A stretch of DNA of 64,000 bases, taken from NCBI GenBank assembly GCA_019429305.1, contig JAHYIR010000004.1:79781-143780 (forward strand), given 5' to 3'. This DNA is from Candidatus Cloacimonadota bacterium. Its GTDB lineage: Bacteria; Cloacimonadota; Cloacimonadia; Cloacimonadales; JAJBBL01. The notes beneath the pieces were generated by a model, which was not told the DNA's origin, made no database searches, and was given only the letters and a program-made list of their open reading frames with translations. Of the stretch, positions 1 through 64,000 are shown one piece after another. How positions within the stretch are numbered: the stretch's first letter is position 1; every line of letters begins with the position of its first letter. The position numbers were made by a program, and so were the translations under genes.

Positions 1-1
1 A

Positions 2-1201
2 GTAAATAAAGTAGCAGTTTTCAATATAGACCACATGGCTCAGATCAGAGTGCGGGGCAGAGATGCAGCTAAATTGCTGCAGAGAGTTTTACCTGCCGAT
101 ATAGAGCAGATGAATGTCGGACAGTGTAAATATACTTTGCTCCTAACACCTAATGGAACAGTAATAGATGATATGATCATAATGAGATTAGGAGATAATG
201 AGTTTATTCTCGTGATCAATGCCGGGCATGATATTACTGATCAGGTTATTATTGACGGTAAAGAGGTCGTAATGGTCTCTGATGCCGATTATATCTATTC
301 TTTTCTGCACGATGGGGAAGAGGTTGATATTACTGATATCTCCGACCAATTAGTAAAGATCGACATTCAGGGTATGTATTCCTATAAAGTTATTTCTCAA
401 TTATATGGGCAAGAGGTATTAAGAAATCGTCATAACCCGGAAAAGAATATGAGTTTCTTTACTTTTAACGAGTTTGAGTATCAAAATCAACGTTGCCTGT
501 TAAGCAGAACCGGATATACCAATCGCTGGGGATGGGAGATGTATTTCCCTAAAGCTATTGCAGAACAGGAGTTTAAGCGTATCGTGGAGATTGTATATCC
601 TTTAGGTGGTTTGGTAGTAGGTTTAGGTGGCAGAGATGAAAATAGAATATCAGCCGGAAACTTCGGGCTACCTCTCTACGGACATGAATATGATAAATAT
701 CATACACCAACTAATGCTCCCCTCTTTAAGGCGGCTATAGATATGCATAAAACCGATTTTATCGGCAAATCGGCTTTAGATAGGGATTTATCAAACCGAG
801 TTGATAAACGGCTTGTACTCTTCATTTCTGAAGGGATCGTAACCGGCAGAGGTATCTATAAGGATGGAGTCCGATTGGGTTCAGTTACTTCGAGTATCAA
901 TTCTCCCAATATTCCATTGGATAAACGACTCTTTATAGAATCAGAACGACGCGGAGTCAGTGAAGAGAATGGTATTGCCGCTATTGGTCTGGGTTGGTTA
1001 TATCATAATCCATTCGATACAGATCAAGAAGGGAATGACATCTTGGAAAAAGATGGGAAGGAAGTAAAAATTAAGGTTGAATTTTATAGGGAAGACAATG
1101 ACCGAAAACCTGTTGGAAATCCTGTTAAGGGGTATATATCAGGGAATGGAGTCAATCCTGCTACAGCTCCACGTGCTTTGAAAGCTATCGAGAAGCTATA
1201 A
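2..1201 (+). CDS. aminomethyltransferase (GcvT / glycine-cleavage T) family folate-binding protein, 5' end outside window
   Basis: The frame is open from base 2. The translation VNKVAVFNIDHMAQIRVRGRDAAKLL... resembles the GcvT N-terminal 'FDVSHM..V.G.DA..FL' region, so the ORF-track Met at 35 is internal and the gene starts left of the window. Confidence 0.6.
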   Translation, partial: VNKVAVFNIDHMAQIRVRGRDAAKLLQRVLPADIEQMNVGQCKYTLLLTPNGTVIDDMIIMRLGDNEFILVINAGHDITDQVIIDGKEVVMVSDADYIYSFLHDGEEVDITDISDQLVKIDIQGMYSYKVISQLYGQEVLRNRHNPEKNMSFFTFNEFEYQNQRCLLSRTGYTNRWGWEMYFPKAIAEQEFKRIVEIVYPLGGLVVGLGGRDENRISAGNFGLPLYGHEYDKYHTPTNAPLFKAAIDMHKTDFIGKSALDRDLSNRVDKRLVLFISEGIVTGRGIYKDGVRLGSVTSSINSPNIPLDKRLFIESERRGVSEENGIAAIGLGWLYHNPFDTDQEGNDILEKDGKEVKIKVEFYREDNDRKPVGNPVKGYISGNGVNPATAPRALKAIEKL

Positions 1202-1226
1202 AGTTAAAGAGAGAAATTAAGTATAT

Positions 1227-2246
1227 ATGACAAATAATAAACGAGTTTTGGTAACCGGTGGTGCCGGTTTTGTCGGCTCTAATCTTGTCCGCTATCTGTT
1301 GAAAAAGTATCCTCATTATCAGATAGTTAACTTTGATAAATTAACCGAATCAGGCTCTCTAAGCAGATTAAGTGCTGAGAATAATAATCCCAATTATCTG
1401 TTTGTAAATGGCGACATCTCTTCAGAAAGAGACGTCCAATATGTCTTTGAAGAGTATAAGCCCGATTATATAATCCATTTAGCGTCACAATCATATATTG
1501 ACCGTAATATTCATCAACCTGGGATATTTATCCAAACTAATGTTATTGGTACACAAAATATATTATTGAATGCACGAACTACAAAGACCGGTAAAATTGT
1601 GCAGGTTTCAACCAGCAAGGTTTACGGAAGTACAAGATTTGGCACTGGAAAGGTTAACGAAAATACTCCGATGAGACCATGTGATCCCTACTCAGCAAGT
1701 AAAGCAGCAGCAGATCTATTTGTTCAGGCAGCTTATCGGGCACACAATCTGGATATTAACATAATCAGACCGACTAATATATATGGTCCCTTTCAATTTC
1801 CGGAAAAGCTTATTCCGACAGTTATTGGTAATATTCTGAATGAAAAAGATGTCCCCGTTTTTGGTGATGGTCAGAATTTGAGGGACTGGATATATATTGA
1901 TGACTATTGTAATGCTATTGATCTGGTTTTGCATAAAGGTACTCCCGGAGAGATATATAACATCAGTTCTGGTGATGAGAGAAAAAATATTGATTTGATT
2001 AGAATGATCATGAAGATGATGACAGCCGAAGAGACAAGATTGGAATTCTTGAAAGACCGATTGGGTGATGAATCATATCCCTGTATCAATTCGGATCATT
2101 TCCGGGCTGAATTAGACTGGAAACCTAAATTTTCTTTGGAGAAGGGGCTGGCAAAAACAATTGATTGGTATAAAACTCATACTGATTGGACTGATGAGAT
2201 CTATTCAGGAGATTATCAGAAACAAAATCAAGAACTACAAGAATAA
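1227..2246 (+). CDS. NAD-dependent epimerase/dehydratase, dTDP-glucose 4,6-dehydratase (RmlB)-like
   Basis: It has a Rossmann GGAGFVGS motif, the YSASK catalytic pair, and PEKLIP and GDGxNxRDW motifs typical of RmlB-type extended SDRs. The usual STDE box reads STSK here (see findings). Confidence 0.7.
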   Translation: MTNNKRVLVTGGAGFVGSNLVRYLLKKYPHYQIVNFDKLTESGSLSRLSAENNNPNYLFVNGDISSERDVQYVFEEYKPDYIIHLASQSYIDRNIHQPGIFIQTNVIGTQNILLNARTTKTGKIVQVSTSKVYGSTRFGTGKVNENTPMRPCDPYSASKAAADLFVQAAYRAHNLDINIIRPTNIYGPFQFPEKLIPTVIGNILNEKDVPVFGDGQNLRDWIYIDDYCNAIDLVLHKGTPGEIYNISSGDERKNIDLIRMIMKMMTAEETRLEFLKDRLGDESYPCINSDHFRAELDWKPKFSLEKGLAKTIDWYKTHTDWTDEIYSGDYQKQNQELQE

Positions 2247-2265
2247 GGAGAATTGTTATAACAAT

Positions 2266-3816
2266 ATGAAGTTTCGTCTTACATGCCTGATTTTCATAAT
2301 ACTAATAACAGCTTTTTTGAGCGGATGTTCAACTATACTGAACTATTTTCCTCAAAGGGAGATTGAAAAAGAGACAACAATTATTGAAGAACCTGTCAGT
2401 CAGGTAGCACAAGATCTTTCCGACTATGCTTATCTGAAGAGCATCTATTCGGATGATGTCAACGAGCTGCTTAATCTTGTTTATTATAAGGATAAGAAGA
2501 TCGATTCTCTTTATACACTGATAGAATACCTCTATTTCAAAACCGATTCGCTCTATCAGGATTTGGATTATTTCAACGGCAGGGTCATGATCAATACGGA
2601 TTTCGAAATACCAAAATCTTTCGTTTTTGCAGGTAGGGTATTCGATATAAGTAACGATAGAATATATCATAAATTCAGTGAGATCTTTGACCAAGAACTA
2701 AAGGCAGCTCATCGTTTCATACCCCGTAGTAGTATTTATTTTCCGCTATTTGATGAAGTTTTTACCTCTCATGGTGTACCTCTCGATGTAAAGTACTTAG
2801 CAATAGCAGAAAGCGGTTTAAGTTCTATGGCGACTTCATCGGTAGGAGCCGGTGGAATCTGGCAGTTTATGCCTTCAACTGCAAGGCAGTATGATCTGAG
2901 AATAGATAACTTCATTGATGAAAGACGTAACATCTTTAAAGCTACCGATGCAGCTGCGAGATATTTGATCAATAGCTATCAATTCATGCAAAATCTGGGA
3001 AGTGATGACTGGCTGCTGGCTATGTGTGCCTATAATGCCGGTAATAATGGTGTAGCAAGAGTGATGAGAGAACAACAGGCAAATGACTTCTTTGATCTGA
3101 TAATGAGGGTGGACGAAACAAACCGCTATGTTTGGCGTGCTGCAGCAATAAAGCTTATCTTCGAAAATGAAGAGTTACTTTTTGGTAAGAGATTCAAGAG
3201 AGAACCTTCCTTGTTGGAAGTGACGAGAATAGAAACACTTAACTTGAACGGTTATTACCAGCTAAATGATTGGGTACAGGCACAGGGAACTGTTTTAAGA
3301 CGAATTTGGGAACTCAATCCTTGGATCAATCTCTCTCAAAGACAGAGACAGAGATATTCGGCTATCAATGATATGGTTTTACCCCCCGGTGAATATGAAA
3401 TCCTTGTCCCTAAAGAAAGTGATAAGAATGAAGAGCAACTGGCAAGAATCGAAAGGGGTTTTTTAGACCGTAATGCCGGATATTTTACTCACCATACTGT
3501 TCAGAGAGGAGATACTCTCTATGATATTGCTCGTCGTTATAATACAACCGTTGCCAATATCAGATCAATTAACAATCTGCAAGGTAATACAATATATCCC
3601 GGGCAGAGATTGCAAATATTGGGTTCTCCTTCAGCCGGAGGTAGTGGATCAGGAAGCAATATTTATGTCGTTCAGAGTGGAGATTCTCTTGATTCAATCG
3701 CTCGAAAACTTAATGTATCACTTAGTCATCTTCTAACCCGTAACAATTTGTCAGTTCAGGAACGTAACGGAAGAAGGATCGTCATAATTCATCCCGGACA
3801 AAGAATACACTATTAA
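2266..3816 (+). CDS. mltD: MltD-like lytic transglycosylase lipoprotein (SLT domain + two LysM repeats)
   Basis: An aaggag RBS precedes ATG 2266 and the signal peptide has lipobox LSGC. The SLT motif is AESGLSS..GAGGIWQFMPSTA, followed by two LysM repeats (HTVQRGDTLYDIARRY.. and YVVQSGDSLDSIARKL..). The ORF-track start at 2161 overlaps the upstream gene. Confidence 0.85.
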   Translation: MKFRLTCLIFIILITAFLSGCSTILNYFPQREIEKETTIIEEPVSQVAQDLSDYAYLKSIYSDDVNELLNLVYYKDKKIDSLYTLIEYLYFKTDSLYQDLDYFNGRVMINTDFEIPKSFVFAGRVFDISNDRIYHKFSEIFDQELKAAHRFIPRSSIYFPLFDEVFTSHGVPLDVKYLAIAESGLSSMATSSVGAGGIWQFMPSTARQYDLRIDNFIDERRNIFKATDAAARYLINSYQFMQNLGSDDWLLAMCAYNAGNNGVARVMREQQANDFFDLIMRVDETNRYVWRAAAIKLIFENEELLFGKRFKREPSLLEVTRIETLNLNGYYQLNDWVQAQGTVLRRIWELNPWINLSQRQRQRYSAINDMVLPPGEYEILVPKESDKNEEQLARIERGFLDRNAGYFTHHTVQRGDTLYDIARRYNTTVANIRSINNLQGNTIYPGQRLQILGSPSAGGSGSGSNIYVVQSGDSLDSIARKLNVSLSHLLTRNNLSVQERNGRRIVIIHPGQRIHY

Positions 3817-3832
3817 GTTCAGAGACTTGTAC

Positions 3833-4312
3833 ATGAAAGAAACTGTTATCAGATTAATGAAAAGCGATGATTTATCGGAGGTATTAATAATTGAAGAAGA
3901 GGTCTTTACCGATCCTTGGCTTAAGGACATGTTTATTCAGGAAATAGAACAAGATAGTGCATTTGTTTTGGAAACCAAAGATGATAAAGAGCTAATTGGA
4001 TATATATGCGGTTTGAAAGTGCTTGACGAGTATATGATAACCAATATAGCAATTACAAAATCTGAGCAGCATAAAGGATATGGTAAATTATTGTTACGTT
4101 ACTTGTTCCGCGAGTTGATTAAAGAGGGTTGCAAAAAGTGTTTTTTAGAGGTTAGAGCATCTAATAAGCAGGCGATCACTTTCTATACCAGTCACGGATT
4201 TGATACCATAGGTAAGCGTAAAGAGTATTATCAAAATCCTATAGAAGATGCATTGATTATGAAACTCGATTTTGCTGAACCTATTCAGCGATGGAGTGAT
4301 ACAAAGATATAA
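3833..4312 (+). CDS. rimI: GNAT N-acetyltransferase, RimI-like (ribosomal-protein-alanine acetyltransferase)
   Basis: The size is about 160 aa. The GNAT core (ITNIAITKSEQHKGYGKLLL, CFLEVRASNKQAITFY) resembles RimI. The first ATG is at 3833 and the ORF-track start at 3827 is TTG. Confidence 0.65.
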   Translation: MKETVIRLMKSDDLSEVLIIEEEVFTDPWLKDMFIQEIEQDSAFVLETKDDKELIGYICGLKVLDEYMITNIAITKSEQHKGYGKLLLRYLFRELIKEGCKKCFLEVRASNKQAITFYTSHGFDTIGKRKEYYQNPIEDALIMKLDFAEPIQRWSDTKI

Positions 4313-4325
4313 ACAGAGAAGAAAA

Positions 4326-5924
4326 ATGATCAAAACAGATTTCTTAGTTATCGGTAGTGGAGTAGCTGGTTTAGTTTATGCTTTGGAAGTGGCGAAGATC
4401 GGTAAGGTTATTGTTATTTCCAAAACAGAAGCGAATGACTGTAATACAAATCACGCACAGGGTGGTGTTGCAGCGGTACTCAGCGAAACGGACAGTTTTG
4501 AAAACCACGTAGATGATAGCTTTAAAGCGGGATGTGAATTAGGAAAGTATCCGGTAATTGAGACGATAGTTCGTCAAGGACCTGAACGGATAAAGTATTT
4601 GATCAGTATAGGAGCAAAATTCTCCAAAGTCCGAAATGATACTTCGCAGAATATAGAAACCCTTTCTCTTACTAAGGAGGGTGGACATACACGTAATCGT
4701 GTGGTCTATTCTGCAGATTCTACCGGTCAGGAGATAATGAAGGTCTTGTTGGAACAAGTTAAGAACAATCCTAACATTGCTATATATGAGAATCATATTG
4801 CAATTGATCTGATAACTCAACATCATATCTCTGAACAAAATGGTTTTATACCTTACATAACCTGTTGGGGTGCTTATGTCTTGAACACAGAAAATGGAGT
4901 AGTGGAAATATTCCGAGCCAAGAAAACTATGTTAGCTACCGGTGGAGTAGGGCAAGTTTATGAACATAGCACCAATTCTTCTGTATCAACAGGTGATGGG
5001 ATTGCTATGGCATATCTTGCCGGAGCTAGAGTCGTTAATATGGAGTTCATCCAGTTTCATCCTACAGCATTCTATTCACCGGGGGGAAACTCCTTCTTGG
5101 TAACAGAAGCATTGAGGGGAGAAGGGGCAGTTCTTACTTTGCCAGATGGCTCAAGTTTCATGGAGAAGTACCATCCACAAGGTTCTCTGGCACCTAGAGA
5201 TATTGTTTCCAGAGCAATAGACCATGAAATGAAGACAAAGGGGTACTCTCATCTATATCTGGATGCAACCAGCATTGATAAAAACATCCTCAAAGAACAT
5301 TTCCCATTTATAGATCAGATGTGCCGGGAAAGAGGAATAGATTTCACAACTCAACCTATACCTATAGTCCCTTCGGCACACTATCTCTGTGGCGGGATAT
5401 TGGCTACTGTCGATGGGGTCACAGATATAACGAATCTCTTTGCTGCCGGTGAAGTTGCCTGTACCGGTTTTCACGGTGCTAACCGTTTAGCATCTAATTC
5501 AATTTTAGAAGCACTGGTAGTTGCCTATAGAGCAGCACAGCATTCTTCAAACAAAGAGGAAGTGGATTTTCCGGAGATCCCTTTATGGCAGAATACCGGT
5601 GCTTTCAATGAAGCGGAATGGGTCATCATATCTCATAATTATGCTATTATCAAAAAGATCATGCAGGGTTATGCAGGCATAGTACGTTCCAGAAGACTTC
5701 TCAAATATGCTAATTCCCGTATAAACGGTATATATGAAGAAGTTAATAAATTTTACAATAACAACCCTGTAAAGAAAGAGGTTATCGAAACCAGAAATCT
5801 GGCTATAGTTGCTAATATCATCATCAGATCAGCATTATCACGTAAAGAGAGCCGTGGTGTTCATTATGTGATTGATTACCCCGAGATGGATGATAAATAT
5901 AAAAGGGATACAGTTATATACTAA
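4326..5924 (+). CDS. nadB: L-aspartate oxidase
   Basis: It has the FAD dinucleotide fold DFLVIGSGVAGL, the succinate dehydrogenase/fumarate reductase flavoprotein-like motifs HAQGG and HPTA, and a C-terminal ESRGVHY. The length of about 530 aa fits NadB. The start was chosen at MIKTDFLVIG. Confidence 0.9.
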   Translation: MIKTDFLVIGSGVAGLVYALEVAKIGKVIVISKTEANDCNTNHAQGGVAAVLSETDSFENHVDDSFKAGCELGKYPVIETIVRQGPERIKYLISIGAKFSKVRNDTSQNIETLSLTKEGGHTRNRVVYSADSTGQEIMKVLLEQVKNNPNIAIYENHIAIDLITQHHISEQNGFIPYITCWGAYVLNTENGVVEIFRAKKTMLATGGVGQVYEHSTNSSVSTGDGIAMAYLAGARVVNMEFIQFHPTAFYSPGGNSFLVTEALRGEGAVLTLPDGSSFMEKYHPQGSLAPRDIVSRAIDHEMKTKGYSHLYLDATSIDKNILKEHFPFIDQMCRERGIDFTTQPIPIVPSAHYLCGGILATVDGVTDITNLFAAGEVACTGFHGANRLASNSILEALVVAYRAAQHSSNKEEVDFPEIPLWQNTGAFNEAEWVIISHNYAIIKKIMQGYAGIVRSRRLLKYANSRINGIYEEVNKFYNNNPVKKEVIETRNLAIVANIIIRSALSRKESRGVHYVIDYPEMDDKYKRDTVIY

Positions 5925-6535
5925 TGAGCTATTTTATAACTTTTGAAGGAATTGAAGGTTGCGGAAAGAGCACCCACTCGATCTTATTGGCAGAATATCT
6001 TCATTCGATTAACTATGATGTTCTTTTAACAAGAGAACCGGGTGGTCCTCCGATATCAGAGAAAATAAGGGCTATATTATTGGATAGGAATCATTCAGAA
6101 ATGTTGCCACAAACTGAGTTGTTACTCTATATGGCTAGTCGTTCTCAACATACAGGAGAATGGATCAAACCTGCCTTAAAAGAGGGGAAGATCGTTATAT
6201 GTGATCGCTATTATGATTCCTCTTTAGCCTATCAGGGTGGAGGCCGTGATCTTGATCTAAAGGTTATCCGTTCTATAACCAAATTTGCCACTTTTGGTTT
6301 AGTTCCTGATTGCACAATTCTGATTGATATACCTGTCGAGATAGGGATTGAGAGAATAAAGCAAAAAACTCCAGATCGGATAGAATCTGAGTCAATACAT
6401 TTTCATGAAAAAGTAAGGAATTTGTTTCTTGATGTTGCAAAAGAGGAGTCCAAGCGTTACATTATTATAAATGGGAATAAAAACATAGAAGATATTCAGG
6501 CACAAATAAGAGAGTTAGTTTTAAGAAGAATATAA
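5924..6535 (+). CDS. tmk: dTMP (thymidylate) kinase
   Basis: It has the P-loop FEGIEGCGKSTH, the REPGG motif and DRYYDSSLAYQG. Its ATG overlaps the nadB stop. Confidence 0.9.
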   Translation: MSYFITFEGIEGCGKSTHSILLAEYLHSINYDVLLTREPGGPPISEKIRAILLDRNHSEMLPQTELLLYMASRSQHTGEWIKPALKEGKIVICDRYYDSSLAYQGGGRDLDLKVIRSITKFATFGLVPDCTILIDIPVEIGIERIKQKTPDRIESESIHFHEKVRNLFLDVAKEESKRYIIINGNKNIEDIQAQIRELVLRRI

Positions 6536-6547
6536 GGATGGTATGTA

Positions 6548-8155
6548 ATGAAAATTACTAAAACAAACAAAACAATCTTATCAGTTTTCTTGGTTTTATG
6601 GTTGTTTGTCGGTCTATCAGTGATAAATTATGCTTTCGCACAAACTACCCAACAGACCGATTCTGTTGATACATACAGAAAACTACGACTATTTACCGAA
6701 GTCTTTAATCGTTTAAGACAGAATTATATCTACGACATTGATGTTGATAAAGTAATAGATGCCGCTATTGAAGGGATGTTGGATGAGTTTGATGTTCATA
6801 CTCATTTTTTTCTACCCGATGATTTTGATGATTTTCGTACAGGAACACAAGGAAAATTTGGTGGCTTAGGTATATCCATTGATAAACAGGGAGATTTTAT
6901 AACTGTGATTTCACCTATTGAAGGAACTCCTGCATATGAAATGGGTATCTTAGCCGGTGATAAGATCATCAAAGTAGATGATGAAAGTATCGTTGGAATG
7001 AATACTAACGATGCCATTAAGCTCATGCGAGGCGATGTCGGAACTAGAGTTAAGATCACTATCAGCCGTCCCGGCGTAGAGAACGATCTGGAATTCAATA
7101 TTATCAGAGACTTGATTGAGATCAAATCGGTACCTTATACCTTCAAGCTCGATAACGGAATTGGCTATATCAGAATAAGACAATTCAATGCCAATACATC
7201 AAAAGAATTGAGAGACGCTTTGGATGATCTGGAAAGTCAGGGTATTAGAGGTCTTTTGATCGATCTCCGTTTCAATCCGGGTGGATTGCTTAACGAAGCA
7301 ATTGATACTGTAAATGAGTTTGTCGGAAAAGATAAAAAGGTTGTCTTTACGAGAGGAAGATTACCTCAAGCTAATCAAGAGTTCTATACGAGATACGATC
7401 GTATCAGAACAGGATATCCGATTATTGTTTTGATTAATGAAGCTTCTGCCAGTGCATCAGAAATTTTTGCCGGTTCTATGCAGGACTGGGATAAAGGTTT
7501 GGTAGTCGGAAAAACCAGTTTCGGTAAAGGTTCTGTTCAACAACTTTTCCCACTGCAGGACGGATATGGGATCAAGATCACTACTTCAAAATACTTTATT
7601 CATTCCGGCAGAGGAATACATAAAGATGTTAACGATAGAATCTTAAGAGGGGAAGAGCTCTCCGAAAGTGATTTACAAGCAATTGAAGAAGAGATCCAGA
7701 GAGATATATATTATACTGAAAATGGTCGTGTAGTTTATGGTGGTGGTGGTATTACTCCTGATATTGAGATTACTGCTGAACGAATGAATCCATTCCAAAC
7801 TGAAGTCAGAAGAAAAAATCTCTTTTTCCCCTACTCAATTGATTTCATGTTAGAACATGAAGATCAAGTCACAGAGCGGTTTGAGATCACTGATGAAATT
7901 TTTCAAGATTTTTTGAAATATTTAGATGACAATGGAGTTACATATATAAATGAGGATATTGAACAGTCGGAATCATGGCTCAAGATATCGCTGCAAAGTA
8001 ACATTATCGGACGTAAGTTCGGAGAAAATGCAGGATACATAGTTGGGTTGGGATTAGATGATCAGTTACAGGAAGCTCTCTCCCTGTTTGATAGATTCGA
8101 AACACTTGACGAGATGTTTGCCTATGCAGAATCTCTCAAAGTAGCCAACAAGTAA
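6548..8155 (+). CDS. carboxy-terminal processing protease (peptidase S41A) with PDZ domain
   Basis: An N-terminal signal/TM segment is followed by a PDZ region (GGLGISI..GDKIIKVDD). The S41 motifs are LIDLRFNPGGLL, ASASASEIFAG and TSFGKGSVQ. Confidence 0.9.
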   Translation: MKITKTNKTILSVFLVLWLFVGLSVINYAFAQTTQQTDSVDTYRKLRLFTEVFNRLRQNYIYDIDVDKVIDAAIEGMLDEFDVHTHFFLPDDFDDFRTGTQGKFGGLGISIDKQGDFITVISPIEGTPAYEMGILAGDKIIKVDDESIVGMNTNDAIKLMRGDVGTRVKITISRPGVENDLEFNIIRDLIEIKSVPYTFKLDNGIGYIRIRQFNANTSKELRDALDDLESQGIRGLLIDLRFNPGGLLNEAIDTVNEFVGKDKKVVFTRGRLPQANQEFYTRYDRIRTGYPIIVLINEASASASEIFAGSMQDWDKGLVVGKTSFGKGSVQQLFPLQDGYGIKITTSKYFIHSGRGIHKDVNDRILRGEELSESDLQAIEEEIQRDIYYTENGRVVYGGGGITPDIEITAERMNPFQTEVRRKNLFFPYSIDFMLEHEDQVTERFEITDEIFQDFLKYLDDNGVTYINEDIEQSESWLKISLQSNIIGRKFGENAGYIVGLGLDDQLQEALSLFDRFETLDEMFAYAESLKVANK

Positions 8156-8183
8156 AGCAACATAGTAAATCTCCTAAGACAAG

Positions 8184-8216
8184 AGGGGGGGTGATTAAGT
8201 TCACTCCCCTTTTTGG
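8184..8216 (+). terminator. rho-independent terminator after ctp (possibly bidirectional with hslU)
   Basis: An 11-bp G/C-rich stem, agggggggtga / tcactcccctt (two G-T wobbles), carries a 6-nt loop ttaagt and is followed by a T run (ttttt). It lies 29 nt after the ctp stop, between convergent genes. Confidence 0.75.
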
Positions 8217-8357
8217 TTTATATTTACCTCTTAAATAGCTAAATTAATCGTATGAATCTAAGAGATCACTTTATATTAATGCGTGTAACTATAAGAAAAA
8301 AGGTAAAATAAATAGTATATCATTATGTAGCTTAAAGATTTTGTCTATCTTTAGATA

Positions 8358-9728
8358 TTAGAGAATGTATTTTGCGAGGTCTTCGTCTTCGATGATCTTG
8401 TTCAGTTTTTCTCTAACTGCCTTACCATCGATAATTATTTTCGAGATCTTCTTTTCTGGTAGATCAAAGAGATACTCTTCGAGAAGAGTGGTCATGATAG
8501 TATGTAATCTGCGTGCACCGATATCTTCCATTTTTTCATTTGCTTTAGTAGCGAATTCGGCAATTTCTTCTATAGCTTCCTGATTGAATTCCAGCACTGC
8601 TTTTTCAGCATTGAAGAGGGCAGTATATTGTTTAATTAGTGAGTTTTTCGGGAATTGCAGTATCTTGATAAAGTCATCTTTTGATAAGCTTTTCAATTCC
8701 TCTCTTAAGGGAAAACGCCCTTGTAGTTCAGGGATCAGATCAGAAGGTTTAGCCGTATTAAAAGCACCAGCAGCAATGAATAGTATATGTCTGGTATTAA
8801 TCATCCCATATTTTGTAGGTACATTTGATCCTTCCACAATAGGGAGCAGGTCTCTCTGCACTCCGGATCGAGAAACATCAATGCCCGGCTTTTTATCAGA
8901 AGTAGCTATTTTGTCTATTTCATCGATAAAGATAATGCCGTTATTTTCGACACGTAGTTTAGCTTCAGAAATAACTATATCCATTTTAACCAATCTATGT
9001 TGTTCAATGGAAGCGAGATATTTAATAGCTTCCGGAACTTTCATCTTCTTTTTTTGTGACTCACCTTTTGCCGGGAAAAAAGAGCCAAAAATTTCACCTA
9101 GATTTAAGTCGACATTGTCCATCCCAATATTAGAAAGCACTTCTATATGGGGAGCTCTTGGCTGTTCAAGTGTAATTTCCAATTCTCGATCATCTAATTT
9201 TTTACTCTCTAACATTACCCTCATCTTTTCGCGAGTTCTTTGTTGTCTTTCCTGTTGCTCTTTATAAGTATCTGTGTCTTCGATGTTAGTATAATCACTT
9301 TTCGGTAAAGGTACCAAAAGATCCAGTACCTTTTCTTTAGCATTTAGCAGAGCTTGTTTCTGAACCTTAACAGTCATCTCATAACGGACGTCATTTACTG
9401 CAACATCCATTAACTCCCTAACCATTGATTCCACATCACGTCCGACATAACCAACTTCTGTGAATTTGGATGCTTCTACTTTGACAAAAGGAGCATTAGT
9501 TAAATTAGCAATTCTTCTGGCTATCTCTGTTTTCCCTACACCGGTAGGTCCGATAAGAATAATATTATTGGGAACGATCTCCTGTTGTAATTCACCTTTG
9601 ACCTTAAGTCGTCGCCATCGGTTTCTAAGAGCAATTGCCACACTTCTCTTAGCTTTGTCCTGTGAGATGATATACTTATCGAGTTCTTTTACTATCTTTG
9701 TTGGTGTCAGTTTATCGAGATTATTCAT
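8358..9728 (-). CDS. hslU: ATP-dependent protease ATPase subunit HslU
   Basis: The N-terminus [33 protein letters not shown], Walker [14 protein letters not shown] and [10 protein letters not shown] are present. The gene overlaps the hslV stop. Confidence 0.95.
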
Positions 9729-10266
9729 TTATCTTCAGTACCTCTACGCTGATATTCAGGTTAGTGTATATACAAATATCACCAGCTATCTCCAGAGCTT
9801 GACGCACTATATCTTCTGCTGTCATATCGGTATGTTTAGCTAAAGCTCGTGCAGCAGAAAGGGCATAACTTCCACCTGAACCAATGGCAATGACATCATC
9901 ATCAGGTTCCAGTACATCTCCTATGCCGGTAAGAATTAGTAAATTATCACGATCAGCTACGATTATCATTGCCTCTAAACGTCTTAAGATCTTATCAGAA
10001 CGCCAATCTTTAGCCAATTCTACGGCTGCTTTTTTAAGATTACCTTTGTATTCCTTCAGTTTATTCTCAAATTTCTCGAAGAGAGTAAATGAATCGGCAG
10101 TAGAACCGGCAAAACCGGCGAGAACAGTGTCATTGTATAATCTTCGGATCTTATTGGCCTTACTTTTAATAACCGTATTACCGAGAGTTACTTGTCCATC
10201 ACCACCGAGAGCGATCTGATTACCCTTTCTGACACCGATTATGGTTGTTCCTTCAATTCTCTCCAT
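9721..10266 (-). CDS. hslV: ATP-dependent protease peptidase subunit HslV
   Basis: The [11 protein letters not shown]-terminal Thr protease motif and GDGQVTLG and GSGG motifs are present. The protein is 181 aa. Confidence 0.95.
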
Positions 10267-12343
10267 CTTGATCCTCTTTCTTAGCTCTCTTCTTTTCTTC
10301 AGGATTTTTGTTAGCTACTTTTTTGGTTGTCTTATTCTCAGTTGCAGTATTATTCTCTTTCTTAGTCCTACTTTTTTTGGGAGCAGCTTTCTTTTCCTTC
10401 TCCGGCGGTGTTTTAAGATGAGAAGAGGAATCTATTTTGATCTCTTTAGCTTTTTCGTATTGTTCGTTTACAAATTCTTTATCTGAGTCCGGAACTTGGG
10501 CAAGAATAAGGTCATAGATGTCATCGACATTGAGGATTTCCTTTTCTAATAACTCTTCAGCCATAACCTTGAGTAGTTCTTTCTTATCTTTAAGTATACT
10601 GAGAGATCTATTATGAGCATCATGAATCAGTTGCCGTATCTCAGCATCAACCAATCTGGCTGTCTCTTCACTATAAAAGTCACGTTGCTGAATATTTCTT
10701 CCTAAGAAGGGATTTTCTTCATCTTTTCCTACAGTCATTGGTCCGACTTTTTCACTCATACCCCATTGACAAACCATCTTTTTAGCCAGATCGGTAGCTC
10801 TTTCAATGTCCATGCCAGCACCAGTTGAAAGTTCATTGAATATCAATTCTTCTGCTGATCTGCCACCTAAGAGTTCTATCAGTTTCTGCTGCAGATAACT
10901 TTTCGAATAATTAGATTTTTCTGTCTGTAGGAAGTGAGTAGCTCCACCGGTAAAACCACGCGGAATAATAGTAACTTTATGAACCGGTTCTGTTTTATCG
11001 AGGAAGATGGAGCAGAGAACGTGTCCAATCTCATGATAGGCAGTGATCTTCTTCTCTTCTTCACTGATAGCTTTGCTCTTGCGCTCTTTACCCATAGTGA
11101 CTTTATCTTTTGCCTCTTCAAAGTCGTCCATTTCAATATGTTTTTTCTCTTTTCGGGCTGCAAGCAGAGCAGCTTCATTGACCAGATTTGCCAGATCTGC
11201 ACCACTGAAACCAGGTGTAGAGCGAGCAATAACAGATAGGTTAACGTTTGGTGAGAGGGGTAATACCTTGCAATGAACCTTTAGTATCTCAATTCTACCG
11301 TTTATATCGGGCATATCAACAATGACCTGCCGGTCAAATCTTCCGGGTCGCAAGAGAGCCGGATCTAAGACATCAGGGCGGTTTGTTGCAGCAATAATGA
11401 TCACAGAATCATTCTTTTCGAAACCATCCATTTCAACCAGAAGCTGATTCAGTGTCTGTTCTCTTTCATCATGTCCACCACCCAAACCGGTACCACGATG
11501 CCTTCCTACAGCATCAATCTCGTCAATAAAGGCGATACAAGGAGCTGAACGTTTTGCCTGATCAAAGAGATCTCTAACACGGGAAGCTCCAACACCGACA
11601 AACATCTCCACAAAATCAGAACCACTGATACTATAGAAGGGAACTCCCGCCTCTCCTGCTACTGCTTTTGCTAACAGGGTCTTACCTGTTCCGGGTCTTC
11701 CTAATAACAGAACACCACGGGGGATTCTACCACCCAGTCTCTGAAACTTGCTCGGTGCTTTGAGAAAATCTACGATCTCTTCCAACTCTTCCTTTGCTTC
11801 TTGCACACCGGCAACATCTTTGAAAGTAACGTTAGTTCTGCCACCTACAAAGAGCCGAGCCCGACTTTTTCCAAAACTGAAGACCTTGCCACCACCTGCT
11901 TGCATAGAACGCATAATAAATATCCAGAGACCAATAAAAATCAGAAACGGTAACCAACCCAACAAGACAGAGAGAAATCTGGATGGTTTCTGTGATTTGA
12001 TCGTTATATTCATCTCATTAAGGGTTTTAACCAATTCCGGGTCACGATAGGGGAGATGCGTTGTATAACTCTGGTTTTCTACATCTACTGCAGTAATGTT
12101 CTGATCGTCGAAAGTGACTTCCCTCAACTGCCCTTGCTCTGCTTTTGTCATAAATTCGGAAAAAGATATCTCTTCTACTCTTCTGCCGCTTGAGACCAGA
12201 ACTTGGTAAACCAATATTACTAACAAAGCTAAAATAATCCAGAGTGTTATTGACTGAGGAGTTTTCATCTTGGAAGGTTGTTTGTCGTTTTTCTTTCCTT
12301 CGCCTCTTTTATCAGGATATCTATCTTTCTGTTGATCGTTCAT
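10253..12343 (-). CDS. ftsH: ATP-dependent zinc metalloprotease FtsH (with Lys-rich C-terminal tail)
   Basis: It has two N-terminal TM segments, Walker [14 protein letters not shown], the SRH motif and the zinc motif HEIGH. Confidence 0.95.
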
Positions 12344-12882
12344 TTATATACTTCCTCCTTGAGGATTGCCACGTAGGGCAGATTGCGGTATTTTTCGGCA
12401 AAGTCCAAACCATAACCGACCACAAAATCGTTTCCTATATCAAAACCTTTATAATCGATTTTTATTTCATCTTGATGAGCAGAAGGTTTATCAAGCAATA
12501 CACAGGTTTTGACAGAGGAAGCATGATGCTTTTCGATATAATCAACAATATATTTCAATGAGAGTCCTGAATCGACAATATCTTCCACAATGATCACATC
12601 TCGTTCGGAGACATCTATATCGAGGTCTTTTTTAATGCTTACAACTCCGGAAGAAACGGTACTCGAACCATAACTTGAAATAGCCAAAAAATCTATTTCT
12701 ACAGGAATAGTAAAACTACGAACGAGATCTGCTAAAAAGATAAAACTTCCCTTAAGAACACTGATTATGACAGGGCTCTTATCTTCATAATCTTTTGAGA
12801 TACAGGCAGCCAGTTCGCTGATCCTTTTTTGAATCGTCTCTTCATCCAGTAATATTGCTGAAATATCGTTACTCATTTTCAC
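12340..12882 (-). CDS. hpt: hypoxanthine phosphoribosyltransferase
   Basis: The PRPP-binding motif VIIVEDIVDSGLSL is present. The protein is 180 aa and sits in the conserved tilS-hpt-ftsH order. Confidence 0.9.
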   Translation of the reverse strand: MKMSNDISAILLDEETIQKRISELAACISKDYEDKSPVIISVLKGSFIFLADLVRSFTIPVEIDFLAISSYGSSTVSSGVVSIKKDLDIDVSERDVIIVEDIVDSGLSLKYIVDYIEKHHASSVKTCVLLDKPSAHQDEIKIDYKGFDIGNDFVVGYGLDFAEKYRNLPYVAILKEEVYK

Positions 12883-12891
12883 ATCCTTATG

Positions 12892-14334
12892 TTATTTTTT
12901 CTTTTTTGGTACGTTCTTCCTGCTTCTGATACGGATATTTTCCATCTTTAGCAGTAATAGACTCTGAGTTGAGTCATTAATCTTAACACGGTCGTCTATT
13001 CTTAATCCGGCTATCCAGACAATTTTTTCACTGTCTCGAAAGATTAATACCTTATCTCTTTCAAATTTACTGATCTTTTCGTCAATGAAAAAGTCTTTTA
13101 GCTTCTTGGTTCCTTTCATACCCATTGGGATAAACTTGTCTCCATTCTTTCGGAAACCTACACTAATAGGTAAAGTTAGCTTATCAATATCTAATAAAGC
13201 TATATTATCATCTTCGTAGTAAGTTCGTTTTATATCACTGCGGTTGATTCTCTTACTCAGAATTCTCTTATTACCAAAGACATGGTACTTCTTCGAAATA
13301 TCAATTGTCAATGATAATGTTTCTTCCACTCTCATTAATTTATCCGGTTTTTCTTCATTTACGAAGGTGAGTTGATCATATTCCTTTCTGACGGTCAAAT
13401 TACCAGTGAGGTGAATCATTTTCGATCCTTTTGCTGAAAGAATCGAGCAGATCTCCTTAAAATGACTATGATAAAAATTGGTTTCGCTGCCGCTTATTAT
13501 ACCGATTGCTTCTCTAAAGAGGTAGAATAGGATAATCGTATTTTTGTGCTCGATCTTTGTCAGATCAAGACGTAACTCAAAGTAATTATGATTGAGAATA
13601 GCTTTCTTCAAGATCTTTCCAGCTACATCCCTCAGATAATCATCAGTCTCTCTAAAAATTAACGAATTGTCGTAAAGAATATCGGTTAACTTGTGATTGA
13701 TGTTCTCTTCCAGCCACGGAACCATATTATTACGCAGCTTGTTACGAGTGTAAACAGTTTCGATATTTGAACTATCCTGACACCAGTTAGTGATCTTTTG
13801 CGATTCGAGATATCCGATAATCTCTTCTCTCTTGAAACAGAGCAAAGGACGGATAATATTATCATTAGAGGGGACAATTCCTCTCATACCAGTTATTCCT
13901 GATCCTCGGAAAAGATGCAATAGCATTGTCTCAATAACATCATTTTTATTGTGTCCTATAGCTATCTTATCAACTTTATAGATTTTAGTGAGTGAGTTGA
14001 AAAAATCGAAGCGGATCTTGCGAGCTTCATTTTCCAGATTTGCTCCCTGTGTCAGTTTGACATCCTTGATCACCAATGAGATATTATGTTGGAAACAAAA
14101 CTCCTTCACGAAATTCATATCGGAAATAGATTCAGCTCCTCGTAAATTATAGTTCACATGGGCTGCTAATAGATTAAGATGATAGTTAACCTTCAAAGTC
14201 ATTAGAGAATGTATCAGAGCAGTAGAATCTGCTCCACCTGAAAAGGCGATTAAGATCTTATCTCCTCTCTTGATCAGCTTGTTTTCCTTAATAAACTCTT
14301 TCATTCTGTTAAGGAACTGACTTCCCAAATCCAT
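12892..14334 (-). CDS. tilS: tRNA(Ile)-lysidine synthase
   Basis: The PP-loop motif AFSGGADSTAL is present, and the gene lies directly upstream of hpt-ftsH. Confidence 0.9.
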   Translation of the reverse strand: MDLGSQFLNRMKEFIKENKLIKRGDKILIAFSGGADSTALIHSLMTLKVNYHLNLLAAHVNYNLRGAESISDMNFVKEFCFQHNISLVIKDVKLTQGANLENEARKIRFDFFNSLTKIYKVDKIAIGHNKNDVIETMLLHLFRGSGITGMRGIVPSNDNIIRPLLCFKREEIIGYLESQKITNWCQDSSNIETVYTRNKLRNNMVPWLEENINHKLTDILYDNSLIFRETDDYLRDVAGKILKKAILNHNYFELRLDLTKIEHKNTIILFYLFREAIGIISGSETNFYHSHFKEICSILSAKGSKMIHLTGNLTVRKEYDQLTFVNEEKPDKLMRVEETLSLTIDISKKYHVFGNKRILSKRINRSDIKRTYYEDDNIALLDIDKLTLPISVGFRKNGDKFIPMGMKGTKKLKDFFIDEKISKFERDKVLIFRDSEKIVWIAGLRIDDRVKINDSTQSLLLLKMENIRIRSRKNVPKKKK

Positions 14335-14598
14335 CTACTAACTCCGTCTAATTTCTTGTATTTTAAGCTCCTGAAATCTCTCTTAAACTGTAAAGGTTTT
14401 TTTATATGTAGTACTTATGATAACTATAAATCTTTAGATTTAACCAGCATAAACTCATAAATATCTGAAAGTTAGCGAACAATAATGTATAGGTGCTGAT
14501 GCTTTTTGTTCCGTTTATTGTTTTTATTGATTGTTTAACGGGTTGCTTTTCAAAAAAAGATTTACAAAAAACGAGCTCTTTTTTTCCTGTTCAGAAAC

Positions 14599-14692
14599 GG
14601 AGATGTGTCCGAGCTGGCTGAAGGAGCACGATTGGAAATCGTGTATACGTTTAAAAAGCGTATCTAGGGTTCGAATCCCTACATCTCCGCCA
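14599..14692 (+). tRNA. tRNA-Ser (anticodon GGA), class II with long variable arm, CCA encoded
   Basis: The cloverleaf reads directly: acceptor GGAGATG/CATCTCC, anticodon stem CACGA/TCGTG with loop TTGGAAA, long variable arm TATACGTTTAAAAAGCGTATC, T arm TAGGG-TTCGAAT-CCCTA, and discriminator G + CCA. Confidence 0.9.
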
Positions 14693-14794
14693 TTTCTTCA
14701 TAAGAGGGATGAGAACCGTTTGACCACGAAGTCATTACCACAGGTATTGATGTAGTAGCGACGAGCAATGCAGCTTTGCTGCCATTGCGCAGTC

Positions 14795-14809
14795 AATCCC
14801 TACATCTCC
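14795..14809 (+). repeat. direct repeat of the tRNA-Ser 3' end (att-like)
   Basis: 'aatccctacatctcc' repeats tRNA bases 14674-14688 exactly. With flanks the match is gtcaatccctacatctcc versus ttcgaatccctacatctcc. Confidence 0.7.
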
Positions 14810-14818
14810 TGAGTATTT

Positions 14819-14860
14819 TATCCACGAATGAACACGAATAAAACATAAATCAACACTAAC
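14819..14860 (+). repeat. repeat module G
   Basis: 'tatccacgaatgaacacgaataaaacataaatcaacactaac' has related copies at 38206, 59765 and 61804 (atccac[tg][ga]at..acac.gat.a.aaa). Confidence 0.6.
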
Positions 14861-14872
14861 TTTTTAAACAAT

Positions 14873-15004
14873 TGTCACCCTGAGTGACCCTTCACCAAAT
14901 TTGTAAGCACAACTGACTTCGTCGAGCTCGGAAGCAGCCACAAAGAAGTGTTTTCTTCGGTTCTTGTAGCTATAAGATTTGGTGAAGGATTGTATCGAAG
15001 GGGA
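14873..15004 (+). repeat. repeat module B carrying a nested module C (14915-14963)
   Basis: The B frame 'tgtcaccctgagtga ... ttgtatcgaagggga' encloses inner stem ccttcaccaaat/atttggtgaagg. The loop contains 'gacttcgtcgagctcggaagcagccacaaagaagtgttttcttcggttc', which is module C. Confidence 0.75.
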
Positions 15005-15045
15005 CGAAAATCTAAAACAGAGTCAGTGAATATAATCCTTGTTTT

Positions 15046-15079
15046 TGTCATGTCGAGCGAGGTCGAGACATCTCATCAC
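15046..15079 (+). repeat. repeat module A'
   Basis: 'tgtcatgtcgagcgaggtcgagacatctcatcac' has ATGTC/GACAT pairing. An inverted variant lies at 29249-29282. Confidence 0.6.
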
Positions 15080-15123
15080 TAATGTTGGTATAGCAAGCAT
15101 GCATTTATGTTTATTGTAAGTCT

Positions 15124-15187
15124 GTGATGAGATCTCTCCATTCCAAACGACTCACTACCGTGATTCTTTCTCCAGTCGAGATGACAA
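15124..15187 (-). repeat. repeat module A (long form, inverted)
   Basis: The reverse complement is 'tgtcatctcgactggagaaagaatcacggtagtgagtcgtttggaatggagagatctcatcac'. About 105 bp, including 40 bp upstream (15083-15187), matches 33853-33957. Confidence 0.8.
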
Positions 15188-15251
15188 AGGAAAGGTCTTC
15201 ACTCAGGATGACATTAAGTCAGGCAACTATTCTGTTCAAGGTATCAGTAAT

Positions 15252-15311
15252 CTACCTTCTAGGGAGTCCTATAGTCGGCACCCAACCGACTATAGGGTTC
15301 CCTAAGGGTAG
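15252..15311. repeat. long hairpin repeat module I
   Basis: A perfect 11-bp inner stem cctatagtcgg/ccgactatagg (loop cacccaa) sits inside an imperfect outer stem ctaccttctaggg/ccctaagggtag. A related copy lies at 39934-39994. Confidence 0.7.
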
Positions 15312-15392
15312 AGAAGAGTTAAATTGTTATTAATAGGTAAAATAAGCTGACAAGTTTCAGATTCCGGAAGAATATAACTGGAACAAGATATG

Positions 15393-17750
15393 TTATCTTT
15401 TAGTCATAAATCCGACTTCATTAACCAGGATATGTCCTTTGGGTGTTATATCAAAGACCAATTCGATTATTGAGACACGCCTGAGATCAAAGTCAGGGTT
15501 CAGAGCATGCTGTTCTGCTAAATTAAAAACAAACAGCTGCTTAATGCTCTCGCCGTAAGGAGTAGGGTGGATCAGGTCGAGCTTTCCGAGTTTAGCTTCT
15601 ATCATCGGTTGTAGCGGAGAAAAATCACTGAGCGGGAAAGAGATTATATTATTACGATGATCGGTCAATCTGATAGTGAAATCGATCAATTTGGGCTCTT
15701 CAGCTTCTGAATCCTCATCATCTTCTTCCTTTGGGGTCTGATCTATGTTATTAGAATCATGGTCGTTATCATTCTGGTTATCTTCTTCATTGTTTTCGAT
15801 ATCATTCTTCTCCTTGGCGGTGGGTTGATTACCAGTATCGGCAAGAGTTAAATAGAGAAACTGTTGTGAGTTATAATAAGAGGGGAGTTCGATGTTGTAG
15901 GAGGCGATGAGGGTATCTTCTTCAGCGTTCCAACCGAGATAAACGGCTTTAGAGTCCATGCTATAACCCTTGAGACGGATCCGTCTTTCATACCAATCAG
16001 TAAGATTATCCCCTCTGATGGTTCCATCGGCGATAGTAGTTGTAGTCAGATCGAGATCCTCGTCGAAGTTAGCGATTGGGTACATACCTGCTCTCTTGTA
16101 TTGTTGCAGATAAATAGTTTCGGGTAACCAAGCTTGCGGAGCAGAGCGGTAATCGAGGAAGAGTTCTTCATATTCGGGAGCAAACATCAAAGTTCTTTCC
16201 AGAAAGGCAGTCATAAAGACCTTACCGATCCTCCGCTGATCTTCTCCACTGATCAGTTGTCCTAGGTTATAGTGATTGATATGCGGAGATGAGCTGTCTT
16301 TTCTACCCCAGACTGTGTTGAACTGACCATGATTAGCCCCATAAATGTAAAGAGTAGCTGCAAATCCTTCGAAATCGGGTGAAAAAGTGATCCGTTCAAA
16401 CTGTCTTTGTCCGGAAAATGAAGTCACATCTGCATCATGAGAGCCGTGCAGAGCAAGATAATTGATGTCTCTGAGCGGAGTTCTGACGACAGATGGTTGA
16501 TATTGGGCATCACAGGGGGCTATAGCAATTAAGGAAACGATAGAAAAATTATAATCGAATGCCAGAGATGCATCATCGGGGTAATAGGGGAGAGTGTTAA
16601 AGAGAGCAGCGTGAGCAATAGCTTCGCCTCCGCGGGAATGACCTATCAAGGCAATGTAGTCTAAATCAACCCGACGATAGAAAGGATTATCCGGTTTCTC
16701 TTCCCATTCCTTCCACTGTCTGATATGTTCCAGAAGCAACCAGCCTCGAGCATCGTTTTCATCGCTAAGACCACCAAAGATATCTGTAATAGAGCCGTTT
16801 ATGAAGTTCTGATCGACAGAAACTGTGATCATACCGCGACTTGCCCACAATTCGCCTAGATAAGCATAACCGGGATCTGAGTATTCCTGAGCCAAATGAT
16901 TACCGTGAACTATCAAGATCAAGGGAAAAGGTCCAACTCCATCAGGATACCAAACCCTACCATTGAGAGGTAATTCTTTGGCATCAAACCCAAAATATTT
17001 TGTGCGGAGATTACCGCTGAATCCCTTCCAGCTCGAAAGCATTTTTGAGCCGTCAACAGGTTGAGTTATCAATTCTGTATTTTCTCCAAATTCAGGGCGG
17101 TGCAGGTCTTTTCCACTCCCATAAGTCGTATAAACTACAGGGTAGTGACCATATTCCGCAGGATTGGGTAGTTCAATAAGAGCTGGTCGGTAATCGGTCT
17201 CTAAAGAAGCAATAAGCGGCATTTCGACTTCTCTGCCGGGATGAATGAGCCAATAAGCCCAAGCGATTATTGCTGCTAATCCGATCACAAGAAGCAGGTA
17301 ATTAGCTATCCGATGGATAGTCTTCTTTCCAGCTTTTTTTTGTTTGATGATGATGTAGAGAGATATGCCAACCAAAGAAACAGAGGTAGCCAAATAGAGA
17401 AAAGTAAGTAACATCACCCCTGTATTGACAGAGAAGAGAAAGAGAGTGAAAATCAGCAGAGCTACCAGAGTAGTCCGGAAAAACTCCGGGATCTTGATGA
17501 GCAAAGAGATGATCAGATTAAAGAGCAATCCCGATAGTAGAGAGATCAGAAAGATCGTTATTATGAATGCTGCTGTAAAGAGTAAGCCGATGGGCTTAAA
17601 ATATGGTGTTGCAACAACTATTATCACCAGAGCAATGAAGATAAAAATCAGTTTGGAAGCCCATTTTAAAGAGGGTAGTGAAGGGGTTAGAAATGATAGC
17701 ACCTTGAGAATAAAGGTAAACAGAGCATAAAAGATCTTTTTAAACAACAT
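15393..17750 (-). CDS. polytopic membrane-anchored alpha/beta-fold hydrolase (function unknown)
   Basis: Roughly 170 N-terminal residues form hydrophobic helices. The hydrolase core has LILIVHGNH and the nucleophile elbow GHSRGG. An acidic low-complexity linker (NNEEDNQNDNDHDSNN..EEDDEDSEAEE) precedes a C-terminal domain. Confidence 0.6.
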   Translation of the reverse strand: MLFKKIFYALFTFILKVLSFLTPSLPSLKWASKLIFIFIALVIIVVATPYFKPIGLLFTAAFIITIFLISLLSGLLFNLIISLLIKIPEFFRTTLVALLIFTLFLFSVNTGVMLLTFLYLATSVSLVGISLYIIIKQKKAGKKTIHRIANYLLLVIGLAAIIAWAYWLIHPGREVEMPLIASLETDYRPALIELPNPAEYGHYPVVYTTYGSGKDLHRPEFGENTELITQPVDGSKMLSSWKGFSGNLRTKYFGFDAKELPLNGRVWYPDGVGPFPLILIVHGNHLAQEYSDPGYAYLGELWASRGMITVSVDQNFINGSITDIFGGLSDENDARGWLLLEHIRQWKEWEEKPDNPFYRRVDLDYIALIGHSRGGEAIAHAALFNTLPYYPDDASLAFDYNFSIVSLIAIAPCDAQYQPSVVRTPLRDINYLALHGSHDADVTSFSGQRQFERITFSPDFEGFAATLYIYGANHGQFNTVWGRKDSSSPHINHYNLGQLISGEDQRRIGKVFMTAFLERTLMFAPEYEELFLDYRSAPQAWLPETIYLQQYKRAGMYPIANFDEDLDLTTTTIADGTIRGDNLTDWYERRIRLKGYSMDSKAVYLGWNAEEDTLIASYNIELPSYYNSQQFLYLTLADTGNQPTAKEKNDIENNEEDNQNDNDHDSNNIDQTPKEEDDEDSEAEEPKLIDFTIRLTDHRNNIISFPLSDFSPLQPMIEAKLGKLDLIHPTPYGESIKQLFVFNLAEQHALNPDFDLRRVSIIELVFDITPKGHILVNEVGFMTKR

Positions 17751-17955
17751 AGTAACTCCTTTTATCCTATAGTAACCTTTTAGAATTAGTGCTTAAATGA
17801 ATCAAGAGAAAAAATTTAGATTCCGAGATATTGCCAATAATCAGTTAGAGAATAACATCATAAAGATTAAAAGCTTGACGTTTAGGAGAAAAGAACTTAT
17901 AATATCTATATATGTGTAAACTAACAAGTTATAGCAATATCCCGGAGGAAACTGT

Positions 17956-18906
17956 ATGAAATCAAGGAGATATATCAAGAAATTTATTACACCTATCCTA
18001 CTGGTTTTAGTAGCTTTTATGATCAGATATCTGATAGAGATGCAATATCTTTTTCCGGAGAGTATGCTAAATATATTGGCGAAATTAAGTTCTGTTCTTT
18101 TCATAGCAGGTATTGCCTGGGCGATAAATGTTTTTGTTAATATAGCCAAAATAAATCTTCTCAGTAAGTACGATATAGGAGAAGCAGACAATCTTAGGGC
18201 TCGTAAACTCTATACCCAATACAATATATTAGAAAAAATCATCTTCTTTATTGTTATTCTTATTGCGGTCGGGACTATCCTAATGCTTTTTGACGGTGTA
18301 AGAAATATCGGGGTCAGTCTCTTTGCTTCTGCCGGTATTGCAGGTTTGATCATAGGTTTGGCAGCTCAAAAGGCGTTAGGAACTATTTTAGCCGGCTTAC
18401 AAATAGCGATCACGCAGCCGATCAGATTAGATGATGTAGTAATTGTGGAAAATGAATGGGGCTGGATAGAAGAGATAAATCTGACCTATGTTGTAGTCAG
18501 GATATGGGACAAACGGCGATTAATTGTACCATCAACCTACTTTATGGAAAAAACCTTTCAGAATTGGACAAGAACCACTGCGGAAATTCTTGGTACTGTC
18601 TTTATCTATACTGATTATACTATCCCCTTTGATTCCATAAGGAACGAATTAACGAAACTTTTAGAAGGGAATCCTAATTGGGACGGTAAAGTAAATGTCT
18701 TGCAGGTAACCAATGCGAAAGAGGATGTAATTGAACTGAGAGCATTGATGAGTGCTGATAGTTCTCCTAAAGCCTGGGATCTGCGTGTCTATGTGCGTGA
18801 AAAACTTATTGAATATATCCAGAGAGAACATCCTCAGTGTCTCCCCAGAACGAGAATAGTTATTGAAGAAAAGAAGTCGCAAACTGACTCTGTGACAAAA
18901 AGTTAA
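17956..18906 (+). CDS. mechanosensitive ion channel, MscS family
   Basis: A GGAGG RBS precedes the ATG. TM helices are followed by the MscS signature GLIIGLAAQKALGTILAGLQIAITQPIRLDDVV..EIN.TYVVVRIWDKRRLIVP. Confidence 0.85.
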   Translation: MKSRRYIKKFITPILLVLVAFMIRYLIEMQYLFPESMLNILAKLSSVLFIAGIAWAINVFVNIAKINLLSKYDIGEADNLRARKLYTQYNILEKIIFFIVILIAVGTILMLFDGVRNIGVSLFASAGIAGLIIGLAAQKALGTILAGLQIAITQPIRLDDVVIVENEWGWIEEINLTYVVVRIWDKRRLIVPSTYFMEKTFQNWTRTTAEILGTVFIYTDYTIPFDSIRNELTKLLEGNPNWDGKVNVLQVTNAKEDVIELRALMSADSSPKAWDLRVYVREKLIEYIQREHPQCLPRTRIVIEEKKSQTDSVTKS

Positions 18907-18914
18907 GGGGGATC

Positions 18915-21107
18915 TTATGTTTTAGTCAAGCACTCTAAAAGTTTTATAGCATCAGCTTGGGTTTTAAGCATATATCTGGCATCGGTATAGATCTTGCCTA
19001 CTTTTATGGAGTAGGTATTATCAGGCAGCACTTTGAACAACTCTTCATCAGACCAATCATCACCGATAACCATAATAAAGTCATACTTCTTCTTTTCCAA
19101 CCAGAACATCATCAATTCACTCTTATCGATCCCCGAATGAAATACCTCTACGACCTTATTCCCATGAGAAACTTGGATATTGAGATTGAGAGTTATAGAC
19201 AATAGATTATCAACGAGCTCTTTCGATATATAAGATGCCTGTTCGATATCAGCTTTATGATAGTGCCAACTGACCGATAATTCCTTTTCTTCTATCATGG
19301 AACCAGGTAATCTGTCAGTATAGGTCTCCAAAACCGGAATGATCTCTTCTTTCCACTCGGTTGAAAAAGGTTTATGTAGCATCCATTCTGCTTCGTTTGC
19401 CTCTTTGATCCATGTTCCATGCTCTGCTGTAAGGTGTAACGGTATCTTCGCCAGATACTTATCCATGTATTCTTTGCTACGTCCGCTGTTGATTATTACA
19501 TCAGTTTTCCCTTTAGCTGCCAGAGCTCTCAGAAGTATTTTTATTTCCGGAGTTGGTATTGCGTCCCGATAGTCTTTTGTCATAGGGATCAATATTCCGT
19601 CATAATTGAGAGCAATGAATCTTTTTTGGGCTTGCTGGTAGTCTGCCAATATCTTATTCTTTATCTTAGGAATGAATCTCTTTTTGTTGAATGAGGTGAC
19701 GGATAATTGATGTATTTCCTGTAATCTGTCAATGAAGTCAGTAGCCCATCGGGTTACATTGTATCGTTTTAAACGTTCCTGCATGATGGAATTATAACGA
19801 ACTTGTTTCTTTATAGGGATCTCAAGTGCTTCTGCAATTGCGTCGGCAATTTCTTCTATATTGTTGGGATTGATGATAATACTTTCACTCAACTCTTTAG
19901 CTGCTCCCGTGAACTCACTCAGTACCAAAACCCCCTTCTTATCAGTCAATGAAGCCACATATTCTTTAGCGACCAGATTCATCCCATCCCTTAGTGGTGT
20001 TAGTAATGAAACATTGCTCATCCTGTATTGTGCAATGAGCTCTTTATGAGGTAGCGAAGTATATTGATAGATAATAGGCGTCCAGTCAATACTACCATAA
20101 TCACCGTTGATCTTTCCAACTAATTCGTCCAGGTTACTCTTGATCTTTTGGTATGATTGAACTCCGGTACGAGAAGGTACAACGATCATATTCATATAGA
20201 CCTTTTTATGCCATTGAGGATTTTTTTTCAGAAAGAGTTCAAAACCTTCCAAACGGTTAACGATCCCTTTGGAGTAATCTAAACGATCTACCGAAAGCAC
20301 GATCTTCATTTCATTCTTTCTTGGTTTCGAGGAACGAAATGGAGTGACATCCATATCGTGAAACTTCTCATAATCAATACCCATAGGAAAAGTACCGACT
20401 TTTACAATTCGATCATGGAATGAAATTTCTCCCATATAGCTTTCATAACCGAGGATACGGAGTACACACCGCAAGAAGTACTGCGTATAGTCGTGTGTAT
20501 GAAAACCGATAAGGTCAGAACCGAGAAGCCCTTTCAGGATCTCACTTCGTGGCTCTTTGGGAAGAGTACGATAAACTTCGAAGGCGGGGAAGGGGATATG
20601 CAGGAAAAAGCCGATGGGATTATCGATTTTCTTTCTTAAAAGAGCCGGCAGCAACATCAGATGATAATCATGAACCCAAATTATATCATCGGGCTGAATA
20701 GCTTTTAAAAGTTCTTCACAGAAGATCTCATTCATCTTTTTATAAGAATCCCAGAATTCCATATCGAACTTGGTATAGTTGAGAAAATAGTGGAACAGCG
20801 GCCAAATAGTTTTATTGCAGAAACCGAGATAGACCTTATCCATCAAAGATTGAGAGAAAAAGACCGGTGCTGCCTTAAAGATCTCTTTGACTTTTTTACT
20901 GATCAGCTCTTCATCTGATCTATCTATCGACATGCCGGGCCAACCCATCCAGAGAAAATCATCTATTGTTGACTTTGTTCTCTCTAACGAGTTGAGATAA
21001 TCAGTCAAACCAGAGACCAAACCACCGGCACTTTTTGTTAATTCATAACGGTTATTCTTTTTACTTACTGCTACAGGTAAACGGTTAGATACTATGAGTA
21101 ACCTCAT
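18915..21107 (-). CDS. otsA: trehalose-6-phosphate synthase (GT20) fused to a trehalose-phosphatase-like domain
   Basis: The N-terminus RLLIVSNRLPV...GGLVSGL and the GT20 core (VHDYHLMLLP, LSVDRLDYSKG) are present. The C-terminal HAD-IIB-like domain has IALNYDGILIP, INSGRS and GDDWSDEELF. Confidence 0.85.
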   Translation of the reverse strand: MRLLIVSNRLPVAVSKKNNRYELTKSAGGLVSGLTDYLNSLERTKSTIDDFLWMGWPGMSIDRSDEELISKKVKEIFKAAPVFFSQSLMDKVYLGFCNKTIWPLFHYFLNYTKFDMEFWDSYKKMNEIFCEELLKAIQPDDIIWVHDYHLMLLPALLRKKIDNPIGFFLHIPFPAFEVYRTLPKEPRSEILKGLLGSDLIGFHTHDYTQYFLRCVLRILGYESYMGEISFHDRIVKVGTFPMGIDYEKFHDMDVTPFRSSKPRKNEMKIVLSVDRLDYSKGIVNRLEGFELFLKKNPQWHKKVYMNMIVVPSRTGVQSYQKIKSNLDELVGKINGDYGSIDWTPIIYQYTSLPHKELIAQYRMSNVSLLTPLRDGMNLVAKEYVASLTDKKGVLVLSEFTGAAKELSESIIINPNNIEEIADAIAEALEIPIKKQVRYNSIMQERLKRYNVTRWATDFIDRLQEIHQLSVTSFNKKRFIPKIKNKILADYQQAQKRFIALNYDGILIPMTKDYRDAIPTPEIKILLRALAAKGKTDVIINSGRSKEYMDKYLAKIPLHLTAEHGTWIKEANEAEWMLHKPFSTEWKEEIIPVLETYTDRLPGSMIEEKELSVSWHYHKADIEQASYISKELVDNLLSITLNLNIQVSHGNKVVEVFHSGIDKSELMMFWLEKKKYDFIMVIGDDWSDEELFKVLPDNTYSIKVGKIYTDARYMLKTQADAIKLLECLTKT

Positions 21108-21119
21108 GAGAATTACCTC

Positions 21120-23513
21120 CTATAGTTTAAACTCCTTTGTATCGTCCTTCTTTAAGAGAAATACTTTATCTCTGAATCCGATCTTTACAGGGTTAGACCA
21201 GCCCTTATCAAATTCGAGTCTAAGTTTTTTATGATTGATAGTGAGATTGATCCAGTGTCCACGGTAATGGACATGAAATTTCATCGATTTGATATCATCC
21301 GGTAATGTCGGTTCTAACCAGAGAATGTTATCTCTGATATCGAGACCCGAATAACAACGTTGGATCAGATCCATCGTACCTGCCATAGCTCCCAGATGAA
21401 TACCCTCATGGGTTGTGCCACCCTGAACATCCTTAAAATCACTCATCAAGGCACTCTTGAAACTCTTCCAAGACTGTTCCCGATGAGAACGGGCATAGAC
21501 CCAAGAATGAATGACCTGACTCAGCGTAGAACCGTGTGCTGTTCGTTTCTCATAATATTCGATATTTTTTGGTATCGATTGTGGATCAAAATCATAGTTC
21601 AATTTCTTGAGTATCTTTTCTAATTCGGAAGAGGAGAAAATGTAAAAGAGCATCAGAACATCTGCCTGTTTAGAAGCTTTGTAATGGTTAGGTGAATCAC
21701 CTTCGCTTTCCAGAATACGGTCGAGCCGGAGATGTTCGCCATATTTCTTATGATAATGATCCCAATCGAGTTCTTTGAGTTTTTCGAAACCCTCGAATTG
21801 CATGATTATATCACCATCATAAAAGGGAACATACATCTTCTGCGTTATATCTTGCCATCTCTGTAGATCACTGTGAGTAAATCCTATCTTCTCCGCCAAG
21901 TCATTAGCACAGGTATCATCAAGGATATTGAGCAGCTCTAAAGCGTGTTGTAAAACCCAAACAGCCATGATATTGGTATAAGCATTGTTATTCAGACCCG
22001 GCTCTTTAGTACCCGGATAATGGGTATGATACTCATCCGGACCCATCACATTATGAATTTCATAACGGTCTCTTTGGGGATTATAATGAGCTAAACTTGA
22101 CCAAAAGAGGGCAGTAGCAATGATAATTTCAGCACCGTGAGCAACGAGGAAATCCATGTCGTCGCTACATTGGTAATAATGCCAAACATTCAAGGGAACT
22201 GCAGCATTGATATGATACTGCAGATGAGAAACATCGGGTAACCATCTACCTGATTTGGGATTGAGATGCATCTTTTGAGTCTCTTCACGACCGTTACTGC
22301 CGCTCTGCCAAGGGAAGAGAGCACCTCGACACCCGATCTCTTTTGCCATCTCATAAGCTTCCGTTAATCGGCGATAACGATACATGAGGAGTGATTTAGC
22401 TAATTCTGGTTGATGCAGATTGATAAAGGGTAAGATATAGATCTCATCCCAGAAGATATGACCACGATATGCTTCACCATGCCAGCCACGGGCGGGAATG
22501 CCAATATCATAACCTATACTGTTCTTGGAAACCGTCTGATAGAGGTGGAAGATATGAAGGCGTAGAACAAATTGATCTTCAAAATCAGCATTTATCTTGA
22601 TATCATTATACTTCCAGATCTGTGACCAGGAAATACAATGCTTAGCAGCGATACTTGAAAAGGTAGTCAGACGCTGAATTTTTGTTTTTGCTTCTGTTAA
22701 CGGGTCACTGATGGCGAAATCTCTCGAAGTATAAAGAGATACGAGTTTCTCTATCCTTATCGGTTGCTGTCTTGAGCATTTGATCTGAAAATCACCAGCA
22801 ATGAATCCTTTTTTGTTGATTACTTTATGCTTTGTGGACTGCTTTTTTTCCTTGATATAGATATTGGTTTTTGCTGCTTGTGTCATGAGTATTTTTGATT
22901 GTTTCGTTCTGCTGATAAGGTAGATACTGTTGTCGAAGAAGGCATCCTTTTCTAACACCTCGATATGACCCTGATTGAGTTCCCGATAACGTGCAACATT
23001 ATTATTAATGATATCACCATCGATACCTGAACGAATAGTTATCTTACCAGACCAGTTTTCCGGGATGATCTGCCATTCTATAGCAGCTACATGATAATCA
23101 TTCATACTGACTATTCGTTTACTGATTAGGGTTGTCTCTCTTTTTTTGCTGTCACGAAAACGTATTTTTCGTAATAGATATCCTGCCTCCAGATCGAGAG
23201 TTGTAGTATATTCAAGAATCTCAACGTCAACAAGATCAAGCCACTTACCATCGCCGATCTTGAAGGTTAAGAAGAGCCAATTTGGCCAGTTTACAAGATC
23301 TTCATTTTCGATCTCTTTCTTCTGGATGACAGATTTCAATCGATTATAACCTCCGGCAAGATAAGTACCCGGGTAGTTGAAATCGTTATCCCGATAAAAC
23401 TCCAGAGCAGCTCGTGTTGCGAAATACCCGTTACCTAATGTACATAATGCCTCTTGCAGAGGATGATCTTTCTTATTCCATTCTTCGTACTCTATTGTCC
23501 AACCTTTCTTCAT
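21120..23513 (-). CDS. glycoside hydrolase family 65 disaccharide phosphorylase (trehalose / trehalose-6-P / kojibiose / maltose phosphorylase type)
   Basis: The protein is about 800 aa with GH65-like motifs YRGHIFWDEIYILPF and FPWQSGSNGREETQ. It lies 3 nt downstream of a beta-PGM-like gene, the classical GH65 partner. Confidence 0.85.
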   Translation of the reverse strand: MKKGWTIEYEEWNKKDHPLQEALCTLGNGYFATRAALEFYRDNDFNYPGTYLAGGYNRLKSVIQKKEIENEDLVNWPNWLFLTFKIGDGKWLDLVDVEILEYTTTLDLEAGYLLRKIRFRDSKKRETTLISKRIVSMNDYHVAAIEWQIIPENWSGKITIRSGIDGDIINNNVARYRELNQGHIEVLEKDAFFDNSIYLISRTKQSKILMTQAAKTNIYIKEKKQSTKHKVINKKGFIAGDFQIKCSRQQPIRIEKLVSLYTSRDFAISDPLTEAKTKIQRLTTFSSIAAKHCISWSQIWKYNDIKINADFEDQFVLRLHIFHLYQTVSKNSIGYDIGIPARGWHGEAYRGHIFWDEIYILPFINLHQPELAKSLLMYRYRRLTEAYEMAKEIGCRGALFPWQSGSNGREETQKMHLNPKSGRWLPDVSHLQYHINAAVPLNVWHYYQCSDDMDFLVAHGAEIIIATALFWSSLAHYNPQRDRYEIHNVMGPDEYHTHYPGTKEPGLNNNAYTNIMAVWVLQHALELLNILDDTCANDLAEKIGFTHSDLQRWQDITQKMYVPFYDGDIIMQFEGFEKLKELDWDHYHKKYGEHLRLDRILESEGDSPNHYKASKQADVLMLFYIFSSSELEKILKKLNYDFDPQSIPKNIEYYEKRTAHGSTLSQVIHSWVYARSHREQSWKSFKSALMSDFKDVQGGTTHEGIHLGAMAGTMDLIQRCYSGLDIRDNILWLEPTLPDDIKSMKFHVHYRGHWINLTINHKKLRLEFDKGWSNPVKIGFRDKVFLLKKDDTKEFKL

Positions 23514-23516
23514 AAT

Positions 23517-25103
23517 TTATTCATTCCCTTTCTTGTTTTTATGTATCTCAACTATCTTTTCAAAAAACTCTTTGACCTGAAAGACATTTTTTAGCGAATA
23601 ATTGGCAGCAGTTTCTTGTCCATGGCTTCCGACCATAATACCTATTCCTTTGTCTTTGAGTGCTTTAAAAGCATCTTCATCCGTTATATCGTCACCGATA
23701 AAGATAGGTAAATACTTGCTAGAGTCATCTAATCCGAGTTCTTCTAAAATCCAGAAGACAGCTTTGCCCTTATGCCAGTCCAGATCTGGTTTTATCTCTA
23801 CCACCTTCTTGCCTTCTCCCTTTTTCAAGCCCTTGTTGTTCTTAATGATCTTATCTACTACTTCGTAAATATAAGGGATATCTGATTCTCGGGCATTACG
23901 ATAATGATTCGCAATGGCGTAGCGCTTTCTTTCTACCTGGACACCTTCTGTTTTATCTTTGAATCTATCAACTAGTTCTTGTTCTATCTTATCGAGTAAC
24001 TGAACTATCTCACCGGCTTTCTCATGTTCTTTCTTCATACCATCAGGACCAATTATATCGTAACCGTGACTACCAGCATAGATAAGATTATCGAGTTGCA
24101 CTAAATTCTGTATGTCTTTGGTATCTCTTCCTGTAATAATGGCTACAGTAAAGTTGTCTGCCAGTTCTTTCAAGGTCTGTTTCATTTCTGGAGATATCTT
24201 GGCATCTTCCGGTCTGCTAACAATGGGTGTTAGCGTACCGTCATAATCGAGAAAAAAAACAGGTTTGCTGGCAGAAATACTCTTAAATATATCGGTCTTT
24301 TGGGTGAATATCAACGGCTTGGGAATATCAAAGTACTCAGCTATCATGGGATTATCGAAAAGGTCTAAATCAGCGAAGTTATTGATAATTATGTCAGCTC
24401 CGTTAGCTAAGAGAGCATCACCATTGTTGAATCTATTTACTCCTACCACTAATCCGAAATGACCTCTTTGACCCGCTTCTACGCCCGAAATAGCATCTTC
24501 AAAGACAACCCCGTTTTCCGGAGAAATATTTAGATACTTAGCTGCTTCTATAAATATATCCGGATTTGGTTTACCCTTTAAATGACGCTGTTCGGCTACT
24601 ACTCCATCTATTCTAACATCGAATAGTTTGTCTATTCCAACCCGTTTGATGATCTTTTCACAATTTTTGCTGGATGATACTATTGCTGTTTTTAATCCTA
24701 AATCTCGCCATTGTTTTAGCTTTTTGACAGCATTACGATATGTTTCGACTCCGTTCTTCTCTATCATCTCATTAAATATTTGATTCTTTCTGTTACCTAG
24801 TCCGCAGATAGTTAATTTATCGGATGGATCCTTCTTATCCCCATACGGGAGTTCTATATTTCTCGATTTTAAGAAACTCCTAATACCTTCATAGCGTGGT
24901 TTCCCATCAATATAGATTTTATAATCCATGTCGGTCATTGAAGTGGTATCAAATTTCTTATCATCTACGGTAAGTAGATATTCATCAAACAACAATTTCC
25001 AGGCAGATTTATGAACTTCCTGCGTCTGGGTTAGCACTCCGTCTAAGTCAAAGATCAAACCTTTGATTCGTTTTGTTAACAATTCTCTGATATTCTCTTT
25101 CAT
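23517..25103 (-). CDS. fusion protein: beta-phosphoglucomutase-like HAD domain + trehalose-6-phosphate phosphatase domain
   Basis: The N-terminal half has LIFDLDGVLTQT, VSSSKN and FEDAISGVEAG (beta-PGM-type HAD-IA). The C-terminal half has FFLDYDGTLTPIVSRPEDA, ITGR and GDDITDEDAF (OtsB-type HAD-IIB). Confidence 0.8.
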   Translation of the reverse strand: MKENIRELLTKRIKGLIFDLDGVLTQTQEVHKSAWKLLFDEYLLTVDDKKFDTTSMTDMDYKIYIDGKPRYEGIRSFLKSRNIELPYGDKKDPSDKLTICGLGNRKNQIFNEMIEKNGVETYRNAVKKLKQWRDLGLKTAIVSSSKNCEKIIKRVGIDKLFDVRIDGVVAEQRHLKGKPNPDIFIEAAKYLNISPENGVVFEDAISGVEAGQRGHFGLVVGVNRFNNGDALLANGADIIINNFADLDLFDNPMIAEYFDIPKPLIFTQKTDIFKSISASKPVFFLDYDGTLTPIVSRPEDAKISPEMKQTLKELADNFTVAIITGRDTKDIQNLVQLDNLIYAGSHGYDIIGPDGMKKEHEKAGEIVQLLDKIEQELVDRFKDKTEGVQVERKRYAIANHYRNARESDIPYIYEVVDKIIKNNKGLKKGEGKKVVEIKPDLDWHKGKAVFWILEELGLDDSSKYLPIFIGDDITDEDAFKALKDKGIGIMVGSHGQETAANYSLKNVFQVKEFFEKIVEIHKNKKGNE

Positions 25104-25485
25104 GATACTTTTTTAGACACCTGCCCGTGCCCATTATAACCTCCGTTTTCTTTTTTTTAGGTTGTTTGTGGACTACTTAGAAGTTAGTGTTCTTGCCACA
25201 ACATAGAATCAAATTTTTAACTCGTTTAGAATTTTTTCTCTTTAACAACATAAGTGATATAACTTTACCGACAGGTTTCTGATGTGTCAAGAACTTATTT
25301 ATTTTTATATATAATGTCTGTTTGAATAAAATCTTGCTTAACAAAAAAAAATCATAGAGGATGAAAGCACTATTTTTTATCAACAAGTTATTGTAAGACA
25401 AACTGAATGAAGTCTTGCTGTTATGAAAGAAAAAAGTTAGAATTCTATACAGAATAAGTAATAAAGAATGAATTTAAAAAAGGGC

Positions 25486-26265
25486 TTATCTGCTTTGATT
25501 TCTTGCAGATCGATATTCTTGTTTATAGGTTCTACCGATTATTAGTACTTTGTGACCTATCCGGGCATCCTGAAATACTCTGTACATATCGTCCCTTTCC
25601 AGAGCTATGCAACCATGAGTCCAGTTTCTGCGAGTAGCCGGTCTGTTATCATGAGCACCACGGGTATGAATACCGATGGCATCACCTAAATTCGTACCTC
25701 TGATACCACCGTCAAATGTCTCCAATCCCTGTAATATTCTTCTCTCTTCAGCCGGAGTTATCAAGCCATCACTTAAACCCCTTTCCACATCGAGATGATT
25801 GGGATAACTAATCTCCAAGAAGTATTTGTAGTTAGCTGAAGCGTGTTTATCATAGATAAAGTATTCACCTTCCGGTGTTCTCCCGTCACCTCTTCTCTCT
25901 TTTCTATTTACCGGGTCGAAGCCGAGAGCGACATGTACCGGAAACCCTTCTTTCATTTCTCCGTTTTCGTAAAGGTATAAATTTCTGATGGTCTTATCGA
26001 TCACTATGAGCCTTTCTTCAGGATTTGTAGCAACAAAGTTGTTGATTATCTCTTGGGAGAGACTACTCGCATAGAGCTTGGTTGAACGAGGGTATCTGAC
26101 TAAAAAGTAGTTATATACTCTGCGGGCAAAAGCTCTGGGGAGAGACAGAAGACGATTATTATTATTGAAAGTGATAATAGCTGTCAGTAAAGTAATTGTT
26201 AGAAATAACAAGAGAAAGAGAGTGAAGATAATGACCTTTCTTTTCTGTGATCTTCTTGCTTTCAT
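25486..26265 (-). CDS. L,D-transpeptidase (YkuD domain), membrane anchored
   Basis: An N-terminal TM segment is followed by the YkuD catalytic region IGIHTRG...THGCIALERDDM. Confidence 0.8.
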   Translation of the reverse strand: MKARRSQKRKVIIFTLFLLLFLTITLLTAIITFNNNNRLLSLPRAFARRVYNYFLVRYPRSTKLYASSLSQEIINNFVATNPEERLIVIDKTIRNLYLYENGEMKEGFPVHVALGFDPVNRKERRGDGRTPEGEYFIYDKHASANYKYFLEISYPNHLDVERGLSDGLITPAEERRILQGLETFDGGIRGTNLGDAIGIHTRGAHDNRPATRRNWTHGCIALERDDMYRVFQDARIGHKVLIIGRTYKQEYRSARNQSR

Positions 26266-26268
26266 AGC

Positions 26269-26424
26269 TTAGTTTTTTGCCTTGAAGATTGCCCTGATAA
26301 TCGATACTAATCCCTGGATCAAGAACAATCCTGCTATCCAGTAGTAAAGAAACTCTTGGTAAGTTAGAACTAAAACACCAACTAATACATAAGCTAATCC
26401 TGTGAAAAGAAAGCTGAGTCTCAC
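26269..26424 (-). CDS. possible small two-TM membrane protein (51 aa, GTG start), not in ORF track
   Basis: My translation is VRLSFLFTGLAYVLVGVLVLTYQEFLYYWIAGLFLIQGLVSIIRAIFKAKN. It resembles the C-terminus of the upstream protein (GLIFTGLLYIFVAIVIFFYPQTLRYWISIIFFIQGIEYV). The GTG lies 1 nt after that gene's TAA. Confidence 0.35.
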   Translation of the reverse strand: MRLSFLFTGLAYVLVGVLVLTYQEFLYYWIAGLFLIQGLVSIIRAIFKAKN

Positions 26425-26425
26425 A

Positions 26426-27166
26426 TTAACCTTCATCTTCTTGATCCCCCTTATAGGTTATAAAAATGGTGACGTATTCAATACCCTGTATGAAGAAGAT
26501 TATCGATATCCAGTATCTTAAAGTTTGCGGGTAGAAGAAAATAACGATAGCAACAAAGATGTATAACAGACCGGTAAAGATCAAACCGGTTTTTTCTGGT
26601 TTACCTGTTTTTTGGCTTATATAATCAGCTAAATTAAGAAATGTATTGTGCTTCAGTACTGAACTCCAGAAAAACGATTGGGTCTTTGACCGGACAACAT
26701 TATCCCTCACACTCAACCAAAAATCGTGGAAGAAGACGATATTGAGAAAGATCCCGGCTAATAGAAGGGTCAGCAGATATGATAGTTGACTAAAATAATC
26801 TCCCCAAGTTAAAAGCAGTCCGATCTCATCAAAGAAGAGTCCTAACCCGACACCGTACATCATCGCCAGATGCTTTTTTGATAAACTATTTGTCCCAACC
26901 AGAGATAACCAACCAGCCAGAGCTATCAAGGCAAAACCGATGTAAAAATGGTGGATATGATACCCGAATAAGATAATATTCCTGCCGATATAGAAATCTA
27001 CTCCCGGCATTTCACCCATCTTGGCTGCCTGAGCAAATTCAGTATTAGCTGCACCGGCTAAAAATACACTCAAACGGATAAAGATAAATCCGGCTAAGTA
27101 GGAAAGTGTTATAATAAAGGGGATCTCTTTTGATTTCTTAACCATACTCTTCTTCTCAGATATCAT
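26426..27166 (-). CDS. hypothetical polytopic membrane protein
   Basis: It contains at least 6 hydrophobic helices and no motif I recognise. Its ATG overlaps the MATE gene stop, consistent with an operon. Confidence 0.6.
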   Translation of the reverse strand: MISEKKSMVKKSKEIPFIITLSYLAGFIFIRLSVFLAGAANTEFAQAAKMGEMPGVDFYIGRNIILFGYHIHHFYIGFALIALAGWLSLVGTNSLSKKHLAMMYGVGLGLFFDEIGLLLTWGDYFSQLSYLLTLLLAGIFLNIVFFHDFWLSVRDNVVRSKTQSFFWSSVLKHNTFLNLADYISQKTGKPEKTGLIFTGLLYIFVAIVIFFYPQTLRYWISIIFFIQGIEYVTIFITYKGDQEDEG

Positions 27167-28629
27167 TTATCGATTTTTGCCTTTTCCCATTTACCTTGTT
27201 TATATATGATCAGAGCAAGTGTAGCTGCTAATATATTACTAAACAACATTGACCACCAAAGTGCATCATAGGGATTATCTGCCAGTGGGCTTGATAGCTT
27301 ATTGAGAAAATCTTTAAAGAATCCTCTCTGAAGAAAAGGTAATTCCATTAATTTACCTGAGAGCAGATAGACCATTGGTACTCTTAACGCCCAGAAGCGA
27401 ACTAAATTAAACATCATTGCTGACATGGTCTGTCCTGAGCCGTTAAATACCCCCATCAGTACAAAAAGCACTCCGAAGAAATTGGAAGCTACAGCAATGA
27501 TCCTAAACATACGACGACCTACCTCGATAACCTCCGGGTCATTAATAAAGAATCTCGTTAATTCAGCTCCGAAGAGAAACATCAAAATACCACCACTGAT
27601 CATGATCATCATAACAAGAGAGAAAGTATGCTTGATACTTCGATAAACCCGTTTGATATTATTGGCACCCAGGTTCTGTCCTACTATAGCAGCCAAACCA
27701 TGACTTAACCCCATTGCAGGCATCATGAACATGCTGACCATTCTGTTGCCTATAGCATTGACACTAATAACTACAGTTCCGTAAGAATTAACGAAACCTT
27801 GTAAGATAAGAAAACCAAAGCTGATCAATGATTGGGATATCGAAGCGGGAAGGCCTATCTTGAGAATTGCTCTGATATAATCAAAATTGGGGATAAGCTC
27901 TCTTCTATGAGGGATGAATTGTGGTGTTTTCTTGGTGAAATAGATGATACATAGGAGGGCTGTTAAGAGGCGACAGAAGAATGTAGCGTATGCCGCTCCC
28001 ATAGCTCCATAACTTGGGAAGATCCACCAACCGAAAATAAGAAAGGGATCTATGATAACATTGAGTGTCAGTGTGATGATCTGTATCTTCATCGGTGTTA
28101 CCGTATCTCCCAATCCATGATTAAAGCTCTGATAGGCGAGGAAAAAGAACATGAAGAAGATACCAATGATCGTTACTTGCATATAGTTACGGGCTAACTC
28201 GAAAACTTCTGGTGGTGTTTGCAATAGTTCTAAAAGAAAATTTAGCGAAGAAAGACTTATCAAGATAAAGAGGAGAGAAATAACGGAAAAAACAAGCATG
28301 AATTGTCCGGTTACTTCTCTGATCTTAGTATGTTCCCCTGCTCCTCGAAATCGGGAGATCATAGCTACACCGGCAATAGATAAACCCATGCCGAATGAGG
28401 CGAAGAAGAAAACTATCGGGAAGGCAATACCGGCGATAGAAACAGCATTTCTTGCTCCTTCTCCCAGCTTACCTAACCAGAAAGTATCAGCCAGATTATA
28501 AAAGGTCTGCATGAAATTGGAGATCATGATCGGAACAGATAGTTTTAAAAGGTTTTTGATATGACTACCTTGTGTCAGATCAAGTCCGGCAGTTATTTCC
28601 TCCATGTCGCTTCCCAAATTATTTTGCAC
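27163..28629 (-). CDS. MATE family efflux transporter
   Basis: A 12-TM profile with an N-terminal region typical of NorM/DinF-type MATE proteins (LSVPIMISNFMQTFYNLADTFWLGKLG). Confidence 0.9.
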   Translation of the reverse strand: MQNNLGSDMEEITAGLDLTQGSHIKNLLKLSVPIMISNFMQTFYNLADTFWLGKLGEGARNAVSIAGIAFPIVFFFASFGMGLSIAGVAMISRFRGAGEHTKIREVTGQFMLVFSVISLLFILISLSSLNFLLELLQTPPEVFELARNYMQVTIIGIFFMFFFLAYQSFNHGLGDTVTPMKIQIITLTLNVIIDPFLIFGWWIFPSYGAMGAAYATFFCRLLTALLCIIYFTKKTPQFIPHRRELIPNFDYIRAILKIGLPASISQSLISFGFLILQGFVNSYGTVVISVNAIGNRMVSMFMMPAMGLSHGLAAIVGQNLGANNIKRVYRSIKHTFSLVMMIMISGGILMFLFGAELTRFFINDPEVIEVGRRMFRIIAVASNFFGVLFVLMGVFNGSGQTMSAMMFNLVRFWALRVPMVYLLSGKLMELPFLQRGFFKDFLNKLSSPLADNPYDALWWSMLFSNILAATLALIIYKQGKWEKAKIDK

Positions 28630-28750
28630 TACAAATATTTTCTTTCACTGATTATGTCAAAGAGTAATCTAAAAATTGATCAATCTGTTGCTGATTCTTT
28701 AACATATACTTCAGTCTGTGCCTTATGTCATCCTGAGTAACAATATACTG

Positions 28751-28846
28751 TGTCATCTCGACTGAAGAAAGGATCACGGAAGTGGATCTTTACTAACACC
28801 ACATTTGTCATCTCGACTGGAACGAAGTGAAATGGAGAGATCTCAT
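28751..28846 (+). repeat. 96-bp direct repeat, copy 1 (A-variant + A short form)
   Basis: It is identical to 29106-29201 except for 2 mismatches (cacgGaag/cacgAaag and aacaCcac/aacaGcac). Confidence 0.9.
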
Positions 28847-28916
28847 CGGAGACTAACTTATGATTATTATGTTCTTTCTTTTGTGTCGACAAAAGAAACG
28901 AACCAAAGAAAAACTC

Positions 28917-29050
28917 CCGGCTCTACAATTAACGGTTAAAAACCTTCTCGACTCTGCATCTTTCGCTAAACTTCTCGCTTCACTTGTCAAACAGTAGCTG
29001 CGAAGCAGATTCTCGTACAGTTTTCTTAACACCGTTATTTGTAATGCCGG
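28917..29050. repeat. 134-bp element with 20-bp terminal inverted repeats (MITE-like or long hairpin)
   Basis: The left end 'ccggctctacaattaacggt' matches the reverse complement of the right end, 'ccggcattacaaataacggt', at 17/20 positions. The interior is partly self-complementary (gcttc...gaagc). Confidence 0.6.
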
Positions 29051-29105
29051 ATGATCTATTCCCACCCGCCACCCAAATGGAGCGAAGCTCCATAAAAATA
29101 TAAGT

Positions 29106-29201
29106 TGTCATCTCGACTGAAGAAAGGATCACGAAAGTGGATCTTTACTAACAGCACATTTGTCATCTCGACTGGAACGAAGTGAAATGGAGAGATCTCA
29201 T
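29106..29201 (+). repeat. 96-bp direct repeat, copy 2
   Basis: See copy 1 at 28751-28846 (94/96 identical). Confidence 0.9.
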
Positions 29202-29312
29202 TACCGACCCACTTCAAATATGAAATCAAACTCGCTATTCCAATATTAGTGATGAGATATATCGATTACAATCGAATTGACAAAAAAAAAGAAAAGAGCA
29301 AGCAAAGATGAG

Positions 29313-29383
29313 ACATATACTTCAGTCTCTGACTTATGTCATCCTGAGTGATTCAGCTCTTTTGCTGAATTGTATCGAAGGAT
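29313..29383 (+). repeat. repeat modules H + B (compact B copy)
   Basis: 'acatatacttcagtctctgacttatgtcatcctgagtgattcagctcttttgctgaattgtatcgaaggatg'. The first 39 bp repeat 28702-28740. Confidence 0.8.
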
Positions 29384-29538
29384 GAATGATCTGAAAAGGT
29401 TTTCTTTTTACCTTCACCCTTTTTTATTGAATCCTATAACTTATCATGCAATTGAGCCCGACTATACAAACCGAATATGTTATCATGTCTTACAATCCCC
29501 AATTACCTTTTCAAAGACAAAAAAAGAAAAAGTAAAAG

Positions 29539-30888
29539 TTAAGGGGAAATCCTACTGACTCGGAACCCTAAGTTGTTATCAATGTAAGTAGCATTAAGTT
29601 CGATACCACGATAAGTAACGGTGCAATAGTAGCCACTACTCCTCCAACAGCCGCCACGTTTCATACGTCTGAGACCACTAACGGGACCTGTTGGATTAGT
29701 ATAAGCTCCTGATGGATAATTTTCCTGTGATATATCCCAACACAATTCCCAAACATTACCACTCATATCATAAGTCAACAATTCATTAGGAGCTTTAGTT
29801 CCTACATCGTGAGTTCGATTACTGGAGTTATTTAAATGCCAGGCAACTTCATTAAGATTATCACTACCACTGTAGAAATAACCTTGTGTTTGATTACCTC
29901 CCATAGCGGCAAACATCCATTCCATCTCTGTTGGTAATCTATAACCGTTAGCTGTCCAGTTGCAGGATACATTAATATGATTGGCATTGCTTGTATCCCA
30001 AACTGAAGGCCAGTTATCGGGATCTGTACCATAGGTACTGTAACTGTATGCAGGAGTTAGTCCTTCCAGCATGCTGAGACGGTTACAATACTCTATCGCA
30101 TTGAACCAAGAAACTCTTTCCACTGGACGGTCGGGATTATACCCCCAGTAGGAAGGATTGGTACCCATGACAGAAGCATACTCTGCTACGGTAACCTCAT
30201 ATTTTCCAATATAATATGATGACAGGGTTACAAGATAATTACCTCCGTCAGGACTGAAGCTTCCACCTTCGACAAATACAAGATTGTCTGCTATTGTTTG
30301 AATAATATAATCGGCTACAGCTATATCACTTTCCAGCCAGCCCGTCTTATATGCCCTCGCTTTGATAGTAGTGTTTCCGTCTATCATTATCGGATCTGAA
30401 TATACGGGTGATATCTCGTTAGGATCGGTGCCATCGGTTGTATATCTTATAGTTGCTCCCTCCGTAGTGCAGGTAATTGTTACCGTCTGCGGTGCATCGT
30501 ATGTCCCACCAGGCGGATCAAATGTCGGGGTTGCTACAGTTTCAGATGGTAGATCTTCTTCTATGGTATAGACTGCAGTTGCTATCTGACTTGCATCCCA
30601 ACCATTTTTAAACCCTTTGGCAATTAAGGTAGTATTCGTAGACACAATGATCGGAGTGACATATACTAATGATGATTCTGTTGGTTCAGTACCGTCTGTT
30701 GTGTATTTGATTACTGCTCCCTCAGTCTGACAAGTTATAGTTACTTCCTGAGTTTCTGTATATGTACCCCCAGCAGGACTGAATATTGGTGTTGCTACCT
30801 GTTTCTTCGGTTCTGTAGAATCTGAACACGAATTGATTACAATCAAGACTATTAGACAGGCTAAAATAAATACTAAACTCTTCTTCAT
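29539..30888 (-). CDS. surface lipoprotein: two tandem Ig-like (chitobiase/FN3-associated type) domains + C-terminal FGE-sulfatase (SUMF1/C-type-lectin fold) domain
   Basis: An aaggagg RBS precedes the ATG and the lipobox is INSC. The internal duplication is ATPIFSPAGGTYTETQEVTITCQTEGAVIKYTTDGTEP / ATPTFDPPGGTYDAPQTVTITCTTEGATIRYTTDGTDP. The FGE motifs are YYIGKYEVT, RVSWFNAIEYCN, YRLPTEMEW, GNVWE, RGGCW and LGFRVSR. Confidence 0.8.
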   Translation of the reverse strand: MKKSLVFILACLIVLIVINSCSDSTEPKKQVATPIFSPAGGTYTETQEVTITCQTEGAVIKYTTDGTEPTESSLVYVTPIIVSTNTTLIAKGFKNGWDASQIATAVYTIEEDLPSETVATPTFDPPGGTYDAPQTVTITCTTEGATIRYTTDGTDPNEISPVYSDPIMIDGNTTIKARAYKTGWLESDIAVADYIIQTIADNLVFVEGGSFSPDGGNYLVTLSSYYIGKYEVTVAEYASVMGTNPSYWGYNPDRPVERVSWFNAIEYCNRLSMLEGLTPAYSYSTYGTDPDNWPSVWDTSNANHINVSCNWTANGYRLPTEMEWMFAAMGGNQTQGYFYSGSDNLNEVAWHLNNSSNRTHDVGTKAPNELLTYDMSGNVWELCWDISQENYPSGAYTNPTGPVSGLRRMKRGGCWRSSGYYCTVTYRGIELNATYIDNNLGFRVSRISP

Positions 30889-31218
30889 CCTTTCCTCCTT
30901 TATTTGATTTGTTAAAATCGATTTTTTACTTTACCAAGACCTCAACATGACTTGTCGGAGTAAGTTCTCGGCTTGTACTATCATTATCTAAGCAAGCACG
31001 AATTTTTCTATCCCCTCGGAGAAGAGGAGAACAGTAGAGCAAAGCAAAACTAAAAATACTAGGTTTTTCATAAAACCTCCTATCGATTCTAACCTATTCT
31101 CCGATATGTAATAACGTCAATTTTTTTTTGATCTTGCTTATTTTTCTGAGATAAATCTGAGGAATTGGCTTTTTTATGGTCGCTATAAAGTACTATTAAG
31201 TCAATAAAGAATGCCTCA

Positions 31219-31371
31219 GACATACTCGGTTTTTGCAAGTTCTGTCCCCTACGATACAATTCTTGGTAGGAAAAGCAAGGAGCCACTCCAAGAATCACTC
31301 AGGGTGACAGCAGTCTATGTTATGAAAGGTGTGTCATCTCGACTGGAACAAAGTGGAATGGAGAGATCTCA
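31219..31371. repeat. left arm of an inverted-repeat pair (modules B inverted + A forward)
   Basis: It aligns end to end with the reverse complement of 33898-34065, including the linker between modules. Confidence 0.85.
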
Positions 31372-31408
31372 ACAGAGACTAACATCAAACACAAAAACAC
31401 ATTTCACC

Positions 31409-32188
31409 TTAAAGATTCTGAGGGATGTATTTGTTATAAAATCGCTCACAGATATCCCATAATTCAGGGGTCAGGATCTCCTGTATCTTATCTACTATGG
31501 CTTGATCAATTTTACCGTAATATGCTTCGGCAATACCACCGGCTATACAAGCCAGAGTATCACTATCACCACCCAATGATATGGCATTTCGAATAGTATC
31601 TTCATAAGAGTCGGCATCGAGGAAAGAGATTATCGCTTCCGGAACTGTTCCCTGGCAAGATTCATTAAAACTATAATAGGGTCTGATCTCATCGACAGTC
31701 CGAGTCAGGTCGTAATCAAAACGTTCTGTGATTTCTTTTCTGATAACTTCCTTATCATGAGTATTTCTTGCTAAGAAGATGCTTAAGGCAGTTGCTTGTG
31801 CACCCTTGATCCCTTCAGGATGGTTATGTGAGAATTCGGCAGATCTGGCTGCTTCTCTCAATACTTCGTCAATATCGTTATAAGCAAAGCCAACGGGACT
31901 GACTCGCATTGCTGAGCCGTTACCCCAACTGTTATATGGTTGCGGATCAGCAGAAGCGAGCCAATGAATAAATGAACCACCATAACCGGAGTTAGGATAT
32001 TTTCTGCCAATTTCTAATACAGCTCTCTTATAGTCACCATCACTCAAGATAGCTTGAGCAATGGCAACAGTAAGGACTGTATCGTCTGTAAAAAAACATG
32101 TAGAATGGAACAGAGGGAAATCTTTTGTTTTGATCGGATCAAACTCATAAACAGAACCAATAATATCACCGGCGATAGCACCGAGCAT
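31409..32188 (-). CDS. ADP-ribosylglycohydrolase family protein
   Basis: The motifs are GAIAGDIIGSVYEF, GNGSAMRVSPVG and GGDSDTLACIAGGIAEAYYG. The start was chosen at the second ATG (32188), preceded by GGAGGT. The ORF-track start is 32200. Confidence 0.85.
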   Translation of the reverse strand: MLGAIAGDIIGSVYEFDPIKTKDFPLFHSTCFFTDDTVLTVAIAQAILSDGDYKRAVLEIGRKYPNSGYGGSFIHWLASADPQPYNSWGNGSAMRVSPVGFAYNDIDEVLREAARSAEFSHNHPEGIKGAQATALSIFLARNTHDKEVIRKEITERFDYDLTRTVDEIRPYYSFNESCQGTVPEAIISFLDADSYEDTIRNAISLGGDSDTLACIAGGIAEAYYGKIDQAIVDKIQEILTPELWDICERFYNKYIPQNL

Positions 32189-32225
32189 CTTTACCTCCAT
32201 CTTTTATTATTAACAAACAGAGTAA

Positions 32226-33659
32226 TTATTCTAAATCTGATCTGATCAGATCGAGAGTGAAATTTAGGACAGTGTCCTTACCGGAAGCTAAATCTTCAGA
32301 AGTTTGTTCTACATGATAATGGGGTTTAACACCTTGGTAGAGGTTTTCCTCATGGTTTGTTCCGATGAATGCTTTATGAGATACGAAATATTGCAGACCG
32401 GTATTGGGGAGCGAAAAAATGTATAGATCACCAAAACACTTGATCATACCTCCCGTCTCTTCCCCTATTATAACGGCAATATCATAGTATTTAATTGCTG
32501 CGGCAAAGTCTGAAGCACTCGAGAAAGTAAATGGTCCCGTCAGGAGATAAACCTTCCCTTCGTATCGGAAAGGATTAGGTTCGGGAGTTTTCTCTTCTAT
32601 TGGAAAGGTATAAAGTGTTCCTATAGGTGCTTTTAATACTTCATCCCATTCTTTATAGATCTCTTTGATCTGTTTACTGATCTTGATCTCTACTGCAGAA
32701 TATAGGGTAAAAGGTTCGGAGGTGAGATAGTTAAGAAATGCATCCCCTAAGAGCGAATTACCTCCGCCATTATTTCTTATATCAATGATCAGATGTGAAA
32801 TATCTTTTTCTTGAATTTGACGGAAAGTATCTGCTAAAAACTCATTGAACTTCTCTAATTCGATAAAAGAACAGAAATCTATAAAGCCGACATTCAGGTC
32901 CTCTATGATCTTGAAACTGTAAGGTTTTTCTTGCGTATGAGAGATAGCCGGTGTATCTTCGAGAGTTATTCCCTCAATTGTTGCCGATCTTAGATCATTT
33001 TTTTTAACACACAGAAATTCGATCATAAAATCATTTTTTAAGTTATATATAGTCCAAAGCAATATATGAAATACAGTTTCGAGTCTCTTTTCTCGAAATG
33101 ATATTCTCTCTCCACTGGAATAATCGAGCATTCTAGTGATAATTTCATCCATTCTGAGACCATTGATCGAGAGGATTTCTGATCCTGCTATGATCTCCAG
33201 ATCATTAAATGTATGATCAGTAATCAGTATTGCTCTCTTATCACGGATGTTAACTTTCAGCGGGAAAAATTTGCCACCCTTTTCCAAGAATTGATTCCAC
33301 CCATCTCTAGGTATTCCACCACCTGTATGCCCATCTCCCAGCATAGTAATGATAGGAGTCGCTTTCAGGAAAAAATCTAACCGGGTGGTTGGTTCTTGTA
33401 AATCTGATTTGACTTTTTCCAGCTCTGCTCTGACTGTTTTTTCTGGAGTAAAAGCGAACAGATCAGGATGTACTTCTTCCATAGTTTGGAAAAGGAAATT
33501 CAGGTCTTCGAGCAACTCTGTAGGTGAATAGAGTTTACCAATCTCATCTTCGGGAATACCAGTCTGAATTATTGAGCTAGTACTGCACCCTGTGGTTAAA
33601 AGTAATATGATAAAACAAAAGACTAACAAAGAGAAAATGATGGATCTCTTTCTTAACAT
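32226..33659 (-). CDS. peptidase S41 family lipoprotein
   Basis: The lipobox is LTTGCS. The S41 motifs are IIDIRNNGGGNS and TGPFTFSSASDFA. Confidence 0.8.
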   Translation of the reverse strand: MLRKRSIIFSLLVFCFIILLLTTGCSTSSIIQTGIPEDEIGKLYSPTELLEDLNFLFQTMEEVHPDLFAFTPEKTVRAELEKVKSDLQEPTTRLDFFLKATPIITMLGDGHTGGGIPRDGWNQFLEKGGKFFPLKVNIRDKRAILITDHTFNDLEIIAGSEILSINGLRMDEIITRMLDYSSGERISFREKRLETVFHILLWTIYNLKNDFMIEFLCVKKNDLRSATIEGITLEDTPAISHTQEKPYSFKIIEDLNVGFIDFCSFIELEKFNEFLADTFRQIQEKDISHLIIDIRNNGGGNSLLGDAFLNYLTSEPFTLYSAVEIKISKQIKEIYKEWDEVLKAPIGTLYTFPIEEKTPEPNPFRYEGKVYLLTGPFTFSSASDFAAAIKYYDIAVIIGEETGGMIKCFGDLYIFSLPNTGLQYFVSHKAFIGTNHEENLYQGVKPHYHVEQTSEDLASGKDTVLNFTLDLIRSDLE

Positions 33660-33897
33660 CAGAACACCTCAATCTTTTTCTTCTTTAAAATGCTCTTTTA
33701 GAGAGTCGATTCTATTAGTTTTGAGTAGTTCAGAGGTGTCAAATATTTTTGTAGTTTCTTATCTATTACATTTTAATGTTGAAACATGTTATGGCTTAAA
33801 GAATATGATGTTATCCATGTTCCAGAATGTAGTCGAGGTATCTCAGAACTGATGTTGGGAAAGCAAGTATGATCTTAGGTTTATTGTTGGTCGGTTA

Positions 33898-34065
33898 TGA
33901 GGTCTCTCCATTGCGAAAGACTCACTTTCGTGATTCTTTCTCCAGTCGAGATGACAAACTTTTTATAATATAGACTACTGTCACCCTGAGTGATTCTTGG
34001 AGTGGCTTCTTGTTTTGGCTTTCCAAGAATTGTATCGAAGGGGACAGAACTTGCAAATCCGAGTC
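33898..34065. repeat. right arm of the inverted-repeat pair (modules A inverted + B forward)
   Basis: Its reverse complement matches 31219-31371 at roughly 85-90% by eye. There is one 21-nt indel, because this arm has the long form of A. Confidence 0.85.
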
Positions 34066-34075
34066 TGTACAATGT

Positions 34076-34138
34076 ATCCTTCGATACATTCTGTCCTATG
34101 CAGAGCAAGAAGAATAGGCCAGAACACTCAGGATGACA
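34076..34138 (-). repeat. repeat module B (inverted)
   Basis: The reverse complement is 'tgtcatcctgagtgttctggcctattcttcttgctctgcataggacagaatgtatcgaaggat'. It resembles 62161-62223. Confidence 0.75.
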
Positions 34139-34219
34139 TATGATAGTAGTTTAAAGTCGTCAATACTGTCCTGAGCTTGAAGAAGGCTCGGAAGCAGCCA
34201 CGAAGCCAACGAGGATGTT

Positions 34220-34308
34220 GACTTCGTCGAACTCGGAAGCAGCCACGAAGAAGTGTTTTCCTCGGTTCGATACAATTCGGAAAAAGAGCCGAATCACTCA
34301 AGATGACA
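34220..34308. repeat. module C (forward) abutting module B (inverted); a partial C core lies at 34185-34205
   Basis: 'gacttcgtcgaactcggaagcagccacgaagaagtgttttcctcggttc' is followed by 'gatacaattcggaaaaagagccgaatcactcaagatgaca'. Confidence 0.75.
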
Positions 34309-34399
34309 ATTTATGGTTGTTTAGACTCAGGAATGCGTGGAGATTTATACTACTTGACAATAAGATACGTGCAATTAATGATAAAAAAAGGAGGTTGCT

Positions 34400-35194
34400 A
34401 TGAAAAAGAACTTATTACTATTATGCGGTCTACTCACTATTACTTGTTTCTTAATGCTTTTTGTCGGTTGTTCAAGCAGCGACGGAGATTCTTTCTCACT
34501 TGACGATATGATAGGTCCTGAGGGTCCTGACTTGGCAGATTTTGATTATTTTATCAGTATTGAATACTGGGACTTCATAGGTGACTTCACAAAACAAGCT
34601 GTATATTCTGTATATATCGAAACTACAAATCCTGAAGGTTTCCTTGAAGAGATAAATCTCATGATCGATGGAGAAGAAGTTGCTCTCATTTACAATGAAT
34701 TCCATGAAGATTATTCAGCAAATATTACTCTTGAGCAAGGAGTGACTTATGATTTCGTTTTAGTGACTGAATCAAAGAGCTATTCAGCGACTTTAATGAC
34801 ACCATTTATCCCATCTGTTGTGACATTTCCCGATGAACTAGACTATGAAGTCGATCAAACTATTAGCTGGGTCTTGCAAGAAGACAACAAATATCAGTTA
34901 GTTTCTTTCACTTCAATTTTCTGGGATGAAGATGTTATTGATACCTCATCCTACATAAAGGTTATTGAACCATCTGACAGACAACATACTATTCCTGCCA
35001 ATTCAATAGTGTCTTTAGGAGTGGAATCTAATTTAGCGATGTCATTAGCTCAGATAGATTTTGTAGCTAATAACCGATTATTAGTAGCTGCCAGAGCAAT
35101 TAATCAGAAGGATAATTTTGAAGATTATGCTATAGAAAAGATGATCAAGCAATCAAGAGAAGAACTTATCGAGCTTATTAAAAGCTTACAGTAG
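34400..35194 (+). CDS. hypothetical lipoprotein
   Basis: An aaggagg RBS lies 5 nt before the ATG. The signal peptide has lipobox FVGCSS. I recognise no domain. Confidence 0.6.
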   Translation: MKKNLLLLCGLLTITCFLMLFVGCSSSDGDSFSLDDMIGPEGPDLADFDYFISIEYWDFIGDFTKQAVYSVYIETTNPEGFLEEINLMIDGEEVALIYNEFHEDYSANITLEQGVTYDFVLVTESKSYSATLMTPFIPSVVTFPDELDYEVDQTISWVLQEDNKYQLVSFTSIFWDEDVIDTSSYIKVIEPSDRQHTIPANSIVSLGVESNLAMSLAQIDFVANNRLLVAARAINQKDNFEDYAIEKMIKQSREELIELIKSLQ

Positions 35195-35210
35195 CTTTAG
35201 ACCTTTTTTT

Positions 35211-35355
35211 CCCAGACACTAAGTGTCTGGCTATCTTATACCATACCCCTGTGTGGCATTAAAAATACCCGGAGCGTAAGCGATGGGTGATATATGATTA
35301 CCTGAGGTTTTTTAACCTCAGGCATGGGGCATAGTGCCATTTGGAGGAGGGTAGG
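35211..35355 (+). repeat. repeat modules E, E2 and F in that order
   Basis: E is cccagacactaagtgtctggctatcttataccatacccctgtgtggcat. E2 is acccggagcgtaagcgatgggtg. F is cctgaggttttttaacctcaggcatggggcatagtgccatttggaggagggtagg. The same modules occur at 61972-62119 in the order E2, F, E. Confidence 0.75.
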
Positions 35356-35446
35356 CTTGTAACAATTAATTAAAGTCATTTATCTTGACAGTTAAATCTC
35401 AGAACCGAATCTACTTTTCATAAAAAACTATACCTAAGGAGTTCTT

Positions 35447-36889
35447 ATGAAGTTTCTCGACATAGCAATGGAGAAAGCAAGATCTTTAGGTGCCGATTAT
35501 GCTGATATCCGCATCCAAAAAACTCAAACAGAGATCATCTATTTGCGCAACATGAGTCTCAAGAATACCTCTCTGCATGAGCTTTACGGATACGGGATCA
35601 GAGTATTCAAAAACGGTGCCTGGGGATTTGCTCACAGTAATGTTTTTAATGAAGATGCTGTCGTTAAGACGGTTGAAAGGGCTTATGCTTTAGCAACCCA
35701 ATCTGGCAGATTAAAGTATGGAGACGGCTTGAAATTGGCAACAGAAAGGGCTTATATCGATACCTATCGTACACCTTGGTGTATTGATCCCTTCACAGTT
35801 CCATTATCTGAAAAGGTTGAAATGATGCTGGAGGTCAATAAGACGCTACTTGGTTATGAGGCAATCAAAAGGGCAATGTTCATGCTGGAGTGCACTAAAG
35901 ACGAAAAGCTCTTTGCTTCTACATTAGGTTCCCGCTTAGATCTAACTAATCTCTATATTGAACCTGCTTTTACGGCTACTGCAGTCACTGGTGATGATAG
36001 TCAATCCCGCAGTTTCAGAGATGGGGGAGTAGCTGCCGGCTGGGAATATATCAATAATCTGAATTTAATAGAGAAAGCTGAAAAGGTTGCCGAAGAAGCC
36101 ATCATGAAAGTCAATGCCGATAGTTTAGGGGCTGAAGAGAGAAGAACCCTTGTTCTTGATCCTATTCACATGTCTCTGACTATGCATGAATCGGTAGGAC
36201 ATCCCACTGAATTAGACAGAGTATTGGGCTGGGAAGCAGATTTTGCGGGGATCAGTTTTGCAACTCCGGAAAAGCTCAGTAACTTCCAATACGGCAGCAA
36301 AATAGTCAATTTTGTCGCTGACAATACCCTCCCCTGCGGGTTAGCTACGGCAGGTTATGATGATGATGGAGTACCCAACCAGAAATGGTATATCGTTAAG
36401 GATGGTATCTTAAGAGAATACGGAACTACTCGTGATACAGCTCCTCTTCTCAATTTAGGAATGAGTCGTGGATGTAACAGAGCGACCTACTACTTTGATT
36501 TCCCTATCAATCGCATTCCCAATTTATATCTGGAACCGGGGAAAGTGGAACTGTCTCCTAATGAACTAATAGCTGACTGTGATGATGCCATCTATATTGA
36601 AGGACAGGGAAGTTTTTCCATTGATCAGCATAGAGTGAATTTCCAGTTTGGTGGTGATATGTTCTGGGAGATCAAGAAAGGGAAGAAAGTCAGACCGTTA
36701 AAGAAGCTCATCTACAAATCAAATAATCCAGAATTTTGGAACAGTGTCGATGCTATCTGTGATCAACGATACTTCAGGACATTCGGTGTCACCAATTGCG
36801 GAAAAGGACAACCGGGTCAAAGAGGAAGAATGACTCACGGAGGTGCTACAGCACGCTTTCGTAACATCCGGGTAGGAGGTTCACAATGA
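35447..36889 (+). CDS. tldD: TldD family metalloprotease
   Basis: The HESVGHPTELDR (HExxxH) motif and the GxC region TNCGKGQPGQ are present. It is paired with a PmbA-like gene through an ATGA overlap. Confidence 0.85.
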   Translation: MKFLDIAMEKARSLGADYADIRIQKTQTEIIYLRNMSLKNTSLHELYGYGIRVFKNGAWGFAHSNVFNEDAVVKTVERAYALATQSGRLKYGDGLKLATERAYIDTYRTPWCIDPFTVPLSEKVEMMLEVNKTLLGYEAIKRAMFMLECTKDEKLFASTLGSRLDLTNLYIEPAFTATAVTGDDSQSRSFRDGGVAAGWEYINNLNLIEKAEKVAEEAIMKVNADSLGAEERRTLVLDPIHMSLTMHESVGHPTELDRVLGWEADFAGISFATPEKLSNFQYGSKIVNFVADNTLPCGLATAGYDDDGVPNQKWYIVKDGILREYGTTRDTAPLLNLGMSRGCNRATYYFDFPINRIPNLYLEPGKVELSPNELIADCDDAIYIEGQGSFSIDQHRVNFQFGGDMFWEIKKGKKVRPLKKLIYKSNNPEFWNSVDAICDQRYFRTFGVTNCGKGQPGQRGRMTHGGATARFRNIRVGGSQ

Positions 36890-38166
36890 GAGATGAATTG
36901 AAAAAAACCGGCGAGATCATCCAGAAGCTATGTAAAGCAGATGACTTTACTTTAATTGTTTCTCATAATCAAGATATTCACACCCGTTTTGCTCAAAATG
37001 GAATCACTCAACATATAGACGGGAAAAATCTCCAGATTCAACTCGAAGTTGCATTTGACAACAAGACCGGATCAGCTTCTGTTAATCAGCTTGATGAAGA
37101 TAGTTTAAAGAATTTGGTCGAAAAAGCTGAACATATTGCTCTGTTAAATAAACCCGATCCCGAATATGTTCCTTCAGAAAAGGCACATCCGTTAAGAGAT
37201 TTGATCAAACCTTCAGCAGCCACTTTAGAGTTACAAGTGGAGCAATTGGTCGATGGCATAGAAAAGTGTATTAAAAATGCCCAAGCAAAAGAAGCAAGGG
37301 CATCGGGTATCTCAGAACGGAGCATAGTAAAGAAATATATGCTTACCAAAAATGGATTCGAAGGTTATGACGAGAATGCTTCCTTTGCCCATTCCATGAC
37401 TATCAAAAAAGAGGGGATCGAAACAAAGGTTTCCGGTTCTGTCACCGATTATGCTCAGTTCTCGATGGAGCAGATGATTGAGCAGTTAAATAATCAATTT
37501 GATTCTCTGAAAGAACCGCAGACTATGGAAAAGGGTAAGCTAGCTGTTATTATGAGACCGCAAGCCGTTGTCCAGTGGCTCTATTATCTGATCTGGACAT
37601 TTCAAATGCGGGAAGCAGATGAAGGAACTAATCCCTATACTGATCAGATGGGTAAACAATTTTTCGGTGAGAATTTCAGTCTCAGATCGGTAGTCAGTAA
37701 CCCCAAGATATCTGCTCCTCTGTTCAATAATAACGGCATTCCCACGAAAGATATTACTTGGATTGAGAATGGTATTATCAAGAATATGCAAGCGGATCGT
37801 TATTATGCTCGTCAGAAAGAGATTGAACCCGCTTCGATATTCAATATCTATATCGAAGGTGGCAATACAAGTGAAGAAGAGATGTTGCAAAAGGCAGGAC
37901 GGGGAGTTATTCTCAATAATCTCTGGTACATCAGACCTATCGATATGAAAAAGGGTGAATGGACCGGCTTGACTCGTGACGGAGTACTCTATTTCGAAAA
38001 CGGTAAGATCCAACATGCTGTCACTAATTTCCGCTGGAATGAGATCTTGCACGATGCTACTAAACGGATCTTAGCACTCGGTCCGATGGAACAGGTCGAA
38101 CACAACGCCTTTGTACCCTCGATGCTGATCGATAATTTCAACTTCGTTGATGTAACGACATTTTAA
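36886..38166 (+). CDS. pmbA: PmbA/TldE family protein (TldD partner)
   Basis: It is translationally coupled to tldD, has the size and overall pattern of the PmbA_TldD family, and lacks the HExxxH motif, as TldE does. Confidence 0.75.
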   Translation: MRDELKKTGEIIQKLCKADDFTLIVSHNQDIHTRFAQNGITQHIDGKNLQIQLEVAFDNKTGSASVNQLDEDSLKNLVEKAEHIALLNKPDPEYVPSEKAHPLRDLIKPSAATLELQVEQLVDGIEKCIKNAQAKEARASGISERSIVKKYMLTKNGFEGYDENASFAHSMTIKKEGIETKVSGSVTDYAQFSMEQMIEQLNNQFDSLKEPQTMEKGKLAVIMRPQAVVQWLYYLIWTFQMREADEGTNPYTDQMGKQFFGENFSLRSVVSNPKISAPLFNNNGIPTKDITWIENGIIKNMQADRYYARQKEIEPASIFNIYIEGGNTSEEEMLQKAGRGVILNNLWYIRPIDMKKGEWTGLTRDGVLYFENGKIQHAVTNFRWNEILHDATKRILALGPMEQVEHNAFVPSMLIDNFNFVDVTTF

Positions 38167-38205
38167 CTTCAAGGATGAAAGCATATATCAGAAGCAAGAA
38201 AAAAA

Positions 38206-38250
38206 ACATCCACTGATGTACACAGATTAAAAAACAATCAACACTGATAA
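38206..38250 (+). repeat. repeat module G
   Basis: 'catccactgatgtacacagattaaaaaacaatcaacactgataaa'. Confidence 0.6.
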
Positions 38251-38256
38251 ATTCAT

Positions 38257-38285
38257 TGTAGGGGCGGTTCATGAACCGCCCTTTT
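38257..38285 (+). terminator. repeat module D acting as a probable rho-independent terminator after tldD-pmbA
   Basis: The perfect 20-bp palindrome gggcggttcatgaaccgccc is followed by tttt, about 95 nt after the pmbA stop. Confidence 0.6.
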
Positions 38286-38571
38286 AAATAGAACACGGAT
38301 CTGACGGAAAAATTGGATTGAAAAGGATTTGTTATCATATAGAACTTTTCTGTGTCATAAACAATAGTAATGTCAAAAGCATGAAGGATATGAAGGGGAT
38401 ATTTCTGAATGTAGAGATTTCATAACGGACTGTTTCGAAAAAAAGCGAGCAAAGAAAAGATTATTACTAACAGATAATTATAACGAATGATTGACAGGCA
38501 TTGAGAGTAAAAGAAAAGTAAAAAAACACGAGATAGAACAGAATTGAATAGGGAAGAGGTTTGAATAGACT

Positions 38572-39762
38572 ATGAAAGATTATGCCGAATTGTTCAGTAT
38601 AGAAGAGGGGTATATAGCCCTCAATCATGGTAGTTTTGGAGCTTGTACGAAAGAGGTGATGCAATATTACATCGATCTGCAAAGGCGCATGGAGAGTCTG
38701 ACTACCAGGTTTTTCTCGATAGAACTAAAACCTTTGATCATAGATTCTTTGAACACTTTAGCTAAATTCGTTAACGCTTCTCCCGATAATCTCGTTTTTG
38801 TCAGGAACGCTACAACTGCTGCCAATTCGGTGATCAATTCATTACCTTGGGAGAAGGGTGATGAGATCGTATCTGTCAATCTCATTTATGAAGCATGCAG
38901 ACATCTATTGAACTATCTCTCTGAGAGCAAAGGGGTCGTGCAAAGAATAGTTCAGCTTCCTTTTCCAGTGAGCAATGAAGAGGAGATAGTAAACGGTATC
39001 ATGAGTCTGGTTAATAATAAAACCAAACTCGTCTTTCTCGATCATGTAACGAGTGAAACGGCAACGATCTTACCGATAGAGAGGATCATTAAGCAATTAA
39101 AAGTCCATAATATCCCGGTTTTTATTGATGGTGCTCATGCTCCGGGCATGATTCCACTTGATCTGGAAAAATTAGCTCCTGATTTCTATACGGGGAATTG
39201 TCATAAATGGCTCTGTGCCCCTAAAGGGTCGGCTTTCTTATATGTCTCTTCTGAAAGACAGCAAGATATGATCCCCACCGTTATCAGTTTCTTTTTCCGC
39301 AGAGGGGATACTCCGCAAGAACAGTTCTTCAATTCTTTTTTCTGGACAGGTACTGCAACCGATTATCTGGCCTGCTGTTCAGTAAAACCGGCTATCGAGT
39401 ATCTTGATAGTATAATAGATGGTGGCTGGCAGAAAATTATGGAACGCAATCGACAACTTGTTAAAAAGGGGAGAGAGATCATTAAAGAAGTTCTTAAACT
39501 CGATCAATATACACCCGATGAGATGACCGGTTCAATGGTAACATTCAAACTCAATTCCAAAGCTGACAAAGATCCCAACACCAATGCAGATAAACTGCTT
39601 ATCAAACTGCTCGATGAATGCCGGATAGAGTCTTTTATCGCCACTCTCTATCAAACCGATGAAAGAATCTTAAGAATAAGTGCTCATCTCTACAACAAAG
39701 AGAGTGAATATAGCAAGTTAGCCGACTGTTTGCTTAAACTCGGCTACGGCTCCCATAGATGA
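38572..39762 (+). CDS. class V aminotransferase-fold PLP enzyme (isopenicillin-N epimerase / cysteine desulfurase-like)
   Basis: LNHGSFGACTKEV and DGAHAPG are present, with the PLP lysine in GNCHKWLCAPKGSAFLYV. Confidence 0.8.
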   Translation: MKDYAELFSIEEGYIALNHGSFGACTKEVMQYYIDLQRRMESLTTRFFSIELKPLIIDSLNTLAKFVNASPDNLVFVRNATTAANSVINSLPWEKGDEIVSVNLIYEACRHLLNYLSESKGVVQRIVQLPFPVSNEEEIVNGIMSLVNNKTKLVFLDHVTSETATILPIERIIKQLKVHNIPVFIDGAHAPGMIPLDLEKLAPDFYTGNCHKWLCAPKGSAFLYVSSERQQDMIPTVISFFFRRGDTPQEQFFNSFFWTGTATDYLACCSVKPAIEYLDSIIDGGWQKIMERNRQLVKKGREIIKEVLKLDQYTPDEMTGSMVTFKLNSKADKDPNTNADKLLIKLLDECRIESFIATLYQTDERILRISAHLYNKESEYSKLADCLLKLGYGSHR

Positions 39763-39933
39763 TCAAGTTGTTTCAAGCCTATTCTTGAATCGTTACGATA
39801 GTAATGGATTGAAAAAAGACTTTCTTTCTCTAATCGACTATATACTATTCAATTGAGGGATTTACTTTGTTAAACGACTATCCCATAACTGCTAAATCTA
39901 AAAAATCCTGATTTGATGAGGGTTTCCTATCAT

Positions 39934-39994
39934 CTACTTCTAGGAAGGAGCGTAGTCGGCTAAAGCTGACAACGCTACTCCCTAAAAGTAGAAG
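39934..39994. repeat. long hairpin repeat module I (second copy)
   Basis: 'ctacttctaggaaggagcgtagtcggctaaagctgacaacgctactccctaaaagtagaag'. The outer stem ctacttctagg/cctaaaagtag and the 'tagtcggc' core are shared with 15252-15311. Confidence 0.6.
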
Positions 39995-40114
39995 AAAATT
40001 TTATTGATCAGTGAGCAATTTTACTAACATTGCTCTCATCTTTCTCTTCAAAACTATTTTATAAAACCTTATATACTGAATAATGAATGATTCTGGTTCT
40101 TGTAGTAAAGGTAA

Positions 40115-42163
40115 CTATTCAGTAGAAGCTACTACTCTATAAAATTTCTTTTGCTCGGTTAGCATCTGCGAATAAGCCGGTTCACCAACAACAGCGATCT
40201 CTTGCCAATCCTCAACGTAAGGATCATCAGATGCATAGATGATGTATGTGTTAACTCCTACAATAGCTTCCCAGCTTAAGTTGACCATGTTATCTGTTAT
40301 CGAGATCTCCACATTATGTGGAGGAAGAGGATTAAAATAAGCGATCGCAAGGTCTATATCGGCATTAAACACGAAACATATTTCAGCATCATAGAATTCT
40401 TCACTATCTAATGTCCAATTGTGAAATACCCAATCCTCAGCGGGTACGGCGAGAAGTTCAACATACTCTCCCAGGCCATAAAGAATAAATGCGGGATATT
40501 CATCTAACTCATAACTGTTCAGATGTACAGTTCCTTGACCAATAACATCAACCGAAAATCCATAATCGACAGCAATAAACATTAAACTGATTTCAATATC
40601 ATCTATGCACCAATAATTGATATTAGCTGAGTCACCTTCAAAAACCCAAGCCAAATAGATAGTCTCTGATCTTACCTGTTCTAAATAGATAAAACTCGAT
40701 ACTATTTCTGGTCCCAGATTACTATCCTGATCAATAACTGACCAGGTATCAGTCCATTCTAATCCATCAGTTGAATATTGCAGTTTAAGAGTATAAAGTC
40801 CACTATTATGATCTACATAATGCCTAAACTGAATTTCTAACCATACTTCCATATAGTCTGAGTTTTCGATGCTTTCATAGACAAGTGGTGGAGTAACAAG
40901 TTGAAATTCACCTGTTATAGACGGAGTTCCTGTAAAACTCATCTCTGGTGATATGCCACCGGCATAATTTGTGTTAGTTACACCCCAGTTAGATACATCA
41001 CTTGTCCAACCTAATGGTATTTGACCGGTTGGTGTGTTATCAAATGATTGAGAATATGGAAGTAGTGATTCTCCCAGTTCTTGCCATAAGAAATAAGGAT
41101 AGCCATCATTAATACTATAATCAATATCAGCTGACCATAAATCATCAAAATCCCAATCAACATAAGTATTTAAGGCATATGGGTAAGTCATTTCTTCCGT
41201 AATTCTACCAATACCCCCAGAACTTGATGATTGTCCGGATGTTTCTGTGTTCCAATAGCTGTTAGTTACGGTGGAACCCCATTGATATCCTACCAAACCA
41301 CCGACATATCCTTCCTCTCCACTCACAATTCCCGTGCTATAGCTGTTATGAACAGTGGCATTTCCAGATTGTCCTCCCACCAGACCACCGACATCCCAAA
41401 CTCCGCTCACATTACCTGTGCTATAACAGTTACTGATGGTAGGATACCAATATTGATACCCCACGAGCCCCCCGACATAATATACTTCAAATCCACCGCT
41501 CACATTACCCGTACTGTAACTGTTCATTACGGTGGAATAAGCACCTGCTTGGGCTCCAACAAGACCGCCGAGTTTGTAACCTGTTCCACTTATATTAGCT
41601 GTACTATAACTGTTGCTAACGGTAGCCATACTCTGCTCACCCACAAGACCACCTATACACATATAACCTGAGATATTTCCAGTGGTGTAGCAGTTGTCGA
41701 TGTAAGTAGAAGCAAATTGATATCCTGTAATGCCACCGACGTAAGAATACCCGGTTATATTAATGTTCGTCAAACGAAGGTTCTGTATATATACTCCGGC
41801 ATTCATGTAACCAAATAGTCCTATATAATTTGTTGTTGGTCGATTGATAAAAAGACCGTCAATTTTGTAGCCCAGTCCGTTATATGATGCACCAGTAAGA
41901 TAATTATCGCCATCTGTTCCTATTGGTATCCATCCTTGTCCATTAAACCAAGTAACTGTTTCCGAGGCATCAATGTCGGCTGTCTGGATAAAGTAGCTTG
42001 ACCAGTGAGAAGGGTTAACAGCTATCCAATAGAGGTTTCCCAATGAAGATATTTGATAAGGATTTGTTTCTGTTCCATCTCCTATTGACGGTGGTACTGC
42101 TGTCTGAGATAAGAGTAATGATGAAAGTAAAAGTAAAATGAAAAGCACTAATAAACGTTTCAT
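40115..42163 (-). CDS. secreted GLUG-motif repeat protein with C-terminal FN3-like domain
   Basis: A GGAGGT RBS precedes the second ATG (MKRLLVLFILLLL signal peptide). At least six ~29-aa repeats follow the pattern GGLVG.Q....V.NSYSTGNVSG. The C-terminal region is FN3-like (VNLSWEAIVGVNTYIIY..FYRVVA). Confidence 0.75.
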   Translation of the reverse strand: MKRLLVLFILLLLSSLLLSQTAVPPSIGDGTETNPYQISSLGNLYWIAVNPSHWSSYFIQTADIDASETVTWFNGQGWIPIGTDGDNYLTGASYNGLGYKIDGLFINRPTTNYIGLFGYMNAGVYIQNLRLTNINITGYSYVGGITGYQFASTYIDNCYTTGNISGYMCIGGLVGEQSMATVSNSYSTANISGTGYKLGGLVGAQAGAYSTVMNSYSTGNVSGGFEVYYVGGLVGYQYWYPTISNCYSTGNVSGVWDVGGLVGGQSGNATVHNSYSTGIVSGEEGYVGGLVGYQWGSTVTNSYWNTETSGQSSSSGGIGRITEEMTYPYALNTYVDWDFDDLWSADIDYSINDGYPYFLWQELGESLLPYSQSFDNTPTGQIPLGWTSDVSNWGVTNTNYAGGISPEMSFTGTPSITGEFQLVTPPLVYESIENSDYMEVWLEIQFRHYVDHNSGLYTLKLQYSTDGLEWTDTWSVIDQDSNLGPEIVSSFIYLEQVRSETIYLAWVFEGDSANINYWCIDDIEISLMFIAVDYGFSVDVIGQGTVHLNSYELDEYPAFILYGLGEYVELLAVPAEDWVFHNWTLDSEEFYDAEICFVFNADIDLAIAYFNPLPPHNVEISITDNMVNLSWEAIVGVNTYIIYASDDPYVEDWQEIAVVGEPAYSQMLTEQKKFYRVVASTE

Positions 42164-42365
42164 AGTAACCTCCATATATTAGATATAAAGTATATCAATA
42201 AGACTGAAAAAGTTCATTGAATTGTCAAGAAAATTTGATAAGATTAGGTTTTTTTATTATGATGTCAGTCACAGCTTAATAATTTAAATCAGATAAGCAA
42301 ATTCTCTACAAAGTCCAAAAAATCCACTTCTTGATTTTTACTTGCCCCAAAGCATCCTACTAGAC

Positions 42366-42437
42366 ACTTTCCTCGGTTCTTTAGAATTGATAACGTCGAG
42401 CTCAGAAGCAGAGAGTAAGAAGTAGTTCCCTCGGTTC
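42366..42437. repeat. degenerate module C-related repeat
   Basis: 'actttcctcggttc...cgtcgagctcagaagcag...agttccctcggttc' shares the cgtcgagctc.gaagcag and cctcggttc blocks with module C. Confidence 0.5.
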
Positions 42438-42541
42438 TGCAAAAAGCCATCATGCAATTTAGTACATAAATAAAATCTTTGCGGAAACCATATAAGTGGT
42501 TGAAATCATAGTTGATATACTGGTATTAAGAACCAATCATT

Positions 42542-42571
42542 ATGAAAAAGTCCATCGTGATGATGGACTTT
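42542..42571 (-). terminator. rho-independent terminator closing the long minus-strand array (after the PP2C gene)
   Basis: The minus strand reads AAAGTCCATC-atcac-GATGGACTTT followed by TT (a run of 5 T including the stem). It lies about 35 nt after the PP2C stop. Confidence 0.6.
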
Positions 42572-42602
42572 GTTGTAATTTTAAACTCTATAGGATATTT
42601 TA

Positions 42603-43331
42603 TCAACTCATGTAATTAGATAGGAGAATAATGGAGATATCATCATCCGAATCTTCATTCAAAGCAGCTTCTATGATCTTTTGACTGTTCTCTTCCAATG
42701 TGGTTTTCATATCGATCAAAGAATGGATCTTCTCGTCAGTCAAATAATCGGTAATACCATCGGAACAGAGAAGAAAGAGCTGTTTCTTGGCAATACTGAT
42801 CTCAAAAGGTTTTAGATCAATATCTCTTCCCATCGCTATATGCTTGGTGATCAAGTGACTTGAAGGGTGTCTGATCATCTCATCCTTTTTCAGTTTTCCC
42901 TTTCGGAATTGCTCCCAGACAAGCGAATCATCTTCGGTGATCTGCACTAATTGATCTTTCTCATAGCTGTACAATCTACTGTCACCAACGTTGGCAACAA
43001 TGCCCTTATCGTTATTGATCAGTAGAGCAACCATTGTAGTTCCCATACCGTTGCATTTTGAATGAATGACAGAATAGTCATAAAGGAAACGGTTTGCCTC
43101 TTTAACGATCTCTATCATCCACTCTTTAGTATAGGGGGGATTGTATTCTTCAAGAAAGCTGTCAGCGATAGATTTGACACATAATCTACTGGCGACCTCT
43201 CCACTTGGAGCACCACCTAAACCATCGCAAACAATAGCTAATAGTTTATCTTCTCTTTCATTAACTTCCTGATAATCTTGATTCTTACGGGTCTTCTTAC
43301 CCTGTATCGATTCTATAAAATATTTCCACAT
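42603..43331 (-). CDS. PP2C-family Ser/Thr protein phosphatase
   Basis: The motifs are AIVCDGLGG, GTTMVALL, NVGDSRLY, LLCSDGITD and DDISIILL. Confidence 0.85.
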   Translation of the reverse strand: MWKYFIESIQGKKTRKNQDYQEVNEREDKLLAIVCDGLGGAPSGEVASRLCVKSIADSFLEEYNPPYTKEWMIEIVKEANRFLYDYSVIHSKCNGMGTTMVALLINNDKGIVANVGDSRLYSYEKDQLVQITEDDSLVWEQFRKGKLKKDEMIRHPSSHLITKHIAMGRDIDLKPFEISIAKKQLFLLCSDGITDYLTDEKIHSLIDMKTTLEENSQKIIEAALNEDSDDDISIILLSNYMS

Positions 43332-43413
43332 ATCATTCTCTTTCGGTTATAAAAAAGTTATAAAGATGCTATCTCTTGAATTAGATCAGAGATATTCTAA
43401 GCGAAATGCAAAT

Positions 43414-43962
43414 CTATTGCTGTTGTTCAAGGAGATGGTCTAATTCTTGAAACGCCTGAGAAGCTTTGAATTGATTATAAAGTGCCTCTTCATTTCTGAT
43501 CTGATTGCGCAGGTTGCGATTGATCTCGTCTTTAGGTATACTGACTCTGATAAATGTTTGATATCTACCATCTTCTTTAATATAAGATTCTCTTTTTGAT
43601 ATCTGGGTACCGGAGAATTTAGCATTGGAAATAACTCTGGCTACACTGCTTGTTAAAGCTAAAACCTGCGGGTCTTTAACACCGGCTTCTTCGGTATAGT
43701 TCTTAATCAAACTCTGAACGTGTGCTTCTACATAGTTAGCAGCTTCCTGCATGGCATTAGCATAGGCAGCTTGTTCAGAAGCATTTTGGCTTACTTTCTC
43801 TGCTTGTCCATAGGTATAGACGTATTCAGGATTATCCTGTAGATCATACCAATCAGGATGAAATGCTTGTGTTAACTTAGCTTTTGATGATTTACCGGAA
43901 GAACATGCTGTCAAAATTAATAGACCAATTACTGCTAATACTATTAAATTCTTAAATTTCAT
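43414..43962 (-). CDS. hypothetical lipoprotein (LPP20-like?)
   Basis: A GGGAGGT RBS precedes ATG 43962. The signal peptide has lipobox LTACSS. The ORF-track start at 44019 adds 19 residues with no RBS. Confidence 0.6.
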   Translation of the reverse strand: MKFKNLIVLAVIGLLILTACSSGKSSKAKLTQAFHPDWYDLQDNPEYVYTYGQAEKVSQNASEQAAYANAMQEAANYVEAHVQSLIKNYTEEAGVKDPQVLALTSSVARVISNAKFSGTQISKRESYIKEDGRYQTFIRVSIPKDEINRNLRNQIRNEEALYNQFKASQAFQELDHLLEQQQ

Positions 43963-44113
43963 CGTAACCTCCCTGTTCCGAGATATTATAGTTGATTTAT
44001 TATCGTTTTGATTTATCATTAAATTTCATTATCGATTTCATTAAGCTATTGTCAATGATTTTTTATTTTTCTTTAATCTCCCTTGATAAATTGAAAACCT
44101 AACTGAAAAAGTA

Positions 44114-44890
44114 CTAAACCTCTATATGAACTCTTTGAAATGTGTCATTTCGGATCCAACCTATGATACCTGATGGTAGGGTTATCTGACTCCAGCCGTT
44201 TTGTGTCATATTTATTCTGAAGATCATTCCTTCGTGGATGCGGAAAATGCTTTCATAATCATCTGCAGGTCCGCTGAATCCGGTTGTGGAAGATGCAGTC
44301 AGAACAGCTTCCGAATCATTATGCAAGTGTTGCCAACGATAGTAGGTTATCCCTCCGCTGATAAGCAACAGGAAAATAATGATAGTGAGGATAAATAAGG
44401 GTATAGTCTTCTCTTTTCCGGAAAATAAGATTATTATTACATTGATAATCAAGACAACCAGAATGAAAAGGGCTAAGATTATAATAAAAAGCGTGTTTAA
44501 GGGTAAAGTAAACACTATTTGATCGACAATCCTTAAAATTGGATTGGTTTCTTCTATTACTTGTCTGTCCTGAGTCAGAGATAATGAATACCTAAGATTA
44601 TTTTGCAACGTTTGATTATATGGCTCAAGACGTAACCCTTTTTTATAATAGAGGATAGCGTGACCAATGTTATCTAAACGGAAATAGGTATTACCGATAT
44701 TATAATACAGTTTGGCATTTACAACCCCCTCCTCTGTTAGATGAAGAAATGACTGGAGAGCTAATTCGTAATTTCGTTCTTGATAGGCGTTGACTCCCCT
44801 CTGAAAGATCTCGTCATTATCAAAGATCGCCGATAATTGTAGTGTTACTGCTAACAGTACCAGAGTTAACAAACAAATTTTCCAGAACAT
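44114..44890 (-). CDS. batE: BatE-like protein (TPR + TM + C-terminal SH3b-like domain)
   Basis: It holds the last position of the Bat operon. TPR repeats (YNIGNTYFRLDN..AILYYKKGL) and an SH3-like end (GWSQITLPSGIIGWIRND) are present. Confidence 0.7.
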   Translation of the reverse strand: MFWKICLLTLVLLAVTLQLSAIFDNDEIFQRGVNAYQERNYELALQSFLHLTEEGVVNAKLYYNIGNTYFRLDNIGHAILYYKKGLRLEPYNQTLQNNLRYSLSLTQDRQVIEETNPILRIVDQIVFTLPLNTLFIIILALFILVVLIINVIIILFSGKEKTIPLFILTIIIFLLLISGGITYYRWQHLHNDSEAVLTASSTTGFSGPADDYESIFRIHEGMIFRINMTQNGWSQITLPSGIIGWIRNDTFQRVHIEV

Positions 44891-46725
44891 TATTTTCCTT
44901 TCTCTACTATCTCATTTTGTTTTTTGCTGTTTTTCTTCTGACGGCTGATCAGTGCCACAGTATCTTGTAATTCACGATAATCTTCTGCTATCTTGTCTTT
45001 AATAAAACCACCAGGCATAAACCGGGCTTCCAAGCAGCGATTGATGATCTTTCTGATCTTATCTATCATTTCAGGTGAATATAGTTGTCGTTGTAATTCA
45101 ATGATAATCGTTTCAGTAGTGCTACCCCGCGGTATTTTAAGATTATCTGTCAGGTAATTGGCTAACCCGGTGTTGACAAAAGTATAGAAATCGAGGTTAC
45201 CATCTTTAGCTGCTTTGGTAGCTTTATGCATATATTTATGTAGGATCTTACGAGCTTGTTTTTGCCTGACATAATTGACATCGGATGCCAATTTTGCTCT
45301 TTCTTTTCTATAAACGAAGGCGAGAGGAATAGTCAATGAGAACAACAACCAGGTTAGCCAATAGAATAATGAGCGGTTTAAATAACCGTTCTGATCTAGG
45401 TTAACAGCACTATAGATGTAATAAATATCTGCTCCCTCTGCTATTACATCCTGTTGCGCTACCGTCAAAGGGATAGTTCTCATTTCGGAGGGGTTGACGG
45501 ATATTGGGTATGATGAAGTCTGTAGAGTTTGATAACTATTCCGTTCGGGATTATAAAAGGCAAAAGTTAATGCCGGAATATTAAAATTTCCTTCTTCGGT
45601 CAGGATAACTGGGTAACGAATTGTTTTACTGCCGGCTACACGTTCACCTTCGAGTTTGGAATCGGTTGTTACTTCAGGATCTATATGACGCAGATAAGTC
45701 GTTTGTGGGAATGGAGGCGGATCAAAGTGTTTGAAATTACCGTTTCCAGTGATCCGGAGAGTATAGGTGAAGGTATCTCCCACATTGAATTCCTGCTCAC
45801 GGATCTCAGAGCGTATTTGGAAGTTACCGACAGCGCCAGTGAAGCTATCCGGTCTTCCCTCCAGCGGTAATTCTCTCACACTAATAGAGACAGGTTTACT
45901 GGCTACTCTGAGCTTGCGAGTTGAATCAAAATCAAAGAAAGTTCTCGGACGGACAATAATATCAGTATCGATCTCTAATGATGGTATTATCAAAGTTCCG
46001 CTTTGATTAGGGTAGAGGACTAAAGTACGGAGTCTCATGACATTAAAAAGTGAACCGCGATAATTTGTCCTCTGAAAGTTCATACGGTTAGCAAAGAAGA
46101 TATCATCTTTCCAGAAACCGATGAAGTTTGGTTCATTAACATAGGTCAGGTTAGCAAGATCGTATCTACTATAAAGGTTGTAATGAACTACCAGCGGTTC
46201 TCCTCTCATGACTGTTGTCTTTGAGGGTTCAGCTAAGATGAAGATATTGTCGGCAATTTGTTCGGGTTCAACTGCTTGATCTCTAAACTGTCTGGACAGA
46301 GGAGGGGGTTGAGTAGTACCTTCTACTACGGTAATACGAATAGGATTAGTCGCTAAGGTTTGTTGGTCAGTTTGGATCGAGATAGGGGGGATGAGGAATT
46401 GCCCGGTTGTCTGAGGTCGGAGAGAATAGATATAGCTTCTGGAAACGGTACTGGTCATACGACCATTAACTATGGAAACAGATGATGAGGAGGATGTTGA
46501 AGTTCCGATATTAGTGAATCCGGAGATCTCCGGTAATTCCGGTTGTCCTACTTTGCCTGCATCTACGCCGGAAATCTCGATAGTGAACCGTAGGACATCA
46601 TCCAAGCCAATTCTCGTTTGATCAACATAGGAATTAACAGAGAGCTCTGAAGCCAATAAAGGGATCAGAACCATAGATAAGATGATCAATGACCAAACTG
46701 TTCTTCTTCTCATACTGTTCCTCAA
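44890..46725 (-). CDS. batD: BatD-like oxygen-tolerance protein
   Basis: The protein is about 600 aa with a signal peptide, repeated beta-rich BatD-type modules, and a late TM segment followed by a cytoplasmic tail. It lies between the BatC-like and BatE-like genes. Confidence 0.75.
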   Translation of the reverse strand: MRNSMRRRTVWSLIILSMVLIPLLASELSVNSYVDQTRIGLDDVLRFTIEISGVDAGKVGQPELPEISGFTNIGTSTSSSSSVSIVNGRMTSTVSRSYIYSLRPQTTGQFLIPPISIQTDQQTLATNPIRITVVEGTTQPPPLSRQFRDQAVEPEQIADNIFILAEPSKTTVMRGEPLVVHYNLYSRYDLANLTYVNEPNFIGFWKDDIFFANRMNFQRTNYRGSLFNVMRLRTLVLYPNQSGTLIIPSLEIDTDIIVRPRTFFDFDSTRKLRVASKPVSISVRELPLEGRPDSFTGAVGNFQIRSEIREQEFNVGDTFTYTLRITGNGNFKHFDPPPFPQTTYLRHIDPEVTTDSKLEGERVAGSKTIRYPVILTEEGNFNIPALTFAFYNPERNSYQTLQTSSYPISVNPSEMRTIPLTVAQQDVIAEGADIYYIYSAVNLDQNGYLNRSLFYWLTWLLFSLTIPLAFVYRKERAKLASDVNYVRQKQARKILHKYMHKATKAAKDGNLDFYTFVNTGLANYLTDNLKIPRGSTTETIIIELQRQLYSPEMIDKIRKIINRCLEARFMPGGFIKDKIAEDYRELQDTVALISRQKKNSKKQNEIVEKGK

Positions 46726-46755
46726 GTTATACTATACCACGATCTGTAATAAACA

Positions 46756-47490
46756 CTACCAAAATCTTCCTCGTAAGTTTTGTTGTTCTCTTTCGCGTTC
46801 CCGTTGTTCTTCCAAGAATTCTCGCTCTCTGGACATAAGTGTTCGGAGAATATTTTCTGCTTCTTCTAATTGACGTTCTCTGTCAGGGTCACTCTCTTCT
46901 GGCTGATCTCCCTCTCCTTCCTGTCTTTCTACTACCTCTGCCTCTTCTCCCTCTTCTGAATCATCAGGTTGGGCATCAGCTTGCTGTTGTTGATCCTGCT
47001 CATCTTCGTCTTCTCCTTCACCCGACTCCGGTTGCTTTTGAGTTTCTTCACCCATCTCTTGTAACAGTAATCTCGTCAACTCATAATTATAACGGGCATC
47101 GAAATTATCCGGGTCTGTCAAGATGGCATTTCGATAACTCTCCAGCGCTTCTTTATAGTTCTGTTGCTCAAAAAGAGCATTGCCTATATTGTGATAAATA
47201 TTGGATTTAAGAGGAAACTCTTCATCTCTTAATGCTCTGCCGTATTCAGATAAAGCAGCATCCAAATTTCCTTCCCGGAAATGACTGTTACCTAAATTGA
47301 AGTGTAAAGCACCCTCACCGGGATGATTGAGCACATTTTCTTCAAAGTTCTGGCGTGCTTCTTCATAACTCTGATTTTCATAGGATCTAATACCGCGTAA
47401 ATTACGTAAAACTTTATCATAAGTTAAATTGACAGCAGAAATATAAGTAAAAGTACTAAGACAAATCAATATGGTGATTAGCTTTAGCAT
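46756..47490 (-). CDS. batC: BatC-like TPR protein with acidic C-terminal tail
   Basis: A signal peptide and TPR repeats (HFNLGNSHFREGN, YHNIGNALFEQQN) are followed by an E/D/Q-rich tail. It sits immediately downstream of batB in the transcription order batA-batB-batC-batD. Confidence 0.7.
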   Translation of the reverse strand: MLKLITILICLSTFTYISAVNLTYDKVLRNLRGIRSYENQSYEEARQNFEENVLNHPGEGALHFNLGNSHFREGNLDAALSEYGRALRDEEFPLKSNIYHNIGNALFEQQNYKEALESYRNAILTDPDNFDARYNYELTRLLLQEMGEETQKQPESGEGEDEDEQDQQQQADAQPDDSEEGEEAEVVERQEGEGDQPEESDPDRERQLEEAENILRTLMSREREFLEEQREREREQQNLRGRFW

Positions 47491-47545
47491 ATAATACTCC
47501 TGATCTTATCTGCATCATATCTTCTATATAAAACAATCATTCGGA

Positions 47546-48559
47546 TCATAAATTTCTCTCCTGGGGTATATTTTTTTTATAGAGAATAAGTACTTCCAAG
47601 AAGAGTAGAAAAAGAGCAAAAAAAGCGAAATAATGATATCGTTCTCTATAACGTACATATTCGCGAGCTTCATATTTTTCTCGCTCCAGAGCTTCAATAT
47701 CACGTAAAATTTCGAATATCTCTGCCCGATGCGGTGTGACGTGATAGAATCTGCCACCGGTTACCTGTGCTATTCTATTGAGTGTTGTGGCGTCGAGTTT
47801 AGAGATGACTACATTGCCAGCACCATCTTTGGCATATTCGATGTTTCCTTGGGCTGTTCTGATAGGAATAGGGCTTCCCTCTGTCGAACCTACACCCAAA
47901 GCATGAATCACTATACCTTGATCGGCTATCTTCTCTGCTTGGGAAATACCTTGACCCTCTAAATCCTCTCCATCGCTAATCAAGATTATTATCCTCTCTT
48001 TATCGGGTTCTTGGAAGAGATTACTCGCCGTTTCCAAAGCATAGGCAATGTTTGTTCCAGAAACAGGGATAGTATCAGTATCTAATAAACTAAGAAACAT
48101 CTTAGCTGCTGCATAATCATCGGTCAAAGGTAATTGTACAAAGCTCTCTCCAGCAAAAGGCACCAAAGCAATGCGATCTCCTCTTAACTGATCTATAAAT
48201 AACGAGATGTGATCTTTTGCCCGTTGTAAGCGGTTTGGGCGTATATCGGTCGCTTCCATTGATTTAGAGACATCAATGCAAATCACAATATCCAGACCCT
48301 CTTTAGTTACTATCTGCATCTCTTGTCCCCAGCGTGGTCTGGCTGCTGCTAAGATCAAGAAAAGGGAAGCTATGATGATCAATAGGTTCTTCAGTGACCA
48401 ATGAAAATGTGAAAACTGAGCAAGATAAAATTTAAAGAACCGTTGATCCGCAAATTTCGAAAAGCGCTTCTTCTGCCATACTTTGGCTGAACTGAGTAAG
48501 ATCAGCATTAAAGGTATCACTAAGAGTAACAGAAGGTAATTCGGTGCTGCCCAATTCAT
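47546..48559 (-). CDS. batB: BatB-like von Willebrand factor A domain membrane protein
   Basis: An N-terminal TM segment is followed by a VWA MIDAS motif (ICIDVSKSM) and a C-terminal TM segment. Confidence 0.8.
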   Translation of the reverse strand: MNWAAPNYLLLLLVIPLMLILLSSAKVWQKKRFSKFADQRFFKFYLAQFSHFHWSLKNLLIIIASLFLILAAARPRWGQEMQIVTKEGLDIVICIDVSKSMEATDIRPNRLQRAKDHISLFIDQLRGDRIALVPFAGESFVQLPLTDDYAAAKMFLSLLDTDTIPVSGTNIAYALETASNLFQEPDKERIIILISDGEDLEGQGISQAEKIADQGIVIHALGVGSTEGSPIPIRTAQGNIEYAKDGAGNVVISKLDATTLNRIAQVTGGRFYHVTPHRAEIFEILRDIEALEREKYEAREYVRYRERYHYFAFFALFLLFLEVLILYKKNIPQERNL

Positions 48560-48725
48560 TACACAACCTCCAAAACTCGGACAGATTTATCGGTTACGCT
48601 GATATAAGACAGTCGTTCGTCTTGAGATATATCATAGTTAATACCCATATTATGCAATAAATTAGCAACCATTATACTATAAATTAGTTTAAGTATATCA
48701 TTCTTTATCATTGTATATCAACCAA

Positions 48726-49721
48726 TTATGGGAAATCAATCTGTAACAAAGTTCGGTAAATATATTCCAAGAATAAGAGTATCAGTGCCACTAATAGTAA
48801 CCAGTAGAATATCTCAGTATAACGATAGTAGTGTTCGATCTCATATTCAGTTTGTTCCAGAGCATCAATTTCACGTAAAACTCTTGCGAATTCATTTGTA
48901 TCAGTAGCTTCCCAAGCTCCGTCAACACCAGTAATTCGGGCTATTTGATGCAGGGTATTCATATCATAATCTATCTGTACTCTTCTGTACTGAGTACCAT
49001 AGATCGGGTGATGAAATGGAAAGTCAACAAGTCCGTGACTTCCAATACCGACCGCATAGATCTTAATATCGAAAGTAGCAGCGAGATGAGCAGCGGTAAT
49101 AGGGTCAATTTCACCGGAGTTGTTCACTCCATCAGTAATCAAGACAATGACTTTTGATTCAGCATCGGAATCTTTTAATCTAGCGACAGCAGTGGCAATA
49201 CCCATGCCAATAGCAGTACCTGACGCATCTTCCGGGAAATCTATATTCTCAATAATATGACGTAAGAGATTGTAATCATTGGTCAACGGACAGAGGGTAA
49301 AGGCATGGGGTGCGAAAACTACAACACCAATCCGGTCATTTACTCTCTGATCAATGAAATCTAAAGCAACTCTCTTAGCAGCTTCCAGCCGGTTTTTTGG
49401 TTTGAAGTCCAATGCTTGCATACTGCCGCTGACATCAATTGACAGCATGATATCTATCCCTCGTCCTCTGATGATCTCCTGCCTGTCTTTCAATCTTGGT
49501 TGAGCAAGGGCAAAGATGAGAGCAGTGATCATTAAACTACGAATGATCAAGGGGATATAGCTTAAAAAGCTGTTATGACGAGCTGTTTCTTTAAGGATAT
49601 CCAAACGGCTATAACTTATCCTTACTCGCTTCTTATTCTTGATGAACAACTCATATAACCAGAGAAATGGTATGATAAACAATAACCATAGAAGATAGGG
49701 ATAGACGAATTCAAATATCAT
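48726..49721 (-). CDS. batA: BatA-like von Willebrand factor A domain membrane protein
   Basis: N-terminal TM segments are followed by a VWA MIDAS motif (LSIDVSGSM, ITDGVNN) and a C-terminal TM segment. Confidence 0.8.
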   Translation of the reverse strand: MIFEFVYPYLLWLLFIIPFLWLYELFIKNKKRVRISYSRLDILKETARHNSFLSYIPLIIRSLMITALIFALAQPRLKDRQEIIRGRGIDIMLSIDVSGSMQALDFKPKNRLEAAKRVALDFIDQRVNDRIGVVVFAPHAFTLCPLTNDYNLLRHIIENIDFPEDASGTAIGMGIATAVARLKDSDAESKVIVLITDGVNNSGEIDPITAAHLAATFDIKIYAVGIGSHGLVDFPFHHPIYGTQYRRVQIDYDMNTLHQIARITGVDGAWEATDTNEFARVLREIDALEQTEYEIEHYYRYTEIFYWLLLVALILLFLEYIYRTLLQIDFP

Positions 49722-50695
49722 TTTTCCTCAGGGACTGCATTATCAATAACTGCTCTCTTCTTATAGGACTTTAAATAGTTCTCCAACCACTCAGTATGCT
49801 CAAGAGCATTGTTTACGTAGGGGACTTGTTTAGCAAATTTGACCAGATCGGTTTCATTGAGGAACTTATTCAAGTCGGTTCTCTCCTTTAGAGGGAAGCC
49901 GTTAATTTGCTGCTTGATCTCACTGCTGGTCATCTCTACGGCATTGAACTTATAGTTAAGCTCTAAAAAGAAACGCAAGATAAAGGAAAGCTGGAAATAA
50001 TACTCCAAATAGTTACCTTTTTCCAGTAATCTCTTCTGCTTGAGATCTTCCAACAGTTCCAAAGCTATCTGATATGCCGGTCTGGTTTCTTGCTCTTTGG
50101 CTGTCTCGATTAACTCTTTTTTCTGGAAGATCTTTTTCCAGAACATGATCACTATTCCTACTAAAATGATCAATGATACCAGTGGTACTAGATAATCCCA
50201 AAAACCCAATCTAAGCCGCAGAGGACCAGCAATATCCTTTATAACAGCACTTGTATCGGCTAATACAGAAGTAACCTTTAGTTCGACCGGGGAAGTCCTT
50301 AAGTTGATAATTTCGCTCGTTTCTGTATCAAAGACTTCAAAGTTAAGTGAAGGTAATCTTAATTCACCTGTTTCAAAAGCGGAAAACCTATAATTGAAGC
50401 TAGAAATCTGCTTATTATCTATCGTTGACAATTCTTTCTTGATGTCATTGATCACAAAAACATCTATCGTATCTTTAATGGGATGATAAACCTCTTGAGT
50501 CACGGCTGTCATTATCTGGACATGTAAATGGAAAGGGGTGCCAATATATAACTCGTCAGGTTGCATGATACGTTGTTCTAACGTAGGTTCAATACTCTCT
50601 TTCTGCAACAAGTCGGGATAAACTAAGAGAGTTCCAAATAATAGGATGAATGAAATAATAAAAAATCGCAAACGATCTCTATTGACTATGCTCAT
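49718..50695 (-). CDS. DUF4381-like membrane protein of the Bat operon
   Basis: It lies between the DUF58 and batA genes. A single central TM segment is followed by a helical region (PAYQIALELLEDLKQKRLLEKGNY). Confidence 0.55.
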   Translation of the reverse strand: MSIVNRDRLRFFIISFILLFGTLLVYPDLLQKESIEPTLEQRIMQPDELYIGTPFHLHVQIMTAVTQEVYHPIKDTIDVFVINDIKKELSTIDNKQISSFNYRFSAFETGELRLPSLNFEVFDTETSEIINLRTSPVELKVTSVLADTSAVIKDIAGPLRLRLGFWDYLVPLVSLIILVGIVIMFWKKIFQKKELIETAKEQETRPAYQIALELLEDLKQKRLLEKGNYLEYYFQLSFILRFFLELNYKFNAVEMTSSEIKQQINGFPLKERTDLNKFLNETDLVKFAKQVPYVNNALEHTEWLENYLKSYKKRAVIDNAVPEEK

Positions 50696-50700
50696 GTAAT

Positions 50701-51582
50701 TTACCGGTTCCTTCTTCTGATACGAGATTTGAAGAATTTCATTAATTCCTTTATGTAGTTATCCCCTGTCTCCAAGGTTATTAGATCAACCCGCATTTTT
50801 TTGAATCTGTTGATTATCTCTGCTTGATGGGCGAGTGTCTTTTCTCTGAATTCTTTTCTTACCTTCATGTTCATGGTATTCACAGTGAACTTCGAATCAG
50901 TCTCAGGATCATAAATATGCAACAAACCGACTTGGGGAAGGTCCAATTCGGCTGAATCTATCACCTGTATAGCAACTACATCGTGTTTTTTAGCTAAAAT
51001 CTTTAGATCATTATCGTAATCTTTATCAAAAAAGTCGGAAAGAATAAAAATAATGCTCCTCTTATTTAGTAATCGATACAGATAGCGAACAGCATTTGCT
51101 AGATTCGTTCCCTTTGACTCTGGTTGATGATAGAGCACTTCCCGTAAGATGCGTAAAGCAGTTTTCTTCCCTTTACGTGGTGGAATATATTGCTCGATCT
51201 GGTCTGAGAAGAGGAGCAAACCTACTTTATCATTATTAGTGATAGCTGAAAAGGCAAGAACTGCAGTGATCTCAGTCACAAATTCCGACTTGAGGTATTG
51301 ATTGGTACCGAATAGAGTAGAGGCACTACAATCAACAACAAAGATAACATTCAGCTCTCTCGTTTCGGAGAATATCTTGATGTAAGGATGTCCCATACGA
51401 GCAGAGACGTTCCAGTCGATCTGCCGGTAACTATCACCGGGCTGGTAATCTCTTACTTCCGAGAACTCCAGACCTTGTCCTTTGAAGAGACTATGATACT
51501 CACCTGAAAAGATCTCGTTAACGATATTACGAGTCGTGATCTCGATCTTTCTTATTCTTTGTAGTATTTCTGCCGTATCCAT
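50701..51582 (-). CDS. DUF58 domain protein (MoxR partner)
   Basis: The DUF58 signature FKGQGLEFSEVRDYQPGDSYRQIDWNVSAR is present, and the gene is immediately downstream of the MoxR ATPase. Confidence 0.85.
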   Translation of the reverse strand: MDTAEILQRIRKIEITTRNIVNEIFSGEYHSLFKGQGLEFSEVRDYQPGDSYRQIDWNVSARMGHPYIKIFSETRELNVIFVVDCSASTLFGTNQYLKSEFVTEITAVLAFSAITNNDKVGLLLFSDQIEQYIPPRKGKKTALRILREVLYHQPESKGTNLANAVRYLYRLLNKRSIIFILSDFFDKDYDNDLKILAKKHDVVAIQVIDSAELDLPQVGLLHIYDPETDSKFTVNTMNMKVRKEFREKTLAHQAEIINRFKKMRVDLITLETGDNYIKELMKFFKSRIRRRNR

Positions 51583-51620
51583 AGTATATGAAGTTTTTGT
51601 TATCAGATGATACTTAAAGT

Positions 51621-52607
51621 TTAGGGAACTTCGATCTCATCAAACAGCCGATCAACTATGTTGTCCTGATTGATCTGTTCTGCTTCGGCTTCGTAGGTTA
51701 GTATAATTCTGTGACGGAGAATATCTTTTCCGATTGCTTTGATATCATCTGGTGTTACGTAACCCCGTCTTTCTAGAAAGGCATTTGCCTTGGCAGCTTG
51801 AGCAAGATAGATAGAGGCACGCGGAGAGGCACCATATTCGATCAGATCTTTCAATTCTTTTAAGCGCGGATATGTTTCAGGTTCACGAGTAGCAAAGACC
51901 AGATCAAGGATATAATCCTTAATTTTTTCTTCCATGTATATTTGTTTAACATCTTCTCTTAGAGAGATGATCTCTTCTGGAGTAATGACATGATTAACCT
52001 CAATTGGTTGGTCTGGTATCATTCTCTCCATGATCATCTTCTCTTCTGGTTTAGTGGGGTATTGGATGATCAGTTTGAGCATAAAACGATCTACTTGGGC
52101 TTCTGGTAAAGGATACGTTCCTTCCTGTTCCAACGGGTTTTGAGTAGCCATAACCAGAAATGGTTTAGGCAGTTCATAAGTATGATCGCTGATAGTAACT
52201 GTCTTTTCCTGCATTGCTTCTAAGAGAGCCGATTGTACCTTTGCAGGAGCTCTATTAATCTCATCAGCTAAGATAAAATTAGCAAAGATAGGTCCCTTTT
52301 TCGGGTAAAATTCGGAAGTCTTTTGATTGTAGATCAACGTTCCGGTCAGATCTGCCGGTAGCAGGTCTGGAGTAAACTGAATTCTTTTAAATGTAGCGTT
52401 GAAAGTTCGAGAAACTGTATTAACTGCTAACGTTTTTGCCAGACCGGGAACACCTTCCAATAATAGGTGTCCATTAGCGAGTAATCCTATCAGAAGGCGA
52501 CGGATCATGTATTCCTGTCCGACAATAACCTTCTTGATCTCTTTTTGAATCTCCTCAATAACCTGGCTCTTGGCATATATCAATTCATTCAACTGTTCGA
52601 TGTTCAT
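51621..52607 (-). CDS. moxR: MoxR-family AAA+ ATPase
   Basis: Walker A GVPGLAKT, Walker B ILADEINRA and VMATQNP are present. The protein is about 330 aa. Confidence 0.9.
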   Translation of the reverse strand: MNIEQLNELIYAKSQVIEEIQKEIKKVIVGQEYMIRRLLIGLLANGHLLLEGVPGLAKTLAVNTVSRTFNATFKRIQFTPDLLPADLTGTLIYNQKTSEFYPKKGPIFANFILADEINRAPAKVQSALLEAMQEKTVTISDHTYELPKPFLVMATQNPLEQEGTYPLPEAQVDRFMLKLIIQYPTKPEEKMIMERMIPDQPIEVNHVITPEEIISLREDVKQIYMEEKIKDYILDLVFATREPETYPRLKELKDLIEYGASPRASIYLAQAAKANAFLERRGYVTPDDIKAIGKDILRHRIILTYEAEAEQINQDNIVDRLFDEIEVP

Positions 52608-52780
52608 TAAAACCTCCGCATAAAATTTTCTATCTTCATTTATTAGCTTGAATTCGATTATTGGTCATATCATTGCCTAACCCATCAGGGAATGGTCCGG
52701 ATAGTTAGGTGGGATTTCGTTTTATGTAACTCTACAGATTTTGTTATGTTTCAATAAGACGATAAGAAGGTAGAAGATCT

Positions 52781-53290
52781 TTATTGATCATAACGGTCAA
52801 TTATGTGTTTTTGGATAACTACGCCACTCTTATCCTTGAATTCAATAACGATCTTATCTATCTCGACATCAAGAATTACATAGGAAGCTGGTCTGTCTTT
52901 GTCCCATTCATCCTTTAAATGTCCCGGATTGAGGAAATAGTGTCCATCGATTTTTTTCAGCTCTAACCGATGAGTATGACCATAGCAGAAGATATGATGA
53001 TTAGGCAGGATCTCAGGGATATCATCTATGTTGTGAACCAGCATAAAAGACCAATTTAGAACTTTGACGATCTGCCCAGCAGGTAGGGAACCGTCTAAAT
53101 ATCTCGGGTGAAATATCCCGGGAACTCTTGTAACTTTTTTACCGATAAGTAGATCTTCATTTTCATCTAAATCTTCGTAATTATCACCGAGATGGAAAAC
53201 ATAATTGCATTGCTCAATCTCATTTTGCAGAACCTTTCTCAAGAGAGATTGATTTTTATGCGTATCTGAAAGAACTATTATTCTAATCAT
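52781..53290 (-). CDS. YfcE/MJ0936-type metallophosphoesterase
   Basis: The motifs are VLSDTH, HLGDN and GHTH. The protein is 169 aa. Confidence 0.8.
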   Translation of the reverse strand: MIRIIVLSDTHKNQSLLRKVLQNEIEQCNYVFHLGDNYEDLDENEDLLIGKKVTRVPGIFHPRYLDGSLPAGQIVKVLNWSFMLVHNIDDIPEILPNHHIFCYGHTHRLELKKIDGHYFLNPGHLKDEWDKDRPASYVILDVEIDKIVIEFKDKSGVVIQKHIIDRYDQ

Positions 53291-53294
53291 ACAA

Positions 53295-55433
53295 TCAGCT
53301 CTTTTTCTTCTTAGGTTGTATTTTCGTTATCTTTCTTTTTGCTGGTTCCTTCTTAGCAAGAAGTACCTTTTTTTTATCAACTTTTGCTACATGTTCTTTG
53401 GGTTTTGAGTTCTGCTTTTTAGCTTCTTTCGCTATATCCTTTTTCTCAATTTTCGAGACAGTCCTCTTGCTTGAAGTTTTAGTTTCTGTTTTCGTTTTGA
53501 TATCTTTATCTTTATACTTATCTTTTACCAATGGTGTCTTCTTCTCAAGGGATTTTTCAACTTTTTCAATCTTCTTGCTTTTATCCTCTGGTTTGGGTTT
53601 GGGTGCTGCTATTTTCTTCGGTTTCTCTATTGGTGGAGAAGTAGGTTTTTCTTTTTGGGGTGATATTTTGCCTTTCTTCTTAGCAACGTCTTCAAGGATT
53701 TTTGCCGTCGAATCTGATACCTCTTTTTCTTTGGGAGCTGCTTTCTTTTTACCTTTGCCTTTGTCAGAAGTATCTTTTTTGGTCATACTTTCCGGAGCCG
53801 AGATACCCATTAATTGGAAAGAGATTGCTAATACATCTTTAATAGCCGAGATCAAGTATAATCTTGCTCGCGAAAGTTCCAGATTATTGCTATCAACGAT
53901 CTGATATTTTTGGTAGTATTTATGGAAGAGAGCAGCTAAGTCATAAACATAGAAAGCTAATCTGTGGGGCTCTCTGAATTCTGCAATAGCGGCTATCAGA
54001 TCGGGAAAATCTAACAACTTCTTAATTATTACCATTTCTTCATCTTGCTTCAACTTCTTTAACTCATTCTCATCGAATTTCTTCAGAGAGATCTTCTCTT
54101 TTTTGGCTTTTCTCAGTACACTACAGATACGAGCATGGGCATATTGGCAATAATAAACAGGATTTTCACTTGTCTTTTTCTTTGCCAATTCCAGATCAAA
54201 GTTCAAATGCGCACTAGGTTTTTTCTCTAAGAAAAAGAAACGGGCTGCATCTACACCGACTTCTTCTACCAATTCGTCCATCGTAACGATATTTCCGGTT
54301 CTTTTAGACATTTTGATCTTTTCGCCACTCTCGTATAGGTTGACTTGCTGCAGAAACACTATCTCAAGTTTGCTCTCGTCAAAATTCAAAGCTCTGATGG
54401 CAGCTCTTAATCTTGGAACATAACCATGATGGTCTGGACCTAAGACATCGATCATATAATCGAAACCACGATGATATTTTGTTAGGTGATAAGCCAGATC
54501 AGGAACGAAGTAAGTTATTTCACCATCCGATTTCATTAGTACTCTATCTTTCTCATCACCAAATTTTGATGAGGCAAACCAGATGGCATCCTCACTTTCA
54601 TAAGTACAATCAGCTTCGGCAAGGTAACTCAAGACCTCTTCAATTACTCCTTGTGAACGGAGAATCTTTTCCGATACCCAACTGTCAAATTCAACACCGA
54701 AACGTTCCAAGCTATCCCTCTGCATTTGATGGATCTCTTCCAAAGCGAACTCTTTCATCTTTTCCAATTTGTCTGCTTCAGAATAGTGCATGATCTTAGA
54801 GCCCTCTTTGGCTTTAAGTTTCAGAGCCAGATCTATAATATAAGTTCCCTGGTAAGTGCCCGGAGGTAATTCTTCTATCTGCTCACCAATAACTTCTCGA
54901 TACCGCATCTCTAAAGATTCTGCCAGCACATCTACCTGATTACCGGCATCATTGATATAGAATTCTCGTTTTGCTTGAAATCCAGCATAATTCATGATAC
55001 GAAAAAGAACGTCACCAAAAGCGGCAGCCCGAGCATTAACAACATTGAGAGGTCCTGTTGGGTTGGCACTAACGAACTCAATGAGAGCTTTTCTGCCATC
55101 GCCAAAATTACTTGCTCCATAGCTCTTACCTTGAGAAGAGATCTCTTTTAGTGCCTTGTAATAAAGATTATTCGCTATCTCGAAGTTGATGAAGCCGTTA
55201 CCTGCTACTTTTACCGATTTGTAATGCTTCTTTTTAGCGAGATAGTTCGCTATCTGCTTCGCCATATCTTTGGAATTGATAGAATTATTACGAGCATTAA
55301 CTAATGCTGCATTGGTAGAAAAGTCTCCATATTCCTGATTTTTAGGTACTTCTACGTAGTATTTATCAGAATATTCAAAACCTAATTTCTTCCATGTTTC
55401 TTTTAGATCCTTGATTATTATCTCTTTTATCAT
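53295..55433 (-). CDS. argS: arginine--tRNA ligase with 162-aa Lys-rich C-terminal extension
   Basis: The class I HIGH-region equivalent ANPTGPLNVVNARAAAFGD, the MSKRTGN (KMSK) loop, and a DALR anticodon-binding region ending ..ISAPESM are present. A K/P/E-rich tail then continues in frame. Confidence 0.9.
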   Translation of the reverse strand: MIKEIIIKDLKETWKKLGFEYSDKYYVEVPKNQEYGDFSTNAALVNARNNSINSKDMAKQIANYLAKKKHYKSVKVAGNGFINFEIANNLYYKALKEISSQGKSYGASNFGDGRKALIEFVSANPTGPLNVVNARAAAFGDVLFRIMNYAGFQAKREFYINDAGNQVDVLAESLEMRYREVIGEQIEELPPGTYQGTYIIDLALKLKAKEGSKIMHYSEADKLEKMKEFALEEIHQMQRDSLERFGVEFDSWVSEKILRSQGVIEEVLSYLAEADCTYESEDAIWFASSKFGDEKDRVLMKSDGEITYFVPDLAYHLTKYHRGFDYMIDVLGPDHHGYVPRLRAAIRALNFDESKLEIVFLQQVNLYESGEKIKMSKRTGNIVTMDELVEEVGVDAARFFFLEKKPSAHLNFDLELAKKKTSENPVYYCQYAHARICSVLRKAKKEKISLKKFDENELKKLKQDEEMVIIKKLLDFPDLIAAIAEFREPHRLAFYVYDLAALFHKYYQKYQIVDSNNLELSRARLYLISAIKDVLAISFQLMGISAPESMTKKDTSDKGKGKKKAAPKEKEVSDSTAKILEDVAKKKGKISPQKEKPTSPPIEKPKKIAAPKPKPEDKSKKIEKVEKSLEKKTPLVKDKYKDKDIKTKTETKTSSKRTVSKIEKKDIAKEAKKQNSKPKEHVAKVDKKKVLLAKKEPAKRKITKIQPKKKKS

Positions 55434-55449
55434 CTTGAGTATCCAACCT

Positions 55450-55794
55450 TTACATGTTCTTTCTTTCAGGCATTTTATGCCAGAGATCTTCTAATTGATA
55501 AAAATCTCTTACCGGGACATCAAAGATATGGACGATGACATCAACAAAGTCGATCAGTATCCACTTGCCATTATCCATTCCTTCGGCTCCCATTAAAAAG
55601 ATTTTATTCTCTTTTGCTTTATCTATGATATGATTAGCAATTGCCTTAGTATGAATTTCACCATTGCCGCTACAAATTACAAAATAATCGGTAAACGAAG
55701 ATTTATCCTGGACATCTAGTTCGACAATATCTTCACCTTTTTTTGCTTGTATCCACTCGATTAACTGGGATACCCTTTCTTTCAATTCTTCCAT
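55450..55794 (-). CDS. rsfS: ribosome silencing factor RsfS (iojap)
   Basis: It is 114 aa and contains DIVELDV..SSFTDYFVICSGNGEIHTKAIANHI and WILIDFVDVIVHIF. Confidence 0.9.
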   Translation of the reverse strand: MEELKERVSQLIEWIQAKKGEDIVELDVQDKSSFTDYFVICSGNGEIHTKAIANHIIDKAKENKIFLMGAEGMDNGKWILIDFVDVIVHIFDVPVRDFYQLEDLWHKMPERKNM

Positions 55795-55834
55795 AACTCT
55801 CCTTGCTTCATCATTAATTATACTTGCTTTATTT

Positions 55835-56260
55835 TTAGTTCCTCATATATTCCCGAAAGTCTCTACCAGCTATGATCTGGAAACTTTCTACGGCATGGTC
55901 GTCAAGAGCAAAAACACGACGGGTTATTCCCGTATATTTCATCAAACGTTTCAGGTCTTGTGGGTCATCATGCTTAACTACAATAATACTCTTATCGTAG
56001 ATAAACTTATCTACATTTCCTACTCCGATCACATCGATATTATACCTGATAAGATAATTACCGAAATCAGAAGCAGCATTACGATATCCACAACCATTAA
56101 GAACTCTAACTCTAATAGCCGGCGACAGATCTCGAAAGTCACTATCTTGCTCTTTACATGCAATGAGCATGATCCCTATAAAGAATAACAGAACACCATA
56201 ACGGTATAAAAAATGATCTGTTGATCTTATAACCCGATAAAGACTATTCTTCATTAACAC
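55835..56260 (-). CDS. LytR_C (LytR cell-envelope-related C-terminal) domain membrane protein
   Basis: A TM anchor is followed by IRVRVLNGCGYRNAASDFGNYL..IDVIGVGN, which is typical of LytR_C. Confidence 0.65.
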   Translation of the reverse strand: MLMKNSLYRVIRSTDHFLYRYGVLLFFIGIMLIACKEQDSDFRDLSPAIRVRVLNGCGYRNAASDFGNYLIRYNIDVIGVGNVDKFIYDKSIIVVKHDDPQDLKRLMKYTGITRRVFALDDHAVESFQIIAGRDFREYMRN

Positions 56261-56735
56261 ATTCTATAAAACACTCTTTAAGCATCTGATATGCCTGTTC
56301 AAAATCTTCCGGGATAACTCTTATCTCTGCGACAATAGACATGAAATTTGCATCTCCGAACCATCGTGGAACGATATGTATATGCAGATGATCATCAACA
56401 CCGGCGCCTGCCGCTTTACCAATATTGATCCCAACATTCAATCCGTCTGCATTGTATCTTTTTTGCAACACTCTTTCACAGAGTTGTACAGTAGAGAACA
56501 TATCATGTAATTCTTCAGGTTGCAGATCAGTGAGATTAGATACGTGTCTCTGCGCTACGACCATTATATGTCCATTGTTATAGGGATATAGATTCATAAT
56601 CACGAAAGAATGCTTACTACGGTGTAAGACGAGTCTTTTTTCGTCCTCTTCCTTATTAAAACAGAAAATGCAGCCATCCGGTTTCTCTGAGATCAGGTAT
56701 TCATAACGCCACGGTGAATAAAGGTTTTTAGTCAT
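56244..56735 (-). CDS. HIT family protein (Ap4A phosphorylase-like)
   Basis: The histidine triad HLHIHIVPR and NLYPYNNGHIMV are present. Confidence 0.85.
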   Translation of the reverse strand: MTKNLYSPWRYEYLISEKPDGCIFCFNKEEDEKRLVLHRSKHSFVIMNLYPYNNGHIMVVAQRHVSNLTDLQPEELHDMFSTVQLCERVLQKRYNADGLNVGINIGKAAGAGVDDHLHIHIVPRWFGDANFMSIVAEIRVIPEDFEQAYQMLKECFIECVNEE

Positions 56736-57747
56736 TTATCCTTATCTCCTGAAAGCTAAGCAGTTCATTTTCACTAATCTGAGTATTTTTGAGTATGTTA
56801 TATCCTTCTAATACTATATCACTTCCCAGTAGAACATTTTCCAGATAACAATAAGCGCCGATCTTTGTTCTCTTTTTTATGATACTCTTGCCTTTTATAA
56901 CTGTTCCTATATCTATTTCAACATCTGGCTCAATTATTACATCTTCACCGATAATCACAGATTCGGGATTTTCGATACTAACACCATTATTGAGCCAGTG
57001 GTTCTTTATTCTTCGGTAAAACTCAGTTTCCAGTTCGGCGAGTTCTTTTTGAGAATTTATTCCGGTTATCTCTGATTGTTTGTCGGTAACTAAGCCAATA
57101 ACTTTTTTCTGCCTTCTGTTAAGAACTTCCAAAGTATCTGTCAGGTAGTATTCACTCTGCTTGTTATCATTATTGATCTCTTTTAGAGCTTGAAACAGTA
57201 ATCTGCAATCAAAACAATAAATGCCGGTATTGATTTCATTGATCTTTCTCTCTGTTTCAGTAGCGTCTTTGTACTCTACTATCTTAATTATTTGATCTTC
57301 ACTGTTTCTAACTATGCGACCATAAGCTGCCGGATCGGGTAGTTTGATAGTCAGTACCGTACAAGCGGCGTTATTATCTTGATGAGTTTTTAATAAATTC
57401 ATTAACGTTTCTTTGCTGAGTAAAGGAATATCACCACAGAGAATAAACATATCACCTTCGAAGTCTTGAAACAGCTCAGCTGTAACCATAACTGCATGCC
57501 CGGTTCCCTGTTGTTCGATTTGCTCGATAAAGGAGACCTTATCATTATGAGGGATAGCCGCAATAACTTCATCTTTTTGATAACCGACAACGATACCGAT
57601 GGGATCACAATCTAATTGTAGAGCTCTCTCAGTAACACGTCGTACCATCTCTTTCTCTGCCAGTTTGAAGATGACTTTTGCCCTATCTGATTTCATCCTC
57701 GTTCCTTTACCGGCAGCAAGGATCAGAGCTCCGCATTTTCGTTTCAT
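56728..57747 (-). CDS. GlmU-like sugar-1-phosphate nucleotidyltransferase with short left-handed beta-helix tail
   Basis: LILAAGKGTRMKS, GTGHAV and ILCGDIPLL are present, followed by only a few hexapeptide repeats. At 339 aa it is well short of the ~455 aa of full GlmU. Confidence 0.75.
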   Translation of the reverse strand: MKRKCGALILAAGKGTRMKSDRAKVIFKLAEKEMVRRVTERALQLDCDPIGIVVGYQKDEVIAAIPHNDKVSFIEQIEQQGTGHAVMVTAELFQDFEGDMFILCGDIPLLSKETLMNLLKTHQDNNAACTVLTIKLPDPAAYGRIVRNSEDQIIKIVEYKDATETERKINEINTGIYCFDCRLLFQALKEINNDNKQSEYYLTDTLEVLNRRQKKVIGLVTDKQSEITGINSQKELAELETEFYRRIKNHWLNNGVSIENPESVIIGEDVIIEPDVEIDIGTVIKGKSIIKKRTKIGAYCYLENVLLGSDIVLEGYNILKNTQISENELLSFQEIRIND

Positions 57748-57831
57748 TAACTTCTCCTTACGGTTTTTACATTTTGAACCATAATTTTCACACCCTTTAC
57801 TATTTCAAGCAAAAAATGTTATTGCTCTTTT

Positions 57832-58311
57832 TTATCTATGACTCAATGTAACGTTATCAGTTAAATTTTCCAGAAGTGTTCTTACAGTTTTATGCAAAAC
57901 AGGATGCACCAAATCTGGACACAATTCATGCAAAGGTTGTAGAATAAAAGCTCTTTTGTGAATTTGCGGGTGAGGGATTATCAAGTCAGGTTCCTGAATA
58001 ACCTGATTACCAAAGAAGAGGATATCGATATCGAGTGTTCGGGCACCCCATCTGATCTCTCTCCTTCTTCCAAAATCCTTTTCAATGATATTTATCTCCT
58101 GTAAGATATCACGTGCCGATAATACAGTTTCAATTCTGACAGCACAGTTGATGAAATCGGGTTGTTTTGCCAAACCGTATGGCTCTGTAAGGTACATTCT
58201 GCTTGCTTTTAGATCAAAGATCTTCGGATGTTTTTGCAGTTCTTCTATAGCAGAGATGATTGTTTGAAGACGATCGCCGACATTAGAGCCGAGCGATAAA
58301 TAGACTTCCAT
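57832..58311 (-). CDS. folK: 2-amino-4-hydroxy-6-hydroxymethyldihydropteridine diphosphokinase
   Basis: LSLGSNVGDR, the RWGARTLDIDILFFG motif and PHPQIHKRAFIL are present. Confidence 0.9.
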   Translation of the reverse strand: MEVYLSLGSNVGDRLQTIISAIEELQKHPKIFDLKASRMYLTEPYGLAKQPDFINCAVRIETVLSARDILQEINIIEKDFGRRREIRWGARTLDIDILFFGNQVIQEPDLIIPHPQIHKRAFILQPLHELCPDLVHPVLHKTVRTLLENLTDNVTLSHR

Positions 58312-58667
58312 TATCTTCTCCTGTTCATCTCAATTTCCACAGAACCCAATGAACCGTTAATCGGAACAGAAGGTTTTTTGATTTTTACTTCTGCTGCAAC
58401 AACTTTATCAAAGTTGTTGAAGATCGCATCTAAGATCTCATTAGCACAGTCTTCCAGCAGATGAAACTGCTTCTTCTCCATTGTATGTTTTACTTCATCG
58501 TATATCCTTGTATAGTCAACTGTATCGTGCAAATGATGGATTTGACTATCAGTCTCCGAAGCTGTCTCGATTATCAAATTGACTATAAAGCGCTGCCCTA
58601 AGACTCGCTCTTCATGCTTTACTCCATGATAACCGTAAAATACCATTTCATTTAAATATATTTTCAT
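58311..58667 (-). CDS. folB: dihydroneopterin aldolase
   Basis: It is 118 aa with YGYHGVKHEERVLGQRF and TVDYTRIY. Its stop overlaps the folK start. Confidence 0.85.
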   Translation of the reverse strand: MKIYLNEMVFYGYHGVKHEERVLGQRFIVNLIIETASETDSQIHHLHDTVDYTRIYDEVKHTMEKKQFHLLEDCANEILDAIFNNFDKVVAAEVKIKKPSVPINGSLGSVEIEMNRRR

Positions 58668-58669
58668 CG

Positions 58670-59092
58670 TTAGACCTTCTCTAAAATTTCGACTCTGATC
58701 TTGTCAGCACTTTTTCTGTCGGCATAGATAATAATTATTCCACTAACCAGCAAACCTAAAAATGAGCTCAAGATCGATAGGTTTTCTGATAATCCGAGCA
58801 AATATCGGGCTGTTAGAAAAAAGAGCAGCATCATTATGATGGGGAAGATAAAGATCAGGAAAGAAGATATCATGCGTGATGCTGGACTGATATGCAGTTT
58901 AACGCGATCTCCCACTTTTAACGATAACTTGCTGGGTACTCGGAATTCTGCTTTGTTTTCCCGCCCCATACAGAGCATATTCATACTACATGAACGACAG
59001 GTACCTTTTCTCTCTATCTGAATAAGCACCTCATCATCATAAACCTCTTTGACTATTGCAATTTCATCTTCTAATGCTTCTATCTTTGACAT
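58670..59092 (-). CDS. RseC/MucC family protein
   Basis: An N-terminal OB-like region with a C..CxxC cysteine cluster (GTCRSCSMNMLC) is followed by two C-terminal TM helices. Confidence 0.65.
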   Translation of the reverse strand: MSKIEALEDEIAIVKEVYDDEVLIQIERKGTCRSCSMNMLCMGRENKAEFRVPSKLSLKVGDRVKLHISPASRMISSFLIFIFPIIMMLLFFLTARYLLGLSENLSILSSFLGLLVSGIIIIYADRKSADKIRVEILEKV

Positions 59093-59120
59093 TTACCACC
59101 TTACCTAACAGTTCAACGTC

Positions 59121-59606
59121 CTATATTTTAAGCTTTTTTAATATATTAGTTGTTGAATGTCCCTCATAATAGGGGAGACTCTTCACCTCACCCCCTGAAG
59201 CTAAAACGATTTCTGATCCGACAATATCTTTGACTAACCAGTCACCACCCTTTACTAAAACATTTGGAGAGAGTTTCTTGATCAATTCGTAAGGTGTATC
59301 TTCCTCAAAGATCACTATATAATCAACTACCTCTAAAGCCGCTAAGACAAGGGCACGATCTGTTTCTTTATTGATCGGTCGTTCTTCCCCTTTTATACGA
59401 CGTACTGAAGCATCACTGTTTAAACCAATGATTAGTACATCTCCAAAACTCTTTGCTTGATAAAGATATTTGATATGACCGGCATGTATGATATCAAAAC
59501 AACCATTAGTAAAAACAATTTTTTTATTCCACTTTTGGAGTTTACGAACCATCTCCTCGAGTACATCGACGGTTCTTAATTTTTCTCTAGTTAGCTCCAT
59601 TCCCAT
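59121..59606 (-). CDS. D-glycero-beta-D-manno-heptose-1-phosphate adenylyltransferase-like cytidylyltransferase (RfaE domain II type)
   Basis: FTNGCFDIIHAGHIKYL is the nucleotidyltransferase HxGH motif. The start was chosen at ATG 59606, 6 nt after GAGGTG. The ORF-track start at 59615 is GTG. Confidence 0.8.
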   Translation of the reverse strand: MGMELTREKLRTVDVLEEMVRKLQKWNKKIVFTNGCFDIIHAGHIKYLYQAKSFGDVLIIGLNSDASVRRIKGEERPINKETDRALVLAALEVVDYIVIFEEDTPYELIKKLSPNVLVKGGDWLVKDIVGSEIVLASGGEVKSLPYYEGHSTTNILKKLKI

Positions 59607-59764
59607 AACATACACCTCTACACAAGTTTTTCACCACTTTGTTTTTTGTGAAGTCTTTTTATTTTGATCCGTGAAGGATAAAAGGACAATCAGTCAGTGA
59701 GACTCAGAGAAAAAATAGATGGAGTTTTAGGTGTTAGGGAAAAATCTGCGGAAGCAAAACAAGG

Positions 59765-59810
59765 ATTATCCACTGATACACACAGATGAAAAAAAGATAA
59801 ACAGATATAA
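59765..59810 (+). repeat. repeat module G
   Basis: 'attatccactgatacacacagatgaaaaaaagataaacagatataa'. Confidence 0.55.
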
Positions 59811-59852
59811 AAGAGTGGAACGGTGAAAAGGTGATAAGGTAAAGAAATACAG

Positions 59853-59925
59853 TGTAGGGGCGGTTGACTTCGTCGAGCTTGGAAGCAGCCACGAGGAAGC
59901 ACTTTCCTCGGTTCATGAACCGCCC
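59853..59925 (+). repeat. repeat module D split by a 48-bp module C insertion (59866-59913)
   Basis: The sequence 'tgtaggggcggtt' + C + 'catgaaccgccc' compares with the uninterrupted 'tgtaggggcggttcatgaaccgccc' at 38257-38281. Confidence 0.85.
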
Positions 59926-60332
59926 ATTTTTAGTTTAATTTTAACGGGGGGAAAAGGTTGAGATTTCCTGAAAAAGTGCACTAGAATAGGACTGTTATCC
60001 TGACAAGATCTCTGATGAAAGGAATTATTATGCGTTACAGTAACTCATTCAAATTGGTGGTTGCGAAAGCTTGTTTTCAGGGGTGTTCAGACAGTTGTAT
60101 TATCAACCTTAATGGTTAAAAAAGAATAATGATCATAAGTTATGCTACAAGTTGATCGAAAACCATCCGCTACTATATTTATTGAAAACTGTAAATAATA
60201 GTCAATTTTGAGAGCCTACACGAAATCTAATACAACATAATAATGCGAAAAAAATATTGCCTAATCACTATGAAAATGATCAATGGAACCAAACTATTTT
60301 CAAGGAATTAAGAAACCCTAAGGGAGATTAGA

Positions 60333-61778
60333 ATGATGAAAGATCCAAACAATATTCGAGGACATTGGAAGACCACTATCGGTTTTTTATTAGCAGCAGC
60401 GGGTTCTGCCATAGGTTTAGGTAATATCTGGCGTTTTCCCTATGTAGTTGGAACCAATGGTGGTGCTGCTTTCGTTCTATTGTATCTGTTTGCTGTTGTC
60501 TTGATAGGTTATCCTTTGATGGTGACAGAATTGACGTTGGGAAGAGAGAGCCAGCGTAATCCTGTCGGAACTTTTAAGAAACTTGCCCCTAATACACCTT
60601 GGTGGCTGGTCGGTGCTTTAGGTGTATTAGCCGGATTTGTCATCTTATCATTTTATTCTGTTGTATCCGGTTGGGCTCTCTCTTATTTCTTCAAAGCGCT
60701 TGTCGGGCATATTACAGAAGAAAAGTGCTTTGTCGATATGTTTATTTATCATGTATCACATCCGGTAACACCTATCATCTGGCATGGAGTTTTTATGGGT
60801 TTGACGGTAGCTGTTATTGCTTTAGGTGTTGTCAAAGGGATCGAGCGTTTTGTTAAGATCCTCATGCCTCTCCTCTTAGGTCTCTTATTTATTCTTGTTA
60901 TCAGGTCGGTAACACTTCCCGGTGCGGGTGCCGGACTAATCTTTTATTTGAAGCCCGATTTTTCTGCCATAACGGCTCAAACAATTCTTAGTGCTCTTGG
61001 TCAATCATTCTTCTCACTCAGTCTGGGAATGGGAGCGATATTGACTTATGGCAGTTATCTGAGTCCCAAGCATAAAGTAAACGATAATGCAGTTTGGATA
61101 ATGGGACTTGATACTTTTATTGCCCTAATTGCTGGATTTGCAATACTTCCCGCTGTCTTTGCCCTTGGTTTTGATCCGGCAGCTGGTGGTGGACTGGCTT
61201 TTATTACACTACCCGGCGTTTTTGCTACTATGCCCGGGGGTACTTTTTTTGGTGCTCTGTTCTTTTTGCTTCTTAGTATAGCAGCCCTGACATCTGCCTT
61301 CTCACTCTTGGAAGTTGTTGTCTCTTGGCTGGTTGATGAACATAAATGGAAGAGACCTAAAGCTGCAATAGTTTTAGGAGTCTTGATCTTTGTTCTCGGT
61401 GTACCGGCAAGTTTAAGTTTTGGGGTTTTAGAACACATCAAGATAGGCGATATGATCTTCTTTGACTTCCTCGATTTCTTGCAGGAAAGCTTCATCCTTC
61501 CTTTAGGAGCTTTATTGACAGCAATTTTTGCCGCTTATATCTGGAAAGCTAAAAGGACAAGGGAAGCTGCTAATAGTTCGGTGGGATTGATCAAACTCGG
61601 TAAGATGTTCGATATCCTGATAAAGTTTATCGTTCCACTCGCCATCATCATCGTCATGGTATTCGGGTTAATAGACAAGTTTAGCAAAGAACCAGCTGTT
61701 GAAACATATATGGAAGAAGATTGCATCGAAGAAACAGCAGATTATGGTGAAATGGAAGTTATTATTGACGAGAGATAG
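60333..61778 (+). CDS. sodium-dependent transporter, neurotransmitter:sodium symporter (NSS/SNF) family
   Basis: The NSS signature AAAGSAIGLGNIWRFPY is present with about 11-12 TM helices. Confidence 0.9.
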   Translation: MMKDPNNIRGHWKTTIGFLLAAAGSAIGLGNIWRFPYVVGTNGGAAFVLLYLFAVVLIGYPLMVTELTLGRESQRNPVGTFKKLAPNTPWWLVGALGVLAGFVILSFYSVVSGWALSYFFKALVGHITEEKCFVDMFIYHVSHPVTPIIWHGVFMGLTVAVIALGVVKGIERFVKILMPLLLGLLFILVIRSVTLPGAGAGLIFYLKPDFSAITAQTILSALGQSFFSLSLGMGAILTYGSYLSPKHKVNDNAVWIMGLDTFIALIAGFAILPAVFALGFDPAAGGGLAFITLPGVFATMPGGTFFGALFFLLLSIAALTSAFSLLEVVVSWLVDEHKWKRPKAAIVLGVLIFVLGVPASLSFGVLEHIKIGDMIFFDFLDFLQESFILPLGALLTAIFAAYIWKAKRTREAANSSVGLIKLGKMFDILIKFIVPLAIIIVMVFGLIDKFSKEPAVETYMEEDCIEETADYGEMEVIIDER

Positions 61779-61803
61779 CAAGTCCATTGGAAGGATAACA
61801 AGC

Positions 61804-61850
61804 ATTATCCACGGATGGACACAGATTATAAAAGATTAACACGAATTAAC
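61804..61850 (+). repeat. repeat module G
   Basis: 'attatccacggatggacacagattataaaagattaacacgaattaac'. Confidence 0.55.
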
Positions 61851-61971
61851 TAAAGACCCACCAGCGGAAGGATAGCAAAGATGTAAAAAGGGCAATTTTT
61901 CTAACATAGACTTCAGTCTGTATATTTGTATCCTAACTTTTCATCCAATAGAGTTACATTGTTTTTTTCAA

Positions 61972-62119
61972 ACCCGGAGCGTAGTTATGGGTGTAATAAT
62001 ATAGCCTGCGATTTTAGTCGCTGATAATGGAGCACCGCTCCATTTGGGTGGGTGGTAAAAGATCATTCAAATCCAGACAATAGTGTCTGGCTATCTTATG
62101 CCATACCCCTGCGGGGCGT
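61972..62119 (+). repeat. repeat modules E2, F and E in that order
   Basis: E2 is acccggagcgtagttatgggtg. F is cctgcgattttagtcgctgataatggagcaccgctccatttgggtgggtgg. E is ccagacaatagtgtctggctatcttatgccatacccctgcggggcgt. Confidence 0.75.
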
Positions 62120-62160
62120 GGTGTTTGATGCCTTGCTATGATAAGGTTTCTGCAAAGATT

Positions 62161-62247
62161 ATCCTATGATACATTCTGCCTAAAGCAGAGCAAGAAGCAA
62201 AGGTCAAAGCACTCAGGATGACAAAAAGATAAGACTGAAGTCTATGT
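62161..62247 (-). repeat. repeat modules B and H (both inverted)
   Basis: The reverse complement reads 'acatagacttcagtcttatctttttgtcatcctgagtg...gaatgtatcataggat'. The H-then-B order matches 28702-28740 and 29313-29383. Confidence 0.7.
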
Positions 62248-62321
62248 TACGGAAACAGCCATGAGCTCTGAAATACAAATGATACTTGACATAAATCAAT
62301 TTTATTAAAAGTCTTACCCTC

Positions 62322-62849
62322 ATGAGTATAAAAGAGCAGAGCTATCAGGGAGTTAATTTCTGTCTTCGTTGTGGAAATAAACTGCAGTTTATTCGGGACT
62401 CTGAAGATAAGCTTCGTAAGAAATGTGAACATTGCGGTTGGACTTATTACAAGAATCCGATCCCTGCTGTTGCTTGTGTTGTCTTTAATGAAGCCGGAGA
62501 GATCCTGATCATTAAACGCTTAATTGAGCCGAAAGCGGGTGAATGGGCTTTGCCGAGCGGTTATATTGAAATAGATCAGAGTCCTGAACAAGCTGCTTTA
62601 GATGAGTTGTTAGAAGAGACAGGATTAGAAGGGCGAATTAAGAAGTTTCTCGGTTATTATGACGGAACTTCGCCGTTCTATGAAAAGGTTCTATCTCTCG
62701 GTTTTCTCATGAAGAAGACTGGAGGTAAGTTAGAAGCGGGAGACGATGCCGGTGAAGCCAAATTTGTCTCGCTGGATAAACTGCCTAAACTCGCCTTTTT
62801 GGCCCATGAACAATTTGTCAAGGTAGCTCAAGCAGAAGTATTCAAATAG
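62322..62849 (+). CDS. NUDIX hydrolase with N-terminal zinc ribbon
   Basis: The CxxC...CxxC ribbon is CLRCGNK..CEHCGW. The Nudix box is GEWALPSGYIEIDQSPEQAALDELLEETGL. Confidence 0.85.
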   Translation: MSIKEQSYQGVNFCLRCGNKLQFIRDSEDKLRKKCEHCGWTYYKNPIPAVACVVFNEAGEILIIKRLIEPKAGEWALPSGYIEIDQSPEQAALDELLEETGLEGRIKKFLGYYDGTSPFYEKVLSLGFLMKKTGGKLEAGDDAGEAKFVSLDKLPKLAFLAHEQFVKVAQAEVFK

Positions 62850-62905
62850 ATTACCCCGGTGGGATTCAAAAAATAATAGATAAAGTTAGGGAGTAACAGA
62901 AGAGG

Positions 62906-64000
62906 ATGGAGATGGAAATCAGCAAGTTGTACAACCCACAAGAAGTTGAGAAAAAATGGTATGAATATTGGTTTAAAGAGGGATTTTTTACTCCGAAAAT
63001 TGATAAAGATCGTCAACCATATGCTATATTGATGCCACCCCCGAATGTAACAGGTATTCTGCATATCGGGCATGTTCTAAACAATACTTTGCAAGATATA
63101 GCAGTCAGATATAAAAGAATGACCGGAGTACCGACACTTTGGTTACCGGGCGTAGATCATGCCGGTATAGCAACCCAAAACATGGTGGAGAAGGACCTGA
63201 AGAAACAGGGATTAGACCGTCATATTGTAGGTAGAGAGAGATTGATAGAACTACTCTGGGAATGGAAAAATGAGAAGGGATGCACTATCCTCGAGCAGTT
63301 AAAACAGTTAGGGGCTTCCTGCGATTGGACAAGAGAACGTTTCACAATGGATGAGATGCTCTCCAGAGCTGTTAAAGAGGTCTTTATCCGTCTCTATGAA
63401 AAGGGTTTGATCTATAAAGGTGAGTATATAATCAATTGGTGTCCGCGTTGTATCAGTGCTCTCTCTAACGATGAAGTTGAACATGAAGAGGGTTCCGGCT
63501 TCTTATGGCATATCCGCTATCCTTTCGTTGATGGTGAGGGTTACATAACGGTTGCTACAACCAGACCCGAAACGATGCTGGGTGATGTTGCTGTAGCTAT
63601 TAATCCTGCTGATGACAGATACAAGGATCTGGTTGGGAAAAAGCTTCTGCTCCCCTTTGTAAATCGGGAAATACCAATTATTACCGATGAATATGTCGAA
63701 AAGGATTTTGGTAGCGGTTTTGTTAAGATCACCCCTGCTCATGATCCTAATGATTTCGAGATCGGAAGACGTCATGATCTACCCTTAGTTGTGGTAATGG
63801 ACGAACAGGGTCAGATGAATGAAAACGCCGGCACTGAATTTGCCGGAATGGATAGATTTGCCTGTCGTGACAAGCTCGTGAAACTTCTACAGGAAAAGGA
63901 TCTCTTAGAGAAGATCGAACCGCATGAACTCGCTATCGGTAAATGCTACCGTTGTGATTCGATTATCGAACCTTATGTTTCCGAGCAATGGTTCGTTAAG
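62906..64000 (+). CDS. valS: valine--tRNA ligase, 3' end outside window (absent from ORF track because there is no stop)
   Basis: The frame is open from ATG 62906 to base 64000 (365 codons). The translation MEMEISKLYNPQEVEKKWYEYW...PPPNVTGILHIGHVLNNTLQD...INWCPRCISALSNDEV...TTRPETMLGD...EQWFVK is a ValRS N-terminus with its HIGH motif. Confidence 0.95.
   Translation, partial: MEMEISKLYNPQEVEKKWYEYWFKEGFFTPKIDKDRQPYAILMPPPNVTGILHIGHVLNNTLQDIAVRYKRMTGVPTLWLPGVDHAGIATQNMVEKDLKKQGLDRHIVGRERLIELLWEWKNEKGCTILEQLKQLGASCDWTRERFTMDEMLSRAVKEVFIRLYEKGLIYKGEYIINWCPRCISALSNDEVEHEEGSGFLWHIRYPFVDGEGYITVATTRPETMLGDVAVAINPADDRYKDLVGKKLLLPFVNREIPIITDEYVEKDFGSGFVKITPAHDPNDFEIGRRHDLPLVVVMDEQGQMNENAGTEFAGMDRFACRDKLVKLLQEKDLLEKIEPHELAIGKCYRCDSIIEPYVSEQWFVK

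Follow-up and report, generated by a model that had tools for sequence, protein, structure and literature searches.

We identified a three-gene operon, within the 64,000-nt window of DNA analyzed here, whose best explanation is trehalose-6-phosphate (T6P)-centered synthesis of trehalose as a compatible solute. It would include a reversible route from glucose-6-phosphate (G6P) that uses no nucleotide sugar. We place the probability of this reading at roughly 0.6.

We propose that gene 3 (OtsA) makes T6P from NDP-glucose and G6P through its GT20 domain, while the trehalose-6-phosphate phosphatase (TPP)-like domain fused to the latter would be a conserved pseudo-phosphatase, incapable of forming the aspartyl-phosphate intermediate. 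Gene 1, which encodes the sole complete TPP domain of the genome, would instead dephosphorylate T6P. The beta-phosphoglucomutase (beta-PGM) domain of gene 1 would interconvert G6P and beta-glucose-1-phosphate (beta-G1P), and the GH65 protein of gene 2 would interconvert beta-G1P plus G6P with T6P plus Pi, for a net reaction of 2 G6P <-> T6P + Pi. The irreversible TPP step would keep T6P low while the beta-PGM/GH65 branch supplied T6P without a nucleotide sugar, and if T6P rose, the same reversible steps would give back G6P. An adjoining MscS channel would serve as the corresponding outlet when external osmolarity drops. The analysis shows the domain identities, the state of each motif, that each activity is unique within the genome, and the conservation and co-occurrence across genomes. 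What the enzymes do, which way the GH65 step runs in vivo, and what the dead domain is for are inferred.

Organization of the operon and the beta-PGM~TPP fusion

The initial annotation had described three minus-strand open reading frames at 25103-23517 (gene 1, 528 aa), 23513-21120 (gene 2, 797 aa), and 21107-18915 (gene 3, 730 aa), and these coordinates were borne out. The genes are closely packed, with 3 nt between genes 1 and 2 and 12 nt between genes 2 and 3. Pfam and NCBIfam profile searches agreed with the domain makeup originally assigned to the three genes, and the motifs DLDGV, FFLDYDGTL, and IALNYDGIL were all found as claimed. A promoter-like site, TTGACA-17-TAAAGT, was located 160 nt upstream of gene 1 (25262-25290, minus strand). 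This site came from a consensus scan only and is weak evidence because the total count in the region was not above that of shuffled sequence. The host genome, that of an uncultured Cloacimonadota-type anaerobe, is 99.9% complete. Its full complement of TPP (two), GH65 (one), and GT20 (one) domains lies within this operon.

The N-terminal beta-PGM domain of gene 1 (aa 13-250; 24354-25067, minus strand) scored 160.9 bits against the subfamily model TIGR02009 (aa 13-220; cut-off, 153.35) and fell under the equivalog cut-off of TIGR01990 (110.9 versus 189.4). It is approximately 50% identical to the beta-phosphoglucomutase in PDB 8h5s (E value of 5e-57). In alignments to 6hdh/1lvh-type beta-PGM and to 8h5s, the catalytic and phosphate-binding residues D8, D10, T16, H20, R49, S114, K145, E169, and D170 (Lactococcus lactis numbering) all had equivalents in gene 1, as did S116, K117, and N118. 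The C-terminal TPP domain (HMM aa 278-518; 23544-24272, minus strand) scored 190 bits against PF02358 and 190.6 bits against TIGR00685 (cut-off, 68). Its motifs are complete (DYDGT, TGR, E..K..K with K445, and GDDITDE), and R402 is present as well. The proposal that the working phosphatase is the one attached to beta-PGM thus fits with the four complete HAD motifs and with this domain being, by motifs, the sole catalytically complete TPP in the host genome.

Distribution of the module and direction of the GH65 step

The combination of beta-PGM~TPP and GH65 was found in many phyla, with carriers among the Cloacimonadota, sediment Bacteroidales, sulfate reducers, and alkane-oxidizing archaea. 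In six loci (L040, L042, L043, L048, L056, and L081), from archaea, Desulfobacterota, and Sulfurovum, all three domains lie on one chain of ~1,330 to 1,400 aa in which every TPP motif is preserved. Because such one-chain proteins exist elsewhere, genes 1 and 2 can be regarded as a split form of this architecture, as had been suggested. Four of the 10 module-bearing genomes tested had no GT20 and no PTS EIIC but retained an intact TPP. We found no assayed protein of this module in the literature searched.

The occurrence of the module in many phyla, sometimes as one protein and in 4/10 genomes without OtsA, leads us to favor a synthesis operon. The fusion of TPP to beta-PGM, and in the six loci also to GH65, points the same way, and the GH65 T6P phosphorylase step favors T6P formation in vitro (PMC13121652). 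The host genome encodes a UDPGP-type pyrophosphorylase in addition to OtsA, so a second T6P input is not required. We searched the genome for a PTS EIIC and for GH37 and GH15 trehalases and found none, meaning that a catabolic role of the Lactococcus type does not fit.

We consider it unlikely that the GH65 protein and beta-PGM work only phosphorolytically, as a turnover or safety valve that converts T6P to two G6P as in L. lactis. Such a valve would keep T6P from becoming toxic or return its carbon to use, with trehalose made only via OtsA and the gene 1 TPP. The equilibrium of beta-PGM lies towards G6P, as this explanation would have it; for the synthesis reading, the step from G6P to beta-G1P is uphill, so flux would depend on the pull of the TPP. 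GH65 with beta-PGM is also a known catabolic pair (PMC11442529), and OtsA in the same operon is a conventional source of T6P. However, with no PTS EIIC to import trehalose as T6P, breaking down only the T6P made by OtsA would waste NDP-glucose. In many phyla, TPP is covalently joined to beta-PGM or to the module as a whole, and the module also occurs in genomes without any GT20; both observations argue against turnover as its sole purpose.

The closest characterized pair, L. lactis TrePP (GH65; EC 2.4.1.216) and PgmB, shares with the operon a three-domain GH65 protein, its specificity signature DQGQDE, and a beta-PGM partner (PMC8537180; PMC11442529). Unlike L. lactis, which catabolizes PTS-imported trehalose, the Cloacimonadota-type host lacks a PTS EIIC, joins its beta-PGM to a T6P phosphatase in one protein, and carries OtsA within the operon.

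Substrate specificity of the GH65 protein

Gene 2 (21120-23513, minus strand) encodes a GH65 protein of 797 aa with N-terminal (PF03636, 215 bits), middle (PF03632, 421.5 bits), and C-terminal (PF03633, 50.2 bits) domains. The predicted general acid is E494 in GPDEYH, equivalent to LbMP E487. It aligns with the catalytic Glu of 9lb6, 3wiq, 4ktp, and 1h54, and the same Glu was present in 98/98 clade members. At the positions that define specificity (CsKP 64, 392, 394, 402, 416, and 585; motif definition from PMC8537180), gene 2 has D72, Q403, G405, Q413, D427, and E604, or DQGQDE. This is the motif of assayed T6P phosphorylases, including those of "Ca. Kuenenia stuttgartiensis" and Caldithrix abyssi (PMC8537180), and it was kept in 79 of the 98 members of the GH65 clade. 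GH65 paralogues from these loci, which serve as an internal control, carry the kojibiose-type motif EEAPLE (PMC8537180). The signature supports gene 2 as a candidate T6P phosphorylase and, with it, the T6P phosphorylase route put forward in the initial annotation.

GH65 phosphorylases bind phosphate through a Lys, a His, and two Ser residues and have no general-base Glu (PMC8626586). By sequence alignment, gene 2 has S662-T663 and H706 at this site, the Lys seemingly being R350, and carries Gln697 where hydrolases have the general-base Glu. The top PDB match and nearest structural relative, 9lb6 (E value of 2.4e-131, 442 bits), aligned with the same phosphate-site and general-base pattern.

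A different specificity for the GH65 protein, as a phosphorylase of kojibiose, trehalose, or another alpha-glucoside or as a T6P hydrolase, appears quite improbable. In that case, the operon would join trehalose synthesis to an unrelated glucoside pathway. A kojibiose phosphorylase (3wiq, 380 bits) is the second PDB match. At all six specificity positions, gene 2 agrees with T6P phosphorylases that have been assayed and departs from the KP (EEAPxx), MP, and TP motifs (PMC8537180). While 9lb6 was deposited under the title "trehalose-6-phosphate hydrolase" and the phosphate site departs from the usual residues (Ser-Thr for Ser-Ser, apparently Arg for Lys) (PMC8626586), the Gln in place of the hydrolases' Glu is what is seen in CsKP (PMC8626586). 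The GH65 gene is also constantly found next to, or fused with, a TPP domain.

A probable Asn-type pseudo-phosphatase domain on OtsA

The N-terminal GT20 trehalose-6-phosphate synthase domain of gene 3 (aa 2-463; 19719-21104, minus strand; PF00982, 486 bits) matched Tps1/OtsA entries in the PDB with E values as low as 1e-121 and is the best-conserved part of the protein among relatives (70 to 84% identity). The full-length protein scored 910.4 bits against NF011071 (bifunctional OtsA/OtsB; cut-off, 634). Its C-terminal TPP-like domain (aa 493-729; 18921-19631, minus strand; PF02358, 138 bits) scored 103.2 against TIGR00685 (cut-off, 68). Since the domain is above the HMM cut-off while the nucleophile is absent, we regard it as a homologue and not as a catalytic member. 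Motif I reads NYDGI, and the codon at the position of the HAD Asp nucleophile, read on the DNA, is aat for Asn501 (19605-19607, minus strand), as previously noted. The equivalents of R402 and K438 are His and Phe, respectively, while the gene 3 copy still has motifs II, III, and IV (SGR, K, and GDDWSDE).

In alignment, Asn501 falls exactly on N24, the engineered residue in the D24N substrate trap of Cryptococcus neoformans Tps2PD (PDB 5DX9), and an Asp-to-Asn change at the TPP nucleophile is the standard inactivating trap mutation (5DX9; PMC11997177). These observations support the view, already taken in the initial annotation, that the OtsA-fused domain is probably a dead phosphatase.

Asn was present at the nucleophile position in 119/120 of the closest homologues and in 119/119 aligned clade members. 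Because the 120 homologues come from independent assemblies, neither chance nor sequencing error explains the residue, and it is a conserved trait of the whole clade. Asn and the Asp two residues downstream are both invariant across the clade. The R402 and K438 equivalents have been lost, and in most members so has the Asp pair of motif IV, replaced by AG, SG, NN, or AD. The TPP-like domain is nonetheless retained across the clade and evolves no faster than active domains (51 to 67% identity among relatives, compared to 51 to 74% for the active TPP and 48 to 67% for beta-PGM). In the view that we favor, the dead domain assists OtsA in a structural or regulatory role and may have kept the ability to bind T6P.

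It is very improbable that the OtsA-fused domain has kept its phosphatase activity, whether by a changed mechanism or because Asn deamidates to Asp, so that the operon would have two TPPs: the motifs II to IV kept in gene 3 and the invariant Asn and Asp, which suggest a pocket still in use, are set against the trap mutation, the loss in most clade members of the Mg-binding Asp pair and both basic residues, and the separate intact TPP kept in every Asn-type genome.

A beta-PGM~TPP (DYDGT) with GH65 was present in 17/17 Asn-type loci or genomes examined, while no beta-PGM~TPP was nearby in any of 88 Asp-type (DxD-retaining) OtsA-TPP loci (8 from the same phylum, 80 from others). Across representative OtsA-TPP clusters, Asp was retained in 121/135. 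As the Asn type is a single clade, its association with beta-PGM~TPP effectively counts as one evolutionary event. Within the Asp-type set, 86/88 were fully intact. The other two, G022 and G160, lack motifs II and IV; both are from the same phylum and combine an OtsA~degenerate-TPP with a beta-PGM~GH65, with no intact TPP in the genome. Our model does not explain these two genomes.

The name "bifunctional" given by NF011071 is probably wrong for the Asn-type clade, and thousands of proteins annotated as "bifunctional trehalose-phosphate synthase/phosphatase" are probably monofunctional. The clade would provide a clean bacterial case of a pseudo-enzyme domain that persisted once a different protein had taken over its activity.

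Comparison with known trehalose systems

The GT20-TPP fusion of gene 3 resembles the TPSP (OtsA-OtsB) proteins of Cytophaga hutchinsonii and Thermoproteus tenax. Those proteins have motif 1 of the form DXDX(T/V) and TPP activity, whereas gene 3 has NYDGI, with the phosphatase predicted on another protein. In T. tenax, the operon includes a mechanosensitive channel, and the enzyme needs its fused TPP domain for TPS activity (PMC3634074). Yeast Tps3/Tsl1 and plant class I/II TPS are likewise TPS-TPP fusions, with one domain that no longer has its catalytic motifs and is kept for structure or regulation (PMC3634074). Unlike these eukaryotic complexes, the Asn type is bacterial, its nucleophile has changed cleanly from Asp to Asn with motif IV decaying gradually, and the loss is coupled to the acquisition of a TPP fused to beta-PGM.

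Mycobacterium tuberculosis OtsB1 (Rv2006), a DosR-regulon protein of 1327 aa annotated as "glycosyl hydrolase, otsB1," is an otsB homologue far larger than OtsB2 (PMC11046441, PMC7753917). We drew the likeness to OtsB1 from published descriptions rather than from its sequence. The recombinant protein reportedly lacks TPP activity (PMC11046441), whereas the gene 1 TPP is motif complete. In contrast to the single polypeptide of the OtsB1 type, the operon distributes beta-PGM, TPP, and GH65 over two genes.

Engineered "new-to-nature" cascades make T6P from beta-G1P and G6P with a GH65 T6P phosphorylase, an optional beta-PGM, and no nucleotide sugar (Taguchi 2020; PMC13121652). They run in vitro and are fed by maltose phosphorylase, while the operon would be their natural counterpart, reaching trehalose via the fused TPP. 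Tentatively, and with somewhat less than even confidence, we propose a joint reading in which beta-PGM~TPP with GH65 is a natural nucleotide-sugar-free route (2 glucose-6-P -> trehalose + 2 Pi) and the function of the mycobacterial OtsB1 family, while a T6P-binding pseudo-phosphatase on OtsA, the Asn domain, regulates OtsA or hands T6P on. If true, this would be a sixth and energetically cheaper trehalose pathway, relevant to the energy-limited anaerobes that carry the module, and it would provide a testable function for OtsB1.

An MscS gene beside the operon

An MscS-family mechanosensitive channel gene (17956-18906, plus strand; PF00924, E value of 1e-12) converges on the operon and lies 8 nt from the gene 3 stop. 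Homologues with 61 to 75% identity lie beside the operon in nine related loci. This conserved neighbor is compatible with an osmotic role. In a tenth case (L013/G014), the MscS gene is ~7 kb from its beta-PGM~TPP and GH65 pair, and in G002 it is codirectional with the operon.

Gene content of the operon and its host genome

Reading the open reading frames of the window bore out the coordinates and lengths proposed in the initial annotation for three minus-strand trehalose genes: gene 1 (25103-23517, 528 amino acids), gene 2 (23513-21120, 797 amino acids), and gene 3 (21107-18915, 730 amino acids), with gaps of 3 nt between genes 1 and 2 and 12 nt between genes 2 and 3. The domain assignments also held in profile searches. 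Gene 1 encodes a HAD protein of the beta-phosphoglucomutase (beta-PGM) family (TIGR02009, 160.9 bits; cutoff, 153.35) followed by a trehalose-6-phosphate (T6P) phosphatase (TPP) domain (TIGR00685, 190.6 bits; cutoff, 68). Gene 2 matched all three GH65 domains. In the gene 3 protein, a GT20 (OtsA) domain (486 bits) precedes one resembling trehalose phosphatases (138 bits), and the “bifunctional OtsA/OtsB” model NF011071 matched this protein over its whole length (910 bits). The motifs DLDGV, FFLDYDGTL, and IALNYDGIL were all present, and the Asn at the nucleophile position of gene 3 motif I was confirmed on the DNA as codon aat at 19607-19605. In alignment, every residue that serves catalysis or phosphate binding in the L. 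lactis enzyme has its counterpart in the N-terminal HAD domain of gene 1, which is ~50% identical to the beta-phosphoglucomutase of PDB 8h5s.

The assembly holding the window (here on contig C28) is 2.39 Mb and 99.9% complete. By tblastn and a PF02358 search, this genome has no TPP domain beyond the two in the operon and no other GH65 or GT20. Searches of the same genome for trehalases (GH37 and GH15), a PTS EIIC component, and a canonical GalU found none. It does encode a UDPGP-type, eukaryote-type UDP-sugar pyrophosphorylase at G000:C40:65165-66388 (PF01704, 460 bits), a family with matches in 0 of 14 control genomes.

A conserved, probably inactive phosphatase domain fused to OtsA

The OtsA-fused phosphatase domain had been considered probably inactive, and sequence comparison strengthened this reading: Asn occupies the nucleophile position in 119 of the 120 closest homologues of gene 3 (59 to 77% identity). 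In a clade alignment of 119 members of this domain, the Asn and the Asp two residues further on are both invariant, and the motif III Lys is kept in 118. Motif IV has changed from GDD to GAG in most Bacteroidales members and reads DD, NN, AD, or SG in the window's phylum; the gene 3 copy is one of the few Asn-type members retaining GDD. Two basic residues shared without exception by all intact TPPs examined (the R402 and K438 equivalents) are replaced in the Asn-type clade, the first by His and the second by Ser, Tyr, or Phe.

Identity to relatives, taken domain by domain, was 51 to 67% for the TPP-like domain, 51 to 74% for the active TPP, 48 to 67% for beta-PGM, and 70 to 84% for GT20. The TPP-like domain is thus about as conserved as the active TPP and beta-PGM domains and is not decaying. 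From its sequence, we regard it as a conserved pseudo-phosphatase. Most likely, it is retained for the structure or regulation of OtsA, by analogy with T. tenax, in which a fused TPP domain is required for TPS activity (PMC3634074). The domain may also still bind T6P, because the Asn and the Asp two residues on are both invariant. In sequence alignment, the natural Asn falls exactly at the position of D24N, an engineered substitution in C. neoformans Tps2PD with which T6P was trapped for crystal structure 5DX9 (PMC11997177).

The single Asp at this position among the 120 close homologues belongs to P0009 (L103 2938-5055, Logan SRR7614767; 70% identity), which still lies downstream of a GH65 gene and has AAD at motif IV. 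On these grounds, we rejected it as a restored enzyme; the Asp is probably a back-mutation within an already dead domain. At L004 5435-7616, from a Bacteroidales MAG, the Asn-type fusion gene is broken by a frameshift between its two domains.

In the tree, the Asn type formed one clade (SH-aLRT 100) that takes in the window's phylum and Bacteroidota MAGs, and one family within the window's phylum contains both Asn-type and Asp-type proteins. Together, these observations suggest that the operon has been transferred and that Asp changed to Asn only once. The base-composition profile of the window gave no foreign-DNA signal. Across representative OtsA-TPP clusters, Asp is kept in 121 of 135; four mutually distant clusters (P0267, P0276, P0298, and P0389) also have Asn (NY[DG]G), and others have Glu, Gly, or Thr.

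The beta-PGM-fused domain as the probable working phosphatase

The TPP domain attached to beta-PGM, proposed earlier to be the working phosphatase, retains every motif and is the sole complete one in the genome, which argues for that role. The genome set analyzed included only 158 members of the same phylum that were at least 90% complete. Six genomes in the phylum are of the Asn type (G000, the window's own; G002, from the same family; and G004, G014, G021, and G125), and all six carry a GH65 and a beta-PGM~TPP fusion with all motifs intact, the G014 copies being on another contig. With Bacteroidota loci included, the fusion was found in 17 of 17 Asn-type cases with readable context. In six other genomes of the phylum, OtsA-TPP is fully intact and contains the sole TPP domain. 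A control scan with P0298 yielded 80 OtsA-TPP loci, belonging to Bacteroidota, Pirellulales, Paenibacillus, and Bathyarchaeia; every protein was intact and none lay beside a beta-PGM~TPP gene. The co-occurrence is therefore strong as a description, yet because the Asn type forms one clade, it is in effect a single evolutionary event. An independent Asn lineage was considered as a second case of compensation and dropped, since the P0298 scan gave only intact Asp-type loci.

A stricter rule of one intact TPP per genome was also discarded. It is broken by G022 and G160, whose sole TPP domain lacks motifs II and IV; neither genome yielded a second one. In these proteins (L012 9423-15962 and L102 1337-7904, respectively), the OtsA-fused domain keeps DxD and has lost R402, with motif II changed from SGR to SQA and motif IV from GDDTDE to SDGTGE or SDGAGK. 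The adjoining gene is a beta-PGM~GH65 fusion with the signature DQAQDE. The same four activities are arranged in three topologies in the window's phylum: OtsA~TPP with beta-PGM~GH65 (G147), the Asn-type OtsA fusion with beta-PGM~TPP and GH65 (the window), and OtsA~degenerate TPP with beta-PGM~GH65 (G022 and G160).

The GH65 enzyme and the direction of the phosphorylase branch

The best solved relative of gene 2 was 9lb6 (E value, 2.4e-131), followed by the kojibiose phosphorylase 3wiq. A literature search found no paper on PDB 9LB6/9LB7, which probably represent the T6P phosphorylase that PMC13121652 cites from Feng et al. 2025. De Beul et al. defined six GH65 specificity positions, with DQGQDE as the assay-confirmed mark of T6P phosphorylases (PMC8537180). 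Gene 2 reads D72 Q403 G405 Q413 D427 E604, i.e., DQGQDE, and is accordingly predicted to be a T6P phosphorylase rather than another GH65, as had been suggested. The signature is shared by 79 of 98 GH65 clade members. These positions discriminate, because EEAPLE (kojibiose type) stands there in second GH65 genes of the same loci. E494, the general acid, is invariant, and no Glu aligns at the general-base position of hydrolases. The phosphate site aligns as Ser-Thr, His, and apparently Arg, versus the Ser-Ser, His, and Lys listed in PMC8626586.

Scanning genomes with a GH65 alignment gave 80 loci, spread over archaea and a wide range of bacterial phyla. In nearly all, GH65 directly follows beta-PGM~TPP or is part of a beta-PGM~GH65 or beta-PGM~TPP~GH65 fusion, the triple fusion occurring in L040, L042, L043, L048, L056, and L081. 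An unfused OtsA gene adjoins the module in about ten loci. Many fused TPPs first appeared degenerate by regular expression (LLDGL, IVDRM, etc.); proper alignment showed that the motifs of all module TPP domains were intact. Four of ten module genomes have neither a GT20 nor a PTS EIIC: Kineobactrum sediminis and one complete chromosome each from Vicinamibacterales, Binatia, and Nitrospirales. There, the intact TPP could be fed only by GH65 running towards T6P. In Cyclobacterium xiamenense, a complete genome with the module, the sole GT20 gene lies in two frames (G161:C1:4073019-4074391).

In our model, T6P would be the hub of the operon's metabolism. OtsA would feed it irreversibly, beta-PGM and GH65 would connect it reversibly with glucose-6-phosphate (G6P), and the gene 1 TPP would be its sole exit, yielding trehalose. 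The pull of the TPP could then convert 2 G6P to trehalose and 2 Pi without a nucleotide sugar. For TrePP, Andersson et al. 2001 reportedly found T6P formation to be favored. Were T6P to build up, the beta-PGM/GH65 branch would run backwards. In vitro, the T6P phosphorylase step favors T6P formation (PMC13121652). For the OtsA-bearing genome of the window, we put the odds of a net synthetic direction of the GH65 branch at about even. A catabolic role of GH65 and beta-PGM, as in Lactococcus, is unlikely, because nothing in the genome can convert trehalose to T6P.

Our literature searches found no paper describing the fusion of beta-PGM with TPP, or trehalose formation through a T6P phosphorylase in nature; a 2026 paper labels such a route “new-to-nature” (PMC13121652). 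M. tuberculosis OtsB1 is described as a 1,327-amino-acid otsB homologue and glycosyl hydrolase with neither TPP activity nor an assigned function (PMC11046441, PMC7753917).

Flanking genes and the start of gene 1

A plus-strand MscS-family mechanosensitive channel gene (17956-18906) is convergent with the operon and ends 8 nt from it. Its homologue adjoins the operon in nine related loci, with a tenth copy ~7 kb off in G014; in G002, it is the co-directional fourth gene of the operon. The other flanking genes, both on the minus strand, are one for a 785-amino-acid membrane protein that resembles alpha/beta-hydrolases and has hardly any Pfam match (15393-17750) and one for a YkuD L,D-transpeptidase (25486-26265); neither appears to be linked to the operon.

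Within 25048-25143 (minus strand), a strong GGAGG (25143-25139) precedes an out-of-frame 28-codon upstream ORF (ATG at 25134) that overlaps the gene 1 ATG at 25103. In public gene calls, gene 1 begins seven codons downstream (521 amino acids). L009, L010, and L015 likewise have a GGAGG ~35 to 45 nt 5' of the main start.

What the first reader, a model, noticed from the sequence alone, without database searches (positions are those of the whole stretch)
29337..29383. B modules keep conserved unpaired flanks while the inner stem changes with compensatory substitutions
The compact B copy reads tgtCATCCT-gagtga-[attcagc tctttt gctgaat]-tgtatcga-AGGATG. The outer stem CATCCT/AGGATG and the segments GAGTGA and TTGTATCGA recur in other copies. 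The inner stem has a different sequence in each copy yet stays complementary. At 34268-34308 (inverted) it is attcgg/ccgaat. At 33979-34044 and 31246-31308 it is attcttgg/ccaagaat. At 14873-15004 it is ccttcaccaaat/atttggtgaagg. At 34076-34138 it is ttctg..cctat/atagg..cagaa. The outer stem also covaries (CACCCT.../...AGGGGA). Maintained pairing with changing sequence is the classic signature of selection on a folded RNA or ssDNA structure, as opposed to plain sequence repeats. I do not recognise it as a known RNA family.
Basis: seen in the sequence. Interest (0 to 1): 0.6.

Follow-up and report, generated by a model that had tools for sequence, protein, structure and literature searches.

The report
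Structured TGTC-tagged hairpin repeat family
The "B module" is a real, roughly 100-copy intergenic hairpin repeat whose fixed flanks and freely co-varying inner stem show selection on a folded strand. It is a new structural variant of the REP-like TGTC-tagged repeats that, in other bacteria, bracket a tiny GIY-YIG nuclease gene, and not a stand-alone new RNA gene.

Summary
The B module reads TGTC-AYCCU-GA-GUG-[variable hairpin]-YGU-AUC-GA-AGGRU. A covariance model finds 98 copies in this 2.39-Mb Cloacimonadota MAG. The exact pattern also occurs in other Cloacimonadota, Bacteroidota, Peregrinibacteria and a few other phyla, and in none of the viral contigs scanned. Covariation is strong: about 95% of cells pair, 13 of 15 pairs show double changes, and the score is 0.54 against 0.17 for shuffles. 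Rfam has no match, and the genome has no RAYT gene.

The "unpaired" flanks are structured on paper: tandem G·A pairs, a 3-nt bulge and two invariant wobble pairs, which is a k-turn-like junction. In the 15 head-out dimers they can instead pair with the partner arm.

In related genomes the same modules bracket a small (about 95–135 aa) GIY-YIG nuclease gene. In a 201-genome phylum sample, motif and gene co-occur with an odds ratio of 15. This genome has no such gene, so its copies are orphans. They are saturated with change everywhere except the flanks, the stem pairing and a loop core, CTTCTTGCT.

Best reading (0.6): a REP/REPIN-like DNA hairpin repeat whose junction is an enzyme recognition site. 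This scan has already noted the GIY-YIG/TGTC-repeat pairing on other genomes.

The parts
29337..29384 (+). Focal compact B copy (48 nt). TGTC tag 29337-29340. Outer stem CATCCT 29340-29345 with AGGATG 29379-29384. Tandem GA 29346-29347 opposite GA 29377-29378. Inner helix GTGATTCAGC 29348-29357 with GCTGAATTGT 29364-29373, whose first three pairs are G·T, T·G, G·T. Loop TCTTTT 29358-29363. 3-nt bulge ATC 29374-29376.
   Evidence: Sequence read. It is the best R1 hit in the genome (65.2 bits, E 1e-15). RNA fold -19.9 kcal/mol, z -4.65.
14873..15007 (+). Long B copy (CACCC type, inner stem CCTTCACCAAAT/ATTTGGTGAAGG) with the 48-50-nt module C nested in its loop (14914-14963).
   Evidence: module C family D1.
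31242..31311 (-). B copy, CACCC / ATTCTTGG...CCAAGAAT type (3' flank GTATCGTAGG, one mismatch).
   Evidence: (C28:111022-111091).
33977..34047 (+). Left arm of a head-out heterodimer: B copy, CACCC / ATTCTTGG type.
   Evidence: The dimer folds as a four-way junction in ssDNA (-36.2 kcal/mol, z -6.9).
34048..34071 (.). 24-nt spacer between the two arms. Across the genome's dimers its length is conserved (22-25 nt in 12 of 15) but its sequence is not.
34072..34140 (-). Right arm of the dimer: B copy, CATCC / TTCTGGCC..GGACAGAA type, with loop core CTTCTTGCT.
34257..34310 (-). B copy (inner stem ATTCGG/CCGAAT) whose 3' flank is cut after GTATCGAA by an inserted module C (CCGAGGAAAACACTTC...).
   Evidence: (C28:114037-114090).
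62157..62225 (-). Decaying B copy (3' flank GTATCATAGG).
   Evidence: (30.7 bits).
28726..28739 (+). Truncated B head (TGTCATCCTGAGTA) with no inner hairpin or 3' flank.
   Evidence: (D13).
15200..15213 (-). Truncated B head (TGTCATCCTGAGTG on the minus strand).

Best explanation
The B module is a REP/REPIN-like dispersed DNA hairpin repeat of the TGTC-tagged superfamily. Its architecture is composite: a TGTC tag, a 5-6-bp outer stem, a fixed helical junction and an inner hairpin that is free in sequence and length.

The junction consists of tandem G·A pairs, a 3-nt bulge AUC and two invariant wobble pairs.

The fixed junction and tag are most likely the sequence- and shape-specific site read by a partner enzyme on one folded strand or on an extruded cruciform. 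The best candidate enzyme is the small GIY-YIG nuclease whose gene is bracketed by these modules in other genomes.

The inner hairpin is needed only as a helix. It therefore drifts by compensatory change while the flanks stay fixed.

Two unlike arms, placed heads-out 22-25 nt apart, form an ORF-less, MITE/REPIN-like doublet.

This genome holds about 100 old, diversified copies and no nuclease gene in the assembly.

Shown: the repeat family, its structure-preserving covariation, its distribution, and its physical and phyletic association with the nuclease gene.

Inferred: that the nuclease recognises, cuts or mobilises the module, and that the selective agent is mobility and not a host function.
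For: Copy number and dispersal: 98 R1 hits, almost all intergenic.

Dimers: 15 head-out pairs. Spacer length is constant (22-25 nt in 12 of 15) while spacer sequence is unrelated, and nearly all pairs join a CATCC arm to a CACCC arm.

Structure constraint.

Within-genome divergence profile: mean pairwise identity is at least 0.9 in the flanks, 0.3-0.5 in stems and most of the loop, and 0.6-0.9 in the loop core CTTCTTGCT. The inner hairpins never occur without B flanks.

Patchy, cross-phylum distribution: B is present in the window's genus and not found in the three other genera of its family that were searched. It is present in families f11 and f2 of the same order, and in Bacteroidota, Peregrinibacteria and others.

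Nuclease gene next to B or related modules:
- 9 of about 120 motif-ascertained 8-kb loci hold such a gene, and 5 of those have a B module 12-60 nt past its stop codon.
- Protein-ascertained loci carry module(+)-ORF-module(-). Examples are L154 (G037) with perfect 30-bp inverted ends, L145, L146 and L151, and the B-type loci L139, L150, L126/L130, L128 and L129.
- 20 of 28 protein-ascertained genes have a B or simple GA module within 220 nt. Several of the rest carry other tagged hairpins, judged by eye.

Co-occurrence in 201 Cloacimonadota genomes: both 12, motif only 10, gene only 13, neither 166. Odds ratio 15, p=2.6e-7. Within family f11 the odds ratio is 5.8, p=0.01.

The protein is a GIY-YIG catalytic domain (PF01541, 71 bits).

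No RAYT gene in the genome, as reported for CGTC REPs (PMC3733652).
Against: The genome has no GIY-YIG gene other than uvrC and no recognisable remnant. Yet its flanks are highly conserved while the spacers and loops are saturated. That fits continuing constraint, possibly a host or RNA function, better than relics of a lost enzyme.

Co-occurrence is imperfect: 10 motif-only and 13 gene-only genomes. Related genomes are not independent samples.

The direction of the association is not established. The nuclease gene could be a parasite that homes into the repeats.

No target-site duplication or empty site could be shown. The closest relatives are about 70% identical at the DNA level, and no second strain is on record.

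No bias relative to the replication strand (13:13), unlike IS200/IS605-type ssDNA elements.

No biochemical evidence exists for this nuclease family.
Confidence: 0.6

Rival explanations
1. B modules act as RNA. Each is transcribed within UTRs or spacers and folds into a k-turn hairpin. The outer stem would be the NC helix, followed by tandem G·A pairs and the 3-nt bulge AUC, with the inner hairpin as the C helix. It would be bound by the bacterial L7Ae homologue YlxQ or another protein, and would affect mRNA stability, processing or termination. Covariation would then reflect host-level selection on the RNA fold.
For: [quoted passage not shown]

GA/GA is essentially invariant: 136 of 137 at three of the four positions, 137 of 137 at the fourth.

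Across sister module families the bulge varies (AUC, GUC, AUG, GCC, GAC) while GA/GA does not.

The first inner pairs are G·U and U·G, which pair only on this strand.

Single copies in unidirectional spacers are sense to the flanking genes 23:9 (p=0.02). Replication strand does not explain this (13:13).

Wobble pairs exceed A·C mismatches 25:6 across phyla.

The genome encodes a YlxQ-type L7Ae protein in the nusA-infB operon.

Strong conservation of the flanks in a genome without the nuclease.
Against: 28% of singles in unidirectional spacers are antisense, and every dimer puts one arm antisense.

Wobble versus A·C is 9:7 within this genome.

YlxQ is present in 28 of 31 relatives, whereas B is in 4 of 31, so there is no specific co-occurrence.

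The -1b·-1n pair is U·G rather than the usual C-G (recalled from memory).

Tandem sheared G·A pairs are also stable in DNA (recalled from memory).

In nuclease units the two modules lie on opposite strands, as transposon-like ends do.

Rfam gives only sub-threshold C/D-box hits (19.7 bits against a threshold of 44).

Confidence: 0.2
2. The complementarity of the inner stem is kept mechanically and not by selection. Template switching within quasi-palindromes, or fold-back repair, copies a change in one arm onto the other. 'Compensatory' changes would then be a by-product of DNA hairpin metabolism.
For: The element is a DNA repeat with near-perfect inner palindromes. Within this genome the wobble and A·C intermediates are equally rare (9 against 7 among about 650 pairs), as expected if imperfect states are quickly corrected on either strand. 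Quasi-palindrome correction is an established mutational process (recalled from memory).
Against: It does not explain why the non-palindromic flanks, the asymmetric G·T/T·G pairs, the 3-nt bulge and the loop core stay fixed while everything else saturates. It also does not explain why the outer stem covaries across an asymmetric junction. At most it is a contributing mechanism inside the best explanation.
Confidence: 0.1
3. The GIY-YIG gene is not the repeats' mobiliser. It would be a selfish homing-type gene that targets the conserved junction of pre-existing repeats. The repeats themselves would be spread or maintained by something else, either an unknown enzyme or a host function.
For: The repeats are clearly used as landing sites by other small elements. 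At least 12 B copies are cut at exactly GTATCGAA| by module C, which also sits in hairpin loops. Ten motif-positive genomes lack the gene. In G014 the ORF lies between two complete dimers and not inside one.
Against: In most protein-ascertained loci the ORF sits precisely between one (+) and one (-) module with heads outwards. The inverted ends are up to 30 bp and perfect. The module type changes together with the nuclease lineage. That pattern fits a unit, not random landing.
Confidence: 0.15

Closest known systems
CGTC/TGTC-tagged REP superfamily (Di Nocera, De Gregorio & Rocco 2013, BMC Genomics 14:522, PMC3733652; includes Neisseria dRS3 and Rickettsia RPE-4/RPE-6)
   Same: A short tagged hairpin repeat. 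The paper states that the tag CGTC is 'changed to TGTC' in many repeats. The stem starts with A-T directly after the tag. It is extragenic, occurs in tens to hundreds of copies and in inverted dimers, many of them heterodimers, with spacers of similar length but different sequence. It has no RAYT partner and is found in several phyla, Bacteroidetes included.
   Different: The described families have an uninterrupted 8-9-bp stem, a 4-5-nt loop and a CCA tail. B has a 5-6-bp outer stem and a conserved asymmetric junction (GA/GA plus the 3-nt bulge). It also has a second helix of 7-14 bp with loops of 3 to about 60 nt, and no CCA tail. Cloacimonadota are not in the paper, and no enzyme was proposed there.
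REP/REPIN-RAYT systems ('REPtrons'; Nunvar 2010 PMC2817692; Bertels & Rainey 2011 PMC3116915)
   Same: The logic is the same. A hairpin repeat occurs singly and as inverted doublets. A small nuclease gene is flanked by its cognate repeats. The population is long-lived and diversified, with conserved recognition parts.
   Different: The tag is TGTC and not GTAG. There is no Y1/HUH transposase in the genome (PF01797: 0 hits). The candidate enzyme is a GIY-YIG nuclease, an unrelated fold. No such gene is present in this genome.
Kink-turn (k-turn) RNA motif, e.g. Kt-7, box C/D, SAM-I and T-box k-turns (definition in PMC8191799)
   Same: A 3-nt bulge is followed by tandem G·A / A·G pairs between two helices. 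The 5' strand contains CUGA, like a D box. The GA pairs are invariant while the bulge varies between sister families.
   Different: Existence as RNA is unproven. The pair next to the bulge is an invariant U·G wobble. The bulge and neighbouring bases are invariant within the B family, which is more sequence constraint than a purely architectural k-turn needs.
[quoted passage not shown]
   Same: The dimers have inverted terminal 'heads' (TGTCAYCCTGAGTG ... CACTCAGGRTGACA) around a short non-coding interior. Longer relatives carry an ORF between the same ends.
   Different: No target-site duplication was seen. The interior spacer is not conserved. About half the copies are single arms. The associated ORF is not a known transposase.

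Membership tests
CGTC/TGTC-tagged REPs (PMC3733652) | Conserved tetranucleotide tag CGTC (or TGTC/CCTC) at one end | tested here: met
   T 131, G 136, T 137 and C 136 of 137 distinct copies. The C can also pair with the far end (C-G in 97 of 137).
CGTC/TGTC-tagged REPs (PMC3733652) | Uninterrupted stem of 8-9 bp starting with A-T pairs, and a loop of 4-5 nt | tested here: not met
   The outer stem is 5-6 bp. It is followed by the GA/GA junction with its 3-nt bulge and a second helix. Loops run from 3 to about 60 nt. Only the first A-T pair is kept (111 of 137).
CGTC/TGTC-tagged REPs (PMC3733652) | Short unpaired 3-nt tail, consensus CCA | tested here: not met
   Columns 86-88 have no consensus: A 65 / G 32 / C 28; A 48 / C 38; A 51 / T 34.
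CGTC/TGTC-tagged REPs (PMC3733652) | Extragenic, multi-copy, inverted dimers common, no flanked tyrosine transposase | tested here: met
   98 copies, 15 inverted dimers and no PF01797 hit. Whether 'heads-out' equals the paper's HH class could not be read from the text.
REP/REPIN-RAYT | GTAG tag and a RAYT (Y1 transposase, PF01797) gene flanked by the repeats | tested here: not met
   The tag is TGTC. PF01797 gave 0 matches in a 99.9%-complete genome, while the control genomes responded.
k-turn RNA | [quoted passage not shown] | tested here: met
   On sequence only: C helix ...GU, then AUC, then GA-AGG, opposite CCU-GA-GU.... The definition was read.
k-turn RNA | The element exists as RNA and adopts the kinked fold or binds an L7Ae-family protein | not testable with these tools
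A YlxQ-type gene is present, but it is also present in 28 of 31 relatives regardless of the motif.
MITE | Terminal inverted repeats plus a target-site duplication, derived from an autonomous element | tested here: inconclusive
   Inverted heads are present in 15 dimers. No duplication is evident in their flanks. ORF-bearing relatives exist only in other genomes.
Any Rfam 15 family (including box C/D sRNAs) | Match at or above the family's gathering score | tested here: not met
   0 hits in the whole window at gathering thresholds. The best permissive hit is SNORD38 at 19.7 bits against a threshold of 44.

The most novel reading that the evidence does not exclude
The conserved junction is a genuine kinked helical junction that serves as the recognition handle of a new kind of mobile element. 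In this reading a 95-aa GIY-YIG nuclease mobilises TGTC-tagged hairpins, which would make it the 'missing enzyme' of the CGTC/TGTC REP superfamily. The B variant would also show that only the junction and a helix are required. In addition, the about 100 orphan copies in this genome would persist because their transcripts form k-turn hairpins bound by the bacterial L7Ae homologue YlxQ, that is, a dispersed repeat co-opted as an RNP-forming RNA element.
Probability: 0.12. Interest if true: 0.8.

Novelty: new variant of a known kind. Interest (0 to 1): 0.5.

Why it matters
REP-type repeats fill bacterial intergenic DNA, and for the large CGTC/TGTC-tagged class no partner enzyme or required structure is known.

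The B variant works as a natural mutagenesis experiment. Hundreds of copies across phyla keep a 14-nt and an 11-nt flank, two G·A pairs, a 3-nt bulge and 'any helix', and they let everything else drift. That defines precisely what a partner protein must read, and it gives ready-made substrates and negative controls for testing the small GIY-YIG nuclease.

It also raises a testable possibility that a dispersed bacterial repeat forms k-turns in RNA.

For genome annotation, it explains a large share of the repeat-filled spacers of this Cloacimonadota genome. It also warns against calling the flanked genes 'cassettes'.

Tried and rejected
1. Rfam at gathering and permissive thresholds gave nothing relevant.
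2. RAYT/Y1 transposase as partner: no match in the genome.
3. L7Ae/YlxQ co-occurrence as a test of the k-turn idea was uninformative, because the gene is nearly universal in the order.
4. Inner hairpins as independent nested insertions: rejected for this genome, because they never occur without B flanks.
5. Replication-strand bias like IS200/IS605: none (13:13).
6. Phage carriage: no exact match in the viral contigs.
7. Empty-site and insertion-polymorphism tests failed. The other genomes of the family that matched are only about 66-73% identical over the alignable genes and their spacers do not align. No identical or near-identical strain is on record (the next homologue is 77% identical).
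9. Hammerhead and other self-cleaving ribozyme cores were considered from memory and rejected, since CUGAGUGA...CGAAGG does not fit CUGANGA...GAAA.
10. GIY-YIG remnants in the genome by tblastn: none with E below 0.5.
11. The literature held no paper linking GIY-YIG with REP, RAYT, REPIN or dRS3 in the searchable library. RepRanger 2025 does not mention GIY-YIG or Cloacimonadota, and mentions CGTC only once.

Full report
**What is there**

The focal copy (window 29337-29384, + strand) reads TGTC-ATCCT-GA-GTG-ATTCAGC-tctttt-GCTGAAT-TGT-ATC-GA-AGGATG. The window also holds a decaying copy at 62157-62225(-) and two truncated heads at 28726-28739(+) and 15200-15213(-).

The genome is a 2.39-Mb, 52-contig, 38% GC MAG that is 99.9% complete. 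Titles of matching public records place its genus in Cloacimonadota (the CAZSVG01 records carry the same matches as G001).

A simple two-anchor search finds 85 left-right anchor pairings in the genome, a few of them nested or spurious. The exact pattern occurs 45-53 times, with none for the reversed-pattern control. A covariance model built from 38 short copies of many phyla (A1, R1) finds 98 copies at E<=0.01.

**Is the covariation real?**

Yes.
- On A1 the inner helix is 98.5% paired. Six of 9 pairs show changes on both sides, with 3-5 pair types per position. The covariation score is 0.549 against 0.169 for shuffles (0 of 500 reach it) and at most 0.145 when partners are slid.
- On 137 distinct copies from 83 loci (A2), 94.4% of cells pair and 13 of 15 pairs have double changes. 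The score is 0.538 against 0.167 for shuffles and at most 0.138 for slid partners.
- The outer stem covaries too: U-A/C-G/U·G at one pair, and C-G/G-C/A-U at the next.
- A2 was fitted to the model, which leans towards the structure. A1 was a plain MAFFT alignment and gives the same picture.

Within this one genome, 61 copies of 66-73 nt have a mean pairwise identity of at least 0.9 in the flanks. In the stems and most of the loop it is only 0.3-0.5, which is close to saturation. A loop core, CTTCTTGCT, holds at 0.6-0.9.

The inner hairpins are never found away from B flanks. They are therefore part of the element and not independent insertions.

**The 'unpaired' flanks**

1. The bases next to the inner stem pair as G·U, U·G and then G·U/G-C/A-U. 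The first two are almost invariant (136 and 129 of 137). The third covaries (GU 84, GC 38, UA 4, AU 3).

2. What remains is CCU-GA on the 5' strand and AUC-GA-AGG on the 3' strand. That is two tandem G·A pairs next to the outer stem and a 3-nt bulge next to the inner helix.
   - Sister module families in this window and in related loci keep stem-GA...GA-stem. They change both the outer stem and the three bases before the 3' GA.
   - Outer stems seen: AUCCU/AGGAU, AUGCU/AGCAU, AUGGU/ACCAU, ACACU/AGUGU, AUCUC/GAGAU, AUGUC/GACAU, AUUUC/GAAAU.
   - Bases before the 3' GA: AUC, GUC, AUG, GCC, GAC.
   - That argues for the G·A reading over the alternative GA/UC Watson-Crick pairing that RNAfold prefers.

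3. In dimers the flanks of one arm are complementary to those of the inverted partner. The dimer at 33975-34142 folds as a four-way junction in ssDNA (-36.2 kcal/mol, z -6.9).

**Genomic behaviour**

Copies are intergenic. The few 'intragenic' cases lie in short ORFs that are probably spurious. Copies are spread over spacer types roughly in proportion to spacer length: unidirectional 54, divergent 25, convergent 7. Background spacer lengths are 66%, 23% and 11%.

Fifteen pairs are heads-out dimers. Twelve have a 22-25-nt spacer of unrelated sequence, and the other three have 71-111 nt. Almost every dimer joins a CATCC/TTCTG... arm to a CACCC/ATTC..GG arm. About a third to 45% of copies have such a partner, with few decayed intermediates.

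Single copies in unidirectional spacers are sense to the genes 23:9 (p=0.02). They show no GC-skew strand preference (13:13).

At least 12 copies are interrupted at exactly GTATCGAA| by the 48-nt module C. The same module sits in the loop of the copy at 14873-15007.

**Distribution**

The exact pattern is in the window's genus (G000, G001). It was not found in the three other genera of its family that were searched. It is present in families f11 and f2 of the same order.

A scan of one genome per species returned more than 120 stretches from Cloacimonadota, Bacteroidota (Owenweeksia, Schleiferiaceae, Salibacteraceae, Crocinitomicaceae, Bacteroidaceae and others), Peribacteria/Peregrinibacteria and a few other phyla.

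None was found in 2.9 million viral contigs. The flanks are the same everywhere, and the inner hairpin differs freely in sequence and length.

**The nuclease link**

I clustered the ORFs in the motif-ascertained loci. The second most widespread cluster was a small protein (95-135 aa) with a GIY-YIG catalytic domain (PF01541, 71 bits). In five of the nine loci that carry it, a B module or dimer lies 12-60 nt past its stop codon.

Starting from the protein instead gives the same result. Loci in Cloacimonadota and two Bacteroidota genomes show module(+)-ORF-module(-) with the TGTC heads outwards.
- L154 has perfect 30-bp inverted ends.
- L145, L146, L151, L160 and L165 carry the simple GA module.
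- L139, L150, L126/L130, L128 and L129 carry B-type modules.

Twenty of 28 protein-ascertained genes have a B, short-B or simple GA module within 220 nt. By eye, several of the rest carry other tagged hairpins.

In 201 Cloacimonadota genomes the counts are: both 12, motif only 10, gene only 13, neither 166. The odds ratio is 15 (p=2.6e-7). Within family f11 it is 5.8 (p=0.01). These genomes are related to one another, so the p-values overstate the case.

The window's genome has only uvrC as a GIY-YIG hit and no remnant of the small gene.

After reaching this point I consulted the scan's notes. The same pairing (a GIY-YIG gene inside TGTC-tagged hairpin doublets) has been noted repeatedly on other genomes. 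An earlier follow-up on this window had already filed the repeats under the CGTC/TGTC REP superfamily. I could find no paper that links GIY-YIG nucleases with REPs.

**Most likely mechanism**

The B module is a REP/REPIN-like DNA hairpin repeat. The tag and the junction are what a partner protein reads. The inner hairpin only has to be a helix, and that is why it covaries.

The heads-out heterodimers look like the two unlike ends of a nuclease-bearing unit with the ORF missing. The saturated divergence of everything except flanks, pairing and loop core fits a long-lived replicating population in which only competent copies leave descendants, as proposed for REPINs. Alternatively it reflects selection in place.

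Steps shown: family, structure, covariation, distribution, association. Steps inferred: recognition or cleavage by the nuclease, mobility, and the level at which selection acts.

**What argues otherwise**

Three observations would be natural for an RNA element: the absence of the nuclease gene here despite very clean flanks, the 23:9 sense bias, and the k-turn-like junction with a YlxQ-type L7Ae gene in the genome.

Against an RNA role:
- Dimers always put one arm antisense.
- Wobble pairs do not outnumber A·C mismatches inside this genome (9:7). They do across phyla, 25:6, on a model-fitted alignment.
- YlxQ is present in 28 of 31 relatives irrespective of the motif.
- Tandem G·A pairs are also stable in DNA (from memory).

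Palindrome correction may help keep the stems perfect, but it cannot explain the fixed asymmetric parts.

**Comparison with known families**

The family shares several features with the CGTC/TGTC-tagged REPs of Di Nocera et al. 2013: the tag, the A-T start of the stem, inverted (often hetero-) dimers with length-conserved spacers, the lack of a RAYT, and the multi-phylum spread. It fails their stem, loop and tail definitions.

It is not a GTAG/RAYT REP. It is not in Rfam. It meets the sequence definition of a k-turn but has not been shown to be RNA.

I therefore class it as a new structural variant of a known kind of repeat.

**Verdict**

Interest is moderate (0.5). The covariation is unusually clean and defines the required parts of an orphan repeat class. 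However, the class and its nuclease link have already been flagged elsewhere in this scan, and the decisive tests (RNA evidence, biochemistry, mobility) could not be done here.

Noticed in passing
G000-wide; in the window e.g. 34098-34106(-), 34008-34016(+), 62187-62195(-): The 66-73-nt B copies share a conserved apical loop core, CTTCTTGCT (pairwise identity 0.6-0.9), while the rest of the loop is saturated. In a dimer the two loop cores are complementary, so a kissing interaction is possible.
   Followed up: partly
window 34257-34310(-) and at least 11 other G000 copies (e.g. C52:88593, C52:94400, C46:40020, C23:273862): Module C (48 nt...CCGAGGAAAACACTTCTTCGTGGCTGCTTCCGAG...) interrupts B copies at exactly the same point, GTATCGAA|. 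It also sits in the loop of the copy at 14873-15007. This implies site-specific insertion into the B 3' flank. Module C, unlike B, also occurs in the sister genera G002 and G004.
   Followed up: partly
window 28702-28725, 29313-29336 and 62226-62259(-): A roughly 24-nt block (ACATATACTTCAGTCTNTGNCTTA) lies directly 5' of three B heads. It may be an extension of the element or another module that docks at the TGTC end.
   Followed up: no
window 15048-15075, 28751-28846, 29105-29201, 31332-31370, 33916-33957(-), 15146-15189(-): Other module families in the same spacers share the plan TGTC-A-stem-GA...GA-stem (CATGTC-GA-GCGAGGTC-GA-GACATC; CATCTC-GA-CTGG..hairpin..AATG-GA-GAGATC). Tandem GA next to a covarying outer stem is therefore a superfamily feature.
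   Followed up: partly
L127, L132, L144, L148, L162, L163 (other Cloacimonadota genomes): In several nuclease units the ORF's TGA stop codon lies just inside, or abuts, the downstream module: inside the module's CCTGA in L127 and L132, and directly before the inverted module in L144, L148, L162 and L163. The gene and the repeat end therefore overlap or abut.
   Followed up: no
G000:C26:31220-31441(-) (locus L125): A 117-aa L7Ae-family (YlxQ-like) protein is encoded in a nusA-ylxR-ylxQ-infB operon. The family is present in 28 of 31 genomes of the order that were searched.
   Followed up: partly
window 28669-31515 versus G002:C1:16685-17664: In a sister genus the syntenic interval is about 1 kb instead of 2.8 kb. 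It appears to lack the FGE-sulfatase-like gene (29539-30888) and its two repeat-filled spacers.
   Followed up: no

What the first reader, a model, noticed from the sequence alone, without database searches (positions are those of the whole stretch)
31219..34065. Two-gene cassette (S41 peptidase + ADP-ribosylglycohydrolase) bracketed by ~150-170 bp inverted repeats
The left arm (31219-31371) and the reverse complement of the right arm (33898-34065) align end to end. The shared order is 'actcgg.tttgcaagttctgtcccc', then a B module (gtcaccctgagtgattcttgg...ccaagaattgtatcg.agggga), then a conserved linker (cag[c/t]agtctat[g/a]ttat[g/a]aaa), then an A module (tgtcatctcgactgga...aatggagaga.ctca). 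Identity is roughly 85-90% by eye, with one 21-nt indel where the right arm has the long form of A. Because the linker between modules is conserved too, the two arms are copies of one composite unit and not independent module insertions. The arms enclose exactly two minus-strand genes (32226-33659 and 31409-32188) plus their upstream region. This geometry fits a composite-transposon-like mobile cassette, or a segment that can invert by recombination between the arms. No transposase or recombinase is present in the window.
Basis: seen in the sequence. Interest (0 to 1): 0.7.

Follow-up and report, generated by a model that had tools for sequence, protein, structure and literature searches.

The report
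Hairpin repeat dimers flanking an ordinary operon
The two inverted arms are real, but they are copies of a small non-coding hairpin-repeat pair of a kind that fills most intergenic gaps here and occurs in many bacterial phyla, so the two genes between them look like an ordinary operon and not a mobile or switchable cassette.

Summary
The inverted repeat is real. Left arm 31219-31371 and right arm 33898-34065 share 90.5% identity over 148 aligned bases, far above chance. The arms are not transposon ends. Each is a head-to-head pair of two hairpin modules, B and A, joined by a conserved 22-nt spacer. Both modules start with TGTC followed by AT, as in the CGTC/TGTC-tagged REP superfamily (Di Nocera 2013), where head-to-head heterodimers with conserved spacers are typical. 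The same modules fill every sizeable intergenic gap from 28.6 to 34.4 kb and two gaps elsewhere in the window. Exact-pattern scans found them in many phyla, with covarying inner stems. A related mosaic sits beside an unrelated gene in another metagenome. I found no target-site duplication, no transposase or recombinase in 64 kb, and no compositional anomaly. The S41-ARH adjacency is not conserved in the nearest relatives. Homologous inversion remains possible (30-nt identical run) but has no support. In passing: in other genomes, small GIY-YIG nuclease genes are flanked by these modules (6 of 7 protein-selected genes on both sides). Nuclease subfamily tracks module type. This suggests a partner enzyme for a repeat family said to lack one.

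The parts
31219..31242 (-). Left arm, arm-specific tail beyond the 3' end of B (ACTCGG..TTTGCAAGTTCTG). It holds a promoter-like TTGCAA -35 box that points into the cassette.
   Evidence: Shared only with 34047-34065. Promoter-like TTGCAA-16-TACAAT at 31233-31260(+).
31243..31309 (-). Left arm, B module: TGTCACCCTGAGTGAT-[inner hairpin TTCTTGG..CCAAGAA]-ATTGTATCGTAGGGGACA.
   Evidence: Folds as a two-tier hairpin. The family structure is supported by covariation.
31310..31331 (.). Left arm, 22-nt spacer of the head-to-head dimer (GCAGTCTATGTTATGAAAGGTG).
   Evidence: 17/22 identical to 33957-33978 in reverse complement. The AGTCTATGTTA core also lies beside B-type heads at 62238 and, in reverse complement, at 28702 and 29313.
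31332..31371 (+). Left arm, A module, short form (TGTCATCTCGACTGGA-ACAAAGTG-GAATGGAGAGATCTCA). It does not fold stably.
   Evidence: z = +1.0 as DNA and +0.25 as RNA.
31409..32200 (-). ADP-ribosylglycohydrolase gene (263 aa).
   Evidence: Pfam PF03747, E=4.9e-35.
32226..33659 (-). S41-family peptidase gene (477 aa), 25 nt upstream of the ARH gene on the same strand (probable operon).
   Evidence: Pfam PF03572, E=5.4e-19. 100% match to the hypothetical protein K0B81_03445 of a Candidatus Cloacimonetes MAG.
33822..33897 (+). Degenerate C-type module plus spacer. It is the tail-to-tail partner of the right arm's A module.
   Evidence: 33832-33958 is 83% identical to 15062-15188, where the intact C module TGTCATGTCGAGCGAGGTCGAGACATCTCA is present.
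33898..33956 (-). Right arm, A module, long form with an inner hairpin AAAGAATCAC-GAAA-GTGAGTCTTT.
   Evidence: Hairpin z = -2.9 as DNA and -3.3 as RNA.
33957..33978 (.). Right arm, 22-nt spacer of the head-to-head dimer.
33979..34046 (+). Right arm, B module.
   Evidence: Hairpin z = -3.0 as DNA. As RNA the given strand folds at -27.3 kcal/mol and the opposite strand at -19.2.
34047..34065 (+). Right arm, arm-specific tail.
   Evidence: Promoter-like site 34056-34029(-) pointing towards the S41 gene.
34074..34138 (-).
   Evidence: 79% identical to 62149-62223. Also present in the L166 mosaic.
34266..34308 (-). A further B-type module (inner stem ATTCGG/CCGAAT), next to a copy of the 50-nt D1 repeat (34219-34268).
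14873..15213 (.). Another intergenic mosaic of the same families: B with a D1 repeat nested in its loop, a tail-to-tail C/A-long dimer, and a B head.
28702..29381 (+). Another intergenic mosaic: B head, two A'+A tandem pairs (122-nt direct repeat, 90%) and B, all on the + strand.
62149..62260 (-). B'-type module with the AGTCTATGTTA flank.

Best explanation
The arms are two copies of a small non-coding repeat unit. The unit is a head-to-head heterodimer of two hairpin modules, B and A, joined by a conserved 22-nt spacer. Both modules belong to, or are larger relatives of, the CGTC/TGTC-tagged REP superfamily. Each module has an unpaired TGTC tag, an outer helix that begins with A-T and T-A, a purine-rich internal loop and a freely variable inner hairpin. 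Such modules accumulate in intergenic spacers as BIME-like mosaics. Here they occupy both boundaries of an ordinary chromosomal S41 peptidase-ADP-ribosylglycohydrolase operon, and the boundaries of its neighbours as well. Shown: the dimer was copied as a unit; the modules are hairpins under structural constraint; they are strongly intergenic; they are widespread across phyla. Inferred: the inverted arrangement is incidental, since two neighbouring copies are inverted half the time by chance. Inferred: the modules spread as non-autonomous elements through recognition of the folded single strand by a trans-acting nuclease. The candidate nuclease, seen in other genomes only, is a small GIY-YIG protein. 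Inferred: in transcripts the hairpins may stabilise or end the mRNA. B lies in its better-folding orientation about 100-170 nt downstream of the ARH stop codon.
For: Arm homology of 90.5% through tail, B, spacer and the A head. There are 17 TGTCAY heads in 9.5 kb of intergenic DNA against 13 in 54.5 kb of coding DNA. They cluster in five intergenic regions, including all sizeable ones from 28.6 to 34.4 kb. A and B occur in many phyla with invariant flanks and variable inner hairpins. Covariation: in B, pairs 6-44, 17-30, 19-28 and 21-26 change on both sides, and 0/500 shuffles reach the score. In A, 4 of 5 pairs of the inner helix change on both sides, 0/500. Fold z-scores are -2.9 to -4.2 for B and A-long. 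Di Nocera 2013 (PMC3733652) describes CGTC REPs in which the tag is often TGTC, stems start with AT, units are mostly HH dimers, HH spacers are conserved and heterodimers are common. The same mosaic is found in L166 beside an unrelated gene. HH dimers are present in 20 loci. No TSD. No transposase or recombinase in 64 kb. No compositional anomaly.
Against: Within the 64-kb window the B-spacer-A heterodimer occurs only at these two sites, 2.5 kb apart, and the two copies are each other's closest relatives. That is more local than random scatter predicts. The S41-ARH adjacency is absent in the two nearest relatives, so a rearrangement involving the repeats cannot be excluded. The modules are larger and more complex than classical REPs (40-70 nt, two-tier hairpin, no CCA tail). 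The left A module does not fold. The rest of the source genome could not be examined.
Confidence: 0.8

Rival explanations
1. The arms are substrates for occasional RecA-dependent homologous recombination that inverts the 2.5-kb segment. A past event of this kind may have produced the present gene order.
For: The arms are inverted, 90.5% identical, with a 30-nt perfectly identical run. That length is about the minimum for efficient homologous recombination in E. coli (my own knowledge, not tested). S41 and ARH are not adjacent in the nearest relatives: they lie 3.6 kb apart in L001, and L003 has no ARH downstream of S41. The two most similar dimer copies are neighbours.
Against: There is no evidence for the other orientation. 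GC3 skew of both genes has the same sign as in the other minus-strand genes. The gene order in L001 differs by a transposition-like change, not by a simple inversion of this segment. There is no recombinase nearby. Both genes lie on the same strand as the 15 upstream genes.
Confidence: 0.12
2. The segment is a composite-transposon-like mobile cassette. The arms act as the ends, and a transposase encoded elsewhere moves arm-S41-ARH-arm as a unit.
For: Inverted, near-identical ends enclose exactly one operon. In other genomes modules of this family flank GIY-YIG nuclease genes like terminal repeats.
Against: No TSD. The arms hold no ORF. There is no transposase in 64 kb. The composition is native. 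The relatives that carry S41 and ARH homologues have no such modules around them. The same modules bracket neighbouring, unrelated transcription units.
Confidence: 0.03
3. The arms are primarily cis-acting RNA elements of the operon: a 5' leader or promoter on the right and a 3' stabiliser or terminator on the left, selected for that role and not selfish repeats.
For: B folds better on one strand (-27.3 against -19.2 kcal/mol). It keeps invariant U.G and G.U pairs. That strand is the sense strand downstream of ARH. A promoter-like TTGCAA-16-TACAAT in the right arm points at the S41 gene.
Against: Module orientation relative to neighbouring genes is mixed: all six heads in 28.7-29.4 kb are antisense to both flanking genes, and 62223 is antisense too. 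The same promoter-like site in the left arm points antisense into ARH. No intrinsic terminator was predicted in the left arm. Rfam has no match.
Confidence: 0.1

Closest known systems
CGTC/TGTC-tagged REP superfamily (Di Nocera, De Gregorio & Rocco 2013, BMC Genomics 14:522, PMC3733652)
   Same: Unpaired (C/T)GTC tag at one end. The stem begins with A-T and T-A. Multi-copy and intergenic. Mostly head-to-head dimers, HH spacers conserved, heterodimers common. Present in several phyla. No transposase nearby (searches compared).
   Different: The window's modules are 40-70 nt long with a two-tier hairpin (outer helix, purine-rich internal loop, variable inner hairpin), not an 8-9 bp stem with a 4-5 nt loop. 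There is no CCA tail. The A and B flanks are conserved almost base for base across phyla.
REPIN/RAYT systems (Bertels & Rainey 2011, PMC3116915; PMC3337134)
   Same: The unit that was copied is a doublet of inverted REP-like modules with a spacer, not a single module.
   Different: The doublet is a heterodimer whose halves fold separately. No RAYT or IS200-like gene was seen in the window or as a recurrent neighbour in 120 module-bearing loci. The recurrent neighbour there is a small GIY-YIG nuclease.
BIMEs of enterobacteria (mosaics of REP variants and fixed linkers)
   Same: Intergenic mosaics built from a few module types and conserved linkers in various orders and orientations, including nesting.
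   Different: Unrelated sequences and a different tag. Binding of IHF or gyrase is not testable here. This comparison rests on my own knowledge of BIMEs.
Composite transposon or invertible DNA segment (inverton, shufflon)
   Same: Inverted repeats bracketing genes.
   Different: No IS, transposase, TSD or site-specific recombinase. The arms are members of a dispersed repeat family.

Membership tests
Composite transposon | Two IS copies (each with a transposase gene and its own ends) flank the cargo | tested here: not met
   The arms are 153 and 168 nt of hairpin modules and carry no plausible gene. No transposase among 48 ORFs scanned in the window.
Composite transposon | Target-site duplication directly outside the two ends | tested here: not met
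   No direct repeat of 5 nt or more between 31196-31232 and 34051-34090.
Composite transposon | Presence/absence polymorphism, or a second copy elsewhere | not testable with these tools
   The closest S41 homologue is 53% identical. The relatives L001 and L003 are not syntenic.
Site-specific invertible segment | Invertase or recombinase gene adjacent to or inside the segment | tested here: not met
   No recombinase domain in any ORF scanned in the 64-kb window.
Site-specific invertible segment | Both orientations present in the population | not testable with these tools
   No reads are available. GC3 skew of the genes matches that of other minus-strand genes.
CGTC/TGTC-tagged REP superfamily | Unpaired CGTC (or TGTC/CCTC) tag at one end | tested here: met
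   All 17 intergenic heads read TGTCA(T/C). The same holds in 143 A and 57 B instances from other genomes.
CGTC/TGTC-tagged REP superfamily | Stem whose first two pairs are A-T and T-A | tested here: met
   A: ATCTC/GAGAT, invariant. B: A5-U45 in 15/16 copies and Y6-R44 covarying, C-G 8 and U-A 7.
CGTC/TGTC-tagged REP superfamily | Simple 20-40 bp palindrome with an 8-9 bp stem, a 4-5 nt loop and a CCA tail | tested here: not met
   The modules are 40-69 nt with an internal loop and a second, variable hairpin, and have no CCA tail. The classical form does occur in L174/L179.
CGTC/TGTC-tagged REP superfamily | Mostly head-to-head dimers, with conserved HH spacers | tested here: met
   Both arms are HH dimers with 22-nt spacers that are 17/22 identical. 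There are 27 HH dimers in 20 loci.
CGTC/TGTC-tagged REP superfamily | High copy number, predominantly extragenic | tested here: inconclusive
   Strong intergenic enrichment within the window.
REPIN/RAYT | The doublet folds into one long hairpin | tested here: not met
   The right arm folds as two separate hairpins. The left arm scores z = +0.2.
REPIN/RAYT | Cognate RAYT (Y1 HUH) gene flanked by the repeats | tested here: not met
   None in the window. No recurrent family of about IS200 size among ORFs of 120 module-bearing loci. The only recurrent small family is GIY-YIG.
MITE | Terminal inverted repeats, a TSD, and a related autonomous IS | tested here: inconclusive
   B has TGTCAYCC...GGRTGACA termini. 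TSDs of single modules were not examined. No IS was found, but GIY-YIG genes sit between such modules in other genomes.

The most novel reading that the evidence does not exclude
The arms belong to a cross-phylum family of structured TGTC/CGTC-tagged hairpin elements whose missing partner enzyme is a small (about 95 aa) stand-alone GIY-YIG nuclease. On this reading GIY-YIG genes flanked by the modules are the autonomous form, analogous to RAYT 'REPtrons', and the dimers around the S41-ARH operon are its non-autonomous derivatives. The arms would then be potential nuclease-cut sites that can drive local duplication or rearrangement. In the searchable literature CGTC REPs are said to lack a dedicated transposase.
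Probability: 0.35. Interest if true: 0.75.

Novelty: new member of a known kind. Interest (0 to 1): 0.4.

Why it matters
For this window it prevents a misannotation. The S41-ARH pair is a native operon, and its inverted flanks are dispersed repeat dimers, not transposon ends. More broadly, A and B show that REP-like elements with almost identical recognition flanks and free inner hairpins exist in Cloacimonadota, CPR groups (Patescibacteria, Gracilibacteria, Saccharimonadia), Bacteroidota, Planctomycetota, Chloroflexota, Acidobacteriota, Bacillota (Clostridia), Actinomycetota (Coriobacteriia) and Gammaproteobacteria. The repeated finding of small GIY-YIG nuclease genes sitting between such modules, with nuclease subfamily tracking module type, gives a concrete and testable candidate for what mobilises CGTC-type REPs. 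That question was left open in 2013.

Tried and rejected
1. Rfam at gathering threshold on the whole window, and at E<=10 on 28.6-34.5 kb, gave only noise.
2. I considered a hammerhead core (CUGANGA...GAAA) and a kink-turn in B by eye. The hammerhead is rejected: there is no third helix, and many A copies have CUGGAG. The kink-turn (GA/GA next to the outer helix plus a 3-nt bulge) is possible but untestable, because those bases are invariant.
3. A literature search for the module sequences themselves returned nothing relevant.
4. Exact look-up of the window's own S41 and ARH proteins found no record.
5. Synteny: the nearest S41 homologues (49-53% identical) are in non-syntenic contexts and lack the modules.
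7. A naive ends-inward pairing test of the inner segments failed because the boundaries are offset. I replaced it with folding and equal-length alignments.
8. PADLOC gave no defence-system hit for the cassette proteins.
9. tblastn of 17 GIY-YIG proteins against the window found no gene or remnant.
10. I looked for a RAYT/IS200-like neighbour by clustering ORFs of 120 loci and found none.
Full report
OBSERVATION. The repeat finder reports 31272-31347/33941-34016 (76 nt, 91%) and 31232-31266/34023-34057 (35 nt, 97%). blastn joins them into 117 nt at 89.7%, E=1e-32. A global alignment of 31219-31371 with the reverse complement of 33898-34065 has 134 matches, 14 mismatches and 25 gap columns, which is 90.5% identity. 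The local score is 99 against 9.1 +/- 1.5 for shuffles. The order is an arm-specific tail, module B, a 22-nt spacer, then module A. The gap is not a single 21-nt indel. The right A carries an inner hairpin (AAAGAATCAC-GAAA-GTGAGTCTTT), and in the left A both of its stem arms are missing. The left A is most like the copies at 28806 and 29161. The right A with its downstream tail is most like 15062-15188 (83% over 127 nt). The enclosed genes are an S41 peptidase (32226-33659, minus strand) and an ADP-ribosylglycohydrolase (31409-32200, minus strand), 25 nt apart.

ANATOMY OF THE ARMS. Both modules begin with TGTCA(T/C). In each arm they face each other head to head...CTCAGGGTGACA - 22 nt - TGTCATCTCGAC.... 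B reads TGTCAYCCTGAGTGAT-[variable hairpin]-ATTGTATCGAAGGRTGACA. A reads TGTCATCTCGACTGRA-[variable hairpin]-NAATGGAGAGATCT. B and the long A fold as two-tier hairpins, with z = -2.9 to -3.0 under DNA parameters and -3.3 to -4.2 under RNA parameters. The short A of the left arm does not fold. B folds better on the strand written above (-27.3 against -19.2 kcal/mol).

THE MODULES ARE A DISPERSED REPEAT FAMILY. In the window, 17 TGTCAY heads lie in about 9.5 kb of intergenic DNA, against 13 pattern matches in 54.5 kb of coding DNA. The intergenic heads cluster in five regions: 14.3-15.4, 28.6-29.5, 30.9-31.4, 33.7-34.4 and 61.8-62.3 kb. Every sizeable intergenic region from 28.6 to 34.4 kb holds modules. 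The neighbouring FGE-sulfatase-domain gene is therefore bracketed in the same way as the S41-ARH operon. Orientation relative to flanking genes is mixed. The regions are mosaics. They contain tail-to-tail C/A dimers (15046-15186 and, degenerate, 33822-33956), A'+A tandems (28738-28859 and 29093-29214, 90%), B'-type modules (34074-34138, 62159-62223), and a 50-nt D1 repeat that at 14914 sits inside the loop of a B module.

THE MODULES ARE NOT SPECIFIC TO THIS GENOME. The source is a Candidatus Cloacimonetes MAG. An exact-pattern scan for A in one genome per GTDB species hit its 120-locus limit. Hits came from Patescibacteria, Gracilibacteria, Saccharimonadia, Coriobacteriia, Bacteroidota, Planctomycetota, Balneolia, Gammaproteobacteria, Acidobacteriota, Chloroflexota, Clostridia, Atribacterota and Kiritimatiellae. 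The flanks are constant and the inner hairpin differs freely; examples are GGCCGTTAGGCC, GGTGCGAAGCACC and CCCCGCAAAGCGGGG. A metagenome scan for B gave 50 loci with the same behaviour.

COVARIATION. On 16 equal-length B copies, pairs 6-44 (C-G 8, U-A 7), 17-30, 19-28 and 21-26 change on both sides, and 0 of 500 shuffles reach the observed score. Two wobble pairs (13-34 and 14-33) are invariant, which makes the structure strand-specific. On 12 equal-length A copies, 4 of the 5 inner-helix pairs change on both sides, again 0/500.

A RELATED MOSAIC IN ANOTHER GENOME. Contig L166 carries a block homologous to window 33831-34140 (73.6% over 318 nt). The block includes the A-spacer-B dimer with the same B inner stem. 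It lies next to a gene that has no homologue in the window.

WHAT KIND OF THING THIS IS. Di Nocera et al. 2013 (PMC3733652) define a CGTC-tagged REP superfamily. The tag is often TGTC, stems begin with A-T and T-A, units are mostly head-to-head dimers, HH spacers are conserved and heterodimers are common. The family is found in five phyla and has no dedicated transposase. A and B meet the tag, AT-start, HH-dimer, conserved-spacer and intergenic criteria. They do not meet the size and shape criteria (8-9 bp stem, 4-5 nt loop, CCA tail). I therefore treat them as larger relatives within that superfamily and not as proven members. The arms correspond to REPIN-like doublets (abstract of PMC3337134), but as heterodimers that fold as two separate hairpins. 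Rfam has no matching family.

TESTS OF THE CASSETTE IDEA. No direct repeat of 5 nt or more lies outside the arms. The 48 ORFs I scanned (47 of at least 120 aa plus one 70-aa ORF; 62322-62849 was not scanned) encode housekeeping functions. These include gcvT, tmk, a PDZ-S41 protease, hslUV, ftsH, hpt, tilS, trehalose enzymes, MatE, TldD/PmbA, the bat operon, argS and folK. None carries a transposase, integrase, recombinase or GIY-YIG domain. GC (0.413 and 0.374), GC3 (0.333 and 0.339) and GC3 skew of the two genes fall within the window's range. PADLOC finds nothing. The nearest S41 homologues are only 49-53% identical. In L001 the ARH and S41 genes lie 3.6 kb apart, with DUF3326, a tyrosine recombinase and an FGE-sulfatase gene between them. 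In L003 no ARH gene follows S41. Neither locus has the modules. Nothing therefore indicates that arm-S41-ARH-arm moves as a unit. The non-conserved adjacency, and the fact that the two most similar dimer copies are neighbours, leave room for a past repeat-mediated rearrangement. The longest identical run between the arms is 30 nt, which is about the minimum for efficient RecA-dependent exchange (my own knowledge). Rare inversion is thus possible but unsupported. A promoter-like TTGCAA-16-TACAAT lies in both arms and points inward on both sides. This is a consensus match only.

MECHANISM. Shown: the B-spacer-A dimer was duplicated as a unit; the modules are hairpins maintained by selection on structure; they are intergenic; they are shared across phyla. 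Inferred: they are non-autonomous elements propagated through recognition of the folded single strand. Inferred: their presence at both ends of the operon is incidental, since the chance of inverted orientation is one half. Inferred: any effect on the operon is secondary, such as an mRNA 3' hairpin or a recombination substrate.

SIDE FINDING: GIY-YIG GENES, FIRST SIGNAL. Clustering all ORFs of the 120 A-bearing loci gave only one recurrent small family, a roughly 95-aa GIY-YIG protein (PF01541), present in 7 loci. Its genes are flanked directly by (C/T)GTCAT modules. Of the six that could be evaluated, 3 have a head within 150 nt on both sides, against 33 of 688 ORFs in the same loci.

SIDE FINDING: TESTS ON INDEPENDENT SAMPLES. 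I then picked seven GIY-YIG homologues by protein similarity alone and fetched their loci. Six have modules on both sides and one on one side only. In a complete Roizmanbacteria genome the gene sits between aGTCATCCCGACCGTTAGTGGAAGGATCC and GGATTCCTCGACGTTGCTCGGAATGACA, between Lactamase_B and dnaB genes. In L174 and L179 the flanks are classical CGTCATTGCCCGG...CCGGGCAATCCAG REPs. Among the 50 B-selected metagenome loci, five independent ones have a GIY-YIG gene 12-310 nt from the seed B module. One of these, L128, has two near-identical copies of the unit B'-gene-B.

SIDE FINDING: SUBFAMILIES, PRIOR LITERATURE AND LIMITS. Nucleases flanked by the same module type are each other's closest relatives. 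For the A type, L066 and L097 share 55% and an insertion. For the TGTCATTCCC type, L177, L180 and L181 share 68-76%. For the CGTCATTGCCCGG type, identity is 93%. For the B type, L128, L139 and L150 share 53-57% and have at most 48% to the others. No paper in the searchable library links GIY-YIG with REPs, REPINs, RAYTs or MITEs. That library is incomplete. The window itself has no GIY-YIG gene, so the link is not shown for this genome. The association could also mean that the nuclease gene homes into REP sites.

VERDICT. The composite-unit inference is right. The mobile or invertible cassette reading is not supported. The arms are a new example, in a Cloacimonadota genome, of a known kind of intergenic repeat dimer. 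The more interesting lead is the family itself and its apparent GIY-YIG partner.

Noticed in passing
L019, L026, L066, L092, L097, L128, L139, L150, L174-L182 (other genomes; none in the window): Small stand-alone GIY-YIG nuclease genes (about 95 aa) sit directly between (C/T)GTCAT-tagged hairpin modules. Of 7 genes chosen by protein similarity alone, 6 are flanked on both sides. Nuclease subfamily tracks module type. L128 has two near-identical copies of the unit module-gene-module. This may be the missing partner enzyme of CGTC-type REPs.
   Followed up: partly
window 31332-31371, 33898-33956 and 120 loci L004-L123: The A module flanks (TGTCATCTCGACTGRA ... AATGGAGAGATCT) are conserved almost base for base across more than 10 phyla, while the inner hairpin varies freely. 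Loops are often GNA or GNNA, for example GCGAAGC. Matches often lie at contig ends or in arrays (L039 has 6 copies in 1 kb).
   Followed up: partly
window 14914-14963, 34219-34268, 42388-42437, 59865-59914: A separate 50-nt repeat family (TGACTTCGTCGAGCTCGGAAGCAGCCAC...). The copy at 14914 is nested inside the loop of a B module (14873-15005). At 34187-34250 its 19-nt core is duplicated 45 nt apart.
   Followed up: no
window 14599-14692 and 14795-14809: The last 15 nt before the CCA end of tRNA-Ser(GGA), AATCCCTACATCTCC, recur exactly 121 nt downstream (0 expected by chance). This looks like an att-type remnant of an integration next to the tRNA.
   Followed up: partly
window 28738-28859 and 29093-29214: A 122-nt direct repeat (90%) made of an A'+A tandem pair flanks a 233-nt stretch that holds a 70-aa ORF (28853-29065, minus strand) with no Pfam match.
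   Followed up: partly
window 35222-35257 / 62082-62117 and 29064-29093 / 62027-62056: Two further short repeat families unrelated to A and B. One is a 36-nt direct repeat at 92%. The other is a 30-nt inverted repeat at 87% (ACCCGCCACCCAAATGGAGCGAAGCTCCAT).
   Followed up: no
window 31233-31260 (+) and 34056-34029 (-): Each arm contains the same promoter-like TTGCAA-16-TACAAT, and both point into the cassette. The right one faces the S41 gene, and the left one is antisense to ARH. The -10-like box is part of the conserved B core.
   Followed up: no
L001 5570-11428 (JGI 3300033169): In the nearest long relative, the ARH and S41 homologues lie on one strand 3.6 kb apart, with DUF3326, a tyrosine recombinase and an FGE-sulfatase gene between them. 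The same three enzyme types (ARH, FGE-sulfatase domain, S41) are also neighbours in the window, but in a different order.
   Followed up: partly
L180 801-1091 (JGI 3300003453): A GIY-YIG gene with a downstream TGTCAT module is inserted between cas7 and cas5d genes of a CRISPR-Cas operon.
   Followed up: no
window 41271-41743: Degenerate tandem repeats with periods of about 84-93 nt lie inside the GLUG-motif protein gene (40115-42175, minus strand). They are coding repeats.
   Followed up: no
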